Shown: piece by piece, positions 1-58,336 of the stretch
How the letters are laid out: each line of letters opens with the position of its first letter
How positions within the stretch are numbered: the stretch's first letter is position 1
Source: an uncultured Myxococcales bacterium
GTDB taxonomy: Bacteria > Myxococcota_A > Polyangia > Fen-1088
DNA: 58,336 nt
Assembly (NCBI GenBank): GCA_937889515.1
Contig: CALAOV010000140.1
Location: forward strand, 1 to 58,336
Reading direction: 5' to 3'
The notes under the pieces: model-generated
Seen by the model: the letters and a program-made list of their open reading frames with translations, nothing else
Databases searched by the model: none
What the model was told of the DNA's origin: nothing
Program-made: the position numbers and the translations under genes

Positions 1-555
1 GCCAGCAGTCCCCGAGCCACCGCTGCCCGCAGTTCCCGAGCTGCCGCCGATTCCCGCAACTCCCGAGCTGCCTCCGCTTCCGGCAGTTCCGGATCCGCCG
101 TTGCCACTGCTGCCGCCGTGGCCTGCGACACCCGACATGCCGCCAACGCCGCCCGAGCCGACCATTCCACCGTCGGTGATCGGGACGCACGGCACCATCG
201 GCTGGATGATCAGATCAATCGGCCCGGTCGTCCCGCCAGCGCTCACGTTGGCCATGGCGGTGCCGGTTCCGACGATGCAATTGCCCTCGTCGACCTCCGC
301 CTTGAACATGATCACGCCGCTCATGTCGGACGGCAGGTAGACGCCGGCCTGAAAGGCCTTCTGGCCAAGCGCGACGTTGTCGAAGGCGGTTTTCTGATCG
401 TCGTTCGCGGTGATGATCAGCGCGGCGGCGGAAAACGTGGTGCTCCCACTAACCGTCACGTCCATGAGCACCAGCGATCGCCGACCGCACGACAGGATCG
501 GGACCACCAGGATCGCCGCACCCAATAAGATCTTTTGCCAGCTCTTCAGTTGCAT
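1..555 (-). CDS. Lipoprotein with Gly/Ser-rich linker (3' end runs off the window)
   Basis: Manual translation from ATG 555: MQLKSWQKILLGAAILVVPILSC (lipobox-like ILSC), a beta-rich domain, then GGSSGTAG-type repeats open to base 1. Start overlaps the stop of the upstream TPR gene. Confidence 0.75.
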   Translation of the reverse strand, partial: MQLKSWQKILLGAAILVVPILSCGRRSLVLMDVTVSGSTTFSAAALIITANDDQKTAFDNVALGQKAFQAGVYLPSDMSGVIMFKAEVDEGNCIVGTGTAMANVSAGGTTGPIDLIIQPMVPCVPITDGGMVGSGGVGGMSGVAGHGGSSGNGGSGTAGSGGSSGVAGIGGSSGTAGSGGSGTAG

Positions 556-1262
556 GTGAAACCCCCGGGACACGACGGATCGTGTTTGGCGGCCGCCGCG
601 ATGACTATCCCGCCGACGACCACCACGCCGACCGCCGTCCAAAACCACCACCTAGTGTAAAACGGATGCGACTCTGTTTGGGAGGGGGCAGCACCGTTTT
701 CGCCGATCGGGGCGAGGTCGGCAGAGGTGGACGAAGTAGGGGGAGGTGCGTTCAGCGCCAGCGACGACGTCATCGTCGGGGTCGCCGCCGGGCTGGGGAA
801 GGCGGGCGGCGGCGATGACGCGGCCGGCGGCGGCGAGGGCGGAGCCGGTGGCGCGGGGAGCGACCCCGAAGACGGCGGCGACACCGGTGGTGGCGGCTCG
901 ACCGCCGACCCGTGGGTCGAGGCATCTTCCAGATCTTTGATGTGCTTTTCGGCCACCGCGCGGTTGGGGGCGTTCGGTGCGTCCCTCAAGAAGCGGCGAT
1001 AGAATTTGATCGCTTCGGCGTTCTGGCCCATCAACCGGTGACACTGGGCGATGTTGTAGAGAAAGCTCGGATCGGCCTTGGCCAGGTAGGCCTGCTCGTA
1101 CTCGCCGATCGCGTTCCCGTACTTTTCAAGCTTGTAGTAGGCGTCGCCCTGGGACGAATGCTCGCGCGCCGACTCCGTGCGGGGATCGGCGGCGCCCGCC
1201 GAACGGCCGGCCGACAGCAACGCCGCCAAGAGCACGACGCTCGCCCCGGTTAGCCTTCGCAC
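546..1262 (-). CDS. Secreted TPR protein with Pro-rich linker and C-terminal TM anchor
   Basis: Signal peptide; TPR helices (GDAYYKLEKYGNAIGEYEQAY...FLYNIAQCHRLMG); Pro-rich linker; PFYTRWWFWTAVGVVVVGG tail. Confidence 0.85.
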   Translation of the reverse strand: MRRLTGASVVLLAALLSAGRSAGAADPRTESAREHSSQGDAYYKLEKYGNAIGEYEQAYLAKADPSFLYNIAQCHRLMGQNAEAIKFYRRFLRDAPNAPNRAVAEKHIKDLEDASTHGSAVEPPPPVSPPSSGSLPAPPAPPSPPPAASSPPPAFPSPAATPTMTSSLALNAPPPTSSTSADLAPIGENGAAPSQTESHPFYTRWWFWTAVGVVVVGGIVIAAAAKHDPSCPGGFTCN

Positions 1263-1322
1263 CAGCCGAATCTAAAGACCGCCCGGGCCGGAAGTCAACG
1301 TTTGCCCCCGACGCAGCGTGCG

Positions 1323-1400
1323 AATCCGCGGGGGCGCGCGCCCACCCAATCCGTGGGGCCGCGCCGCCCAATCCGCGGGGCGCGCGGGCGCCCGGATCCG
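1323..1400. repeat. Degenerate ~22-25 nt direct repeats with core AATCCGYGGGG in a divergent intergenic region
   Basis: AATCCGCGGGG at 1323, AATCCGTGGGG at 1348, AATCCGCGGGG at 1370, partial GATCCG at 1395. Confidence 0.55.
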
Positions 1401-1466
1401 CACCGCCCGCAGGTCCAACCCGTCCCGCCTTTCGCCCCCGCGTCGCATCTGGGATAGTTCGCCGCC

Positions 1467-2750
1467 ATGCCGTCACTCGATCTCGATTCCTACCCCTTGA
1501 GCCGTCTGGCCGACGAGGTGGGAACGCCCTTCTATCTCTACGACGGCGCCGAGCTCGGCCGGCGCCTCGGCGATCTCACGACCCTCACCGCGGGCGGCGC
1601 GCTGCAGGCGCGCTACGCGATGAAGGCGAACTCCAGCGGCAAGGTGCTGGCGCGCGTGCGCGAAGCCGGCCTCTGGATCGACGCCGTGAGCGGCAACGAG
1701 GTCCTGCGAGCCCGCCGGGCCGGTTTCGCGATGGGTGCCCGCCCGCCGGTGGTCCTGCTCACCGCGGACGTGCTGCGCGACAACGCGCTCACCGTGATCC
1801 TCGAGCACGGCGTGTTGCCGAACATCGGCTCGCCCGGCATGATCGACGAGCTGCACGGGGCCGGCTACGCCGGACCGATCGCGGTGCGGGTGAATCCCGG
1901 CTTCGGGCACGGCCACGTCCAGTCGTGCGACACGGGCGGCCCGTCCTCGAAGCATGGCGTCTGGCACGAATCGCTGGATCGCCTGCATGCACGCGCGACG
2001 GCGGCCAAGCTGCCGATCACGGAGCTGCACGCGCACATCGGGACCGGTCCGCAGATCCGGGAGTTCGACGAGAATCTGCGGCATCTGGTGGCTCTGCTCG
2101 CCACGCGCCTGCCCGAGTTCCGGGAGGTCGAGGCGGTGAACCTGGGCGGCGGCGTGCCACACGCCTACCGCCCCGGCGCCGAGCGGTACGACCTGGCCGG
2201 TTTCAGGCGTCTGCTGCTGGAGGCGGCCGCGACGCTGGCCCAGGCGGCCGGGCGACCGATCCGCGTCGAGATCGAGCCCGGACGCTACGCGGTCGCGGCC
2301 GCGGGCCTCTTGGTCTGCCGCGTGAAGGACATCAAGGAGACCGAGGCCAATGCCAAGGGCTCCGGCCATCGCTTCATCATGGTGGACGCCGGTTTCAACG
2401 ATCTGGTGCGGCCCGCGATGTACGGCGCCTACCACCACATCTCGGTCGTGGGCCGCGGCTCGGCGCGCCCGCCCGAACCGTTCGTGGTGGCGGGACCGCT
2501 ATGCGAGAGCGGCGACGTCTTCACCCGAGACGACAAAGAGCTGCTCGACCCGCGCGAGCTCCCCCGTCCGGACCCGGGCGATCTCCTGGTGCTCCACGAC
2601 GCCGGCGCGTACGGCGCGGCGATGAGCTCGAACTACGTGTCCCTGGGCCGCGCGCCGCAGATCTTCTGGGAGGACGGCCACGCCACCCTGATCGCGCGCC
2701 GAGAAACCATCGACGACGTCATGCGCGCCGAGTGCGACGAAAGGCTTTAG
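1467..2750 (+). CDS. lysA: Diaminopimelate decarboxylase
   Basis: YAMKAN PLP lysine, HAHIG, NLGGG, IEPGR, GPLCESGD, DAGAYGAAMSSNY; GFGHGH...TGGPSSKHG loop as in E. coli-type LysA. Confidence 0.95.
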   Translation: MPSLDLDSYPLSRLADEVGTPFYLYDGAELGRRLGDLTTLTAGGALQARYAMKANSSGKVLARVREAGLWIDAVSGNEVLRARRAGFAMGARPPVVLLTADVLRDNALTVILEHGVLPNIGSPGMIDELHGAGYAGPIAVRVNPGFGHGHVQSCDTGGPSSKHGVWHESLDRLHARATAAKLPITELHAHIGTGPQIREFDENLRHLVALLATRLPEFREVEAVNLGGGVPHAYRPGAERYDLAGFRRLLLEAAATLAQAAGRPIRVEIEPGRYAVAAAGLLVCRVKDIKETEANAKGSGHRFIMVDAGFNDLVRPAMYGAYHHISVVGRGSARPPEPFVVAGPLCESGDVFTRDDKELLDPRELPRPDPGDLLVLHDAGAYGAAMSSNYVSLGRAPQIFWEDGHATLIARRETIDDVMRAECDERL

Positions 2751-3913
2751 CCGCTGGGCGGCTGAGCGAAGTCGCTGACGGCGCCAAGCGCGTAGCGAAT
2801 TGCGGGGTCGATGGTTTCGATGGGTAGGCCGCGCCAGAAGACGTGCCAGCCGGGAAAGCGGGCCAGGCCGTCGCACTGCTTGGCGTACCAGGCGGTGATC
2901 ACGTTCTCGGGGCGGGAGCGCCAGAAGAAGGCCGGGTAGTCGCGCGTCACCAGCGACCAGATCTCGCCGCCGATTCCCTCGCCCTGGGCCTGGCGCTCGA
3001 CCGCGAATTTGGTGAGATACGGCGCGACCGGCGTCTGCTCGATGACGGCGGCGCCGCGGTAGCTCTCCTCGACGAAGGTTCGCAAGACCGGACGCGCAAA
3101 GAAATCCTCGCTGAGGGTGCGGCCGAAGGCCGAGGCGAACAGCGCCCGCAGCCGCGCTCGATCGACGCCGTCCCAGCCCCCGCGGGTCTCGATGCGCGAG
3201 CCCTTGCGGATCAGGGTCCCGGCGCCGTTGACCGTGAACAGCTCGCGCAACAGCGCCAGCGGGTTGACGACGGCGACGCTCAGCCGCTGCGGAACGCGCT
3301 CGAGGAGCTGCTTGACCTGCCGGAGCAGCAAGGCCTGGCCGCGCGACAGGACGCCCGGCGCCAGCAGCCGATCGGTGTCGGTCGCCAGGCTGACCACCGA
3401 AGGCGGCGTGCCGCCACCGCCGACCACCAGCCCGGCGCGCCGGCTCAAGAACACCACCTTGCGCGTCTCGAGCGCGGCGGCCAGCGTCGCGAGAAGGCGG
3501 AAGCGGGCGTCGATGGTCTGCGCCGCGCAGGCCTCGAGGGAGACCAGCGGTATCGCGCCCCGCCCGACCACGGCCTGAATCGCCCCGGTGGTCTCGGGAC
3601 CGAGGGCGGCGTCCGCCCGAATGACCTCGCAGGGCACGCCATCCTCGACCAGCCACGCGGCGACCCGCGCCGCTTGGGTGTCGGCGTCCTTCGGTTCGAG
3701 CAGGCCCAGCAACACGACCGGCAGCAGGCCCAGGTCGGCCAGGATCCGGAGATCGAAGTGCACCGGGTCGAGGGCGCTCTTCACGATCTGCGCGTTGAGC
3801 GCCAGGATCGCGAAGCTCTCCTTGCGCTGCGCGCGGAAGAGGCGGAGATAAAGGTCGATGTCGGCCTTGGCGCCGACGCTCTCCAGGAAGCGCTGGACGA
3901 TCTCCGGTTCCAT
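2747..3913 (-). CDS. N-acetylglutamate synthase of NAGS/K type (degenerate AAK domain plus C-terminal NAT/DUF619 domain)
   Basis: C-terminal YLTKFAVERQAQGEGIG, FFWRSRPEN, CDG, WHVFW; RELFTVNGAGTLI linker; coupled to argE by a TGATG overlap. Confidence 0.8.
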   Translation of the reverse strand: MEPEIVQRFLESVGAKADIDLYLRLFRAQRKESFAILALNAQIVKSALDPVHFDLRILADLGLLPVVLLGLLEPKDADTQAARVAAWLVEDGVPCEVIRADAALGPETTGAIQAVVGRGAIPLVSLEACAAQTIDARFRLLATLAAALETRKVVFLSRRAGLVVGGGGTPPSVVSLATDTDRLLAPGVLSRGQALLLRQVKQLLERVPQRLSVAVVNPLALLRELFTVNGAGTLIRKGSRIETRGGWDGVDRARLRALFASAFGRTLSEDFFARPVLRTFVEESYRGAAVIEQTPVAPYLTKFAVERQAQGEGIGGEIWSLVTRDYPAFFWRSRPENVITAWYAKQCDGLARFPGWHVFWRGLPIETIDPAIRYALGAVSDFAQPPSG

Positions 3914-4995
3914 CAGCGAAGCACTGCCGCGAAAACCGTGTGGGCGGCTTCGAGGTCGGCGATCGTGACGAACTCGTCGGCGGCGTGGGCCTGCGCGACG
4001 TCGCCCGGACCGAAGACGACCGCGTCGATTCCGCGCTCCGCGAAACGCGCCGCCTCCGTCCAGAATCCCAAGTCGACGGGCGCCTCCAGGCGGGCGCCAA
4101 AGAGGGGCGCGAAGGCCGGAATGTCGCGGGTGGCGAAGGGTGGGCTCGAGGTGACCACTTGCCAGTCGATCTGGTGCGGCGCGGCGGCGGCCCGGACCCG
4201 CCGCTCGGCCTCGGCGAAGAGCTCGTCGACGCCGGCGCCGAGCGCCCCCGGCGCCGGACGCAGCGAGAACGACAGCGTCGCGCGGGTCGGCACGACATTG
4301 AAGGCGATCCCGCCATCGAGCGCCGCGACGTTGAGATGGATGCCCTCGAACCCGGCAGGCCCCTTCCCCTTGTGGGCGGCGCCCATCTCGTCGAGGGAGA
4401 CCGCGGCGCGCGCGAGCACGGCCACCGGGTTCACCAGCTGGTCGACCAGCGACGAGTGTCCGCCCGGCCCCTCCAGAGTCGCCGTCGCCGCCCCGATGCC
4501 GCGATGCCGGATCCCGACCCGACAGCCGGTCGGTTCGCAGACGAGGGCCCGCTCGAGGCCGCGCGCCGCTTCGCTGTCGAGAAACGCACGAATGCAGCTA
4601 CCGCCGCGCTCCTCGTCTCCCGAGAAGAGGATGCCGACCGAACGTTTCACCGGCCCGACCGCCAGCGCTTCGAGCACCCCGGCGATCGCCCCCTTGATGT
4701 CGGAAGTGCCGAGGCCGTGCAGGCGATCGCCCCGGCGAACCAGCAGGTGCGGCGGCGAGGTGTAGCCGCTGTTCGCGGGCACGGTGTCCAGGTGCGCGTT
4801 GATGACCAGCCGCGGGTCTTCTCTTCCGAAGCGGGCGTAGACGTAGGCGTGGTCGCCGACCTCGACCTCTTCGACGGTGCGGGCCCCCAGCGCCGCCAGC
4901 TCGACGGCCAAGCGATGGACCAGTGGCCGTTCTTCACCTTCGGGGTTCCGGGTATCGAAAGAAACCAGCTCCGCCAGTCGATCCACGAGCGCCAT
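3913..4995 (-). CDS. argE: Acetylornithine/acetylcitrulline deacetylase (M20 family)
   Basis: HLDTVP, GTSDIKG, GDEE, CEPT, GHSS, FGPG..AQAHAADE; start taken at ATG 4995 (MALVDRLAELVSFDT). Confidence 0.85.
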   Translation of the reverse strand: MALVDRLAELVSFDTRNPEGEERPLVHRLAVELAALGARTVEEVEVGDHAYVYARFGREDPRLVINAHLDTVPANSGYTSPPHLLVRRGDRLHGLGTSDIKGAIAGVLEALAVGPVKRSVGILFSGDEERGGSCIRAFLDSEAARGLERALVCEPTGCRVGIRHRGIGAATATLEGPGGHSSLVDQLVNPVAVLARAAVSLDEMGAAHKGKGPAGFEGIHLNVAALDGGIAFNVVPTRATLSFSLRPAPGALGAGVDELFAEAERRVRAAAAPHQIDWQVVTSSPPFATRDIPAFAPLFGARLEAPVDLGFWTEAARFAERGIDAVVFGPGDVAQAHAADEFVTIADLEAAHTVFAAVLR

Positions 4996-5023
4996 CGCCG
5001 CGGTTATACAATGTCCCGCCTCC

Positions 5024-7567
5024 GTGTTGACCTCCGCCGCAGTTCTTGCGCTCGTTCTGGCCGAATCGGCCGCTGTGGCGCCGCCGGTCGTCCAGCTCAT
5101 GCCGCCGCGCCCGCATCTCATCGCCACCCGCACCGCGACGCCCCCCAAGATCGACGGCCGCCTCGACGACGTGGCCTGGCGTGCGGCCGTCCCCACCGAC
5201 GCCTTCACCCAGCACTACCCCGACGAAGGGGCGGCCCCCAGCGAGCAAACCGAGGTCCGGGTCCTCTACGACGACCACAACCTCTACGTGGGCGTCGATT
5301 GCAGCCAGCTCCATTCGCCCGTCATCAAGCGGCTGCAACGGCGCGACGGCTTCCTGCCCTCGGACGGCGTCTGGATCGACATCGACAGCCGGCGCGACGG
5401 CGTGAGCGCCTATCACTTCTCGATCAACGCCGCCGGCGCGCTGCTGGACGGCATCCACTACAACGACACCGCCTTCACCGCCGACTGGGACGCCATCTGG
5501 GAGGCCAAGGTCGCCGACACCGACCACGGCTACAGCGTCGAGTTCCGCATCCCGCTCTCCAGCCTCCGCTTCACCTTGCCGGTCAAGGACTGGGGATTTC
5601 AGGTCAGCCGCGCCGTCGACGCGCGCCAGGAGACCGACGACTGGGCGTTCTACCCGCGCCGCGCCGCCAACTTCGTCCCCTACTTCGGCCGACTCGACAA
5701 CCTGACCGACCTGCCGGCGCCGCGCCGGCTCGAGCTGCGCCCGTTCGTGGTCGGGCGCCTGGAGAACCGCGCCGCCGACGCCGACACCGGCGCGCTCGAG
5801 CACGGCGTGCTGGGCGGCGCCTCGGCCGGCCTCGACGCCAAGGCGCACCTGACCAACCAGTTGACGCTCGACCTGACCTTGAATCCCGACTTCGGCCAGG
5901 TCGACGCCGACACCGTCATCTTGAACCTCTCGACGTTCGAGACCTTCTTCCCCGAAAAACGTCCCTTCTTCCTGGAGGGGCTGGAGGTCTTCGCGACGCT
6001 CCGCCCGATCCTCTACACCCGGCGCATCGGCGGGCAGCCGGTGGTGCCGACGCTCGCCGCCGGCGAATCGTTGGTGGCGGAGCCCGATCCCTCCCGGATC
6101 TACAGCGCCGCCAAGCTGTCCGGAACGATCGGGACGCGCACCACGGTGGGTGTCATCTCGGCGCTGACCGGGCAGAACGACGTCGAGGTGCAGTCGGCGA
6201 ACGGGAGCCGGCTGCAGCGGGTCGTCGATCCGTTGACCCTGTTCAACGTCCTGCGCGTCAAGCAGCCGGTCGCGAACAACGCGGACATCGGGCTCCTCGT
6301 GACGGCGACCAACCGTTTCGAGACCGCGATCGCTCCGGGAGATCGCTGCCCGGTAACCCAGCTGCCGCCCGGCCCCGACGGCCGCTGCACCAACGACGCG
6401 TACGTCGCCAGCCTGGACGGGCGTTGGCGATCGGCGTCGGGTGACTACGCCGCCGCCTGGCAGGGGATCGGCAGCGCCCTGGCCCGCGGCCCGGCGCGCG
6501 GCGAGCCGGACGGCATCCCGATCGAGCCCGGGCACCTGGATGGCGGGGCGGCCCTCTACGTCGGCAAGGAGGGCGGGGCGCACTGGCTCTGGAGCGAATG
6601 GCAGTACCTCTCGGGCCGGCAGCTCGAGTTCAACGACCTCGGCTACCTCGAACGCAAGGACGACTATCAGAGCTACTTCAATCTCAGCTACCGCACCCTC
6701 CAACCGTGGCGCGGAACCCAGGAGACGAGAACCAGCGTTCAGCTGAACCTGCGAGAGACGCTCGATGGCATCAACCTGTGGAACGAGATGATCGTCAACA
6801 CCTGGATCTCGCTGCGGAGCTTCTGGTCGATCTATTTCGAGGTACACGGCCGGGGGCCCTACTACGACGACCGCGAGATGGGCGACGGGTCGGCGCTGCA
6901 GCGCTCGGCCAACCTCGGCGCCTACGCGTCGGTGTCGACCGACCCGCGCCGCCGCGTCACCGGGTCAATCGCGAGCGATTTCGATCGCCGCCACGGCGGC
7001 TATCACCTCGATTGCTCGACGACGATCACGCTGCGCCTGCTGCCCCAGCTCGAGCTCAGCCTGATCCCGACCGCCAGCTACGACACGGGCGCCCCGCGCT
7101 ATGTCGGGATCGATCCGACGCCGGTCGTCATCGGCTCACCGCCCGACTACCGCTTCGGCGCCCAGACGGCCGCCAGCCTGGGGGCGACGGTGCGTGCGTC
7201 GTACACCTTCACGCCCGAGCTGTCGTTGCAGTTCTACACGCAGCTCTTCCTGGCCAGCGTGCACTACGGACCGTTCTTCGTCTTCCCCAAGGCCGCCTTC
7301 CGGGAAAAGGTCGACCTGTCGGAGCTGATTCCGGCCGGCGCGCCCCCGAGCAACCCCGACAGCGAGCAGGCCACGCTCAACGTCAACCTGGTGCTGCGCT
7401 GGGAATACCACCTCGGTTCGACGCTGTTTCTCGTCTACACGCGCGCACAGACGCCCGCCCTCACGGTTTCGCCCACGGGTGCCGCCAGCTTCGATCTCGC
7501 CCCCGTCTGGCAAGGTCATGCCGCCGACGATGTCGTCATGCTCAAGCTCGCCTACTGGTTCGGCTGA
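5024..7567 (+). CDS. Secreted CBM9-like/DUF5916 domain protein (putative outer-membrane carbohydrate-binding protein)
   Basis: PKIDGRLDDVAW, TEVRVLYD, GYSVEFRIP, LNPDFGQVDAD, FFPEKRPFFLEG, YTRRIG, C-terminal KLAYWFG; GTG start 5024 inferred from the signal peptide. Confidence 0.85.
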   Translation: MLTSAAVLALVLAESAAVAPPVVQLMPPRPHLIATRTATPPKIDGRLDDVAWRAAVPTDAFTQHYPDEGAAPSEQTEVRVLYDDHNLYVGVDCSQLHSPVIKRLQRRDGFLPSDGVWIDIDSRRDGVSAYHFSINAAGALLDGIHYNDTAFTADWDAIWEAKVADTDHGYSVEFRIPLSSLRFTLPVKDWGFQVSRAVDARQETDDWAFYPRRAANFVPYFGRLDNLTDLPAPRRLELRPFVVGRLENRAADADTGALEHGVLGGASAGLDAKAHLTNQLTLDLTLNPDFGQVDADTVILNLSTFETFFPEKRPFFLEGLEVFATLRPILYTRRIGGQPVVPTLAAGESLVAEPDPSRIYSAAKLSGTIGTRTTVGVISALTGQNDVEVQSANGSRLQRVVDPLTLFNVLRVKQPVANNADIGLLVTATNRFETAIAPGDRCPVTQLPPGPDGRCTNDAYVASLDGRWRSASGDYAAAWQGIGSALARGPARGEPDGIPIEPGHLDGGAALYVGKEGGAHWLWSEWQYLSGRQLEFNDLGYLERKDDYQSYFNLSYRTLQPWRGTQETRTSVQLNLRETLDGINLWNEMIVNTWISLRSFWSIYFEVHGRGPYYDDREMGDGSALQRSANLGAYASVSTDPRRRVTGSIASDFDRRHGGYHLDCSTTITLRLLPQLELSLIPTASYDTGAPRYVGIDPTPVVIGSPPDYRFGAQTAASLGATVRASYTFTPELSLQFYTQLFLASVHYGPFFVFPKAAFREKVDLSELIPAGAPPSNPDSEQATLNVNLVLRWEYHLGSTLFLVYTRAQTPALTVSPTGAASFDLAPVWQGHAADDVVMLKLAYWFG

Positions 7568-7568
7568 G

Positions 7569-7594
7569 CGCGGGAGGGGCGGGCCCCTCCCGCG
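7569..7594. terminator. GC-rich hairpin right after the DUF5916 stop codon (no U-tract)
   Basis: CGCGGGAGGGG / CCCCTCCCGCG perfect inverted repeat. Confidence 0.5.
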
Positions 7595-7806
7595 GGCCCA
7601 CCCCCGACGAGAGCCGGGGCCGGATCTGCTCGACGGGTGTTTTCTCCGGTGGGCAAAGCCCACCTCCGATTCAGGATGAGATCAGGGCACGACGTATTGA
7701 CGTATTTGCGGGGTGTCACAGCGTAAACGCCTCACGGAAGGGCGCGGGGATGACGCCGGCTGTTGCGCGGGCGCGGCGCGAGCGGGGTTGCGAGTTGCCC
7801 GGGGGT

Positions 7807-7822
7807 TGGCATCGCGGGTGCA
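7807..7822 (+). promoter_or_regulatory. Putative sigma54 (-24/-12) promoter
   Basis: TGGCATCGCGGGTGCA = GG-N10-GC, close to consensus TGGCAC-N5-TTGCA; about 50 nt upstream of GGAGG + ATG 7874. Confidence 0.65.
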
Positions 7823-7873
7823 ATCACCTGGGATGTGGTCGAACGAGGCCACACCAACCCGGAGGATGACCCC

Positions 7874-8128
7874 ATGATTCGCAATACACTGTTCGGACTC
7901 TCCCTGCTCGCTCTCACGACCGGCTCGGCTTTCGCGACGCCCGTCAAACACACCGGCAGCAAGCCGCGCGTCGTCGCGGAAGCGAAGACGGCACCGGCGG
8001 GCGACAGCGCCGCGGCGACCGACAAGCCGGCCAAGAAGGCCAAGAAGAGCACCAAGAAGGCCAAAGGCGATGACGCCGCCAAGACCGAGGGTGGCAAAGA
8101 GATGAAGGCCGCCCCGGAGGCCAAGTAA
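7874..8128 (+). CDS. Small secreted Lys/Ala-rich disordered protein (Asr-like composition)
   Basis: GGAGG RBS; signal peptide MIRNTLFGLSLLALTTGSAFA; KKAKKSTKKAK; typical codon usage. Confidence 0.8.
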   Translation: MIRNTLFGLSLLALTTGSAFATPVKHTGSKPRVVAEAKTAPAGDSAAATDKPAKKAKKSTKKAKGDDAAKTEGGKEMKAAPEAK

Positions 8129-8141
8129 TCGCTTCAGCCCA

Positions 8142-9173
8142 TCACGGACCCGGGGCCGCCGCCGCAAGGTGACGGCCTCGGGCCGTTTTGCGCCAGAGCT
8201 TCCAGGCGAGGACCGCCAGCGCCAGTCCCCAGGCGATCCAGATCAGGCTGCCCCAGTAGGTGAAGGTGAGGTGTCGCGCGCTTCGCGGCGTCAGCGCCGA
8301 TGGGAGGCCATGGCGCCGGTAGAGCGCCAGCACATCCATCAGGATGGCGACCGTCCCGTGGACCAGGAAGCCGGCGTAGATGCTGCGCGTGCGCATCGCC
8401 AGCGAACCGAGGACCACACCCGCGACGACGGCGGCGCACGCTTCCAGGTAGGGCTTGCCGTAGTGGATCATGCAGTAGGGCACCACCATCGACCAGATCG
8501 CGCCCGCGCCGAACGTCCGCATCGCGCGCAGCCAGAAGCCGCGGAAGAAGATCTCGAGCGCGAAGAACTGACCGATGTAGATCAGCTCCCACACGGCGAA
8601 GTCGACCCAAGACCGTCCGGCCAGCTTGTACATCGGGTAGTAGTCGGCGAAGTCGGGCTGGCGACTGACGATCAGGAGCACCGGTACCATCACGGCCACG
8701 CAGAGTGCGTAGATCCAGGCGTGCGCCAGGAAACCGCGCGTTCGCAGGCCGAAGTCCGCCAGCCGATCGCGCCGAAAGAACAGCGGCCAGACCGCCAGGG
8801 GCGCAAGATAGCCCCCGATGCGCGTGACGCCCCACCAGATCCGCACGTAGAGCTCGTCGTAGAGATCGGGGTTCACCAGGCCACCGGGATGTGCGTGGGC
8901 GCGGCGGACCAGCAGCGGACGCAGCACGCGATCGTAGAAATCGGGACGGCCGTAGTACTCCTGGATCGTCAAGACCAGCGCCACCAGCGTCAGCGCGACG
9001 AAGGGGCGGGTGTCGATCTGGTCGCGCGCGGCCAGATCGCGCCGCAGAGTGAGGGCTTCGGCGTCGAGCTGGCGCCAGGTGTCCCGGAAGAACAGCCACA
9101 CCAGCGGCGCGATCATCGCCAGCAGCGGAAGCGGGATCGCCCACTTGACCGCGGGGTACTGGAGCCATTGCAT
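8142..9173 (-). CDS. CPBP/CAAX intramembrane metalloprotease
   Basis: ALEIFFRG, YCMIHYGKP, GFLVHG motifs; multi-TM; start could be 9173 or 9197. Confidence 0.85.
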   Translation of the reverse strand: MQWLQYPAVKWAIPLPLLAMIAPLVWLFFRDTWRQLDAEALTLRRDLAARDQIDTRPFVALTLVALVLTIQEYYGRPDFYDRVLRPLLVRRAHAHPGGLVNPDLYDELYVRIWWGVTRIGGYLAPLAVWPLFFRRDRLADFGLRTRGFLAHAWIYALCVAVMVPVLLIVSRQPDFADYYPMYKLAGRSWVDFAVWELIYIGQFFALEIFFRGFWLRAMRTFGAGAIWSMVVPYCMIHYGKPYLEACAAVVAGVVLGSLAMRTRSIYAGFLVHGTVAILMDVLALYRRHGLPSALTPRSARHLTFTYWGSLIWIAWGLALAVLAWKLWRKTARGRHLAAAAPGP

Positions 9174-9208
9174 GTGGAGGAAGCCGGAAACAATCATATA
9201 TTGCGCGC

Positions 9209-10603
9209 GTGAGCCCAGACAATGAAGACGGCGACGCGGCCTCCGGCGGGGTCGCCCCGGCGGAGAAGGTCTCGAAGCTCGGGAAGTTCATCCAGACCTA
9301 CCACGGCTTCCTGTCGAGCTTCGTCATCGGCGTGGCGGGCCTGGTGGCCACGTCGATCTGGCAGTACCGCCAGTCTCAGATCGCGGCCCAGCAGGCGCAC
9401 TCGGAGCAGACCATCGCGGAGACCAAGGCGGAGAACGACTGGCGCATCGCCCGCGCCGAGATCCTGTCCAAGAACCTGAACGTGCTGTCGGCGCAGGGGC
9501 CCGGCAGCGCCGACCAGCGTTTCGGCGTGCTGCTGTCGCTCACGCGCGGCGCGATCATCGATCCCGAGCTGGCGGTTTCTTACGCCATGGAGCTGGGCAA
9601 GGACAACCCGACCTACATGCGCACGGTGCTGGAAGCGACCGGGCAAAAGAACTACGACCAGCTGGCGCAAGGGTTCAAGCTGACCTGTGTCGAGCGATAC
9701 GGCGTCGAGAAGGCGACCGAGCTCTGCAAGGACGACGCGCTGGCCGACCGATCGGACGCCATCGCCCAGGTGATCCTCGACGAGATGGAAGCCGCCGAGG
9801 CGGTCCGCGCGGCCCCCGGCAACGGCCCCCTGTCGCTCTTGCACGAAGAGCGGGAGGTGCAGGCGTTCCCGGGCAAGATGGCCTGGCTGTTCGAACCCTA
9901 CCTGCAGGATCTCTATGAACGCCGGCAGTGGCAGGAGATCCAGCGCTTCGAGAATTACTCGGCGGGCGCGCGCCTGGTCGGTGCGCTGGTCCTCTCGACG
10001 GCGCGCACCGGCGAGATGGTGAGCACCACCGAGGCCGCCGACCTCGATCGCTTTCACGCCGACCACCGCAAGTGGCTGGCGTCGTATCTGCTGAGCGCGA
10101 CCTGTGCCGCCGAGTGCCGCGGCAAGCTGGTCGACGTTATGCTCAGCTCGTACGGCGAAGCGCAGGGCGACTACGACGAGCCGTTCCGCCGGCTCTTGCT
10201 GCAGTCGCGCGTCGAGGCGGCCCCCGCCTATGCGCACCTGCACCCGCGGCTGCTCTGGTGCCAGGTCGACGCCGATGATCTGGCGATGTTCCGCGATCGC
10301 GTGCTGGTCCCCGCGCTCACGACGGCGCTGGCCGACGCCAAGACCGATCCGACGTTGGTCGAGGATCTGGTCGGCCTGCTCGCGCTGGTGCCGGAGCCCG
10401 CCGCGACCGCTGCCGCGGCACTGGACGCCTGGAAGAAGGCGCTCGCCGCGCTCGGGCGGCCGGGCGAGCATCTGCAGCGCACGTTCAATTCACGGCGGGC
10501 CGCCTCGGCGCACGAACGTTCCAATCCGCCCCCCATGATCAAGAAGGTGAACTTCTGCAACGCGGCCGCGATGGCGGCGGCCCCGGCGCCCGCGCAGCCA
10601 TGA
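9209..10603 (+). CDS. Hypothetical membrane-anchored helical protein
   Basis: 464 aa ORF with strong GC3 bias, one N-terminal TM (FLSSFVIGVAGLVATSIW), several Cys; ATGA overlap with the MFS gene. Confidence 0.75.
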   Translation: MSPDNEDGDAASGGVAPAEKVSKLGKFIQTYHGFLSSFVIGVAGLVATSIWQYRQSQIAAQQAHSEQTIAETKAENDWRIARAEILSKNLNVLSAQGPGSADQRFGVLLSLTRGAIIDPELAVSYAMELGKDNPTYMRTVLEATGQKNYDQLAQGFKLTCVERYGVEKATELCKDDALADRSDAIAQVILDEMEAAEAVRAAPGNGPLSLLHEEREVQAFPGKMAWLFEPYLQDLYERRQWQEIQRFENYSAGARLVGALVLSTARTGEMVSTTEAADLDRFHADHRKWLASYLLSATCAAECRGKLVDVMLSSYGEAQGDYDEPFRRLLLQSRVEAAPAYAHLHPRLLWCQVDADDLAMFRDRVLVPALTTALADAKTDPTLVEDLVGLLALVPEPAATAAAALDAWKKALAALGRPGEHLQRTFNSRRAASAHERSNPPPMIKKVNFCNAAAMAAAPAPAQP

Positions 10604-11940
10604 GCGAGACCCGCGGCCGCACGCTGCTGGACATGAATGGCTACCAGTGGACGGTGCTGTTCGCCGCCTGGCTGGGCTGGGGCTTCGACTGCTTCGACGG
10701 GCTGCTCTTCAACTACGTGGCGCCCAACTGCGTGCCGACGCTGCTGGGGCTGTCGATCGGGTCGGCGGCCGCCAAGGCCGCGACGCTGCGCTGGGGCGGC
10801 ATCTTGACCTCGATGCTGCTGCTCGGCTGGGCCACCGGCGGCATCCTGTTCGGTCAGATCGCCGATCGAATCGGCCGCACGCGCACGTTGACGCTGACCA
10901 TGTTGCTGTACGCGCTCGGCACCGCCTGCTGCGCGATGGCGCCCAACATCTGGGCGCTCATCGCCTTCCGGCTGATCGCCAGCCTCGGAATCGGCGGCGA
11001 GTGGGCGGCCGGCGCCGCCATGGTCGCCGAGGTGGTCCCCGAACGCCGCCGCGTCGAGGCCGGCGCGCTGCTCTACACCTCGGCGCCGGCCGGGCTGTTC
11101 CTGGCCACGTTCGCGAACTTCCAGATCGCGGGCGTGGTCTTCAAGGGGACCCCCGAGACTTCCTGGCGCTACGTCTTTCTCTGCGGCCTCATCCCCGCTG
11201 CGGTGGCGTTCGTGGTCCGCATCTTCGTGCGCGAGCCCGAGCGCTGGAAGGCGATCGCGACTTCGGGTACCAGCCGGCCACGCCTCCGCGAGCTCTTCAC
11301 CACCGAGAACCGCGCGCTCACCCTGAGCGGCTTTTCCATGGCGCTCGTCGCGCTCATCACCTGGTGGAGCATCAACGCCTTCATCCCGATCGTCTCGACC
11401 GGCCTCGCGCAGACGACCGCCAAGGCGCAGGGCTTCGCCAAGCCGGCCACGCTGGCGCTGGTCGAGCACTGGAAGGCGCTGGCGACCAACGTCTTCAACC
11501 TGGGCGGCCTCATCGGCACGCTGCTCACCATCCCCGCCGCCAAGCTGATGGGCCGACGCAAGATGTTCGGCCTTTACTACTTCCTGTCGGGGATCGCCGT
11601 CCTGGCGACCTTCGGTCTCGATCTGACGCCGCTGTCGCGGCTCTACATGTATTTCTTCATCGGTGTGACGGTGTTCGGCGTCTTCGGCAGCTTCACCTAC
11701 TACCTGCCCGAGCTCTTCCCGACCCGCCTGCGCGGTACGGGCGCCGGCTTTTGCTACAACATCGGCCGGGTGATCGCGGCCGCCGGTCCCTTTCTGGTCG
11801 GAACGGTCGCCGCCCGGGGCGTCAACTCGCTCCAGACCGCGCTGCACGCGCTGTTCTGGGTCGGCGTCGTTCCGCTGGCCGGGGTGGCCCTGGCTCTCTC
11901 CCCGCTGGTCGTAGAGACCAAGGGCCGCGTGCTGGCCTAG
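10600..11940 (+). CDS. MFS transporter
   Basis: GQIADRIGRTRTL motif A, GIGGEWAAGAAMVAE, ELFPTRLRGTG; about 12 TMs. Confidence 0.92.
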   Translation: MSETRGRTLLDMNGYQWTVLFAAWLGWGFDCFDGLLFNYVAPNCVPTLLGLSIGSAAAKAATLRWGGILTSMLLLGWATGGILFGQIADRIGRTRTLTLTMLLYALGTACCAMAPNIWALIAFRLIASLGIGGEWAAGAAMVAEVVPERRRVEAGALLYTSAPAGLFLATFANFQIAGVVFKGTPETSWRYVFLCGLIPAAVAFVVRIFVREPERWKAIATSGTSRPRLRELFTTENRALTLSGFSMALVALITWWSINAFIPIVSTGLAQTTAKAQGFAKPATLALVEHWKALATNVFNLGGLIGTLLTIPAAKLMGRRKMFGLYYFLSGIAVLATFGLDLTPLSRLYMYFFIGVTVFGVFGSFTYYLPELFPTRLRGTGAGFCYNIGRVIAAAGPFLVGTVAARGVNSLQTALHALFWVGVVPLAGVALALSPLVVETKGRVLA

Positions 11941-12023
11941 TCGGCTCGACGCGCCCCGGCAGCGTCTTACCTGGACCCGACGGACCTGAGGTAGACTACG
12001 TTCCGGCGATCGGAGGCAGTCAG

Positions 12024-13250
12024 ATGATGGCCCAGTGGTCCCGCTCCGCGTTCTGGATTGGTATCGGTGCGCTCGCGTTCTCTCTGGGCTGCGCCAGCAG
12101 CGACCCCTCCGGATCCCCGGGGACCGGAGGCAGCGGCGCGACGGGCGGTAACGGCGCCACGGGCGGGACCGGCGCGGCGGCGGGGACCACGGGCGCGGCG
12201 GCCGGAACCAGCGGAGCCTCCGCCGGGACCAACGGCGCGACCGCCGGAACGACTGGCGCAGCAGCGGGAACCAGCGGCGCGAACGGCGGAACGACCGGCG
12301 CAGCAGCGGGAACCAGCGGCGCGAACGGCGGCACCGCCGGAACCAACGGAACGGGCGGTTCGGTGACCGGCGGAAGGGGGGGAGGCGGAACCGCCGGCCA
12401 CGCTGGAGCCGGTGGTGGCAGCGGAACCGCCGGCCACGCCGGAGCCGGCGGCAACGCGACCGGCGGCAGCGGCGGAGCCGCAGGAAGCGGGGCCGGCGGT
12501 GCGGGTGGAACCGTTCCGTTCAAGGGCGTCGCCAACTCACCCTGCGCGGATCGCACCGCCTTGAACATTTCCTGGTACTACAACTGGGAGCAGACCGAGA
12601 ATGAGGCCTGCAGCAACGGCAAGGGCGGCGTCTTCGTCCCGATGATCTGGGGCCACACCGGGAGCGAGCAGAGCGCGTCCGGCATCACCAGCTCGATCTC
12701 GTCGTTCGTGAGCAAGGGCTACCCCTACGTGCTCGGCTTCAACGAGCCCGACAACAGCACGCAGTCCAACATCGCCGTCGCCACCGCGGTCTCGCTCTGG
12801 CCATCCTTCCTCAACCCGGCGATCAAGACGGTCAGCCCGGCCGCACAGGCCAACACCACCGGTCAGGCCTGGTTCACCACCTTCATCGGCGACGTGAACG
12901 CCAACAGCACCGGCCTGCGCACCGATGTCATCGGCCTGCATTGGTACGGATGGAACGCCGGCTCGTGCGACGCCGCCGCCTCGCAGCTCAACGGCTACCT
13001 CAACTGGGCGGAGGGCTTCGCCGGCAATCGCCCGATCTGGCTCACCGAATGGGGCTGCCTCAACCTCAGCGCGCCCGACGTCCAGACGGTGGTGAACTTC
13101 TACAAGGGCGCCCTAGCCGTCTTCGCAAAACATCCCCGGGTCCAGCGTTACGCCTGGTACCCCTGGTCGACCAACCTGGCGCTCACCAACTCCGACGGCT
13201 CGCTGACCGCCCTCGGAACCGCCTACGCCGCCGCCCCCTCATACAAGTAG
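12024..13250 (+). CDS. Lipoprotein with Gly/Thr/Ala linker and C-terminal GH128-like (Glyco_hydro_cc) beta-1,3-glucanase domain
   Basis: GGAGG RBS, lipobox SLGC, SWYYNW, FVPMIWG, LGFNEPD, LHWY, PIWLTEWG, RYAWY. Confidence 0.85.
   Translation: MMAQWSRSAFWIGIGALAFSLGCASSDPSGSPGTGGSGATGGNGATGGTGAAAGTTGAAAGTSGASAGTNGATAGTTGAAAGTSGANGGTTGAAAGTSGANGGTAGTNGTGGSVTGGRGGGGTAGHAGAGGGSGTAGHAGAGGNATGGSGGAAGSGAGGAGGTVPFKGVANSPCADRTALNISWYYNWEQTENEACSNGKGGVFVPMIWGHTGSEQSASGITSSISSFVSKGYPYVLGFNEPDNSTQSNIAVATAVSLWPSFLNPAIKTVSPAAQANTTGQAWFTTFIGDVNANSTGLRTDVIGLHWYGWNAGSCDAAASQLNGYLNWAEGFAGNRPIWLTEWGCLNLSAPDVQTVVNFYKGALAVFAKHPRVQRYAWYPWSTNLALTNSDGSLTALGTAYAAAPSYK
12255..12331 (+). repeat. Intragenic 35-nt exact direct repeat (42-nt period) encoding GAAAGTSGANGG
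   Basis: GGCGCAGCAGCGGGAACCAGCGGCGCGAACGGCGG at 12255 and 12297. Confidence 0.85.
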
Positions 13251-13273
13251 CGGCGGCGCAGCCGGCGGGGGTA

Positions 13274-14508
<1,235 letters not shown>

Positions 14509-14529
14509 GCAGCGCTACCATCGCAATCG

Positions 14530-14916
14530 GTGAGACGGGCAATTCGGCTTTTCGCGCTGGCGGCCCTGGGTGGGCAGCTGGCCGCTATCGCCGACGCGCT
14601 GTTCGTGGAGCACGTCACCTGCGCCGAGCACGGCGACCGGATCCACGTCACGTCGCACGGGCCCGCCCCCGTCGCCCAGACCTGGGCCGGGGTCGGCGCC
14701 GCGATCGCCGGCACCGCAGACGAGCACGACCAATGTCTCCTCGACGAGGACGGCGACCAGGCCCCCGCCACCGCGCCGACGGCGCTTTGCCTGCCCGCCC
14801 TGGCCCAGGCGTCCCCGCCCCACTTCGAGCCAGGGGCGCCCGCCGTCCGGCGGGCGCCCCTCTACCGCCTCGCGCCCAAGAACTCCCCGCCAGAGAAGTC
14901 GCGTCCGTTGGTCTGA
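14530..14916 (+). CDS. Secreted His/Cys-containing small protein, DUF2946-like, ending in LAPKNSPP (candidate regulatory leader ORF)
   Basis: GTG start 8 nt after TACCAT; signal-like N-terminus; EHVTCAEHG and EHDQC; Pro-rich linker; RAPLYRLAPKNSPP. Confidence 0.7.
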   Translation: MRRAIRLFALAALGGQLAAIADALFVEHVTCAEHGDRIHVTSHGPAPVAQTWAGVGAAIAGTADEHDQCLLDEDGDQAPATAPTALCLPALAQASPPHFEPGAPAVRRAPLYRLAPKNSPPEKSRPLV

Positions 14917-14934
14917 ATCTTTCCGCGACTTTTT
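14893..14934 (+). promoter_or_regulatory. RNA hairpin spanning the leader-ORF stop codon, next to the downstream RBS
   Basis: GAGAAGTCGCG (14893-14903) pairs with CGCGACTTTTT (14924-14934, two GU pairs), followed by CTTCTG and AAGGAG RBS at 14942. Confidence 0.55.
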
Positions 14935-14953
14935 CTTCTGCAAGGAGCTCGTC

Positions 14954-16003
14954 ATGAATCGATCTGCGAATCGTCTGGTACTGCTTTGTCTGGTGTCCTC
15001 AACCGCCGCGCTCGCCTCGGGCTGCGCCACCGTCGTCGAGGGCAACGAACGCGCGCTTTTCTATTCGGCCGGCCATGGCCTCAGCAAGGATCCGGTGCCG
15101 AGCGGCTGGTACTGGCACCTGCCCTGGAACGACTACATCACCTACGACCTGCGCTGGACCTCGCACACGGAAGAGATCCACATCCATTCCAAGGACGGCT
15201 TGCACATGAACATCGACGTGGCGGTGGTGGTGCGGCCCGATCCGAGCGAGATCTACGCGCTCGACACCGAGGTGGGCCCGAAATTCTACGAAGCGGTGGT
15301 CAAGGCCGCGGTGTTCGCGGCGGCGCGCGACGCCTCGGGGCAGTTCGACCACATGCAGATCGCCACCCAGACCCATTCCTTGGAGCGCGCGATCCACGAC
15401 GCGCTGATGGAGCATCTCAAGGGCAAGCACATCGAGCTGTCGGAGGTCGCCATCCAGCACTTCGATCTGCCGCCCGAGGTCGAGATCGCCGTCAACCGCA
15501 AGGCCAGCGAAGGGCAGCTGGTGAGCGCCAAGGAGGTCGAGCTGACGCTGGCGCAGCGCGAGGCGAAGATCACCGTCGAGAAGAAGCGGGGCGTGCTCGA
15601 GGCCGAGGGGGTCGAGCGTTCGCTGCGCGCCGAGCAACAGCTCGCCGAGAACACCGCCCAGATCAAGATCGAGGAAGAGAAGCGAAAATCCGAGCTGTCC
15701 AAGGCGCAGACCGAAGCCGAAGCGATCAAGATCCGGGCCGACGCCGACGCGCACGCCATCCGGGTGCGCGCGGACGCCGACCGGGTGCGCATCCAGGCCG
15801 CTTCGCAGAACCTCTCGCCCAACTACGTGCGCATCCAGGCGCTGGAGGCGCTGTCGCACGTGATGGGGACGGGCGCTGGCAAGATGATGGTGTTGCCCGT
15901 CGGCAAGGATGGCCTGCCGGCCTATTTCGGGGCCTTCCTGAACCCATTCAGTAACTTCATGGGCGCGGTGTCCGGCTCGAACGACGGCACGGCCAAAATG
16001 TGA
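14954..16003 (+). CDS. SPFH/band 7/prohibitin-domain lipoprotein
   Basis: AAGGAG RBS, lipobox LASGC, V...ERA..GWYWHLPWN..Y, SKDGL..D, coiled-coil EAEAIKIRA, LSPNYVRIQALE. Confidence 0.88.
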   Translation: MNRSANRLVLLCLVSSTAALASGCATVVEGNERALFYSAGHGLSKDPVPSGWYWHLPWNDYITYDLRWTSHTEEIHIHSKDGLHMNIDVAVVVRPDPSEIYALDTEVGPKFYEAVVKAAVFAAARDASGQFDHMQIATQTHSLERAIHDALMEHLKGKHIELSEVAIQHFDLPPEVEIAVNRKASEGQLVSAKEVELTLAQREAKITVEKKRGVLEAEGVERSLRAEQQLAENTAQIKIEEEKRKSELSKAQTEAEAIKIRADADAHAIRVRADADRVRIQAASQNLSPNYVRIQALEALSHVMGTGAGKMMVLPVGKDGLPAYFGAFLNPFSNFMGAVSGSNDGTAKM

Positions 16004-16086
16004 GATCGACGTGAGGTCGGCGTGAGGTCGCGCGCCCGGTGCGATCTAACGCTTGGGGCAGCCTCGCGGTCGCGGCCGGGCTCGAC

Positions 16087-16473
16087 CTAGCGCCTCAGCA
16101 ACATCACGGTGGCGCCCGCGCCGCCGTCGCGCGGGCGCGCCGAGGCAAACGCCAGCACGCCCGCGCGCGCGGCGGCCGGGCTCGACAGCCATTGCCAGAT
16201 CGCGGGCCGCAACACCGACGCGCCCGCCTCCGAGTTGTGGCCGCGCCCGTGAATGACCAGCGCCGCCCTGGCGCCGCGTCCGCGCGCCGCCGCGACGAAT
16301 CGCGCCATCCCGCGCACCGCTTCGTCGCGGAGGCGGCCGTGCAGATCCAGCCGCGCCTGCACGGGGGGCTCGCCGTTGCGCAAGGCATGCAAGATCTTCA
16401 CGCTCACGTCGGGCGCGCGGCCCGTGATCATGTCGCCGCTCTCCTCGACGACGAAGGAGGGCGTTTCCACCAC
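16087..16473 (-). CDS. Smr/MutS2 C-terminal domain protein
   Basis: LDLHG, LVIHGRG, DGGAGATVMLL; GTG start just after the upstream stop codon. Confidence 0.9.
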   Translation of the reverse strand: MVETPSFVVEESGDMITGRAPDVSVKILHALRNGEPPVQARLDLHGRLRDEAVRGMARFVAAARGRGARAALVIHGRGHNSEAGASVLRPAIWQWLSSPAAARAGVLAFASARPRDGGAGATVMLLRR

Positions 16474-16475
16474 TC

Positions 16476-17015
16476 TCAGAGCTTGCGGAACGTGTCGATC
16501 ACCTGGTGGATGACCTTGCCGTTCGGATCGTGGCGCGCCCGATCGATGACGCCGATCATGGTCAGCTTCGAGTGAAACGCGACGCCGGTGTGTCCGCCTT
16601 CGCGCCCCCACTGCTCGAGCAGGCCCGCCTGCCCTTTGCCGAGCGCGTCCGGATCGCGGTATTCGCAGACCAGCGTGTCGATGGTCTGCACGCGCCCCTG
16701 CTCGCAGTAAGACGCGCCGTACGGGACCGGCTGCAGGGGTGCAAAGCCCTCCGGCGCGAGGCCCGCACCCCGCCAGGCATTCTCGACCGCATCGGTGTGG
16801 GGCGTGCCGTCGACGTGCTGTGCCGGTGCTGCCGCCAGTGGCGCGCCGGCCGCGGCAGGCGCGCCGGGCGGTGCCGCCGCGGGAGCTCCCGATGAGGGCG
16901 CGCCGCTCTGGTGGCAACCACCCGGGATCAGCAACCCGCCGACCAGCAACCCGCCGGCCAGCAACCCGCCGACCAACCGGCTGGCAAGCTCCCACCGATC
17001 ACGCTTCGTGTTCAT
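16476..17015 (-). CDS. Hypothetical lipoprotein
   Basis: Hydrophobic h-region ending IPGGC, Ala/Pro linker, small domain with a Cys pair (YCEQG...LVCEY). Confidence 0.75.
   Translation of the reverse strand: MNTKRDRWELASRLVGGLLAGGLLVGGLLIPGGCHQSGAPSSGAPAAAPPGAPAAAGAPLAAAPAQHVDGTPHTDAVENAWRGAGLAPEGFAPLQPVPYGASYCEQGRVQTIDTLVCEYRDPDALGKGQAGLLEQWGREGGHTGVAFHSKLTMIGVIDRARHDPNGKVIHQVIDTFRKL
16929..16973. repeat. 15-nt tandem repeat x3 encoding (V/A)GGLL in a signal peptide
   Basis: CAGCAACCCGCCG(A/G)C three times. Confidence 0.85.
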
Positions 17016-17032
17016 GATCATCGTCCTGGACC

Positions 17033-18007
17033 TCAACGGTGAAAGCCGTTCCCGTGGGACGCCGGGCGCGGGCCACCGCCACCGCCGCCGTTATGCCAGC
17101 CGTTTCCCGCAGGGGCCGGGCCACCTCCGCGTGAGGGACCGCCGTGCCCACCGTTGTTGGCGGGCGCAGCCGGCGCGCCCCGGAAGCCGCCGCCCCGCTC
17201 GGGGGGTGGCCCGCCATGCCAGCCGCCGCCCCGCTCGGGCGGACCGCCGTGCGGACCCGGCCCATGTCCGTGCTCCCGCTGCTCGAAATTGCGGTGTTCC
17301 TCGCGATGCATCTCGCGCTCGCGGTGCATCTCCTGTCCGCGATGCATCTCCTCCTCGCGGCGCTCGTGCATCGCCATGTCGCGCCGTTCCATGCCGGGAG
17401 GTCCCTCGCGCCAACCCGGGCCCCCCCGAACCGGACCGGGGCCGGGCCCACCACGCCAACCGCCACCGACGAAGATCTCGCCGCGGAACGCGGGCGGCGC
17501 GACGCGCACGTCGATCTCCGGCCGCGCGAAAATGAGCGGCGCATAGACGTCGTTGATCACCACGAATCGCGGCTGATCACTGTAGTAGACGGGGTCGTAC
17601 GCGCCGACGTACCAGTAGGCGCCCCCGCGCATCTCGAACTGGGCCTGCGGCGGCGGCGCGTACCAGTGGGAGTGGGGCCCGCGAATGTAACAGTAGGCCG
17701 GTCCGCCGAGCTGCACGCTGGCGTCGGCGATCGGATGCGGCCCGTAGAACGAGTACTTCGGGCCGTCGTAGTCGAACGGCGTCGGATCCCCGACGAAGTA
17801 GTACTGCCCGTCGACCTGCCGGTATAGGCGCGGATCCGAGGGCGGATAGTCGTGAAAATGGGGGACATCGATGTCGCAGAATCCGTGCCCGACCCGCTTG
17901 GGGAGCGGATGCCGGGACATGTACTGGACGACCTCCGCCTGGGCCGCGCCCGCGGCGCCGACGAAAGTGAGCAAAAAGACAGAAACGACCAAGGCTCGAC
18001 GCATCAT
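17033..18007 (-). CDS. Secreted protein with a duplicated His/Cys domain and a Gly/Arg/His-rich disordered tail
   Basis: AGGAG RBS; signal peptide ending AQA; two HP-x9-11-C-x-I-x2-PH-x-H-x-Y repeats; EMHR and GGGW tail repeats. Confidence 0.8.
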   Translation of the reverse strand: MMRRALVVSVFLLTFVGAAGAAQAEVVQYMSRHPLPKRVGHGFCDIDVPHFHDYPPSDPRLYRQVDGQYYFVGDPTPFDYDGPKYSFYGPHPIADASVQLGGPAYCYIRGPHSHWYAPPPQAQFEMRGGAYWYVGAYDPVYYSDQPRFVVINDVYAPLIFARPEIDVRVAPPAFRGEIFVGGGWRGGPGPGPVRGGPGWREGPPGMERRDMAMHERREEEMHRGQEMHREREMHREEHRNFEQREHGHGPGPHGGPPERGGGWHGGPPPERGGGFRGAPAAPANNGGHGGPSRGGGPAPAGNGWHNGGGGGGPRPASHGNGFHR

Positions 18008-18204
18008 GTCTCCTTTTGGGGCCGGTGATCATACGCGATCCGGTCGTCGGGGATACGCCCAGACATCTCGAACGAAGATGAAAAAATCCGAGGGGGCCGA
18101 GCACAAACCAAACAGGCTGTATTGGCCGATACGGGTCGCGAACGGTCTTGATTCCAAAGGCCCAATCGCGCACGGTGAAAGGCGGTTCTCACGTGGAGGG
18201 GGAG

Positions 18205-18588
18205 ATGGTGCAAAAGAAGGTCCTGCTGGTGGAAGACGATCTCGAGATTCGGGACGTTCTTCAGGATCTTCTCGAGGCCGAAGGCTACGACGTCATCCCC
18301 GCCAGCCACGGACGACAGGCGCTCGACTATCTGGAAAGCGCGCCCGTCGATGCGCTCCCCGATCTGGTGGTGCTCGACCTGATGATTCCCCTGGTCAACG
18401 GGACGCAGGTGCTCGCCGCGATGAAGCGCGATCCCAAGCTCGCGCCGATTCCGGTCGTCGTGCTCAGCGCCGCCACCCGCGAGCGCCCGGCAGGCGCCGC
18501 CGCGTTTCTCCCCAAGCCGATCCCCCTGCAGACGCTGTTCGAAACCATCCGCGGCTTCGTCGACGCCGGCCTGCCCCAGCTGACCTAG
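18205..18588 (+). CDS. Single-domain response regulator (receiver)
   Basis: VLLVEDD, PDLVVLDLMIP, VLSA, FLPKP. Confidence 0.92.
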   Translation: MVQKKVLLVEDDLEIRDVLQDLLEAEGYDVIPASHGRQALDYLESAPVDALPDLVVLDLMIPLVNGTQVLAAMKRDPKLAPIPVVVLSAATRERPAGAAAFLPKPIPLQTLFETIRGFVDAGLPQLT

Positions 18589-18606
18589 CGGCGATCTGAG
18601 CGGCGA

Positions 18607-19341
18607 CTAGCGATCGAGGCGGGTCGGGCTGTCGCCCTCGTAGCCGGCGGGGTTCGGGACGGGCGCTGGCGGCTTCTCCCCGGCCGCGACCAGCTCCGGG
18701 AGCGCCGTCGCCGGCTGCAAGCTGGCCGACTGGACGTCTTCCTTCTCGATGATCGGCAGATCCTTGGCGGCGATCTCACAGCTCTGTCGAATCGTGCGGG
18801 CACGCCCGATCTCGCCCAGGCGGTAATAGGCCACCACCCGCCAGAAGCAGGCCTCCGCGTCGGCACGCGAGTCGAACCCGCGCAGATGGAAGAGCACCGT
18901 CTGCCAGCGATCGGACTGACCCGGCTCCCGCGCGGCCTTCTCCGCGTCGTCGAGCTGATCGCGTCGATTCTGGGACAGCGCCTTGCGCGCGGCCGCGGCG
19001 TGGCTGGGGAAGGGGGTGATCTCGACGTTGTCGTTGATGGTATGGGCCTGTTCGCGCCCCGCCTTCAATCGCGCCGCCCGTGACCCCTTGCCACGGGTCG
19101 CCAGGGGCTTGGCGTTGTTCGCGGGCCCCTTTGCCTTGGGGGTGGCCTTCTTGCGCCTGGTCTTGCCCGCGGTTTTCGTACCGGTTTTCCCGGTCTTGCC
19201 CGCGGTCTCGGTGGGGGCGCTCTCCGCCGCGCCGGCGGCCCCGGTCGTTCCCTCCGCCGCACGCGACCCGGTCGGGGCCAGCCCGAGAGCAACCACCAAG
19301 ACCATTGAAAGCCACCGTCTTACGTAGCGCGTTCGGCCCAT
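18607..19341 (-). CDS. Hypothetical secreted protein (Lys-rich N-terminal region, TPR-like C-terminal region)
   Basis: Signal peptide, basic low-complexity region, AEACFWRVVAYYRLGEIGRAR helix pair. Confidence 0.7.
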   Translation of the reverse strand: MGRTRYVRRWLSMVLVVALGLAPTGSRAAEGTTGAAGAAESAPTETAGKTGKTGTKTAGKTRRKKATPKAKGPANNAKPLATRGKGSRAARLKAGREQAHTINDNVEITPFPSHAAAARKALSQNRRDQLDDAEKAAREPGQSDRWQTVLFHLRGFDSRADAEACFWRVVAYYRLGEIGRARTIRQSCEIAAKDLPIIEKEDVQSASLQPATALPELVAAGEKPPAPVPNPAGYEGDSPTRLDR

Positions 19342-19503
19342 GCGGGGAGCCTATCCGTTCGTTGCATTTGCCGCAAAAGCGCATTTCGTACCGCGGCGCG
19401 TGGTTCGAGGTGATTGCCGAAAGTCCGGCGCGATCTCTTTTCTCGTTCCCCCTTGGGGTCCGAGCTCGCCCGGGGGTAGGATAATTGGCCCCTCGGAAGC
19501 TCC

Positions 19504-20148
19504 ATGGTTCATCCGTCGCCAAACGCCCATCTCCGCTTGGTCACGCCGCCCGTCGGCCAGCCCGACGACGCGGCGGACGTGGATCTGGCGCGGGCGCTCA
19601 TCGCCGGGGCGCCCCGCGCGCCCGAGCTGGCATGGGATCGGTACGCGCCGCTGGTCCACGGAATCGTCAGCCGCGCCCTCGGCCCCGACGCCGAGGTGGA
19701 GGACGTGACCCAGGAGATCTTCTACCGCTTGTTCTCGCGCATCCGGACCCTGCGCAAGCCCGAGGCGCTCCGAAGCTTCGTCGTCTCGTTCGCGGTCCGG
19801 ATCGTCAAGTGGGAGCTGCGCCGGCGGCGCGCGCGGCGCTGGCTGACCCTCTCCGAGACCGGCGAGGTTCCCGACAACCAGCTGCTGTTCATGAGCGTCG
19901 AGAACCGCTACGCCCTCCAGCGCCTCTACGGTCTGCTCAATAAGCTGAGCACGCGCGAGCGCCTGGTGCTGGTGCTGCGGCACGTGGAGGGGATGACGCT
20001 GGAGGAGATCTCCGAAGCAATGGAGATCTCGCTGGCCACGGTCAAACGGGCCCTGCGTCGGGCGTCGACACGCCTGTCGGAGCTGGTCGACGCCGACGTC
20101 AAGTTGCCGCGGGCGCTCGACAAGAGCGCGCGGAGGCGGGGGACGTGA
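19504..20148 (+). CDS. ECF RNA polymerase sigma-70 factor
   Basis: Region 2 EVEDVTQEIF; region 4 LVLRHVEGMTLEEISEAMEISLATVKRALRRA. Confidence 0.93.
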   Translation: MVHPSPNAHLRLVTPPVGQPDDAADVDLARALIAGAPRAPELAWDRYAPLVHGIVSRALGPDAEVEDVTQEIFYRLFSRIRTLRKPEALRSFVVSFAVRIVKWELRRRRARRWLTLSETGEVPDNQLLFMSVENRYALQRLYGLLNKLSTRERLVLVLRHVEGMTLEEISEAMEISLATVKRALRRASTRLSELVDADVKLPRALDKSARRRGT

Positions 20149-21491
20149 GAGACGTGCGGAACGACGGCAGCGGTGTCGGTCGGGACTCCGGCCAGCTCGG
20201 CGACGGCGACGGCGAGCTCGGCAAACTTGGATCGAATGCCACGGCGCTGGTCGAGCTGGCGCGCAAGAGCCTCGGCCAGATGACGCCCTCGGAGCAGTCG
20301 CGGGGTCTAGATACCCTGCGCGCGCGCCTGGCGTTCGGCCGCTGGCGGACCGGCCGACCGCTCGCGTACGTGCTTCTGGGCGCCGCCGCCGCGACGGCTG
20401 TGGTCGCCGTCGTATCGCGGGCGCGGATCCGCGAGGAAGCCGGACCACCCCTGGCCTTCGGGGTCGAGGGGGGCGCGCTGGGACCGGGCGGCGTGATCGA
20501 AGCGCGCGGAGACGCGGAGCCGGCCGTGCGCTTCGTCGACGGCACCGTCATCACGCTGGCGCGCGGGACCAAGGGACGGGTCGACGCCGTCGATGGACGC
20601 GGCGCGCACCTGTCGATCTCGGACGGAACCGCGGCGGTCAACGTCGTTCCGAAACCACACGCGCGCTGGCGGATCGATGCCGGCCCGTTCGTTATCAACG
20701 TTCACGGAACGGTGTTCACGGCGGCCTGGAACGCCGCGAGCGGCCGGCTGGACGTGCGGCTCGAGCGCGGCCTGGTATCCGTGGAGGGCCCCATGGCCGG
20801 CGGACCGATCGCGATCCACGCCGGCCAGCGGCTCACGGTGGTGCCCCGGCAGTCCCGCGTGGTCCTGCGCGGGCTCGACGATCGGGACGACGACGCCGTG
20901 GCCGTCGAAACACCGCCAGCGCCCACCGAGCGACCGGCGCCGACGCCCGCGCCGGCCCCCGTCGCGCCGGCACGGTCGGGCGTCCGGCCGACCCGCAGCG
21001 GCCGGATATCGACAGCGGCATCGTCGCCTGCGACCTGGAGCGCCGCGCTGGCCGCCGGTGAATTCGCCGCTATCGTCGACGACGCCGAGCGCGACCTGCC
21101 CCGCGCGCTCGCCTCGTCGAGCTCGAACGATCTCGCCGCGCTCTCGGACGCGGCCCGCTACCGGCGCCGCGACGATCTGGCGCGGCAAGCCCTCACCGCG
21201 CAGCGGCGGCGGTTCCCGGATTCGCCCCGCGCGGCCGATGCCGCGTTCTTCCTGGGCCGCCTCGACGAAAACGACGGGGGTGGCCTGGTTCACGCGTTGC
21301 GCTGGTACGACCGCTACCTCGACGAGGCCCCGAACGGCTCGTACGCCGCCGAGGCGCTGGGCCGCAAGATGGTCGCCCTTCGCGAGCTCTACGGCGGGGC
21401 GGCGGCCCGCGGCGTGGCCGACGAGTACGTTCGCCGCTTTCCGCGCGGCAGCTACGCCGGAGCCGCGAGCGCGCTGCGCGGCGAGCGGTGA
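20145..21491 (+). CDS. FecR-domain anti-sigma-like membrane protein with C-terminal TPR
   Basis: TM helix; FecR motifs RFVDGTVITL, AGPFVINVHGTVF, VRLERGLVSV; TPR RRRFPDS..AADAAFFLGRL; GTGA overlap with the sigma gene. Confidence 0.85.
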   Translation: MRDVRNDGSGVGRDSGQLGDGDGELGKLGSNATALVELARKSLGQMTPSEQSRGLDTLRARLAFGRWRTGRPLAYVLLGAAAATAVVAVVSRARIREEAGPPLAFGVEGGALGPGGVIEARGDAEPAVRFVDGTVITLARGTKGRVDAVDGRGAHLSISDGTAAVNVVPKPHARWRIDAGPFVINVHGTVFTAAWNAASGRLDVRLERGLVSVEGPMAGGPIAIHAGQRLTVVPRQSRVVLRGLDDRDDDAVAVETPPAPTERPAPTPAPAPVAPARSGVRPTRSGRISTAASSPATWSAALAAGEFAAIVDDAERDLPRALASSSSNDLAALSDAARYRRRDDLARQALTAQRRRFPDSPRAADAAFFLGRLDENDGGGLVHALRWYDRYLDEAPNGSYAAEALGRKMVALRELYGGAAARGVADEYVRRFPRGSYAGAASALRGER

Positions 21492-22546
21492 CTTCGCGCA
21501 TCGGCCGCGGCCTGGCTTCGGCGGCCGCCGTGTGGGTCGCCTTGATCTTCGCCACCGATCTCGCGCGGGCCACCGCGCTGCCCAAGGTGATCTTGGTTCG
21601 CCCCCCGGCCGCACCGCCCTCGGTGACGGAAGCCTTGGTCCGCCTGCGCGGAGAGCTCATCGCAGCGGGGTTCGACGCCGAGGTGATCGAGCTTTCGCTG
21701 GGGGCCGACGTGCGGGCATCGCTCGAGCGCGCGTCGCCCGCCTCGACCGCCACGGCGACCGCGCTGGTGGCCGTCATCGCCAGCGCCGATCCCGGTAGCG
21801 CCGAGCTGTGGGTCATCGATCGGGTCACCGGCAAGACCGTGGTCAGGCGGGTGAACGCCGGGGCTGCCGACGCCTCCCGCATGGCCGAGGTGCTGTCGGT
21901 GCGGGCGGTCGAGCTGCTGCGCGCCAGCTTCCTCGAGCTGGCCATCGCGACCCGTCCGAGCGCCGAGGCCCCCGCGCCCACCGCACCCGCCGTCGAGCGC
22001 TGGGCCATCCAGACGCTGGAAGAGCCCGATTGGACCTGGGCCGTCGAGGCGGGCGGCGGAACCGCCGACGCGATCGGAGGGGTGTGGAACGCGATCCTCT
22101 CGGTCGCCCGGCTGGAGCACGCGTTCGGAAGACGGTTGTGCGCGCGGGTCACCTTCGAGGGCATCGGGACCGACGCGCGGGTCGACACGCCGAACGGATA
22201 CGCCGATGTATCGCAGACTGTCCTGCTGGCCGAAGCCTTGGTTCGATTCCGACGCGGCCGTCGAATCGAACCGCTGATCACATTGGGCGCCGGCACGCTC
22301 CGGCTCGCGGCCGACGGGCACGAGGCGGCGCCTTACCAGGGGGAGAGCGGCGTGCGCTGGGCGGCCGCGGGGGACGTCGGCGTCGGCGTGCGGCTTCCGC
22401 TGCTCCGCCGGCGTTTCGAGATCGGGATCGAGGCGCACGCGCTGCTGGCCCAGCCCTATCCCACGGTCCGGTTCTTCGATACCGAGGTGACGCACGCCGG
22501 CCGGCCCTCCCTCATCGGCAGCGTTACACTGCTGGGGGGGATCTGA
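21488..22546 (+). CDS. Hypothetical secreted protein with C-terminal beta-barrel-like region
   Basis: Signal peptide; AVRAVELLRAS motif; alternating beta-strand pattern in the C-terminal half; coupled in the ECF operon. Confidence 0.7.
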   Translation: MTSRIGRGLASAAAVWVALIFATDLARATALPKVILVRPPAAPPSVTEALVRLRGELIAAGFDAEVIELSLGADVRASLERASPASTATATALVAVIASADPGSAELWVIDRVTGKTVVRRVNAGAADASRMAEVLSVRAVELLRASFLELAIATRPSAEAPAPTAPAVERWAIQTLEEPDWTWAVEAGGGTADAIGGVWNAILSVARLEHAFGRRLCARVTFEGIGTDARVDTPNGYADVSQTVLLAEALVRFRRGRRIEPLITLGAGTLRLAADGHEAAPYQGESGVRWAAAGDVGVGVRLPLLRRRFEIGIEAHALLAQPYPTVRFFDTEVTHAGRPSLIGSVTLLGGI

Positions 22547-22547
22547 G

Positions 22548-23330
22548 ATGACGGCGCCGGCGCAGCGAATCTGGTGGGCCACCGCCGCCCTCGCGACCGG
22601 TCTGGCCTTCGGCTGCACGGCCGGGCCGATCGACGTCGCCACCCTGTCGTCGGGCGGGTTGACCTCTGGGCTGGTCGGACACTGGACGTTCGACGAGGAC
22701 GCTGGATTTACGGCCAACGACAGCTCCGGCAACGGACGCACCGGAACGATCGCCGGCCCCGGCTGGAGCTGGATTCCTGGACGATTCGGCTCGGCGTTGC
22801 ACTTCGCCGGCACGGATCAGGTCACCGTTCCCGGGCTGCCGCAGGCGACCGAGAGCTACAGCGTGGCGGCCTGGACCTACTTCGCGTCGAACGAGGTGGT
22901 TGGACCCACCTCGATCGCCAACGTCCTCAACACCGAGATCCCGGGCGGCGGCTGGGCGCTGTACGCGACGCTCTATCCCTCCGGCTATACCGGCTACGCG
23001 TTCCGCTACTGGGTGGGCCCACCGCAGGAGTACGAGATGAGCCCGCCGACCCCCTGCAACTGCCTGGTCCTCGACGCCTGGGTGCATCTGGCGGCGGTCC
23101 TCGACGCGACGTCGTCCTCGTTGAGCCTCTACGTCAACGGCGTCCTCGAACGTACGGTACCAACCACCGTCGGAATTTCGTCCGGGGCAGGCACCCTCGA
23201 CATCGCGCGCGCGCAGGCCCCGGGATTTCTGCTGACCGGCGCCATCGATGACGTCGCGATCTACGATCGGGCGCTGGTTTCCGAGGAGGTCGCGCAGCTG
23301 GTCCAGGCGCCGGCACCCGACCCCCAGTGA
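22548..23330 (+). CDS. LamG/concanavalin A-like jellyroll lipoprotein
   Basis: Lipobox AFGC, LVGHWTFDE, DSSGNG, WVHLAAV, LYVNG, GAIDDVAIYDRAL. Confidence 0.9.
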   Translation: MTAPAQRIWWATAALATGLAFGCTAGPIDVATLSSGGLTSGLVGHWTFDEDAGFTANDSSGNGRTGTIAGPGWSWIPGRFGSALHFAGTDQVTVPGLPQATESYSVAAWTYFASNEVVGPTSIANVLNTEIPGGGWALYATLYPSGYTGYAFRYWVGPPQEYEMSPPTPCNCLVLDAWVHLAAVLDATSSSLSLYVNGVLERTVPTTVGISSGAGTLDIARAQAPGFLLTGAIDDVAIYDRALVSEEVAQLVQAPAPDPQ

Positions 23331-23366
23331 GCTCCCCGAGCCGCCGCGACGGGTCGGCCTCCCCGG

Positions 23367-24971
23367 CTACCCGCCGGACAGAGCCGCGAATCCCGAGAAA
23401 AACTGGCGGAGCTTTTCTTTGCGCGCGTCCGGCAGGTAGTCGAAGTTGGTACCGCGATCGACCACCTCCCAGAAATCTTTGGAGGTGATGGCCAGCATCT
23501 CGTCGCGAATCGAGCGCAGCCGTTCCGCCGATTCGTTGGCCATGTCGTCGAAGATGGCCAGCGCGCGTGCGGCTTCGCCGCTGCCGAGGTAGTACGAAGC
23601 CAGCTTGGCCTGCGCCTTGCGGACCCCTCGCAGCGCCCGTTCCTCGGCCTGATTTTCGGGCTCCTTGTCGATCTCGAGAAAGAGGGCCAACAGCCGGTCG
23701 TGGCAAGCGGCGCGGCGTGCGCTCGCCAGCTCGCACAGCGCGCAGAGATCGTAGGCCACGGTCTCGGTGACGAAACCCATTCCGCTGCCGTGGGCCAGCC
23801 GCGCGTAGTATTTGAAGTGGCCAGCGATCTCGACCACCGTGGCCTGCGTCCATCCGTCGGCTTCCGCCGGCGCCGCCAGCAGCGCTTCCGCCAGCTGCCG
23901 ATATTGGTTGAGCACGTTGTACGCCGTCCGCACGTCGCGGGCGTTGAGCGCCGCGCGCAGGTAGGTGTTCATGAACTTCACGGTCAGCGAAAAGACCTCG
24001 CGGTTGGAGGAAGCCAGCGCGGCCTCCCCGACGTAGCGGGTGTCAATGGCCACCACGTGCGCCATCTCGGGCATGCTGGTCAGCGCGGCGCCGAACACCT
24101 CGCGGATCTGGCGCAGCCCCTTCCATTCCAGCCAGGTGTGGTTGCGCCCCAGATCTTCGAGCGAGTCCGACGCCAGCGCGACGAAGTCCGGATCGGCCCG
24201 CAGCGGGGCGCCGATCAAGAACCACTCCGGCTCGAGCGCTGCCTTGCGATCCTGATAGTCGACCAGCAGCCGACGCAGCGCCGCCGACGCGTCGGAGGCG
24301 ATCACCTTGTCCTTCTGCCCGAGCGCGTTCACGGCGATGTCGGCCAGATGCGCCAGGCCGCTCACCGCCTGGGCCTGGCGTTCCGTGAAGGTGCCGGCCG
24401 TCTTCTTGGCGTCGCGGGCCGTGGCGCGTTCCAGCGTCTGCACCCCGATGCGCGCGATGACCTTCTCGGGATCGAGGAAGTCGAACACGTAGGCGAAGTA
24501 GGGCACCAAGATCAGCAGGCTCCCCGACGACATGAGCACGGTTGCCGTGATCGTTGCCTGGGGCACGTAGTCGCCGCGGACAACGAAGCTCACCCAGACC
24601 GACTCGACGCAGGCGATGACGAAAAAGCCCATCACGCCCAGGTTGATCTTGTCGCGGAAGAACAGGTCGGCGACGCGGGAGGTATAGCGGGTCGCCGCGA
24701 GCTGGACGACGATCGAGACCACGGTGATGGCGATCCCGAGGACCGCCGCGATGACCTGCGACAAGCTGCCCAGCGCGTTCTGCATGGTGAACGCGTCGAA
24801 GTCGAAGATCTGCCGGAAGGGGCCTTCCTTGTGGTGGGCCGAGGCCGCGTCGATCAGGAAATAGTCGAGCAGCCAGAACGCCGCGAACACGCAGACGGCC
24901 AGCGCGGTCAGGGCCGCGAGCGTGAGGAGCGACCGGCGGCGCTGGCGCTGGCGCGGGGCGTGGGGCGGCAT
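23367..24971 (-). CDS. DUF2254-family membrane protein
   Basis: AITVVSIVVQLAATRYTSRV, four to five TMs, LADIAVNAL; start ATG 24971 inferred. Confidence 0.75.
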   Translation of the reverse strand: MPPHAPRQRQRRRSLLTLAALTALAVCVFAAFWLLDYFLIDAASAHHKEGPFRQIFDFDAFTMQNALGSLSQVIAAVLGIAITVVSIVVQLAATRYTSRVADLFFRDKINLGVMGFFVIACVESVWVSFVVRGDYVPQATITATVLMSSGSLLILVPYFAYVFDFLDPEKVIARIGVQTLERATARDAKKTAGTFTERQAQAVSGLAHLADIAVNALGQKDKVIASDASAALRRLLVDYQDRKAALEPEWFLIGAPLRADPDFVALASDSLEDLGRNHTWLEWKGLRQIREVFGAALTSMPEMAHVVAIDTRYVGEAALASSNREVFSLTVKFMNTYLRAALNARDVRTAYNVLNQYRQLAEALLAAPAEADGWTQATVVEIAGHFKYYARLAHGSGMGFVTETVAYDLCALCELASARRAACHDRLLALFLEIDKEPENQAEERALRGVRKAQAKLASYYLGSGEAARALAIFDDMANESAERLRSIRDEMLAITSKDFWEVVDRGTNFDYLPDARKEKLRQFFSGFAALSGG

Positions 24972-24996
24972 GGGCCGGCATGTTACCCTAGAGCCC

Positions 24997-25814
<818 letters not shown>

Positions 25815-25818
<4 letters not shown>

Positions 25819-26927
25819 CGGCGGTGGTGCAACGCGGATCGCTTCTCGGGCTCCCGGGACGGATCGGCCAGCTCTGTACGGCGCCGCGCGCGGCGATGGC
25901 GCGCATCGAGGCGCAGGGCGGCGGCCTCCGCGACGCCCTGTGGCTGGTGTTGTTCGGGGTGATCGCGTTTCGTCTCCCGGAGCTCATCCGCACGCTGCTG
26001 GCGATCGGCGGTCCGACCTCGGGTGCGGCCATGCGGCTGCTCGGTCTCTTCTCGGACGAAGCCCGCGAAGCGGCCTGGGTGGTGCTTCCGGCGGCGGTGA
26101 TCGTGACGGCGCTGGCCGGCGCGAGGCGGGACGCGACCCGCGATCTCGATCTGGGCGCCGCGTGCTACGCCCCCTATTTCGCGCTGCGCGGGCTCGGACA
26201 GGCGCTGACGGGCTTGGCCGGTGCGCGGATTCTGTCCGACAACGTCCTCGAGGCGATCGCCGGTGCCGGCGCGGCGCTGGTGCTCATCGCCGCGGTTCGC
26301 ACCGCGCGCAGCCGGCCGCCCGCGGGCGCGCCGGCCTCGGACGGGTCTCTGCCTTCGCCGGAGGCGGCGCCGGAGCCGGATACCCGCGCGCGCTTCGTGG
26401 GCGCCGGGGTCGTCGCGCTCGGCCTCATCGCCCTGGCGTCCGCGGCGGTTTGGTCGGCCCGGCACCTCGACGCGCTCCGCCCGATGCAGCGGGGCGAAGC
26501 CGCCCCCGAATTCGCGCTGCCCCGCATCGATGGCACGCCGGGAACTGTCGCGATGGGCGCGCTCCGCGGACAGGTGGTGGTGCTCGACTTCTGGGCAACC
26601 TGGTGCCCGCCCTGCATCGCAATGTTGCCCGTGCTCGATGCCACGCAGCAGACCTGGGCGCCGCGTGGGGTGGCGTTCCTCGGCATCAATTCGGACGGTG
26701 GTGGGGCGACGCTCGCCGAGATCCAGGCCTTCTTGGCCGCTCACCCGATCCGCTACCCGGTCGTCGCGGACGGGGGGTTGGTGGGCGGCCTCTACAAGGT
26801 CGAAGCGCTTCCGACCCTGGTCCTCGTGGGCCGCGATGGCCGCATCCGCAAAAGCTTCGTCGGATACACGAGTGAGCACGACCTCGACCGCGCGCTGCGC
26901 GAAGCCGCCGCCGAAGCTGCGCCCTAG
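25815..26927 (+). CDS. TlpA-family thiol-disulfide oxidoreductase fused to an N-terminal multi-TM domain
   Basis: LDFWATWCPPC, ALPT; about five hydrophobic helices before the thioredoxin domain. Confidence 0.85.
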
Positions 26928-27133
26928 ACTTCCGGGCGGCCGGCTTTTTCTTCGGTGAAGTAGGCGCTGCGGTGGCGCGCGTTCGGCAGGTGGCTGTCCC
27001 AGCAGGCGGCCGAGCAGAACACCAGCTTCACCCGGCCGGCGTTGCAGGTGCTGACGGAGCACTTGATGAGCTTGCCGCCCACGGCGATCGGCTTGCGACA
27101 CATCGAACAGACGAAGGTAGGGGCCGGCGACAT
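26924..27133 (-). CDS. Small Cys-rich zinc-finger-like protein
   Basis: CSMC...CSVSTC...FCSAACWDSH; TACGTT 8 nt upstream of ATG. Confidence 0.75.
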   Translation of the reverse strand: MSPAPTFVCSMCRKPIAVGGKLIKCSVSTCNAGRVKLVFCSAACWDSHLPNARHRSAYFTEEKAGRPEV

Positions 27134-27207
27134 GTGACGCTAACGTACCGGAAGCTGCGGCGGCGTTGCTATAAAATTAACCCCGCGTGCGTCTCCCTGG
27201 CTATGTG

Positions 27208-28257
27208 ATGGCGGAGCTGATCGTCGCCGGCGCCCTGACCGCCGGTGGCGGCGCCGGGGCCGTGTATGGCGTCCGCCACGTGCGCGCGACCTTGGCCGCC
27301 CATTCGATCGCGGCGGCGGTCGCCACCTCGGGACCCCTGCCGGCGCGCGCCGATCTCTCGAACCTGCCCGACCTGCGCGTCGCGCTCGAATCGGCGGGGA
27401 CCTTTCTGGGAATGTCCGACGAGCTCCTGCTGGAGCGGGTGCGGACTCAACCGATCGTTCGGTTCAAGTTCAATCACGGCGGCTCCTCGATCTCGTTCCG
27501 GGTCGAGTTCGCAGATGGCTCGCGCGCCGCCTGGAAACCCACGCAGACCAACACCCAGACGATTCCGCGCAAGGAGATCGCCGCCTATCGGCTGAACCGC
27601 CTGCTGGGCCTCAACGCCGTGCCTCCGGCCGCGCCGCGCGCCGTGTCGCGGGACGAGCTCCTCGGCCACCTCCACCCGGAGAGTCTAGAAGCCCTGCCGC
27701 GAATCAAGGCAGAAACCATCTTCGGCCCGGACGGGCAGACCCTGGGCACGGCGTCGTACTGGATCCCGATCATCAAGGACTCCGGCTTCGACAAACCCGA
27801 GGGGCAGAAGCAGGTGCAGGCCTGGCTGTCACAAGGCGAACCCATCCCCCCGGAGCAGACATCGATGGCGCGGCAGGTCTCCGACCTGATCGTCTTCGAC
27901 TTCCTGACCTCCAATCCGGATCGTTACTCGGGCGGGAACATGAAGATGTCGCCCGACGGCACGCAGCTCTTCTACATGGACAACACCATGTCGTTCTTCG
28001 TCGATCCCGAAGGACCGGCCAAGAACCGCGAGGTGCTGTTCAGGACCCAGCGCTTCTCACGCACCCTCTACGAAGCACTCGATCGGGTCACCGCGCCGAC
28101 GCTGGAGCGGGCGCTGGCGCAGGAGGCCGGTGCGCCCTACGAGATCCTCACGCCCGCCGAGATCGCCGGGGTGGTGGGACGCCGGGTGGTCATCCATCAG
28201 TACATCGACGCGCTCATCGCGCAGTACGGCGCCCGCAACGTGTTGATTTTCCCCTAA
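27208..28257 (+). CDS. Membrane-anchored atypical kinase, Fam20C/four-jointed-like
   Basis: N-terminal TM; AAWKP, RKEIAAYRLNRLLGLNAVPP, FDFLTSNPDR, FYMDN. Confidence 0.75.
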   Translation: MAELIVAGALTAGGGAGAVYGVRHVRATLAAHSIAAAVATSGPLPARADLSNLPDLRVALESAGTFLGMSDELLLERVRTQPIVRFKFNHGGSSISFRVEFADGSRAAWKPTQTNTQTIPRKEIAAYRLNRLLGLNAVPPAAPRAVSRDELLGHLHPESLEALPRIKAETIFGPDGQTLGTASYWIPIIKDSGFDKPEGQKQVQAWLSQGEPIPPEQTSMARQVSDLIVFDFLTSNPDRYSGGNMKMSPDGTQLFYMDNTMSFFVDPEGPAKNREVLFRTQRFSRTLYEALDRVTAPTLERALAQEAGAPYEILTPAEIAGVVGRRVVIHQYIDALIAQYGARNVLIFP

Positions 28258-28353
28258 AACTTGCCTGATTCACCGGGGTTTCGGCGCGGCGGCCCGATGG
28301 GGCCGCGGGCGCATGCTAGTCTGGCGCGTTTTCCGGAGCAGAAGCGCCAGTCC

Positions 28354-29700
28354 ATGAACGTGCATTTCGTATCCCTCGGTTGTCCCAAGAACCGCGTCGA
28401 CACCGAGGTGATGCTTGGCCACACGGAAGAGGCGGGCCACCGGTTGGTCACCGCCCCCGAGACGGCCGAGGTCATCGTCGTCAACACCTGCGGCTTCATC
28501 GGCGAGGCCAAGCAAGAATCCATCGACGCGATCCTGGAGATGGCCCGCCACAAACAGGCCGGCACCTGCAAGCGCCTGGTCGTCGCGGGGTGCCTGTCGC
28601 AGCGTTACCCCAAGGAGCTGGCCGCCGAGATGCCCGAGGTCGATCAGTTCCTCGGCACGGACGAGGTGGGCGCGATCGCCAAGGCGATCTCCGGCACCAT
28701 CGAGCGCCTCAGCGTGGTCGACACGCCCGCCTATCTCTACGACGACGCGGCGCCGCGCCGGCGGTCGCAGGCCCCACACAGCGCCTACGTCAAGATCGCC
28801 GAGGGCTGCGATCGCCCCTGCGCCTTCTGCATCATTCCGAAGCTGCGCGGACCGCAGCGCAGCCGCGCACCCGAGTCGGTCGTCCGCGAGGCACGCGATC
28901 TGGCGGCGGGCGGCACGCGGGAGATCTGCCTGGTCGCGCAGGATCTCACCACCTACGGCACCGATCTACCGGGTGCGGATTCGGCAAGCGCTCCCCGGCT
29001 GGCGACGCTGCTGCGCCAGCTCGCCGCGGTGGATCAGCTCGGCTGGATTCGCCTGCACTACGCCTACCCCACCGCCTGCACCGACGAGCTGCTCGACGTG
29101 ATCGGTGGCGAGCCGCGGGTCGCCAAGTATCTCGACGTCCCGATCCAGCATGTCGACAGCGGCGTCCTCAAGGCGATGCGCCGCGGGTACGGCGAGCGCC
29201 AGGTGCGCGACCTGGTGGCGCGCTTTCGACAGCGCGTCCCGAACGGCACCTTCCGGACCACCTTCATCGCGGGCCACCCCGGCGAGACCGAGGCGGCCTT
29301 CCAGAGCCTGTGCGACTTCGTGCGCGAGGCCGACCTCGATCATGTCGGCATCTTCAACTTTTCGCGCGAAGAGGGCACCGTCTCCGGCATGCTCCCCAAG
29401 CGGGTGCCGCAGAAGGAGATCGACGCCCGCCGACGGGAGCTGCTGCGAATTCAGCGCGAGGTCTCGAAGAAGAAGCTGCGCGCCATGCGCGATCGGACCT
29501 TGCGCGTTCTGGTCGAGGGTCAGTCCGACGAGTCCGAATATCTGTTGATGGGCCGCCACGAGGGCCAGGCGCCCGAGATCGACGGGCAGGTCTATCTCTC
29601 GCTGTCACCCGAGGCGGTGGCACCGGCCGCGGGAACCTTCGTCGACGCGCGGGTCACGCATTCGGCCGAGTACGATCTGGCCGCCGAAATCGTCAACTAG
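28354..29700 (+). CDS. rimO: Ribosomal protein S12 methylthiotransferase
   Basis: SLGCPKN, NTCGFI, KIAEGCDRPCAFCIIP, WIRLHYAYP, APEIDG TRAM domain. Confidence 0.95.
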   Translation: MNVHFVSLGCPKNRVDTEVMLGHTEEAGHRLVTAPETAEVIVVNTCGFIGEAKQESIDAILEMARHKQAGTCKRLVVAGCLSQRYPKELAAEMPEVDQFLGTDEVGAIAKAISGTIERLSVVDTPAYLYDDAAPRRRSQAPHSAYVKIAEGCDRPCAFCIIPKLRGPQRSRAPESVVREARDLAAGGTREICLVAQDLTTYGTDLPGADSASAPRLATLLRQLAAVDQLGWIRLHYAYPTACTDELLDVIGGEPRVAKYLDVPIQHVDSGVLKAMRRGYGERQVRDLVARFRQRVPNGTFRTTFIAGHPGETEAAFQSLCDFVREADLDHVGIFNFSREEGTVSGMLPKRVPQKEIDARRRELLRIQREVSKKKLRAMRDRTLRVLVEGQSDESEYLLMGRHEGQAPEIDGQVYLSLSPEAVAPAAGTFVDARVTHSAEYDLAAEIVN

Positions 29701-29720
29701 GCAACGGGGATCGACGGCGC

Positions 29721-30113
29721 ATGGACGCGGCGGCGCGCGAGCGCTATCGGAAACGCCTCGCCGAGCTCAAGGCCGAGATGTTGAGCGAGGGCGACATCGA
29801 GATCGAGCCCGGTCGGCAGGATGCGACCGCCATCGCCGTCGACGACGACGCCCAGCCGCTGGTCGAAATGTCCCAGGCCATCGCGTCGAGCCGCAACCGC
29901 AACCGCGCCCAGGTTCTCGCCCGGGTGGTCGCCGCCCTGGCTCGCCTGTCCGATTCCGACGACGCCTTCGGCCTCTGCGTCGAGTGCGAAGAGCCGATCG
30001 CCGCCAAGCGCCTCGACCTGATGCCCTACGTCGAGCTGTGCGTCGAGTGCCAGCAGACCAAGGACGGCCCCAAGTCCCCCACCGGCCGCCGCCACCTGCG
30101 CGACTTCAAATAG
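29721..30113 (+). CDS. TraR/DksA C4-type zinc-finger protein
   Basis: ALARL...FGLCVECEEPIAAKRLDLMPYVELCVECQ. Confidence 0.88.
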   Translation: MDAAARERYRKRLAELKAEMLSEGDIEIEPGRQDATAIAVDDDAQPLVEMSQAIASSRNRNRAQVLARVVAALARLSDSDDAFGLCVECEEPIAAKRLDLMPYVELCVECQQTKDGPKSPTGRRHLRDFK

Positions 30114-30119
30114 CCGACC

Positions 30120-30155
30120 AAAAAAAAACGGGAGAGGCCTCAGGGACCTCTCCCG
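30120..30155 (-). terminator. Intrinsic terminator of groEL (possibly bidirectional)
   Basis: CGGGAGAGG/CCTCTCCCG stem, with a 9-A run at 30120-30128 giving a U-tract on the minus strand. Confidence 0.85.
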
Positions 30156-30178
30156 ATTTCCATCCTGCTAGCTAAGCC

Positions 30179-31882
<1,704 letters not shown>

Positions 31883-32012
31883 TTAGAAACTTCGTAACTC
31901 AAGCCCCCGCGCTCAAATCGCTGCGGGTCCCCGAGTCGATCGCGTCGGGTACCGGCGGGCGTTGCCCGACGGGACCCATCGCGGGAGGGCCAGGGAACCC
32001 TCCCAGGGTTCC

Positions 32013-32300
32013 CTAGTCGATAATTGCCAAGATGTCGTCCTCGCGGAGGATCAGGTGATCCGTTCCGTCGATCTTGATCTCGTTGCCCGAGTACTTCGAG
32101 AACAGGATCTTCTCGCCGGCCTTCACCTCCAGCTTGCGAAGCGATCCGTCCTCCTGGATCTTGCCGTTGCCGACGGCCACGATGATGGCCTCCATCGGCT
32201 TCTCTTTGGCCGTGTCGGGAATGAAAAGCCCACCGGCGGTCTTGCTCTGCTCCTCGATGCGCTTGACGAGGATGCGGTCATATAGCGGTCTGATCTTCAT
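32013..32300 (-). CDS. groES: Co-chaperonin GroES
   Basis: [33 protein letters not shown]. Confidence 0.98.
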
Positions 32301-32347
32301 TTCGTTTCTCCTTGATCGAGTCGTTTGGTCCGTCGGAGCTGGCCAGA

Positions 32348-32650
32348 TCAGGCAGCCTCGGACTTCTTGGTTTCGGTGCTCGACTTGTTGGTCGAGCTGG
32401 AGGCCGTCGCGGCTTCCTTACTGGTGGAGTCCTTGGAGGACCCCTGATCCTTCGCGCCGTTCGGCTTGGGACCGGCGTAGAGATCCGAATACCAGCCGCC
32501 CCCCTTGAGCTTGAAGGAGGTGTGGCTGATCAGCTTCTCGACCTTCTTCGCCTTGCACTTGGGGCAGGTCTTGATGGGCTTGTCGGCCATCTTCTGCCAC
32601 TCCTCGAACTGATGTCCGCAGGCGGCACAGGCGTACTCGTAGATCGGCAT
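32348..32650 (-). CDS. FmdB-family zinc-ribbon protein
   Basis: [16 protein letters not shown]...CPKC...FKLKGGGWY. Confidence 0.92.
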
Positions 32651-32684
32651 GCGCCGGAAGACTTAAACACCGCCCGGCCGGTGT

Positions 32685-32711
32685 CAAGCAGGCGGCCATC
32701 GAGAGTGCCAA
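32685..32711 (-). promoter_or_regulatory. Degenerate CIRCE-like element overlapping a TTGACA -35 box upstream of fmdB-groES-groEL
   Basis: Minus strand TTGGCACTC-N9-GCCTGCTTG versus consensus TTAGCACTC-N9-GAGTGCTAA; TTGACA overlaps the right arm. Confidence 0.5.
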
Positions 32712-32795
32712 CAGATACTGAAATATATGAATAATAACATATGTTTATGCGTTCAATATATCCGCAGATAGGACGCCGATAGTACCCTGCTGCGC

Positions 32796-34292
32796 TTGGC
32801 CTTCCGCGCGGGTCCCCCAGGTGTCAAAGGTCCAAACGGAAAAGGGCCCCCGCTCGGAGAACGCCTAGGACGGGTGCCACCGACCGGCCCGGCTCTCTTC
32901 TTTCTGGCCAGCTCCTTTTTCCTGACGCTCCTCCTTCAGCGGAGCTACGCCATCAATTCGGACGAGGGTTACACGCTGAACGCTGCCTGGCAGGTCTGGA
33001 ACGGGATGCGGATGTACGACGATTTCAGGCAATTCGTGGCGCCCGGCTCCGCCTATTCGGTCTATCTGCTCTGGAGCGTCCTCGGCAGCCCCAGCTATCT
33101 GGCCGCCCGGCTTCTCTCGCTGGTCTTTTCGTTCAGCTCGACCACCGCCGTCTATCTGGTGCTGAGGCGGGTGGGCGTTCGAGGCATCAACCTGGCGTTT
33201 TCGGTCTTCGCCTGGCTGGTCGCCTGCCCGGTCTATGCGCTCTTGAACCACAACTCCTTCAGCAGCTTCGCGGCAACCTGGTTTCTCCTGCTGTTCCTGC
33301 GTATCGCCGTCCCCCGGACCGATCGCGGGCCCAAGCTGGTCGACCACGCGCTGGTGGGTGCGGCGGCCGGGGTGGTCTTTCTCTTTCTGCAAACCAAGGG
33401 GCTGTTCCTGGCGCTAGGCGCAGCGGCCTTCGCCTTTTCGGCCGGGGCCAAGAGGCGCGAATTTCGCCCGGGGTTGGCGCTGGTGGGCGGATTCATCGTC
33501 GTCGTGGCGCCGCTATTCGTGATCTGGAGTCCCGCGCTCCTCGTCCGGCAGTGGTTCGTGATCCCCTTGACCGGCAACTATCTCGGCCACACCGGAGCTT
33601 CGGTCGCGATAGCCATCCCCAGTGTCCTTCTGACCTGCGGCATGGGATGGGTGGCGCTGCGTCGCGCCGATCGGGTGCTGGGAGCACTCGCCGTTACACA
33701 GGCCGCGCTCCTCGCCTGCATGAGCCACAACATGGAGATCCACCACCTGGCGATCAACTCCTTTCCGGCCATCATCTTCGCTTCGCTGGTGATTCACGAG
33801 CGGCTCGCGCGGAACGGGGGACCGGCCAGATTGTCCGCCGAAGCCGCGATGGCGATTGTCCTGGCCGCGTTCGTGGTGGCGCTCGTCGCGACGCCCGTTG
33901 GCCGCGATTTCTTCACCTTCAGCCCGCTCTACGTCGACATCCTGAAGCGCCGTCCGAGGCCGACGCTGTTTTCGAACCGGCGCGTCGCAGAAGCCCACGC
34001 GATCTACGCCGGGCCCTTTCTCCCGGGACTCTATTTCGAGCTCAAGAAGAAGAATCCCTATTTCGTCTCGGAAACGATCGTGTGCAACGACGACTGCCAG
34101 CGCCGGCTCCTCGATCAGCTGTCGGCGGTCAAGCCGGAGCTGGCGTTCTTCCACTACGAGATGATCCGGGACCTCGGCTATGATCAGAACAGTCCCGTGG
34201 ACCTTTATTTTCGGCAGCGGTACGTCGGTTGCCACGGCCAAAATTACGGCGGTCTGATCGTCCGCGCTTCCGACCCGAGCTGGTGCCCCTAG
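32796..34292 (+). CDS. GT-C-like (ArnT/PMT-like) membrane glycosyltransferase, paralog A
   Basis: NSDEGYTLNAAWQ..GMRMYDDF..FVAPG first loop; more than 10 TMs; soluble C-terminal domain; TTG start 7 nt after TACCCT. Confidence 0.75.
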   Translation: MAFRAGPPGVKGPNGKGPPLGERLGRVPPTGPALFFLASSFFLTLLLQRSYAINSDEGYTLNAAWQVWNGMRMYDDFRQFVAPGSAYSVYLLWSVLGSPSYLAARLLSLVFSFSSTTAVYLVLRRVGVRGINLAFSVFAWLVACPVYALLNHNSFSSFAATWFLLLFLRIAVPRTDRGPKLVDHALVGAAAGVVFLFLQTKGLFLALGAAAFAFSAGAKRREFRPGLALVGGFIVVVAPLFVIWSPALLVRQWFVIPLTGNYLGHTGASVAIAIPSVLLTCGMGWVALRRADRVLGALAVTQAALLACMSHNMEIHHLAINSFPAIIFASLVIHERLARNGGPARLSAEAAMAIVLAAFVVALVATPVGRDFFTFSPLYVDILKRRPRPTLFSNRRVAEAHAIYAGPFLPGLYFELKKKNPYFVSETIVCNDDCQRRLLDQLSAVKPELAFFHYEMIRDLGYDQNSPVDLYFRQRYVGCHGQNYGGLIVRASDPSWCP

Positions 34293-34353
34293 CGGGCCGT
34301 ACCGCGACGGGCGAAATGGACATTCTCCTGGTTCGGCGGCATCGTCCGAAGGC

Positions 34354-35823
34354 GTGCCCGAAGAGCGACTGGCAGTGAGAGGACGACCGGGAATCGTCCT
34401 CCGAGCCGGAGCGTCCGGACTATTTCTGACCCTGGCCTTCTCGCTCACGCTGCTGCTGACGCGGAGCTACGTCGTTCAATCGGACGAAGGCTACACGCTG
34501 AACGCCGCCTGGCAGATGTGGAACGGGATGAAGATGTACGACGACTTCAGGCTGTTCGTCGCACCAGGCTCCGCGTATTCCGTCTATGCGCTCTGGCACA
34601 TCATCGGCACCCCGAGCTACCTGGCGGCGCGTTTCTTGTCCTTGATCTTCTCGTTCTCGGCGACCACGGCCCTGTATCTGACGCTCAAGGGGCTCGGCAT
34701 CCGGGGCGGCAACCTCGCGCTCTCCGTCCTCGCCTGGCTAACGGCGAGCTCGCTCTGCGTCCCCTTGAATCACAACTCGTTCAGCAGTTTTGCGGCGGCC
34801 TGGTTCCTGCTGCTGTTCTTGCGGATCGCCCGCCCCTCGGACGGGGCGGGCCGTCCCCGACACGCGATTGCCGACCATGCGCTGGTGGGCTTGGCGGCCG
34901 GGACGGTGTTCTTGTTTCTTCAGACCAAGGGACTGTTCTTGGCGATCGGGGCGGCGGCCTTCGCCTTCTCGGGCGGATGGAGGACGCGCACCTATCGGCC
35001 CACCTTGGCGCTGGCGGGCGGGTTCGTCGTGGTCCTGCTGCCGCTTTTCTTGATCTGGAGTCCCGCGGTCCTGGTTCGCCAGTGGTTCGTCATCCCGCTG
35101 ACCGGCAACTATCTCGGCCACACGGGGGCTTCGGGCGCCATCGCGTTCGTCGCCATCGCGCTGGCCGGCGGCATGGGATGGATCGCCTTCCGCCGGCGAG
35201 ATCGAATCCTGCAGGCGCTGGCCGTCACGCAAGCCGCGCTGATCGCCTGCATGACCCACAACCTGGAGCTCAACCACCTGGCGATAAACTGCCTTCCCGC
35301 CATCATTTTCGCTTCGGTGCTGGCTCACGCCCGCCTCGATCGGGCCGACCACGCGGCCAGGCTGTCGTCCGAGCTGACGCTGGCGATCGTCTTGGCCATG
35401 TTCGGCGCGACGATCGTCTGGTTGCCGGCTGGAGCTGCCTTTGCGGCGTCCAGCTCGTTCTACGTGGACATCCTGGGGCGCCGGTCGAGGCCGGAGTTCT
35501 TCTCGAGGCAGCGCATCGCCGACGCGCACGCGATCTACGCGGGACCTTTCCTTCCGGGCCTGTACTTCGAGCTCAAGAAGAAGAACCCCTATTTCGTTTC
35601 GGAGACCGTGGTCTGCAACGATGGGTGTCAACGACAGCTCATCGCCCAGCTGTCGGAGACGAAACCCGAGCTCGTCTTCTTGTACTACCAGATGATTCGG
35701 CACCTCAGTTACGACCAGAACAATCCCGTGGACGTCTACCTGCGGGACCGCTACGCGCTCTGCCCGGGCGACGACTACGGAGGCATGATCGTGCGTGCCT
35801 CCGATCCCAGCTGGTGCCCCTAG
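34354..35823 (+). CDS. GT-C-like membrane glycosyltransferase, paralog B
   Basis: Close tandem duplicate of 32796-34292 (shared SDEGYTLNAAWQ, LNHNSFSSFAA, YAGPFLPGLYFELKKKNPYFVSET, RASDPSWCP). Confidence 0.75.
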   Translation: MPEERLAVRGRPGIVLRAGASGLFLTLAFSLTLLLTRSYVVQSDEGYTLNAAWQMWNGMKMYDDFRLFVAPGSAYSVYALWHIIGTPSYLAARFLSLIFSFSATTALYLTLKGLGIRGGNLALSVLAWLTASSLCVPLNHNSFSSFAAAWFLLLFLRIARPSDGAGRPRHAIADHALVGLAAGTVFLFLQTKGLFLAIGAAAFAFSGGWRTRTYRPTLALAGGFVVVLLPLFLIWSPAVLVRQWFVIPLTGNYLGHTGASGAIAFVAIALAGGMGWIAFRRRDRILQALAVTQAALIACMTHNLELNHLAINCLPAIIFASVLAHARLDRADHAARLSSELTLAIVLAMFGATIVWLPAGAAFAASSSFYVDILGRRSRPEFFSRQRIADAHAIYAGPFLPGLYFELKKKNPYFVSETVVCNDGCQRQLIAQLSETKPELVFLYYQMIRHLSYDQNNPVDVYLRDRYALCPGDDYGGMIVRASDPSWCP

Positions 35824-35873
35824 CGTCGGGTCGCCCAGAACCGGATTGGCCGGATTGGACCTGGCGTCGCCGC

Positions 35874-37421
35874 CTAGAGGGCGTTCAGGAAGATCACCAG
35901 ATCGGTGATCTGGTCGTCCTTGAGCCCGATATCGAAGCGGGCGTTGTAAAATCGGACCAGCGTCCGAAGATCCTTCGCCGAGCCATTGTGAAAGTAGGGC
36001 GCCCGGCCGGCGAGGCCTCGAAGATTGGGACCCTTGGTCTTGCCGAGATCGGTCCAATTGCCGGTGATGAGGGCCCGGCCCGGATCGGTCAGATTCACGT
36101 CGGCGGTCCCGTTGGTGAGGGTGTAGACCGGCAGCCTGGCGACGTCGAGCACGTTGTTCGGCGAGCCATCGTTGTTCACCGGCTGGGCGAGCGTCACGCC
36201 GATGTTGATCGCCAAGGGAGATGAGTGGTTCCCCATGTTCGGTGAGTTGTGGCAAACCGCGCATCCCCCGCGGACGTCCTGGCCGGCCAGCGGGTCGGCC
36301 GGGTTGTAGAGCGGGTTGGTGGGGGAGCTGTTCAGGCCTGGGACATCGTGAATCACGAAGGTGGTCTGGTTGAAGATCGCCTCGCCGCGGCCGATCGCTT
36401 TTTCGACCGGATTGAGCGACGAATACGTGGGGCTGGTGGGCTCCCAGGCCTGGTAGACGGTGAAGTCGGCGTTGCTGAAGCCCGGCTGGAGCGGGTCGTT
36501 GACGCCCACCGAGAAGCCGGGCGCGAGGACGTCGGCGATGTACTTGGCGCCGCCGTTCGCGCCCCGCACGTCGAGCGGCTGAAACGCGAGCGCCGACTGG
36601 GCCGTGTAGAGATTGGTCTCGAACGCGACGATATCGGCCTGCGCGGGCGTGCCGGCGATCGCCGACCCCTGGGCGTGCCCCGTGGTCGCGGAGTTTGCCT
36701 GGTCGTTCAGATCGAAGAGCCAGGGCGCCTCGCCCTGGAAGCCGGCCGCGTTGGTGATCTTCTGCAAGGTCTCGCGACCGTCCCACATGATCGTCGAATC
36801 GAAGACCAGGTTCGTCGAAGGCAGCGGACGGCGGAACATGAAGAGCTGTCCCCCCGCGCCGGACGACCCCGGCGCGATGGCGCAGCGCTGGGGGTTGGTG
36901 GCCGAAACGAGCGAGAAATTCGCGGTGCTGGGGATGCCGATGCCGATGCGAATGAGACCAAAATTGACCAGCTGCGAGGACAGCGCCTTTTGCGGCCGCT
37001 GCGACGCGCTGGTCGGGGGGCAGTCGGATCCATCGTTGGGCGTGAAGAGCGGATCGTGGGGCGGCAATCCCCGCGCGTGGCCCGGCGTGATGGTCCACCC
37101 CTCTTCGACCACGTGGCAGGTGTTGCAGGTGCGCCCGTTGGTCCCCAGGTTGGCAAAGAAGCCATTGGTGGCGCCCGGGCTGAAGGCGTTGGTCGAATCG
37201 CTCTCGATCACCCCGACCGGGTCGAGCCGTTCTTGGATCGGATGGGCGGCGTTGAGATCTTCGGTCACCGACGTGACATCGCCGGAATCCGGACCGCCCA
37301 CACATCCGCCAGCGAGCCCGAGCACTGGGGCGGCCAAAAAAATGAGGTGGCGGGCCCGACGTACATTCGAATCCGTCGAGATCGGGCGGGCCCGATCGAT
37401 CGCATGCCTTTTGGCTCTCAT
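35874..37421 (-). CDS. Di-haem cytochrome c peroxidase/MauG-like lipoprotein
   Basis: Two CxxCH motifs (CNTCH, CAVCH), MWDGR, TDPGRA, PNLRGL..RAPYFHNGS; lipobox AGGC; GGAGG RBS. Confidence 0.85.
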   Translation of the reverse strand: MRAKRHAIDRARPISTDSNVRRARHLIFLAAPVLGLAGGCVGGPDSGDVTSVTEDLNAAHPIQERLDPVGVIESDSTNAFSPGATNGFFANLGTNGRTCNTCHVVEEGWTITPGHARGLPPHDPLFTPNDGSDCPPTSASQRPQKALSSQLVNFGLIRIGIGIPSTANFSLVSATNPQRCAIAPGSSGAGGQLFMFRRPLPSTNLVFDSTIMWDGRETLQKITNAAGFQGEAPWLFDLNDQANSATTGHAQGSAIAGTPAQADIVAFETNLYTAQSALAFQPLDVRGANGGAKYIADVLAPGFSVGVNDPLQPGFSNADFTVYQAWEPTSPTYSSLNPVEKAIGRGEAIFNQTTFVIHDVPGLNSSPTNPLYNPADPLAGQDVRGGCAVCHNSPNMGNHSSPLAINIGVTLAQPVNNDGSPNNVLDVARLPVYTLTNGTADVNLTDPGRALITGNWTDLGKTKGPNLRGLAGRAPYFHNGSAKDLRTLVRFYNARFDIGLKDDQITDLVIFLNAL

Positions 37422-37539
37422 GGCTGCTCCTCCATCGACAAGGTCCGCCCAAGCCGACCGTAGGCGTGGGATCGCGCGACGCAGATCTCGCTCCGCCCTG
37501 CATAAGGAGTACGCCCGGGCGGATCGAACGTAACCAGAA

Positions 37540-37564
37540 AACGACGAATGCCCGAAAAGGTTCC
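37540..37564 (-). promoter_or_regulatory. Putative ECF-sigma promoter GGAAC-N16-CGTT
   Basis: Minus strand GGAAC CTTTTCGGGCATTCGT CGTT, about 120 nt upstream of the peroxidase ATG. Confidence 0.4.
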
Positions 37565-37670
37565 CGGAGAAAGTTCTCGGAGTTTTGAGAGCCCGCGGGC
37601 CCGCACGCGCAACCTCCACCACTTACCTAGACGGATTCGCCGGTGGCGACGCCCGAGAGACGTCGCCCGC

Positions 37671-39242
37671 TCACTCTCGGAAGAGCACCTGGTACGGGCC
37701 CACCTCGCGCAGAGGCCGGAAATTCTGGCGCAGGTAGTCGTCGAGGATCGTCGACCCGACCGTGGAGCTTTCGTTGAACGGTTCGGTTTGCCCGTGGAGG
37801 TTGGAGAGGATGACCAGCCGCGTGTGCTTCGACTCGAGGTCGCCCACCATCTCCCGCTGCACCGGCCCGCGGGTCACGATTCCCGGATCGAATTGCAGGT
37901 AGCGGGTCGCGCTCGGGTGATCGAGGACGAAGTAGAGATCGACCTCGTTGACCACGAGCGTCGCGTGGGTGCGATTCCCCGCGAAGATCGGCTCCCCCGG
38001 GCGCAACCTGGCGGCGACCAGCTCGCGGAGTTGACGTCGGGGCTCGGGAATAAAGTCGGGGATGCCGCGCGTGAACGGCGACCCGTCGAGCTGACCTTCG
38101 GCGACCGGCTCGAAGAGCGGGCCGACGGGGGGATACGGCCCCCACATCGCGCGGGCGCAGAACAGGAGCACGAGCGCGCCGGCGAGCGCGCCGCGCCACC
38201 GGGCCGACGGGCGTGGATCGGGGACGCGGGGCCCGACGGCGTAGGGAAGAGCGCCCAGGAGAACCATCCCGGGGGTCACGGCATAAAAGGCGTGAACCCA
38301 ATCGGCGCGGCCGAGCGCCTGGGGCACGACCGCGAGAGACAGCACGAGGAGTAGCACCGCCGTTGGACTGTCGACCGAACGGCGGCGCACGGCCGCCGCA
38401 ATGGCCAGGACGCCCAGCAGTGGCCCGGCGAAAATGATGGCGAACGTCGTCGACAGGGGGTCGGCCAGGGGCGGCAACGGCCAGCGCCGCGCCGGCATGC
38501 TGTAGCGCACCTGGTCCGCGTACAGGTCGTGGTACAGCAAGCTCCACTTCACCGCGATCAGCGTGGGGAGCCAGAAGATCAAGAGCGGCAGGACGGCACC
38601 GGCGGCCAGCCAGCCGAGCAAGCGAATCGCTTGCCCGCGGATCGGGCGAAGGCGGCGAAACCAGGTGACCGCAGGCAGAAGCAGCCCGCAGCCCAGATAG
38701 AGCAGCAGATCGTGGCGAAAGCTGAGGGTCAGCCCCATCATCGCGCCGGTCAGCAGCCACGGTCCGCGGGCCGCGGTCGCCTGGGCCCGCGCGAGCGCGA
38801 GCACCGTCGCCAGGGCGCAGAGGAGGCCACAGAGCCAGGCGAAGGGCGCGGCCTCCAGCAGTGCCAACCAGAGCATGACCAGGCCGCTCGGCAGAACGGC
38901 GAAACGGCGGCGGACCAGGCGACCCCCGGCGACGCCGCACAGCACCGCGATCCCCAGCCTCAGCAGCTGCGAAAAAATGCGCCCCACGAGAACCTGCGTC
39001 CCGAACAGGCGCCACAATCCGTCGAGGAGGAAATAGATGCCTGGTGGATATTGCGTATAGAAGTCGCGAAACGGCCACCCACCCCAAACCAGCGTGCGCG
39101 TGTGGCTGAGGAGGATGCCCTCGTCGTAGTAGTTGAGCGGGCTCTGCGTCGCCTGCACCATCCGGTAGACGCCGATCATCAGGCAGACCGTCCCCACGAC
39201 GTCGAACGCCAGGTGATCCCAACGTCGCCACCGGGCGTTCAT
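37671..39242 (-). CDS. GT-C-like membrane glycosyltransferase
   Basis: YYDEGILL...GGWPFRDFYTQYPPG loop, multi-TM, FRHD, C-terminal soluble domain. Confidence 0.75.
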   Translation of the reverse strand: MNARWRRWDHLAFDVVGTVCLMIGVYRMVQATQSPLNYYDEGILLSHTRTLVWGGWPFRDFYTQYPPGIYFLLDGLWRLFGTQVLVGRIFSQLLRLGIAVLCGVAGGRLVRRRFAVLPSGLVMLWLALLEAAPFAWLCGLLCALATVLALARAQATAARGPWLLTGAMMGLTLSFRHDLLLYLGCGLLLPAVTWFRRLRPIRGQAIRLLGWLAAGAVLPLLIFWLPTLIAVKWSLLYHDLYADQVRYSMPARRWPLPPLADPLSTTFAIIFAGPLLGVLAIAAAVRRRSVDSPTAVLLLVLSLAVVPQALGRADWVHAFYAVTPGMVLLGALPYAVGPRVPDPRPSARWRGALAGALVLLFCARAMWGPYPPVGPLFEPVAEGQLDGSPFTRGIPDFIPEPRRQLRELVAARLRPGEPIFAGNRTHATLVVNEVDLYFVLDHPSATRYLQFDPGIVTRGPVQREMVGDLESKHTRLVILSNLHGQTEPFNESSTVGSTILDDYLRQNFRPLREVGPYQVLFRE

Positions 39243-39252
39243 TCCTGATTCC

Positions 39253-40161
39253 TCATCCCGGGCTGCGTCGGGCCACGACATCCATCTCACCCATCGGAAA
39301 ACGCACCGAGGCCTTCTTGAGGACCCCGAGGCCAGCGAGGCTGCCCAGGATGCGACCGAGAGAGCCGGGGTACTGTCCCAATCGCCGCGCGACGTTGCCA
39401 AGCGAAAAGCTGACCCACTTGACGCGCGTGCGGTCGAGGTCGAAACCCGTATCGGTCAGCAGACGGGAGACGGTACCAGGTGAGAAGTACCAGAGGTGCT
39501 CTCGGAGCAAGAGCACCCACCGCGGGCCGAACACCCGGGCCGTGAGGCTGGCCGCGTTCGGGAGGCTCATGAACAGGAGCCCCGCCGGGGACAGCCACTC
39601 GCACACGCGAAGCAAGGCGTCGCGGGGGGCGTGGACGTGCTCCAGTACGTCCCACAGCGTGATGACGTCGAAAGACCCCGAAGCGAAGCGCGCCGTCTCC
39701 AGCACCCCCACCTGAAACGAGGCCTCCGGACAGCGGCGGCGTGCCCGTTCTATCGCAAAGCGCGACGCATCGAGACCCGAAACATCGAAGCCGGCACCCG
39801 CCGCCGCAGCCACGAAGAAGCCGGTGGCGCAGCCGACGTCGAGCAGCCGCCCGCGCTGGCCCGACTGCGCGAGGACCAGCGAAAGGTGCTCTTCGGCGGC
39901 GCGGGCGCGATTGGCATCCTCCTCTTCGTAGACGCCGTCCGAGAGCTCCGTGTACACCTGGGACAGCGTCGCCTCGTCGTCGCGCGGGTTCGCCATCACC
40001 AGGCCGCAGGCCTGGCAGCGAACGATGTCCGGGTATGCGGCGCTCTGCCGCGAAGACGAAAAGTACGAGCCGGGGGGCCGGGTCGGATCGAGGGTGCCCG
40101 GGTACAGGAGCTGGAAGTCTCGACCGCCGCAGACCGCGCAGGGCACCAGGATCAAACTCAC
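39253..40161 (-). CDS. Class I SAM-dependent methyltransferase with N-terminal Zn-ribbon
   Basis: CAVC...CQACGL, LLDVGCATG, FDVITLWDVLEHV, EHLWYFS. Confidence 0.9.
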   Translation of the reverse strand: MSLILVPCAVCGGRDFQLLYPGTLDPTRPPGSYFSSSRQSAAYPDIVRCQACGLVMANPRDDEATLSQVYTELSDGVYEEEDANRARAAEEHLSLVLAQSGQRGRLLDVGCATGFFVAAAAGAGFDVSGLDASRFAIERARRRCPEASFQVGVLETARFASGSFDVITLWDVLEHVHAPRDALLRVCEWLSPAGLLFMSLPNAASLTARVFGPRWVLLLREHLWYFSPGTVSRLLTDTGFDLDRTRVKWVSFSLGNVARRLGQYPGSLGRILGSLAGLGVLKKASVRFPMGEMDVVARRSPG

Positions 40162-41480
40162 GCCGGATCTCGATCGAGGAGGATCATCGCCGCGGCCTTT
40201 CGCCCCTGCTCAATCGCGGCGCTGATCGTGCGGTCCTCCGGATAGAACTGGGTGGAGTCCGTGACGTAGAACCCGCGAATCGGCGTGCGGTGGCTCGGCA
40301 TCAGGTCGGCAAAGTTCGTCGTGAAAATCGGCTGCGCGTAGGGAGACCGGAAGACGTGCCATTCCTTGACCCAGTCGCGACGGAACGCCGGGTTGATGAG
40401 CCGCAACATCCCCGTGTATTCGTCGAACAGGTCCTGATCCTTGGCGCTGTATCGCGGTTCGGTGGTGGGCAGATAAAACGGGACGTAGAGCAGGTGGAGA
40501 CCCCGATCGCGGAGATTCCTGTTGAGGGCAGTCTGCTCGATGATTCCGTTGAACGAGATGCGCGGATCGTTGATGTTCGTCCAAAAATTCTGGCTGAATC
40601 GATGCCGCAGGCTGAGCAACATGCACACCACGCCGATGTACTCGATCCGGCGGATGCTCCTGAAGTATCCTTCTTCCCGGCCGGGAATCAGTCGATCGAG
40701 CGCCGGTAGGGCGACCGTCGAGATGACCGCCTCGCACGGGATGATACGCCCGCCCGCGCGGACCTCCGTCACCGCGCCGTCCCGGACGATCAGCGGCTCC
40801 ACCCGGGCGTCGGTCAGCAGCTCGGCGTTGGGCTGGGCTTTCAACCAGGCCACCAGTGGATCCACCAGGGTCGCCGTGCCGTGGTCTAGGCAACCGAAGC
40901 TCTCGCGTTCAAACAGCGAGCGCCGGGAGGTGGCCACACGCCAGATCCGATGCCAGATCCAGGCGGCCGAGACCTTGTCGTGATAGTCGCCAAACTTCAC
41001 CTTGAGAAGGGGATGCCAGATCACCTCGTAGGCTTCCTCGCCGATGCACTCGATGAGCCAGGGCTTCCCCGGCATCTGGTCCAACCTCCGCCACTGCGAG
41101 CGATAGCGAGAGCGCATGATGTGTAGCCCGAAGCGCAGACGTTGAACCCACGGGACCGCGCTGAACCTCAGAAGATCGACCGGCGTTCCAAACGGGTAGT
41201 GCTTGTTGTTGACGAAGAACGCGGTTCGCATCGAGCCCCAGTGAAGCCTGGACCCGAGCCCGAGCTGGCCGACCAGCCTCATCAGGTGGGCATCGGAACG
41301 GCAGATGAAATGATAGAAACGCTCGACAGCGGCGCCTTCCACCTGGAACGAGCTGGCCAGCCCTCCAAAATCCGACGCGGCCTCGAGCAGCGTCACCTGG
41401 CACCCGGCGCGCACCAGATCGTAGCTCGCTGCAAGGCCGGACAGTCCGGCTCCTATCACCACGACGCGCGGTCGCTGCAT
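40158..41480 (-). CDS. FAD-dependent oxidoreductase (amine/protoporphyrinogen-oxidase fold, glycan-cluster type)
   Basis: VIGAGLSGLAA, GGLASS, ERFYHF, YAQP, YPEDRT. Confidence 0.85.
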   Translation of the reverse strand: MQRPRVVVIGAGLSGLAASYDLVRAGCQVTLLEAASDFGGLASSFQVEGAAVERFYHFICRSDAHLMRLVGQLGLGSRLHWGSMRTAFFVNNKHYPFGTPVDLLRFSAVPWVQRLRFGLHIMRSRYRSQWRRLDQMPGKPWLIECIGEEAYEVIWHPLLKVKFGDYHDKVSAAWIWHRIWRVATSRRSLFERESFGCLDHGTATLVDPLVAWLKAQPNAELLTDARVEPLIVRDGAVTEVRAGGRIIPCEAVISTVALPALDRLIPGREEGYFRSIRRIEYIGVVCMLLSLRHRFSQNFWTNINDPRISFNGIIEQTALNRNLRDRGLHLLYVPFYLPTTEPRYSAKDQDLFDEYTGMLRLINPAFRRDWVKEWHVFRSPYAQPIFTTNFADLMPSHRTPIRGFYVTDSTQFYPEDRTISAAIEQGRKAAAMILLDRDPA

Positions 41481-41533
41481 CGCTGCCCACTACCTTACCC
41501 CCAAAGCCCCTCCGAATGGACAATCGCGCGATG

Positions 41534-42202
41534 TTACTTCGCGACGACGCGCCGCAGGCGGGACACCAGCTCGTCGATCCGCTCGCCATGCAGCTTGGCG
41601 GCGGCGCGGCCCACGCAGACCCGCGCGCTCACTTCCAGGATCGTCTCGACCTCGCGCAGGTTGTGCTGGCGAAGCGTCTCACCGGACGAGACCAGATCGA
41701 CGATGCGATCGGCGAGACCGACCAGCGGGGCGATCTCGATCGATCCGTAGAGCTTGATGATCTCGGCGACGGTGCCGCGCGCCTGCAGGTGGCGTCGCGT
41801 GATCTCGGGGAACTTGGTGGCATAGCGCAGGTGAACCTGCGCGCGCTCGTCGACCGGGCTGTCTTCGGGCTCGGCGACCACCATCCGGCAGCGACCGATG
41901 CCGAGATCGAGCGGCTCGTAGAGATCCCGGTCCTGCTCTTCGAGCACGTCGCGGCCCGAGATGCCGAAGTCGGCGGCGCCGTGCTCGACATAGGAAGGGA
42001 CGTCCACGTCGCGCACGATGAGGATCCGCAGGTCGTGCTCCGGAATCGGAATGATGAGCCGACGCCCCGCGCGCGCACGATCGGCCGCGCCCAGATCGAT
42101 TCCCGCCCGCGCGAACAGCGGCAGCGCCTCGTCGAGGATGCGGCCCCGGGGCAGGGCCAGGGTGAGGGTCCGGGATCCGGTCGTGTCGGTCTTCTTCTTC
42201 AC
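41534..42202 (-). CDS. hisG: ATP phosphoribosyltransferase, short form
   Basis: [45 protein letters not shown]; 222 aa, lacks the C-terminal regulatory domain (HisZ-dependent type). Confidence 0.95.
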
Positions 42203-43461
42203 AGCGACCCCCGCGCGCGACGAACGTCGGCGCCCAGCGCGCGCAGCTTCTTGTCGAGCCGGTCATAACCGCGATCGAGATGGTAGATGCGCAAGATGTC
42301 GGTCTTCCCTTCGGCGATGAGCCCCGCCAGCACCAGACAGGCCGACGCGCGCAGGTCGGTGGCCATCACCGTCGCTCCGGTCAGCTTGGTCGGACCGCGC
42401 ACCACCGCCGTCCGTCCATCGACGACGATGTCGGCGCCCATGCGCTGCAGCTCGGGCACGTGCATGTAGCGGTTCTCGAAGATCGTCTCGGCCAGCACCG
42501 ACTGCCCGCGCGCGCGCGTCATGAGCACCATGAACTGCGCCTGCATGTCGGTGGGGAAACCCGGGAAGGGCTGGGTGGAGATGTCGGCCGGCTTGAACTC
42601 GCTCTTGCCGCGCACGCGGATGCCGTCGCCTTCGGCGGTGACCTCGGCGCCGGTGGCGCGCAGCTTGGCGATGACGGCCTCCAGGTGTTCGGGCAGGCAG
42701 TCGCGCACCAGCACGTCGCCGCGCGTGATCGCCGCCGCGACCAGCAACGTCCCCGCCTCGATGCGATCGGGGATGATGGCGTGCTCGACCGCCTGCAGCT
42801 CGTCGACGCCCTCGATGGTGACCAGCGAGCTCCCCGCGCCGCGGACCTTGGCGCCCATCTTGTTGAGCACGCGGCCCAGCTCCTCGACCTCCGGCTCACG
42901 GGCCGCATTCTCCAGCGTCGTGCGCCCGCGCGCCAGCGCCGCCGCCATCATCAAATTCTCGGTGCCCGTCACGGTCACCATGTCGAACACGATCGTCGCG
43001 CCCCGCAGCCTGCGCGCGCGCGCGTTGACGTACCCGTGCTCGAGCTCGATCCGCGCCCCCATCGCCGCCAGGCCCTTGAGGTGCTGGTCGATCGGGCGGG
43101 CGCCGATCGCGCAGCCGCCGGGCAACGACACGCGGGCGTGGCCGTGGCGCGCCACCAGCGGCCCCAGCACCAGCACCGAGGCGCGCATGGTCTTGACCAG
43201 ATCGTAGGGCGCCTCGAATTCGTTCACGCCCGAGGTGTCGACGTGGGCGACCCCCTTGGCTACTTCTGAGAACTCGGCGCCCAGGCGACCGAGCAGCTTT
43301 CCCATCGTGCCCACGTCGCCCAGCGCCGGGACATTTCGGTAGATCGACTTGCCGCTGGCCAGCAGCGACGAGGCGAGGATCGGCAGCGCGGCGTTCTTCG
43401 AACCCGAGACGCGCACCTCGCCCGCGAGGCGCGCGCCGCCGCGGATGACGATCTTCTGCAA
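42199..43461 (-). CDS. murA: UDP-N-acetylglucosamine 1-carboxyvinyltransferase
   Basis: [41 protein letters not shown]. Confidence 0.97.
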
Positions 43462-43482
43462 GCGAGCTCGAAGCGGGGGCGG

Positions 43483-43803
43483 TTAGGCCGCGCCGCTCGC
43501 CTCGGCACCGGCGGCCGGCGCTGCCGTGCCCGCGTGCTCGGCGCAGAGGCCGCCCTTGGCGCGCGGCTTCAAACAAGCTTCCTTGCTGCAGATCTTGTAG
43601 CGGTGATCGGCGCCGACCTTGCCCCGCCGCCAACCCATGAAGTGTTTTCGGCAGTAGCCCTTGGCGCGCACCGGCTGCTGGCACTTGTCGGCGCGGCAGG
43701 TCGGTCCCGTGGGCGCCTCCGCTGCCGCTTTCGCGGACTTGGCAGGCTTCGCGGATTTGGCGGCCGGCTTGGCCTTCTTCTTGGTGGTCTCGGTGTCAGC
43801 CAT
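43483..43803 (-). CDS. Basic protein with two C-x4-C-x9-C-x2-H fingers (resembles myxobacterial 'vegetative protein')
   Basis: Lys/Ala-rich N-terminus; CRADKC-x9-CRKH and CSKEAC-x9-CAEH. Confidence 0.75.
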   Translation of the reverse strand: MADTETTKKKAKPAAKSAKPAKSAKAAAEAPTGPTCRADKCQQPVRAKGYCRKHFMGWRRGKVGADHRYKICSKEACLKPRAKGGLCAEHAGTAAPAAGAEASGAA

Positions 43804-43929
43804 GGCAGCGGGAGACAATAGGCGGTCGCAACGGAGAGTCAAGCGGACGCGGCGATCGACCGGGGACGTGCCCCGCCCGGACCAGGCCGTGGTCCGGCCG
43901 CCGCCGGCCGTGGTAAAGAAAAAACCGCC

Positions 43930-45093
43930 ATGAAGATCGAGCTAGCCAATCGAATCCGGGAGCTTCCGCCTTACCTCTTTGCGCGCATCGACGCCCTCAA
44001 GAACGAGGAGCGCAAGAAAGGGAAGGACCTAATCGACCTGGGGATCGGAGACCCGGATCTCCCCACGCCGCCCCACATCGTGGCGGCGCTGGCCGAGGCG
44101 GCGCGCGACCCGGGGACCCACCGCTACCCGTCGTACGTGGGAATGGAAGACTTCCGCAAGGCAGCGGCCGGCTTCATGAAGACCCGCTTCGGCCTCTCGT
44201 TCGATCCGCAGAAGGAGGTCATCTGCGTGATCGGATCGAAGGAGGCGATCGCGCACTTTCCCTTCGCCTTCGTCAACCCGGGCGACGTCGTGCTCTGCCC
44301 CGATCCGGGCTACCCGGTCTACGCAACGTTGACCCGCTTCGCGGGGGGCGAGCCCTATTTCCTACCGCTGCGGCGCGAAAGCGGATTTCTCCCCGATCTG
44401 GACGCCATTCCCGCCGATGTGGCCAGGCGGGCGAAGATCCTCTGGATCAACTACCCGAACAACCCGACCGCGGCGCTGGCCGTGCCCGGCTTTTACGAGA
44501 AGGTGGTGGCATTCGCCCAGAAGAACGACGTCATCGTCGCCAGCGATCTGGCCTACAGCGAGATGTACTACGAGGCGCCGCCGCCGTCGTTTCTCGAGAC
44601 GCCCGGCGCGCGCGAGGTGGGGATCGAGTTTCACTCGCTGTCGAAGACCTACAACATGACCGGCTGGCGGGTCGGCTGGGCCTGCGGCAATGCGACGCTG
44701 GTCGGCGGCCTCGGCCAGGTGAAGACCAACGTCGACTCCGGCGCCTTCGACGCCGTCCAGCGCGCGGCGATCGCCGCCCTCACCGGGGACCAGGCGCCGG
44801 TCGCGCGCCAGCGCGAGATCTACCGCGAGCGGCGGGACGTCCTGTGCGGGGGCCTGGCCAAGGCCGGTTTCGACGTGCTCACGCCCAAGGCCAGCTTCTA
44901 CACGCTGGTCGCCAACCCCAAGGGGCTGACGTCGATCGAGTTTGCGTCGCGCCTGCTGACCGAGGCGGGCGTCGTCGCAACGCCGGCCACCGGCTTTGGC
45001 GCCGCGGGCGAGGGATTCGTCCGCCTGACCGTCTGCGCCGACAAGGCCCGCCTGGCCGAGGCGGTCGATCGGATGGCTAAGCTCAAGCTCTGA
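43930..45093 (+). CDS. dapL: LL-diaminopimelate aminotransferase (class I/II PLP)
   Basis: LPPYLFARID, DLGIGDPD, GSKEAIAH, NYPNNPT, SLSKTYNMTGWRVG, KTNVDSG. Confidence 0.8.
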   Translation: MKIELANRIRELPPYLFARIDALKNEERKKGKDLIDLGIGDPDLPTPPHIVAALAEAARDPGTHRYPSYVGMEDFRKAAAGFMKTRFGLSFDPQKEVICVIGSKEAIAHFPFAFVNPGDVVLCPDPGYPVYATLTRFAGGEPYFLPLRRESGFLPDLDAIPADVARRAKILWINYPNNPTAALAVPGFYEKVVAFAQKNDVIVASDLAYSEMYYEAPPPSFLETPGAREVGIEFHSLSKTYNMTGWRVGWACGNATLVGGLGQVKTNVDSGAFDAVQRAAIAALTGDQAPVARQREIYRERRDVLCGGLAKAGFDVLTPKASFYTLVANPKGLTSIEFASRLLTEAGVVATPATGFGAAGEGFVRLTVCADKARLAEAVDRMAKLKL

Positions 45094-45163
45094 GGCCGGA
45101 TGCGAGGGCGGGTCTGAGCGACGCCTGGTCTGAACGACGGCCCGTCTGAGTTAAGATCGGCGG

Positions 45164-46117
45164 ATGCCGGAGCGTAAGCCGATCGCGATCTCGCTGGGCG
45201 ATCCCGCCGGCATCGGCCCGGAGATCGTCGCACGCGCGCTGGCCGACCGGCCGAACGTGAGCCTCCTGGTGTTCGGCGACGAAGGGGTGCTCGCGCGCGC
45301 GGCGAAGGCAGCGGGGGTCCCCACGCCGGCGACCGGACGTATCCGGGCCGTGACCTCCCTGCGATCCGACGAGGTCACCCCCGGGCAACCGAACGACGCC
45401 TCCGGCCGCGCGCAGCTCGCTTATCTGACGGCGGCCACCGACGCCGCGCTGGCGGGTGACGTATCGGCGCTGGTCACCGCGCCGATCTCGAAGGCGTGGA
45501 TCGGCCGCGCCGGGTTCGAGTTCCCCGGCCACACCGAATACCTCGCGTCCCGCGCCGGCGTACGCGAGTTCGCGATGATGCTGGCCGGCCCGACCCTGCG
45601 CGTGACCGTCGCGACGACGCACATCCCGCTGCGCGACGTGCCGCGCCTGCTGACGGCCGACGGGATCGCCTCGACGATCTGGTTGACCGCCGAGGCGCTC
45701 GCGCGGCGCTTCGGGATCGCCGCCCCGCGTATCGCCGTCGCCGGGCTCAACCCACACGCGGGCGAAGCCGGTCGCTTCGGCGACGAAGAAGAGCGGGTGG
45801 TGAAGCCGGCGATCGAAAAGGCCCGCGCCCGGATCGGGGCCTCCGGGTTCCCGGCGACCATCTCAGGCCCACTGGTCCCCGACTCCGTCTTCCGCCAGGC
45901 GGCGCACGGTGAGTTCGACGCCGTCGTCGCCCTCTACCACGACCAGGGCCTCATCCCCCTCAAGCTCCTGCACTTCGACGACGGCGTGAACCTGACGCTC
46001 GGGTTGCCCTTTGTCCGCACCTCCCCGGACCACGGCACCGCCTACGACATCGCGGGGTCGGGACGGGCGAGGGCGCAGAGTTTTCTGGCGGCATTCGATC
46101 TGGCCACCTGCATTTGA
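45164..46117 (+). CDS. pdxA: 4-hydroxythreonine-4-phosphate dehydrogenase
   Basis: GDPAGIGPE, TAPISK, GHTEYL, GLNPHAGE, YHDQGLIP, RTSPDHGTA. Confidence 0.95.
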   Translation: MPERKPIAISLGDPAGIGPEIVARALADRPNVSLLVFGDEGVLARAAKAAGVPTPATGRIRAVTSLRSDEVTPGQPNDASGRAQLAYLTAATDAALAGDVSALVTAPISKAWIGRAGFEFPGHTEYLASRAGVREFAMMLAGPTLRVTVATTHIPLRDVPRLLTADGIASTIWLTAEALARRFGIAAPRIAVAGLNPHAGEAGRFGDEEERVVKPAIEKARARIGASGFPATISGPLVPDSVFRQAAHGEFDAVVALYHDQGLIPLKLLHFDDGVNLTLGLPFVRTSPDHGTAYDIAGSGRARAQSFLAAFDLATCI

Positions 46118-46140
46118 GGATCCCGAATCGGTCGATCCGC

Positions 46141-46524
46141 TTACCAGACAGTCTCGACGATCTTCAGGTTACGCAGGAGCCCGTCCTTGGTCACCAGGCG
46201 CGACCGGTGCTCGAGAGTGGTCGCGACGATGAAACGATCGGCGGGATCGGGATGCATGGGTAGGCTGTCGGCGCGTAGGGCCGCGTTCGCGTCCAGCGGC
46301 AGCGCCTCCACGCGGGGGATCGCCAGGAGGCGCTCGGCCCAGTCGCTCACGGGCAACTCGAGCTGCACCTTCCCTTTGCGAACCAGGATGGCGGTCTCCC
46401 AAAACACGATGGTTGGAATCCCGATCCGCTCGACATCTGCCAGCGCCCGCGCCGCCGCCCGTCCCAGACGGTTCGGCTCTAGGGTCCACCAAAGGACGGC
46501 ATGCGTGTCGAGCACCACCATCAT
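46141..46524 (-). CDS. Type II toxin, VapC/PIN domain
   Basis: LDTHAVLWW, FWE, HPDPADRFIVATT, LVTKD. Confidence 0.9.
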   Translation of the reverse strand: MMVVLDTHAVLWWTLEPNRLGRAAARALADVERIGIPTIVFWETAILVRKGKVQLELPVSDWAERLLAIPRVEALPLDANAALRADSLPMHPDPADRFIVATTLEHRSRLVTKDGLLRNLKIVETVW

Positions 46525-46525
46525 G

Positions 46526-46795
46526 TCAGCGCTTACCTCCGTCGAGCGCGGACCAGCGCGCGTCCTCGGATGACGGACGGAGGAGCTCCGCCTCGGAAAC
46601 CGCGGTTCGGCCCTTCCCCCGAAGACCGGCGAGGATCTCCGTCTCCCGCTCCCTGTCCGAGCTGACCGGCACCAGCCTGGCCACCGGCCGTCCCCGCTTG
46701 GTGATGATCACCTCGGTCTTGGTCTCGGCGACCTCGTCGAGCACCGCCAGGCAGACCTGCTTGAAGGCCCCCGCTCCCATCTGTTTCTTGGTCAT
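46526..46795 (-). CDS. Type II antitoxin, Phd/YefM family
   Basis: AGAFKQVCLAVLDEV...IITKRGRPVARLVP; directly upstream of the PIN toxin. Confidence 0.92.
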   Translation of the reverse strand: MTKKQMGAGAFKQVCLAVLDEVAETKTEVIITKRGRPVARLVPVSSDRERETEILAGLRGKGRTAVSEAELLRPSSEDARWSALDGGKR

Positions 46796-46891
46796 GGATA
46801 CAGTCTATGGACATTTAGATCCGCCCGCAAGACCAGGCCGGACGGCATGGCTATTGGCCGCCGCCATGCCATTGAAAGAGAGCGATCACCG

Positions 46892-47350
46892 TTAGCCAGC
46901 CGACTTCGCTGCTTCGAGTAGTTTCACGTCCACCAGATCCTGATCGCGACCTGAGGCCTTTTTGGCCGCGATCAGATCATCTCGTCCGATGACCGACACC
47001 GAAACGTCCTGCCATTCGAAGGTGGTTCGGCGTGCGAACGCATCCGCGAAGGTGGCTCCGGGGATCGCCTTGACGAGGTCGACCCGGGTCGGCGGTCGTC
47101 CCATCCAAACGACATCCAGCGGATCGGCGCGACGCAGCTCGTCGACCAGACCAGTCGGCGCGCCGAAGCGCGCGAGGGCCGTTTCGAGACGACGAAGGTT
47201 TTCGTCCGAATCGTCGATCCAGAGGTCCAGGTCCTTGGTGAATCGAGGCCGCCCGTGAAACCCGACGGCGTATCCGCCGACCAGCAGGTATCGAACGTCA
47301 GCGGCGGCGAACGCCCCAATCAGATCCCGAAAGTCGGGGTAGATTTCCAC
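46892..47350 (-). CDS. Nucleotidyltransferase-fold protein (DUF6036-like)
   Basis: YLLVGGYAVGFHGRPRFTKDLDLW, C-terminal KKASGRDQDLVD. Confidence 0.85.
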   Translation of the reverse strand: MEIYPDFRDLIGAFAAADVRYLLVGGYAVGFHGRPRFTKDLDLWIDDSDENLRRLETALARFGAPTGLVDELRRADPLDVVWMGRPPTRVDLVKAIPGATFADAFARRTTFEWQDVSVSVIGRDDLIAAKKASGRDQDLVDVKLLEAAKSAG

Positions 47351-47546
47351 TTTCCCCTCCTGCGAGCAGGGACGCTCGGGCCATCTCGAGGATGGCGTCG
47401 AAGCGCTCGGAACCCCCGACGCTCGACCAGTACGCGAGGTCGAACGCGATCGCGTCCTCCCCCGATCTCTGAATACCGCTCTGCCAGGAAGCCGCCCGCC
47501 TAGCCGCGCGCTTCTCCTCGCCCAAGCGTCGTTCCAGGTCGCTCAC
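47298..47546 (-). CDS. Small hypothetical partner of the nucleotidyltransferase
   Basis: 82 aa, DLAYW..ERF..PRL; perfect TATAAT 9 nt before GTG; overlaps the NTase by 53 nt. Confidence 0.7.
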   Translation of the reverse strand: MSDLERRLGEEKRAARRAASWQSGIQRSGEDAIAFDLAYWSSVGGSERFDAILEMARASLLAGGESGNLPRLSGSDWGVRRR

Positions 47547-47718
47547 TATCTGTCGATTATATCAGCCCCAAGTCGGAGTTCGCGGGCCGACCGCCTCCCG
47601 GCCCCCCGGAGCAGGTCTCCTCCGTCTCGCCGGCCATGATAGAGTCTAAGTGCTGGAAATCCGGCTTGGTGGCGTGAGTGGTCCTCTAGGGTGGCGCCTC
47701 CGGAACCGGCCCGCGGCA

Positions 47719-50565
<2,847 letters not shown>

Positions 50566-50575
50566 GCGGCGGGGA

Positions 50576-51106
50576 TCAGTTGTCCTCGAGAAGGCCGAAC
50601 ACGAGCGTGTCGTGAAGCCCGGTCGAGGTCCGCGTGAAGCGGCGCAGACGTCCTTCGAGAACAAAACCATTCCTCTCGAGAACGCGGATGGAGGGTTGAT
50701 TGAAGTACAACGTATGCGCACTCAGTCGCTCGAGACCGAGCACGCCGAACGCGTAGGGGACAAACGCGCGCACCGCCTCGTTGGCGCGCCCGCGGCCGCG
50801 GGCCGCCGGGGCGAGCCAATAGCCGAGCTCTCCGTTGTGCGCCGAGCCAACCTCTAGGTCATCGACGCCGACCGAGCCGACCATCCTGCCGGCCGGATCC
50901 CGGATGGCGAAACAGATCTCGGGGCCGCGTCGGGCGACCTCCATCCGGTGGCGGACCCACTTTTCGGCGGACTCTTCGGTGTACGGCTGCGGAATCGCGG
51001 GGATGAACGCCGCGATCTCTCCGTCGGCTAGCAGTTGAACGTGCGCGTCTCGATCGCCCTCCCCAACGCCACTGAGGTGGTGGCCACCCGGCAGCTCGAT
51101 CCGCAC
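50576..51106 (-). CDS. GNAT acetyltransferase (RimJ/RimL-like)
   Basis: ELGYWL...RGRGRA, NQPSIRVLERNGF..EG. Confidence 0.9.
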   Translation of the reverse strand: MRIELPGGHHLSGVGEGDRDAHVQLLADGEIAAFIPAIPQPYTEESAEKWVRHRMEVARRGPEICFAIRDPAGRMVGSVGVDDLEVGSAHNGELGYWLAPAARGRGRANEAVRAFVPYAFGVLGLERLSAHTLYFNQPSIRVLERNGFVLEGRLRRFTRTSTGLHDTLVFGLLEDN

Positions 51107-51127
51107 ACCGGCTAGGCTATCACGCGG

Positions 51128-51571
51128 TCAACGCGCCGCCGGCGCCTGCAGCGGGTGCCGCCAGCGGAGATCGGGGATGCGCGCGAAGTCGGCGTCGCAA
51201 GTCACCCATTCGCAGCCGTGCTCGATCGCGACGGCCGCATGTTGGAGATCGGCGATTCGCCCGCCCACGGCCCCCGTCGCCCGGTAAAGGTCGCGAAAAA
51301 TATCGAAGTGCCGTGCCCCCGGCCTGACCAGTCTGCACCCAGGTGTCCGACAAATCTCGTCCACAAACGCCAAAGCAACGTCGGAAGGGGTTGGAACTCG
51401 AAATGCTCGTGCGTTGGTGGTGATCCGCAGAAACCCGACCAGGACCAGCTCAGACATCGCGAAGGGCTCGCGCCCGTCGACCAAGCGCTTTAGCCACGAT
51501 GCGTACGCCGCATGGTCCTCCGCGTCCTTTCTGTGCGCGTAGATGAGGACGTTAACGTCGGGGAGCAGCAT
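51128..51571 (-). CDS. Type II toxin, VapC/PIN (mycobacterial-like subfamily)
   Basis: MLLPDVNVLIYAH, GFLRITT, DLQHAAVAIEHG, TCDADFARIP. Confidence 0.9.
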   Translation of the reverse strand: MLLPDVNVLIYAHRKDAEDHAAYASWLKRLVDGREPFAMSELVLVGFLRITTNARAFRVPTPSDVALAFVDEICRTPGCRLVRPGARHFDIFRDLYRATGAVGGRIADLQHAAVAIEHGCEWVTCDADFARIPDLRWRHPLQAPAAR

Positions 51572-51848
51572 CGTCCGAATCCGCGGCGCGACTGGCGAGA
51601 CCACCAACGCGCTCGATCTCGTCAGCCTCCAAGATCTCCTTCAGTCGACCGAACGAAAAGCCCGGACGCAACCCACCCTTCCCGAAGGTCACCAAGCGAA
51701 ACGGCGCCCGTTCGACTTCGGGCTCTCGTCGCAGCAGGGTAGCGCGCACAGATCGCTCGACGAACTGACCGAGGGTCAGATTCTCGCGATCCGCCTGTCG
51801 CTTCGCCTGTTCGAGGAGAGCGTCCGGCAAGTTGACGGTGGTCCTCAC
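51552..51848 (-). CDS. Type II antitoxin, VapB/RHH family
   Basis: MRTTVNLPDALLEQAK...TLGQFVE; GGLRPG; upstream of and overlapping the PIN gene. Confidence 0.85.
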   Translation of the reverse strand: MRTTVNLPDALLEQAKRQADRENLTLGQFVERSVRATLLRREPEVERAPFRLVTFGKGGLRPGFSFGRLKEILEADEIERVGGLASRAADSDDAAPRR

Positions 51849-51952
51849 GCATCAGAGCATATCATGTAGTCATCACTGCATCAATTGAATCAAAGGGAAT
51901 GATCGGCAACCTCCGCATGGACAGGTCGCCTCTGCGGATTCACACTTCCCGC

Positions 51953-52507
51953 ATGACGCCCACCCCTCGAACGATGGTTCCCCTGCTGGCGATGTTGGCG
52001 ACAACGACCGTCGCGACGGTCGCCCGTGCCGATGACGGCCCGCTCGCGATCGGCGCCCCCGCGCCCGATGTCACCGGCAAGGATGCGGCCGGCACGCCGG
52101 TCAAGCTCTCGGCGCAGAAGGGAAAGTTCGCGGTGGTCTACTTCTATCCGAAGGACGAGACGCTCGGCTGCACCAAGGAGGCCTGCGCCTTCCGCGACGC
52201 CTTCGACAAGTTCGTCAACGCGGGCATCACCATCTTCGCGGTGTCGCGCGATCCGGACAGCAGCCACGTCGCCTTCCGCGAGCACTACAAGCTCCAGTTC
52301 CCCATGGTGGCCGACCCGGTGGGCACCGTGCAGCGCGCCTACCACGTGCCGCCCGTGAAACCCGGCGCCGAGATCACCGCGCGGGTGACTTTCCTGGTCG
52401 GCCCCGACGGCAAGATCGCGCGCGTCTGGCCCAAGGTCGATCCGGTGGTCAGCGCCCGCGATGTCCTCGACGCCGTCGCCGAGCTCCAGGCCAAGCACAA
52501 GAACTAG
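51953..52507 (+). CDS. bcp: Peroxiredoxin BCP/PrxQ with signal peptide
   Basis: YFYPKDETLGCTKEACAFRD, RVTFLVGPDG; N-terminal signal peptide ending ARA. Confidence 0.88.
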   Translation: MTPTPRTMVPLLAMLATTTVATVARADDGPLAIGAPAPDVTGKDAAGTPVKLSAQKGKFAVVYFYPKDETLGCTKEACAFRDAFDKFVNAGITIFAVSRDPDSSHVAFREHYKLQFPMVADPVGTVQRAYHVPPVKPGAEITARVTFLVGPDGKIARVWPKVDPVVSARDVLDAVAELQAKHKN

Positions 52508-52509
52508 CT

Positions 52510-54039
52510 TCAGAGCGGTCGAACGGGCCCGGGACGGGGGGCCGACGGCGCGGGCGGCGCCGACAGCACCGCCCAGTCGCCATCGCGGAAGCTCGTGGTC
52601 CAGCCGGCGTTCCCCAGAGTCTCGACCATCGTCGCATCCTCCGGAAGGAACGCGCACCGAATCCCCCAGCGGTCGAAGAGCGGCCGATAGGGCTGTTGCC
52701 CGTACTCGACCGCGATGGCCTCCGCCTGAAATGCCAACGGATACGGATCGTGGCGGCTGTCGATGAACACCTTCGTCTCCGGCGCGAACCAGATCAGGTA
52801 GCCCCCGTCGTCGTAGCGGTTGTAAAGGGGTCCCGGGCAGGCGCGCACGGCCGCTATCGCAGCTGCGCCCATCGGACGCCAGTTGAGTCGCTTGGGCATC
52901 GTGACCCAGGCCAGCGCCACGATCGCCGCGGCGGCGACGCCCGCGCCGCCGAGCAGGACAAGGTTCAAGATCGGGTGGTCGGGGCTGGGCGCGGAGGGCG
53001 CCGGACGCCCCGGCAGCCGGAAGCGGAAGTCGGCGCCGAGTAGCCGGCTGGCGGTCGGCGCAGCCAGCATCAGGAAGGGAGCGATGTTGCGCAGCGAGCG
53101 AAACGCCAGCGGAAGAAGCGCCAGCGTCGCCGCGATCAGAACCCAGTCGAGCCAGGTATCGGCGGGACCTTCGACCAACGTCCGCCGGCGTTTGAAACAG
53201 AGGACCGCGAATGCGACGGCGACGATCCAGAACAGGCCGCCCAACCAGCCGTTCGGCAGCGTCGGCTGCCACTCGGCGATCCACGCGATCTGAGGGTCCG
53301 ACGTCCCCTCCAGGACGAAACGGTAGAGAGAGAAACCCAGCGGTGTCGCGCAGGCGGCCAGCCCTGCCAGCGGCGCGACGACGGCGAGGCCGATCAGGCG
53401 GCGGCGGTCCTCGGCCCCGCGACGACGCCTCCAGCGCAGCACCGCCGCCACCAGCGCCGCACCCAGGACGATTTCACCGAAGAGGACGCCAGCGTGCAGG
53501 TTGGCCCAGAGGACAAACAGAAATGGAATCACGCGAAAGCGCTGGCGGCCGAGCAACCGGACCAAAACAACCAGCGCGAGGAGCGTCGCGATCTGCGGGC
53601 GCAGCGCCCAGACACAGGAGGCCGGCGCCAGCGCCAAGACCAGCAGGATAAAGCGCGTGATGCGCGGCCCCACCATCATGCGGTAGACGAGGACGACCGC
53701 GCCGACGACGAAGAGGGCCGCCGCCAGGCTGACCAGCGGCATTCCGCCCAGGCGATGACAACCGTAGACGAAGGCTTGCCAGAGCCATTCGTGGTCCGGC
53801 CAGCGCAAGCCCGCGATCGTGAAGGAATAGCTGTCGACGAGGGGGGCGTGACCCGTGCGCCAGATGTCGGCGCCCGCGCGCAGGTGCCAGAAGGTGTCGT
53901 TCTGCGCCGGCATGAGCAGCGCCCGGAATGCCACCGCCACGAACAGCAAGCCGATGGCCATCTCGTCGAACGACAGCCCGGGTCGGAGATCGCGCCGAGC
54001 TCCCCGCGACGCGACCGGCAACGCCCTCGGCGGGTCCAC
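52510..54039 (-). CDS. GT-C-like multi-pass membrane protein, paralog 3 (start uncertain)
   Basis: DTFWHLRAG, WPDHEWL, LWANLHAG, EWQP, YNRYDDGGYLIW, VFIDSRHDPY. Confidence 0.75.
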   Translation of the reverse strand: MDPPRALPVASRGARRDLRPGLSFDEMAIGLLFVAVAFRALLMPAQNDTFWHLRAGADIWRTGHAPLVDSYSFTIAGLRWPDHEWLWQAFVYGCHRLGGMPLVSLAAALFVVGAVVLVYRMMVGPRITRFILLVLALAPASCVWALRPQIATLLALVVLVRLLGRQRFRVIPFLFVLWANLHAGVLFGEIVLGAALVAAVLRWRRRRGAEDRRRLIGLAVVAPLAGLAACATPLGFSLYRFVLEGTSDPQIAWIAEWQPTLPNGWLGGLFWIVAVAFAVLCFKRRRTLVEGPADTWLDWVLIAATLALLPLAFRSLRNIAPFLMLAAPTASRLLGADFRFRLPGRPAPSAPSPDHPILNLVLLGGAGVAAAAIVALAWVTMPKRLNWRPMGAAAIAAVRACPGPLYNRYDDGGYLIWFAPETKVFIDSRHDPYPLAFQAEAIAVEYGQQPYRPLFDRWGIRCAFLPEDATMVETLGNAGWTTSFRDGDWAVLSAPPAPSAPRPGPVRPL

Positions 54040-54040
54040 C

Positions 54041-55459
54041 TCAGCCCGCCCCGGCCGCGGCCAACACGGCCCAGGTTTCGTCGAGGAACCGAACCCGCCA
54101 GCCGTCGGCGCGCAATCGCGGAACCATCTTGGAGGATGCGGGCAAGAACACGCACCGGATTCCATAACGATCGAACGTCGGCCGATAGGGCCTGCCCGCC
54201 TCCAGGGCCACATCCTCGGCCAGGAGCGAGATCGGATAGGGGTCCTGCCGGTTGTCGATGAAGACCGGCTTTTCCGGCACGAACCAGATCAAGAAGCCCC
54301 CCTCGTAGAAGTGGTTGTAGACGGGGCCGGCGCAGGTCCGGAGCGCGTCCTGCGCGTCCGCAGAGATGGGGTGCCAGTGGAGGCGCTCGGCGTCCCGCTT
54401 CCAGCTCAGCACCACGATTCCCGCCGCAACCACCGCGATGCCCGCGAAGAGGACCAGATTGACGCGGGGGTGATCGGGGCTGGAGGGACGGTGCGGGATC
54501 GATCGCAGGCGAAACCGAAAATCCGGCCCCAAGAGCCGGCTGGCCGCCGGCGCGAGGATCATCAGGAAGGGTCCGATGTTCCGCATCGATCGAAAGGCCA
54601 GGGGCAAGATGGCGAGGGCCGACACGACGACGACGGTGTCGGCCCAGCTCGACCTCAGCCAGACGCGCCGACGCCAGATCAGCAGCCCGAGAAACCCCAG
54701 CGCCAGCAGCCAGAACGTCACCTCGAACGGGCCGGTCGGCCAGGGCGGTCCCCACTCGAGGATCTGCTCGGCGTGCAAACGGGCCGTCGACGCCAGCACG
54801 AAGCGGTAGATCCCGAAACCGAGCGGCGTCGCAGCCGTCGCCAGAGCCGCCAGGGGCAGCATCAGCCCGAACGCCTTCAGGCGCCCGCCATCGACGGCCT
54901 CCCGACTGCGCAGAACCCGCAGCAGGGCGCAGGCCGCCGCGGCCAGCAGGACCAGCCCACCTACCACCACGGCACCGTGGGCGTTCGCCCAGACCAAAAA
55001 TAAAACCGGAACGTAGCGATAACGCTCGCGGGCCAGCAGCCAGACCAAGACGACCAGCAGGGACATCGAGACGACCTGCGGCCGCAACACCCAGAGCAGA
55101 GCGGCCAGCGCCAGAATCGGCGCCATCAAAATGAGGCGCGTGGAAGACGGACCGACCATCAGTCGGGTGGTCAGACCGACGGCGACCCCGATCACCAGCG
55201 CCGCGCCGATCTCGAGCCCCGGCATGCCGCCCAGGTGAAAGCAGAGATACATGAACGCCTGCGACAGCCCCTCGTGATCGGGCCAGGGGAGTCCCGCGAC
55301 GGTGTGCGAATAGCTGTCGACGGTGGGGACGTGCCCCGTTCGCCAGATGTCCGCGCCCGCCCTCAGGTGCCAAAACGTGTCGCTCTGCGCGGGCATGAGC
55401 AGAGCCAGGATCGCGAGACCGATCAGCACCAGCCCCAGCGTCATCCGTTCGAAAGTCAT
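54041..55459 (-). CDS. GT-C-like multi-pass membrane protein, paralog 2
   Basis: DTFWHLRAG, WPDHEGL, VWANAHG, EWGP, YNHFYEGGFLIW, VFIDNRQDPY. Confidence 0.75.
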   Translation of the reverse strand: MTFERMTLGLVLIGLAILALLMPAQSDTFWHLRAGADIWRTGHVPTVDSYSHTVAGLPWPDHEGLSQAFMYLCFHLGGMPGLEIGAALVIGVAVGLTTRLMVGPSSTRLILMAPILALAALLWVLRPQVVSMSLLVVLVWLLARERYRYVPVLFLVWANAHGAVVVGGLVLLAAAACALLRVLRSREAVDGGRLKAFGLMLPLAALATAATPLGFGIYRFVLASTARLHAEQILEWGPPWPTGPFEVTFWLLALGFLGLLIWRRRVWLRSSWADTVVVVSALAILPLAFRSMRNIGPFLMILAPAASRLLGPDFRFRLRSIPHRPSSPDHPRVNLVLFAGIAVVAAGIVVLSWKRDAERLHWHPISADAQDALRTCAGPVYNHFYEGGFLIWFVPEKPVFIDNRQDPYPISLLAEDVALEAGRPYRPTFDRYGIRCVFLPASSKMVPRLRADGWRVRFLDETWAVLAAAGAG

Positions 55460-55469
55460 GCCTGCGGCC

Positions 55470-56927
55470 TCACCCGCCACCGGGAGCCACCAGGACGGAC
55501 CAGGTGTCGTCGAGGAATCGTGGCCGCCATCCGTCGGCACGCAGCCGGGCGGACATCCGCGAGGAGGCCGGCAGAAACGCGCACCGGATCCCGTAGCGAT
55601 CGAACACCGGGCGGTATGGCGCGCCGCTCTCGATCGCGAAATCCTGCTGCACGAACGAAGGTGGATAGGGATCCCAGCGACCGTCGATGAACACCGGCTT
55701 TTCCGGCGCGAACCAGATCAACATCCCGCCTTCGTCGTACTGGTTGTACAGCGGGCCCGGACAGGCACGTACCGCCTGCAGCGCCCCGTCGCCGATCGGA
55801 TGCCAGCCGAGATGCGCGGATGCGCCCGTCCACCCGAGTGGAACGAGCCCGATCGCCAGCAGGCAGGCTGCCGCCAGCAACACCAGGTTCGCACGCGGAT
55901 GATCGGGGCTGGGCGGACCCGCGCGGCGGCTCGGGCGAAATCGAAAGTCGGGGCCCAGCAGGCGGCTCGCGGCCGGCGTGGCCAGCAGCAGGAACGGCCC
56001 GATGTGGCGCAGCGAGCGGACCGCGAAGGGCAGCGCCGCCAGCGCCGCCGCGCACACGACCCAGTCGGTCCAGCTCCCCGCCGCGAGGGCGCGCCGCCGC
56101 GCGATGAGGAGGACCACGAACGCCAGCGTGAGCACCCAGAACGCGGCGCCCAGCAGGCTGTCGGGATGCGGCGCGTACCACTCGGTGATCTGCGCTCCGT
56201 ACGAACCGGCGCTGGCCGACATCAAGAATCGAAACATCTGGAAACCGAGCGGTGTCGCGGCACACGCCAACCCCGATAGCGGAAGAACGAGCGCCAGCGC
56301 GCCCGCCCGGCGTCGATCGGCGGGGGCGCGGCCGCCGAGTCCCCGCGCGATCGCGACCGCCGTGACGACGGTCAGCACCACCCCGCCGAGCGCGACGCCG
56401 CCATGCGCGTTGGCCCAGAACAGAAACAGCAGCGGGATGACCAGATACCGCTCGCGCACGAGCAGCCAGACCAAAAACGCCAGCAGGAGCAGAGAAAGGA
56501 TCTGCGGCCGCAGCGTCCAGACGCACGAGGAGACGGTGAGCCCGACCGCCATGAGCGCAAACCGCGTCAGCCGCGGCCCGACCATGAGCCGGTAGACCAG
56601 CGTGACCGTCGCCAGGATCAACGCGGCGCCGCCGATCTCGAGCCCCCGCATTCCGCCCGCCCGATAGGCGGCGTACATGAGCGCCTGGGACAGCCATTCG
56701 TGGTCGGGGTAAGGCGCTCCCGTCGCGGTGTACGAATACGAATCGAAGCGCGGGACGTGGCCGCTGCGCCAGATGTCGGCGCCGGCCCGCAAGTGCCAGA
56801 AGGTGTCGGTCTGCGCGGGCGTGAACGCCCCCACCACGCCGAAGGCGACGAAGAGGAGCCCGATCGCCATTTGATCGAACGCCAGGCCGCGCGTCGGACC
56901 GCCCGCCTGCGAGCTCATCGGCCTCAC
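55470..56927 (-). CDS. GT-C-like multi-pass membrane protein, paralog 1
   Basis: DTFWHLRAG, YPDHEWL, FWANAHGG, EWYAP, YNQYDEGGMLIW, VFIDGRWDPY. Confidence 0.75.
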   Translation of the reverse strand: MRPMSSQAGGPTRGLAFDQMAIGLLFVAFGVVGAFTPAQTDTFWHLRAGADIWRSGHVPRFDSYSYTATGAPYPDHEWLSQALMYAAYRAGGMRGLEIGGAALILATVTLVYRLMVGPRLTRFALMAVGLTVSSCVWTLRPQILSLLLLAFLVWLLVRERYLVIPLLFLFWANAHGGVALGGVVLTVVTAVAIARGLGGRAPADRRRAGALALVLPLSGLACAATPLGFQMFRFLMSASAGSYGAQITEWYAPHPDSLLGAAFWVLTLAFVVLLIARRRALAAGSWTDWVVCAAALAALPFAVRSLRHIGPFLLLATPAASRLLGPDFRFRPSRRAGPPSPDHPRANLVLLAAACLLAIGLVPLGWTGASAHLGWHPIGDGALQAVRACPGPLYNQYDEGGMLIWFAPEKPVFIDGRWDPYPPSFVQQDFAIESGAPYRPVFDRYGIRCAFLPASSRMSARLRADGWRPRFLDDTWSVLVAPGGG

Positions 56928-58045
56928 GCGATCATCGACTGGACCAGCGGGCGCTCGCGCAGGCGCCAGATACGGCCATCGAGCAGGAAATGATGAAGGT
57001 TGACGAAGCTGTTGATCGCGGCGGCGATCACCAGCCCTTTCGCGGCGCCGACGTCGCCGAACAGAAGAAAGACGCCCGGGTTGATGGCCAACCCCAGCAG
57101 CAGGACGACCAGCGCATAGCCCGCGAAGCGGCGGGGCCCGACGTCACCCTTGCCGTGGCAGGCGTGCCAGCTCGTGAGGCCAAGGTATTGAAGCGAGTGA
57201 AAGACCGGCACCAGCGTGATGGCAAAGAAGGGCCGGTAAAAGCCGATCGTGAACCAGAGCACCTGCGCCGAGAGGACCGCATAGAACTGCCCCGGCAACG
57301 GCACGCCGCGGCGGATCCGGCGTCGCGCGACCACGGCCACGCCGCCGAAGCTGACCGCCAGCGCCGCAAATCCGAGCACCGCGACCCATCCCGGAAGCGG
57401 CGGTCCGCCGTAAGCCCGTCGCACCAGCTCGTGCGCGGCGCTGCGCGCCGGAATCGCCAGGCGGAAGATACCCAGCACCGAAAGAGCCCAGGAGACGTAG
57501 AGCGGCAAGGAGACCATCCGCTTCTCCTTCGGATCGAGCCGAGCTCCCTGCCGCAGGGGATACAGCATCGCCAGCCCCAGCGACTGCCCCGAATAGTGAT
57601 ATCCCGACCAGCCGACGTAGAGCGCGAAGTAACCGAGACCGACACCGGCCGGATAGCGAACCGCCAGGATGGCCAACGCGATCAAGATCGGGGGCGCCGC
57701 CAGCGTCACCCAGGGGTGCGCCCGCACGACCGCCAGCGAGGTGTACGCGCGGCGGTAAGTCGCCGCGTAGTGCGGACCCACGAACAGCAGCACCAGGCAG
57801 AACGTCAGGGTCGCCGCGACACCGGAGGCGGCGCCGCCCATCCGTTGCAGCGCCAGCAGCAGACCTGCGACGAGCAGCGTCGCGCCCGGCCCGAAGCAAA
57901 AAAAATCGGGCGTGCGGCCGAGCAGGAAGCGATCGAACCGCGCACCCGCTGCCGCGTCCGGCACGGACGCCCCGACTTCGCCGGAGGCGCCGCCGCCTGC
58001 GCCCGCCGGGGCCGTTCGAGCGGTCGAGATGGGAGGAATGGTCAT
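56924..58045 (-). CDS. Multi-pass membrane protein with four His-containing motifs (putative membrane metalloenzyme)
   Basis: PHYAATYRRAY, WSGYHYSGQ, FHSLQY, HHFLLDGRIW; about 9 TMs; GTGA overlap with paralog 1. Confidence 0.7.
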   Translation of the reverse strand: MTIPPISTARTAPAGAGGGASGEVGASVPDAAAGARFDRFLLGRTPDFFCFGPGATLLVAGLLLALQRMGGAASGVAATLTFCLVLLFVGPHYAATYRRAYTSLAVVRAHPWVTLAAPPILIALAILAVRYPAGVGLGYFALYVGWSGYHYSGQSLGLAMLYPLRQGARLDPKEKRMVSLPLYVSWALSVLGIFRLAIPARSAAHELVRRAYGGPPLPGWVAVLGFAALAVSFGGVAVVARRRIRRGVPLPGQFYAVLSAQVLWFTIGFYRPFFAITLVPVFHSLQYLGLTSWHACHGKGDVGPRRFAGYALVVLLLGLAINPGVFLLFGDVGAAKGLVIAAAINSFVNLHHFLLDGRIWRLRERPLVQSMIA

Positions 58046-58072
58046 ATAATATCCGCAGAAAGAGCCAGAATC

Positions 58073-58336
58073 TTGAAACCGACCCTCCGGCTCGGAGCCG
58101 TGGCGCTGGTGGCCGCGTGCTGGCTGTCGGCCGGGAGCAGGCCGTTCGTCGACGCCCTGGCCGGCATCTCCCATCCGGCCGACCTGGCGCGCGACTACGT
58201 GACGGCCCGCGCGCGCCTCGAAGAGGGTCGCGGCCCGTCGCCCGACGGCGAGGATGGAAACCGGCGGGCCGCGCGCTACGGAGCCCCGGAGGGCGCCCTT
58301 TACGGCGCCCCGTATTACGTCCACCCCCCCCCCGCC
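58073..58336 (+). CDS. Probable GT87/DUF2029-like glycosyltransferase, 5' part (runs off the window)
   Basis: Manual translation from TTG 58073: TM helix, then ADLARDYVTARA...PYYVHPPP, matching the D..Y..A / Y.(Y/H)PP loop of GT87. Confidence 0.55.
   Translation, partial: MKPTLRLGAVALVAACWLSAGSRPFVDALAGISHPADLARDYVTARARLEEGRGPSPDGEDGNRRAARYGAPEGALYGAPYYVHPPPA

Follow-up and report, generated by a model that had tools for sequence, protein, structure and literature searches.

A putative cis-acting leader peptide before an SPFH lipoprotein gene and its Arg-free APKxSPP family in Myxococcota

The DNA analysed here (the window) is a 58,336-nucleotide stretch from an uncultured Myxococcales bacterium, in which a small ORF with His/Cys clusters and a C-terminal Pro-Pro motif lies immediately upstream of a gene for an SPFH protein. 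The locus raises the question of whether this ORF encodes a protein with a function of its own or a leader peptide whose translation controls the following gene and, in the latter case, which signal the leader would respond to. A sequence-only reading of the window had favoured a ribosome-stalling regulatory leader, and this view was supported here, as every comparative check that was run fell as predicted.

The candidate leader ORF and the SPFH gene

The ORF and the gene downstream of it contain the following features.

14516..14529, + strand: conserved CTACCATCGCAATCG just 5' of the GTG, invariant in a 3-locus alignment
14530..14916, + strand: leader ORF, 128 aa plus stop (GTG 14530, TGA 14914-14916)
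14533..14604, + strand: Arg-rich hydrophobic N-terminal helix, residues 2-25 (AF2 helix, pLDDT ~95)
14611..14646, + strand: ligand motif 1, HVTCAEHGDRIH (H28, C31, H34, G35, H39), predicted to form a small beta-hairpin
14725..14736, + strand: ligand motif 2, HDQC (H66-C69), 48 residues before xSPP
14872..14892, + strand: candidate arrest motif APKNSPP (A115-P121), Pro-Pro codons 14887-14892
14893..14916, + strand: tail EKSRPLV and TGA, a lineage-specific extension by comparison of 6 loci
14942..14947, + strand: Shine-Dalgarno sequence AAGGAG of the SPFH gene
14954..16003, + strand: SPFH/Band-7 protein with a lipoprotein-like signal, 349 aa, ATG 14954

The ORF at 14530 to 14916 on the + strand is a genuine gene and not a random ORF. 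The 128-aa frame described previously was recovered with its VEHVTCAEHG and EHDQC segments and its Pro/Ala-rich stretch, and both of its boundaries were revised. No start codon is present at 14516, from which the element had been drawn, and the ORF begins instead with the GTG at 14530; its end had been placed at SPP, and the frame in fact continues through EKSRPLV to a stop codon inside the hairpin loop described below. Codon +2 of the window ORF is AAG, whereas TAG or TGA ends the frame at this codon in the sister loci. The N-terminal helix may act either as a signal anchor or as a signal peptide, for which cleavage between AIA and D is possible, and a hydrophobic 15-residue window (KD of at least 1.6) was found in 203 of 211 family proteins. 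Ligand motif 1 is predicted by AF2 to form strands at residues 28-30 and 37-39, and disorder is predicted for the chain outside the helix and this small hairpin (pLDDT 50-67). The segment 14516..14529 shows no Shine-Dalgarno sequence, and a standard scan called no sigma-70-like site in it; that this conserved segment is a promoter -10 element or marks a leaderless start is only a guess.

The assignment of the downstream gene to the SPFH family held up, with a Band_7 (PF01145) match over residues 27-194 at an E value of 6e-21 and 75.7 bits, versus a cut-off of 23.6, and a lipobox, LASGC, can be read directly in the protein sequence. To our knowledge, SPFH proteins have no metal link. Public runs yielded two relevant pieces of sequence: an RNA-library contig from a relative that is ~92% similar extends from 229 nt upstream of the Shine-Dalgarno sequence into the SPFH gene, and an identical 179-nt piece in the public runs falls within the SPFH gene, although both are assembled contigs only and neither reveals a transcript end or joint transcription of the two genes.

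Conservation of the family and the genes it precedes

We identified 76 homologues of the window ORF, and a profile built from 42 relatives retrieved 3531 cluster representatives at E <= 1e-3. The family is large and centred on Myxococcota, and within the class 181 of 401 genomes carry a member. The cross-locus statistics given here ignore relatedness and draw on a non-random sample of loci, and five loci were left out of the counts: L003 (E 0.48), L029, L074 and L080 (motif not found) and L019 (downstream DNA too short). L105 and L106 did not enter the analysis. Ten residues were invariant in the 42 sequences, namely H28, C31, G35 and C69 of the ligand motifs and A115, P116, K117, S119, P120 and P121 of the C-terminal motif. 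HxxCxx[HD]G was found in 211 of 214 proteins and is followed by the second motif, HxxC, and the C-terminus carried APKxSPP in 214 of 215, so the motif is kept among the homologues. In 200 of 214 proteins ligand motif 2 and xSPP were 46-50 residues apart (mode 48-49). The region between the motifs is weakly conserved across the family. The stop codon also lies close to the motif, with one residue after APKxSPP in 145 of 214 proteins and two or three in a further 41 (thus one to three in 186 of 214); the seven-residue tail of the window ORF is a minority form. The ORF together with its C-terminal motif stands far above chance. Within the motif the third codon positions are free to vary, Ser being encoded by TCN in 93 of 93 motifs, and this synonymous variation indicates selection on the peptide.

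In 85 loci a same-strand gene lies directly downstream of the leader, starting 48-292 nt past the Pro-Pro codons. These genes encode 44 TonB-dependent receptors, 21 new porin-like proteins, 6 SPFH proteins, 8 proteins of ZnuA/AztA/COG0523 type, 1 CDF protein and 5 other or unknown products. The eight zinc-type genes comprise four ZnuA-like, three ABC and one COG0523 gene, whose NCBIfam matches were below the curated cut-offs, and one locus encodes a DmeF-type Co/Ni exporter; together with the 44 receptors and the CDF gene, these zinc-type genes (4, 3 and 1 of the 85 loci) place the family at large first in operons of metal-homeostasis type, a pattern from which the window's own SPFH target departs. 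Many of the downstream receptors carry an extra N-terminal TonB_C domain. The class of the downstream gene was consistent within clades, and most relatives precede TonB-dependent receptors, as CruR does; an SPFH protein is indeed the unusual target that it had been suspected to be, being present at only 6 of the 85 loci. Genes 5' of the leader are divergent or unrelated, and the leader is always the first gene. Among the products encoded downstream, the receptors and porins belong to the outer membrane, a binding protein to the periplasm, a GTPase and an ATPase to the cytoplasm and the CDF protein to the inner membrane; together with the SPFH protein they are spread over different compartments, which argues that what these loci share is regulation rather than a protein partner.

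The genome that contains the window also carries a paralogue of the leader, which precedes a TonB-dependent receptor gene and adjoins a gene for SCO1/SenC, a copper chaperone; none of the other upstream neighbours examined was metal-related. Copper was considered as the signal on the basis of this SCO1/SenC neighbour, its sole support, and was set aside. With zinc-type genes at just 8 of 85 loci, one Co/Ni exporter and a paralogue beside a copper chaperone, the gene contexts fall short of a clear zinc assignment.

SPFH orthologues were found in 5 of 76 family genomes, and the leader was present in all five. The six SPFH-linked copies have all ligand and motif residues intact, although they come from two genera and the identity of their SPFH proteins falls to 68%. 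In these loci the SPFH start lies 55-64 nt past the Pro-Pro codons, with the leader stop codon one or six to seven residues after Pro-Pro.

The hairpin and pairing with the Shine-Dalgarno sequence

Between the Pro-Pro codons and the SPFH gene, and overlapping the end of the leader, three further features were recognised.

14883..14886, + strand: CUCC in the Asn-Ser codons, complementary to GGAG 14944-14947 of the SPFH Shine-Dalgarno sequence
14893..14934, + strand: conserved hairpin (5' arm 14893-14903, 20-nt loop with the stop codon, 3' arm 14924-14934)
14930..14939, + strand: T-rich tract TTTTTCTTCT, kept in 6 of 6 SPFH loci

The hairpin that had been proposed here was confirmed: its 5' arm, GAGAAGTCGCG, pairs with 14924-14934 in 11 bp, including two G-U pairs, around a 20-nt loop. 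The layout was likewise as described, with the Pro-Pro codons (14887-14892) abutting the 5' arm and the T-rich tract running to 14939, followed by AAGGAG at 14942-14947. Viewed as a possible terminator, it has a stem of 8-11 bp (5 G-C), a U tract of UUUUUCUUCU and a loop of 20 nt. Ten-mers of the + strand that contain at least 7 T are found at 41 of the 58,326 positions in the window. Taken by itself, the hairpin is no more than chance. A 91-nt fold showed no excess stability (z = -0.23), and for the 51-nt hairpin core z was -2.0, with 10 of 200 shuffles folding equally well. A standard promoter/terminator scan of 13900-16400 made no call, and the sites returned by a relaxed hairpin-plus-T scan were about as frequent in Markov shuffles. 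The hairpin carries weight because it is conserved across the SPFH loci: it was found in 6 of 6, starting 1-5 nt past the Pro-Pro codons, with five compensatory pairs and 90.6% of cells paired, compared to 42-58% when the 3' partners were slid, and neither the observed pairing nor the covariation was reached by any of 500 shuffles.

We also compared the motif codons with the downstream initiation region. The CUCC/GGAG pairing of the window is invariant, so covariation cannot serve as a test of it. Across the family, 26 of 54 loci had the K-x-S-P-P codons as the best of seven windows for pairing with the downstream Shine-Dalgarno sequence; mean energies were -10.0 kcal/mol for these codons versus -7.1 kcal/mol for six control windows of the same ORF. 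This refined test of pairing with the Shine-Dalgarno core was significant family-wide, whereas in the SPFH clade (6 loci) the motif paired no better than the control windows. A cruder comparison of a 27-nt motif segment with a 26-nt initiation segment, made in 80 loci, fell short of significance (-16.6 versus -15.8 kcal/mol; 22 of 80; p = 0.10), and no association was found between CCT as the first Pro codon and GGAGG in the downstream Shine-Dalgarno sequence (p = 0.27). In one clade linked to TonB-dependent receptors, a 13-bp helix joins the N-S-P-P-A codons to the receptor Shine-Dalgarno sequence and start codon, and was 91.5% paired compared to 24-40% in slid controls.

Known arrest leaders, the proposed switch and competing accounts

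The RAPP/RGPP arrest peptides ApdA, ApdP and SecM are small secretory proteins with an x-x-Pro-Pro core near the C-terminus, encoded upstream of the gene that they regulate, and the candidate leader in the window has a comparable layout. It differs from them in lacking the Arg, in having an invariant Ala-Pro-Lys further upstream and in preceding genes that are not localisation genes. In attenuators that use an intrinsic terminator and respond to leader-peptide translation, formation of the hairpin and U tract depends on where a ribosome stands on a short ORF. The ribosome's position on the window leader would similarly gate its hairpin and U tract; the window differs from attenuators in having an atypical 20-nt loop and no alternative antiterminator pairing, and the signal proposed here is an arrest peptide rather than the supply of charged tRNA. 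We know of two metal-responsive arrest peptides, the copper cases CruR and CutF.

In Bordetella pertussis, arrest at the RAPP motif of CruR (Bp2923) controls a TonB-dependent receptor and is relieved by copper (PMC9426467). In vitro, the ribosome arrests with the two prolines at its P and A sites; the Arg is required, as R139A abolishes the arrest, and RSPP, with Ser at the Ala position, is reported to be partly permissive and under-represented in proteomes (PMC12992588). Like CruR as described there, the window leader is a small first gene with an N-terminal export signal and a downstream envelope gene, has a Cys-containing metal motif at a set distance from a C-terminal x-x-Pro-Pro (45 residues in CruR, 48-49 here; for DUF2946 proteins 45 +/- 1-2, PMC9426467), few codons between that motif and the stop and a mostly unstructured predicted protein, and exceeds its surroundings in G+C. 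Unlike CruR, it has APKxSPP, without Arg and with a variable -3 position, in place of RAPP; HxxCxxHG and HxxC in place of CxxC; 37 nt and a hairpin in place of a 162-nt intergenic region with a Rho site; and a zinc-type context in Myxococcota in place of copper in Proteobacteria. CutF of Rhodobacter capsulatus has a CxxxC motif and a PPP-type motif, senses periplasmic copper and controls a multicopper oxidase (PMC9973294; bioRxiv 10.1101/2025.02.05.636593), and its stall melts a stem-loop that shields the Shine-Dalgarno sequence (PMC9973294). CutF resembles the window leader in being an exported sensor with a Pro-rich C-terminal stalling motif, a short intergenic region and a stem-loop before the next gene, which in CutF is unfolded by the paused ribosome to allow downstream expression. 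In the window the hairpin excludes the Shine-Dalgarno sequence, which lies 8 nt past it and can pair only with the 4-nt CUCC.

At the level of protein families the similarity is weak. The window ORF did not match PF11162 (DUF2946; gathering score 23.7 bits) at E <= 1, and a search of its whole genome with PF11162 gave sub-threshold matches in unrelated frames and none at the leader. Eight of 42 members matched PF11162 weakly at E < 10 (best E 0.0058); the distant APKTSPP members L035 and L036 passed with 28.5 and 27.8 bits, and L046 scored 21.5 bits. Four of the 30 nearest Atlas clusters were DUF2946, and hhalign gave a probability of 4.1% for the family profile against four canonical DUF2946 proteins of the phylum, with a thin template alignment, a non-significant match that lends homology no support. 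The CxxC/CxxxC metal motif of DUF2946 is replaced in the family by HxxCxx[HD]G and HxxC, whereas canonical DUF2946 members in the same phylum keep CxxC. The RAPP core, R-(A/G)-P-P, is not matched by K-N-S-P-P of the window, and the CruR Arg position is occupied in the family by N, T, S, Q, G, A and others. The family looks like a divergent analogue of the copper-sensing arrest leaders CruR and CutF of the DUF2946 type.

Our main reading, to which we assign a probability of roughly 0.6, is that the window ORF encodes a cis-acting regulatory leader peptide with an architecture like that of CruR and CutF; the SPFH gene would then be the gene that it regulates. From this layout we infer a pause, metal binding and a switch. 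The export helix of the nascent chain would emerge first, followed by the two His/Cys motifs, which together could make a Cys2His2(+His) metal site, and then by a spacer of ~48 residues and APKNSPP. A ribosome pausing at Pro-Pro would have 14887-89 in its P site and 14890-92 in its A site, and the second ligand motif would at that point be just out of the exit tunnel, so that metal binding or folding could lengthen or shorten the pause. The paused ribosome would mask the hairpin's 5' arm, whose first nucleotide directly follows the Pro-Pro codons, and the CUCC able to pair with the Shine-Dalgarno sequence; with the 5' arm masked, the hairpin and U-rich tract would remain unformed, and the SPFH gene would be read through and/or translated. 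Once the ribosome had gone, the hairpin would fold and expression would fall. Zinc is the most likely signal, because relatives head zinc-type uptake genes; the context points to zinc over copper or secretion, and the family probably senses zinc. The motif lacks the Arg that is essential in CruR, and any arrest here therefore needs another mechanism. More tentatively, and with the odds somewhat against it, APKxSPP may represent an Arg-independent new class of arrest motif and the family the first nascent-chain sensor for zinc or for divalent metals more broadly.

Three other accounts of the locus were weighed. The most serious of them, though unlikely, is that the ORF encodes a small protein that binds metal after export, for instance as a metallochaperone or metal buffer in the periplasm, and is simply co-transcribed with uptake genes; APKNSPP would then signal docking, sorting or processing, and the hairpin would be an ordinary element between cistrons that stabilises the transcript or terminates it weakly. 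Such a protein would have the observed export helix, His/Cys ligands and conservation at the protein level, and its peptide could be bound by the N-terminal TonB_C domain of many receptors; however, most of the chain is predicted to be disordered and its inter-motif region is poorly conserved, the downstream partners belong to four compartments, and the ORF is always the first gene. Moreover, the strongest conservation is found at the very C-terminus, which keeps a set distance from the ligands and lies 1-3 codons before the stop in 186 of 214 proteins, and this combination is the signature of known arrest leaders.

A monitor of secretion or membrane stress of the SecM/VemP/MifM type, in which Sec pulling force rather than metal would free the Pro-Pro pause and the SPFH scaffold would be induced upon impaired export, appears improbable: no sec, yidC or other localisation gene was found downstream in the 85 loci, which have metal-type uptake genes instead, and a pure monitor of this type needs no invariant His/Cys motifs at fixed spacing. 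These points weigh against it despite the N-terminal export signal, the candidate arrest motif near the C-terminus and a target that belongs, as an envelope lipoprotein, to a family whose link to membrane quality control is known from HflK/C. Most improbable of all is that the leader features are non-regulatory here, the SPFH-linked copy having arisen by duplication of a receptor leader and now decaying, and the hairpin serving simply to terminate transcription of a separate small gene. In favour of this, the near-terminal stop has been lost from the window copy, which carries a seven-residue tail, the SPFH gene is an odd target and a T-rich tract comes after the hairpin; yet the ligand and motif residues remain intact in all six SPFH-linked copies across two genera and SPFH identities down to 68%, the Pro-Pro-to-start spacing is held at 55-64 nt, and the SPFH gene always occurs with the leader (5/5).

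If the leader reading is correct, the family would represent a second arrest chemistry, Arg-free and built on an invariant Ala-Pro-Lys and Ser-Pro-Pro, that could inform work on ribosome stalling and its override by EF-P, with thousands of natural variants available for comparison. Its input would likely be zinc, with defined ligands and spacing: a Cys2His2-type site would form while the chain is emerging from the ribosome or translocon, at a distance of ~48 residues from the peptidyl-transferase centre, and tune the pause. Across Myxococcota, that pause would set the expression of a new porin family and a COG0523 GTPase as well as of outer-membrane receptors and ZnuA/AztA-type transporters, giving a regulatory logic for many unannotated small ORFs of the phylum and implicating the uncharacterised porin-like family in metal uptake. 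In one lineage the SPFH scaffold would come under control of the pause, tying metal status to membrane organisation and offering a lead on the timing of bacterial SPFH lipoprotein production. New here are the motif without Arg and the SPFH target, and the input is probably zinc. A literature text search found no paper on the motif, its three hits all being eukaryotic proteins, and none that ties DUF2946 leaders to zinc or to myxobacteria, although the CruR/CutF supplementary lists may hold members; within the main text of the CutF paper, "zinc" and "Myxococc" each occur 0 times (PMC9973294).

The divergent region between a GAPDH gene and the leader contains one additional element.

14377..14508, no strand: perfect 40-bp tandem repeat, 3.3 copies (period 40, 100% matches)

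This repeat has no further occurrence in the same genome. The relatives L004 and L005 have a single copy of this conserved element, and contig depth at the repeat was ~3.2-3.6 times that of its flanks in DNA runs X1 and X2.

The leader ORF and its family

The leader ORF of the window, at which a metal- or secretion-sensing stalling leader had been proposed from the sequence, encodes 128 residues. Its start was placed from where the homologues begin and is the probable one, a visible Shine-Dalgarno sequence being absent there. The coordinates and strings of the sequence-only reading were right except at the two ends of the ORF: position 14516, where its span begins, holds no start codon, the frame opening with GTG 14530, and translation continues beyond SPP.

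Features of the leader locus
13274-14323, minus: GAPDH gene, divergent, upstream of the leader
14530-14916, plus: leader ORF, GTG 14530 to TGA 14914-14916
14887-14892, plus: Pro-Pro codons of the leader ORF
14893-14903, plus: hairpin 5' arm, GAGAAGTCGCG
14924-14934, plus: hairpin 3' arm, CGCGACTTTTT
running to 14939, plus: T-rich tract TTTTTCTTCT
14942-14947, plus: AAGGAG, Shine-Dalgarno sequence of the SPFH gene
14954-16003, plus: SPFH/Band-7 gene from ATG 14954 (PF01145, E 6e-21)
16087-16995, minus: Smr-domain gene (E 2.3e-18), convergent, downstream of the SPFH gene

The N-terminus is Arg-rich and hydrophobic (RRAIRLFALAALGGQLAAIADALF) and is followed by VEHVTCAEHGDRIHV and then by a Pro/Ala-rich stretch containing EHDQC; the C-terminal part reads ...APLYRLAPKNSPPEKSRPLV. 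The SPFH protein carries a lipoprotein-like signal (…LASGC), spotted by eye. Because the GAPDH gene upstream is divergent and the Smr-domain gene downstream is convergent, the unit consists of the leader and the SPFH gene. Smr proteins in other bacteria act on collided or stalled ribosomes; the position of this one beside the SPFH gene is probably a coincidence.

This ORF is a genuine gene, and a widespread one. With it as query, a word-indexed search returned 76 homologues of 70 to 224 residues (E <= 0.01), none with a name beyond "hypothetical protein" and with Polyangia as the sole taxon named. Across an alignment of 42 of these, H28, C31, G35, C69, A115, P116, K117, S119, P120 and P121 were invariant and LYRL and N118 nearly so. 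The profile of this alignment matched 3531 of 1.84 billion cluster representatives at E <= 1e-3 (1812 at E <= 1e-10). Of 401 genomes sampled from the class, 181 had a match, spread over 68 of 162 genera, and the window genome had two copies. The conservation among homologues expected of an arrest motif was borne out, with APKxSPP present in 214 of 215 family proteins (x being N in 144, T in 28 and S in 26). HxxCxx[HD]G was present in 211 of 214, the last HxxC lay 46 to 50 residues before xSPP in 200 of 214, and a hydrophobic 15-mer (KD >= 1.6) preceded the first ligand motif in 203 of 211. AlphaFold2 with the same alignment predicted a confident helix at residues 2-25 and a small beta-hairpin over the first motif (28-30 and 37-39), with low confidence outside these two (mean pLDDT 66.8). 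When the genomes of GTDB species were scanned with a strict pattern, 20 loci were obtained, 18 of them titled Myxococcota, Polyangia, Myxococcales, delta proteobacterium or similar. The other two (L124 and L127) come from MAGs titled Planctomycetota; they could mean either that the family does extend beyond Myxococcota or that contigs were binned wrongly.

A short distance from motif to stop codon holds for most of the family and not for the window: one residue follows Pro-Pro in 145 proteins, two or three in 41 and at least four in 28. Among the SPFH-linked loci the stop codon shifts, three having A or G and then TAG or TGA, and the window and its two nearest relatives having Glu-Lys at that place and a tail that runs on for 6 to 7 residues. 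This long tail is best read as loss of a near stop, since most members stop one residue after Pro-Pro, and the residues beyond Pro-Pro do not seem to matter as protein.

Codon usage was analyzed in 93 motif instances (L001-L104). At the third position of its Ala, Pro, Ser and Pro codons, the motif showed three or four different bases, and the Ser codon was TCN in all 93 and never AGY; judged from these codons, selection acts on the motif peptide. The rare Pro codon CCT, which accounted for 48 of the 714 other Pro codons of these ORFs (7%), was used for the first Pro of Pro-Pro in 38 of 93 instances (41%), for the second in 18 (19%) and for the Pro of APK in none (0%). The enrichment at Pro-Pro (Fisher's p = 9e-16, not corrected for relatedness of the loci) could reflect either slow decoding or the CCUCC string, resembling an anti-Shine-Dalgarno sequence, that CCT creates.

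Genes downstream of the leaders

We compared the genes following the leaders at 85 loci that had both the motif and a readable downstream gene. This sample is non-random (29 loci came from the 30 best-scoring genome matches plus the window-genome paralogue, and 56 from 58 chosen matches, 40 following the list order and 18 belonging to the window's own family), and the counts ignore shared ancestry.

Genes immediately downstream of the leader on the same strand (number of 85 loci)
TonB-dependent receptor (Plug, mostly with N-terminal TonB_C or CarboxypepD_reg): 44
New protein family, no Pfam or NCBIfam match: 21 (L010, L017, L022, L027, L050, L052, L054-L057, L065, L066, L068, L071, L078, L083, L093, L095, L100, L101, L103)
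SPFH protein: 6
ZnuA-type binding protein: 4
ABC ATPase, two with an ABC-3 permease: 3
CobW/COG0523 GTPase: 1
CDF exporter: 1
Response regulator-PAS, 164 nt away: 1
Unknown product: 4

SPFH had been regarded as an unusual target compared with a TonB-dependent receptor, and the 6 versus 44 loci agree. The second leader of the window genome (L002, contig C297) itself precedes a TonB_C-Plug receptor. The second most common gene after the leaders encodes the new family, whose members have 420 to 540 residues (some copies being truncated where the locus stops), carry a signal peptide and end in GAHGAHxF. Its AlphaFold2 model is a 16-strand barrel (mean pLDDT 69.4) for which Foldseek returned porins such as VhChiP and OprP/OprO (E 1e-11, TM 0.5-0.6), and the family may be a metal-uptake channel.

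The leader ORF heads its unit, and its upstream neighbours at other loci are unrelated genes (GAPDH, FHA-histidine kinase and others). The downstream products belong to four compartments (outer membrane, periplasm, inner membrane and cytoplasm), a spread that agrees better with a common regulatory input than with a common protein partner. Zinc is our best single guess for this candidate input, because of the ZnuA, AztA and COG0523 genes and the Cys2His2-type ligands. AztC and AztA (both zinc) were the top NCBIfam ranks for the binding proteins and the ATPases, respectively, all scores being below the curated cut-offs. Copper or Co/Ni may be the signal in some clades. The CDF protein of L031 (unpublished genome G364) scored above the NCBIfam cut-off for DmeF (Co/Ni efflux) and, as an exporter, would need a regulatory logic opposite to that of the uptake genes.

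Several loci showed further features. Divergently upstream of the L002 leader lies a SCO1/SenC copper-chaperone gene (433-1101, minus strand, E 1.3e-25), the only copper hint seen. The leader before the L031 exporter carries APKTSPP, and a second, convergent copy (APKLSPP) lies on the same short contig. At L047 (G110:C353; also G110:C353:18671-19054), two tandem leader ORFs with tails IA and ARSV directly precede the CobW/COG0523 GTPase, and a third copy is nearby on the opposite strand. An extra N-terminal TonB_C precedes the plug in most leader-linked receptors and CarboxypepD_reg in others (L002, L009, L011-L016, L020, L021, L024-L026, L028, L030 and many of L047-L104).

RNA pairing at the motif

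The window hairpin has 11 pairs, including two G-U, and a 20-nt loop containing the leader stop codon. Taken alone it is unremarkable (z = -0.23 and -2.0): a standard scan did not call a terminator at this locus, and hairpins passing relaxed criteria were about as frequent in shuffles as in the real sequence. Its support comes from the six SPFH-linked loci (the window and L004-L008, in two genera), whose leaders other than the window ORF are the nearest relatives of that ORF; an orthologue of this SPFH gene (E <= 1e-40) occurred in 5 of the 76 genomes sampled from the family, with the leader ahead every time. As the sequence-only reading would predict, the hairpin was conserved, starting 1 to 5 nt past Pro-Pro in all six loci, and it was followed in each by a T-rich tract and by the SPFH start codon 55 to 64 nt from Pro-Pro. 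Stems were compensated (for example GTCGCG/CGCGAC, ACCGCT/AGCGGT, GTCGCT/AGCGAC), and RNAalifold predicted 16 pairs, 5 of them changed on both sides. Paired cells amounted to 90.6% versus 42-58% with slid partners, and 0 of 500 shuffles reached the observed pairing or covariation score. Coming from six related sequences, this covariation is supportive, not conclusive.

In the consensus fold, CUCC in the Asn-Ser codons is additionally joined to GGAG in the Shine-Dalgarno sequence through four pairs that never vary; in a duplex test, this pairing was no stronger than that of control windows in the SPFH clade. In nine receptor-linked loci of one genus, a 13-bp helix enclosing two small hairpins joins the Asn-Ser-Pro-Pro-Ala codons to the receptor Shine-Dalgarno/start region; it was 91.5% paired versus 24-40% when slid, and one of its changes, at the third position of the Asn codon, was matched on the other strand. 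The duplex test covered 54 loci in which a Shine-Dalgarno sequence could be recognised within 170 nt and compared a 21-nt window (K-x-S-P-P plus two codons) with six control windows of the same ORF. Mean pairing with the Shine-Dalgarno core was -10.0 kcal/mol for the motif versus -7.1 for the controls, and the motif ranked first of seven in 26 loci versus about 8 expected (Wilcoxon p = 9e-8); a cruder test of pairing between motif and initiation region was not significant. Codons for Ser-Pro-Pro are inherently rich in C, and the pairing may therefore be a by-product; even then it would exist physically.

Proposed mechanism and relation to DUF2946 leaders

A ribosome covers roughly a dozen nucleotides beyond its A site. 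In the arrest of CruR, which like CutF is a DUF2946 (PF11162) copper-sensing leader peptide, the two Pro codons of RAPP are in the P and A sites (PMC12992588). We infer every step from the pause onward. With CruR-like geometry, a paused ribosome would occupy 14893-14903, the whole 5' arm, and would also cover the CUCC just behind it. Hairpin and T tract would then be blocked, giving polymerase read-through, an open initiation region or both, and release of the ribosome would let the hairpin fold. At the pause, the conserved spacer of 48 to 49 residues would leave the second ligand motif just beyond the exit tunnel, with the first already outside or across the membrane, and a metal-dependent fold might either pull on the arrest sequence or hold it. 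Both directions have been proposed for copper, which would relieve arrest in CruR (PMC9426467) and prolong it in CutF (PMC9973294).

The leader family matches DUF2946 leaders in architecture. Its motif falls outside the definition of RAPP, because the Arg is missing and the corresponding position is variable. No Pfam DUF2946 match was found for the window ORF in protein and genome-wide searches, and in a profile-profile comparison the family showed no significant similarity to four canonical CxxC...RAPP proteins from the same phylum. Weak DUF2946 matches occurred in 8 of the 42 relatives, two distant members with APKTSPP score above the cut-off and a third comes close to it, and the 30 nearest ESM-Atlas clusters comprised 4 of DUF2946 and 26 unnamed ones from Myxococcota. 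We file the leader as predicted to work like a CruR/CutF leader, and it may share descent with DUF2946. The observation first made from the sequence is confirmed, and its interpretation is supported by every comparative test available.

In text searches of the literature, no paper gave the motif strings in connection with bacteria, none brought zinc, arrest peptides and znuA together for a natural system, and no DUF2946 link to zinc or myxobacteria was found; the CruR/CutF supplementary lists, outside this search, could include family members. The CutF paper (PMC9973294) reports 29 clusters of sequences whose motifs are Cys, His or mixed, and it also names nickel and cobalt; "zinc" and "Myxococc" are absent from its main text. 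New in this regulator is the candidate arrest motif; it also has a probable link to zinc and, in SPFH, an unusual target.

Two further observations concern the DNA of the window locus. Over 14400-14900, the G+C content is 0.74-0.76 in the leader ORF versus 0.60-0.69 in the flanking genes, and the CruR paper describes the same pattern of higher G+C at its own locus (PMC9426467). Between the divergent GAPDH gene and the leader, a 40-bp perfect tandem repeat spans 14377-14508 in 3.3 copies. The same element, highly conserved, is present once in each of two relatives, and no further occurrence of the repeat was found elsewhere in the window genome. Contig depth at the repeat was about 3.2-3.6 times that of the flanks in two DNA runs, so the triplication looks real, and it may multiply a promoter or operator element.
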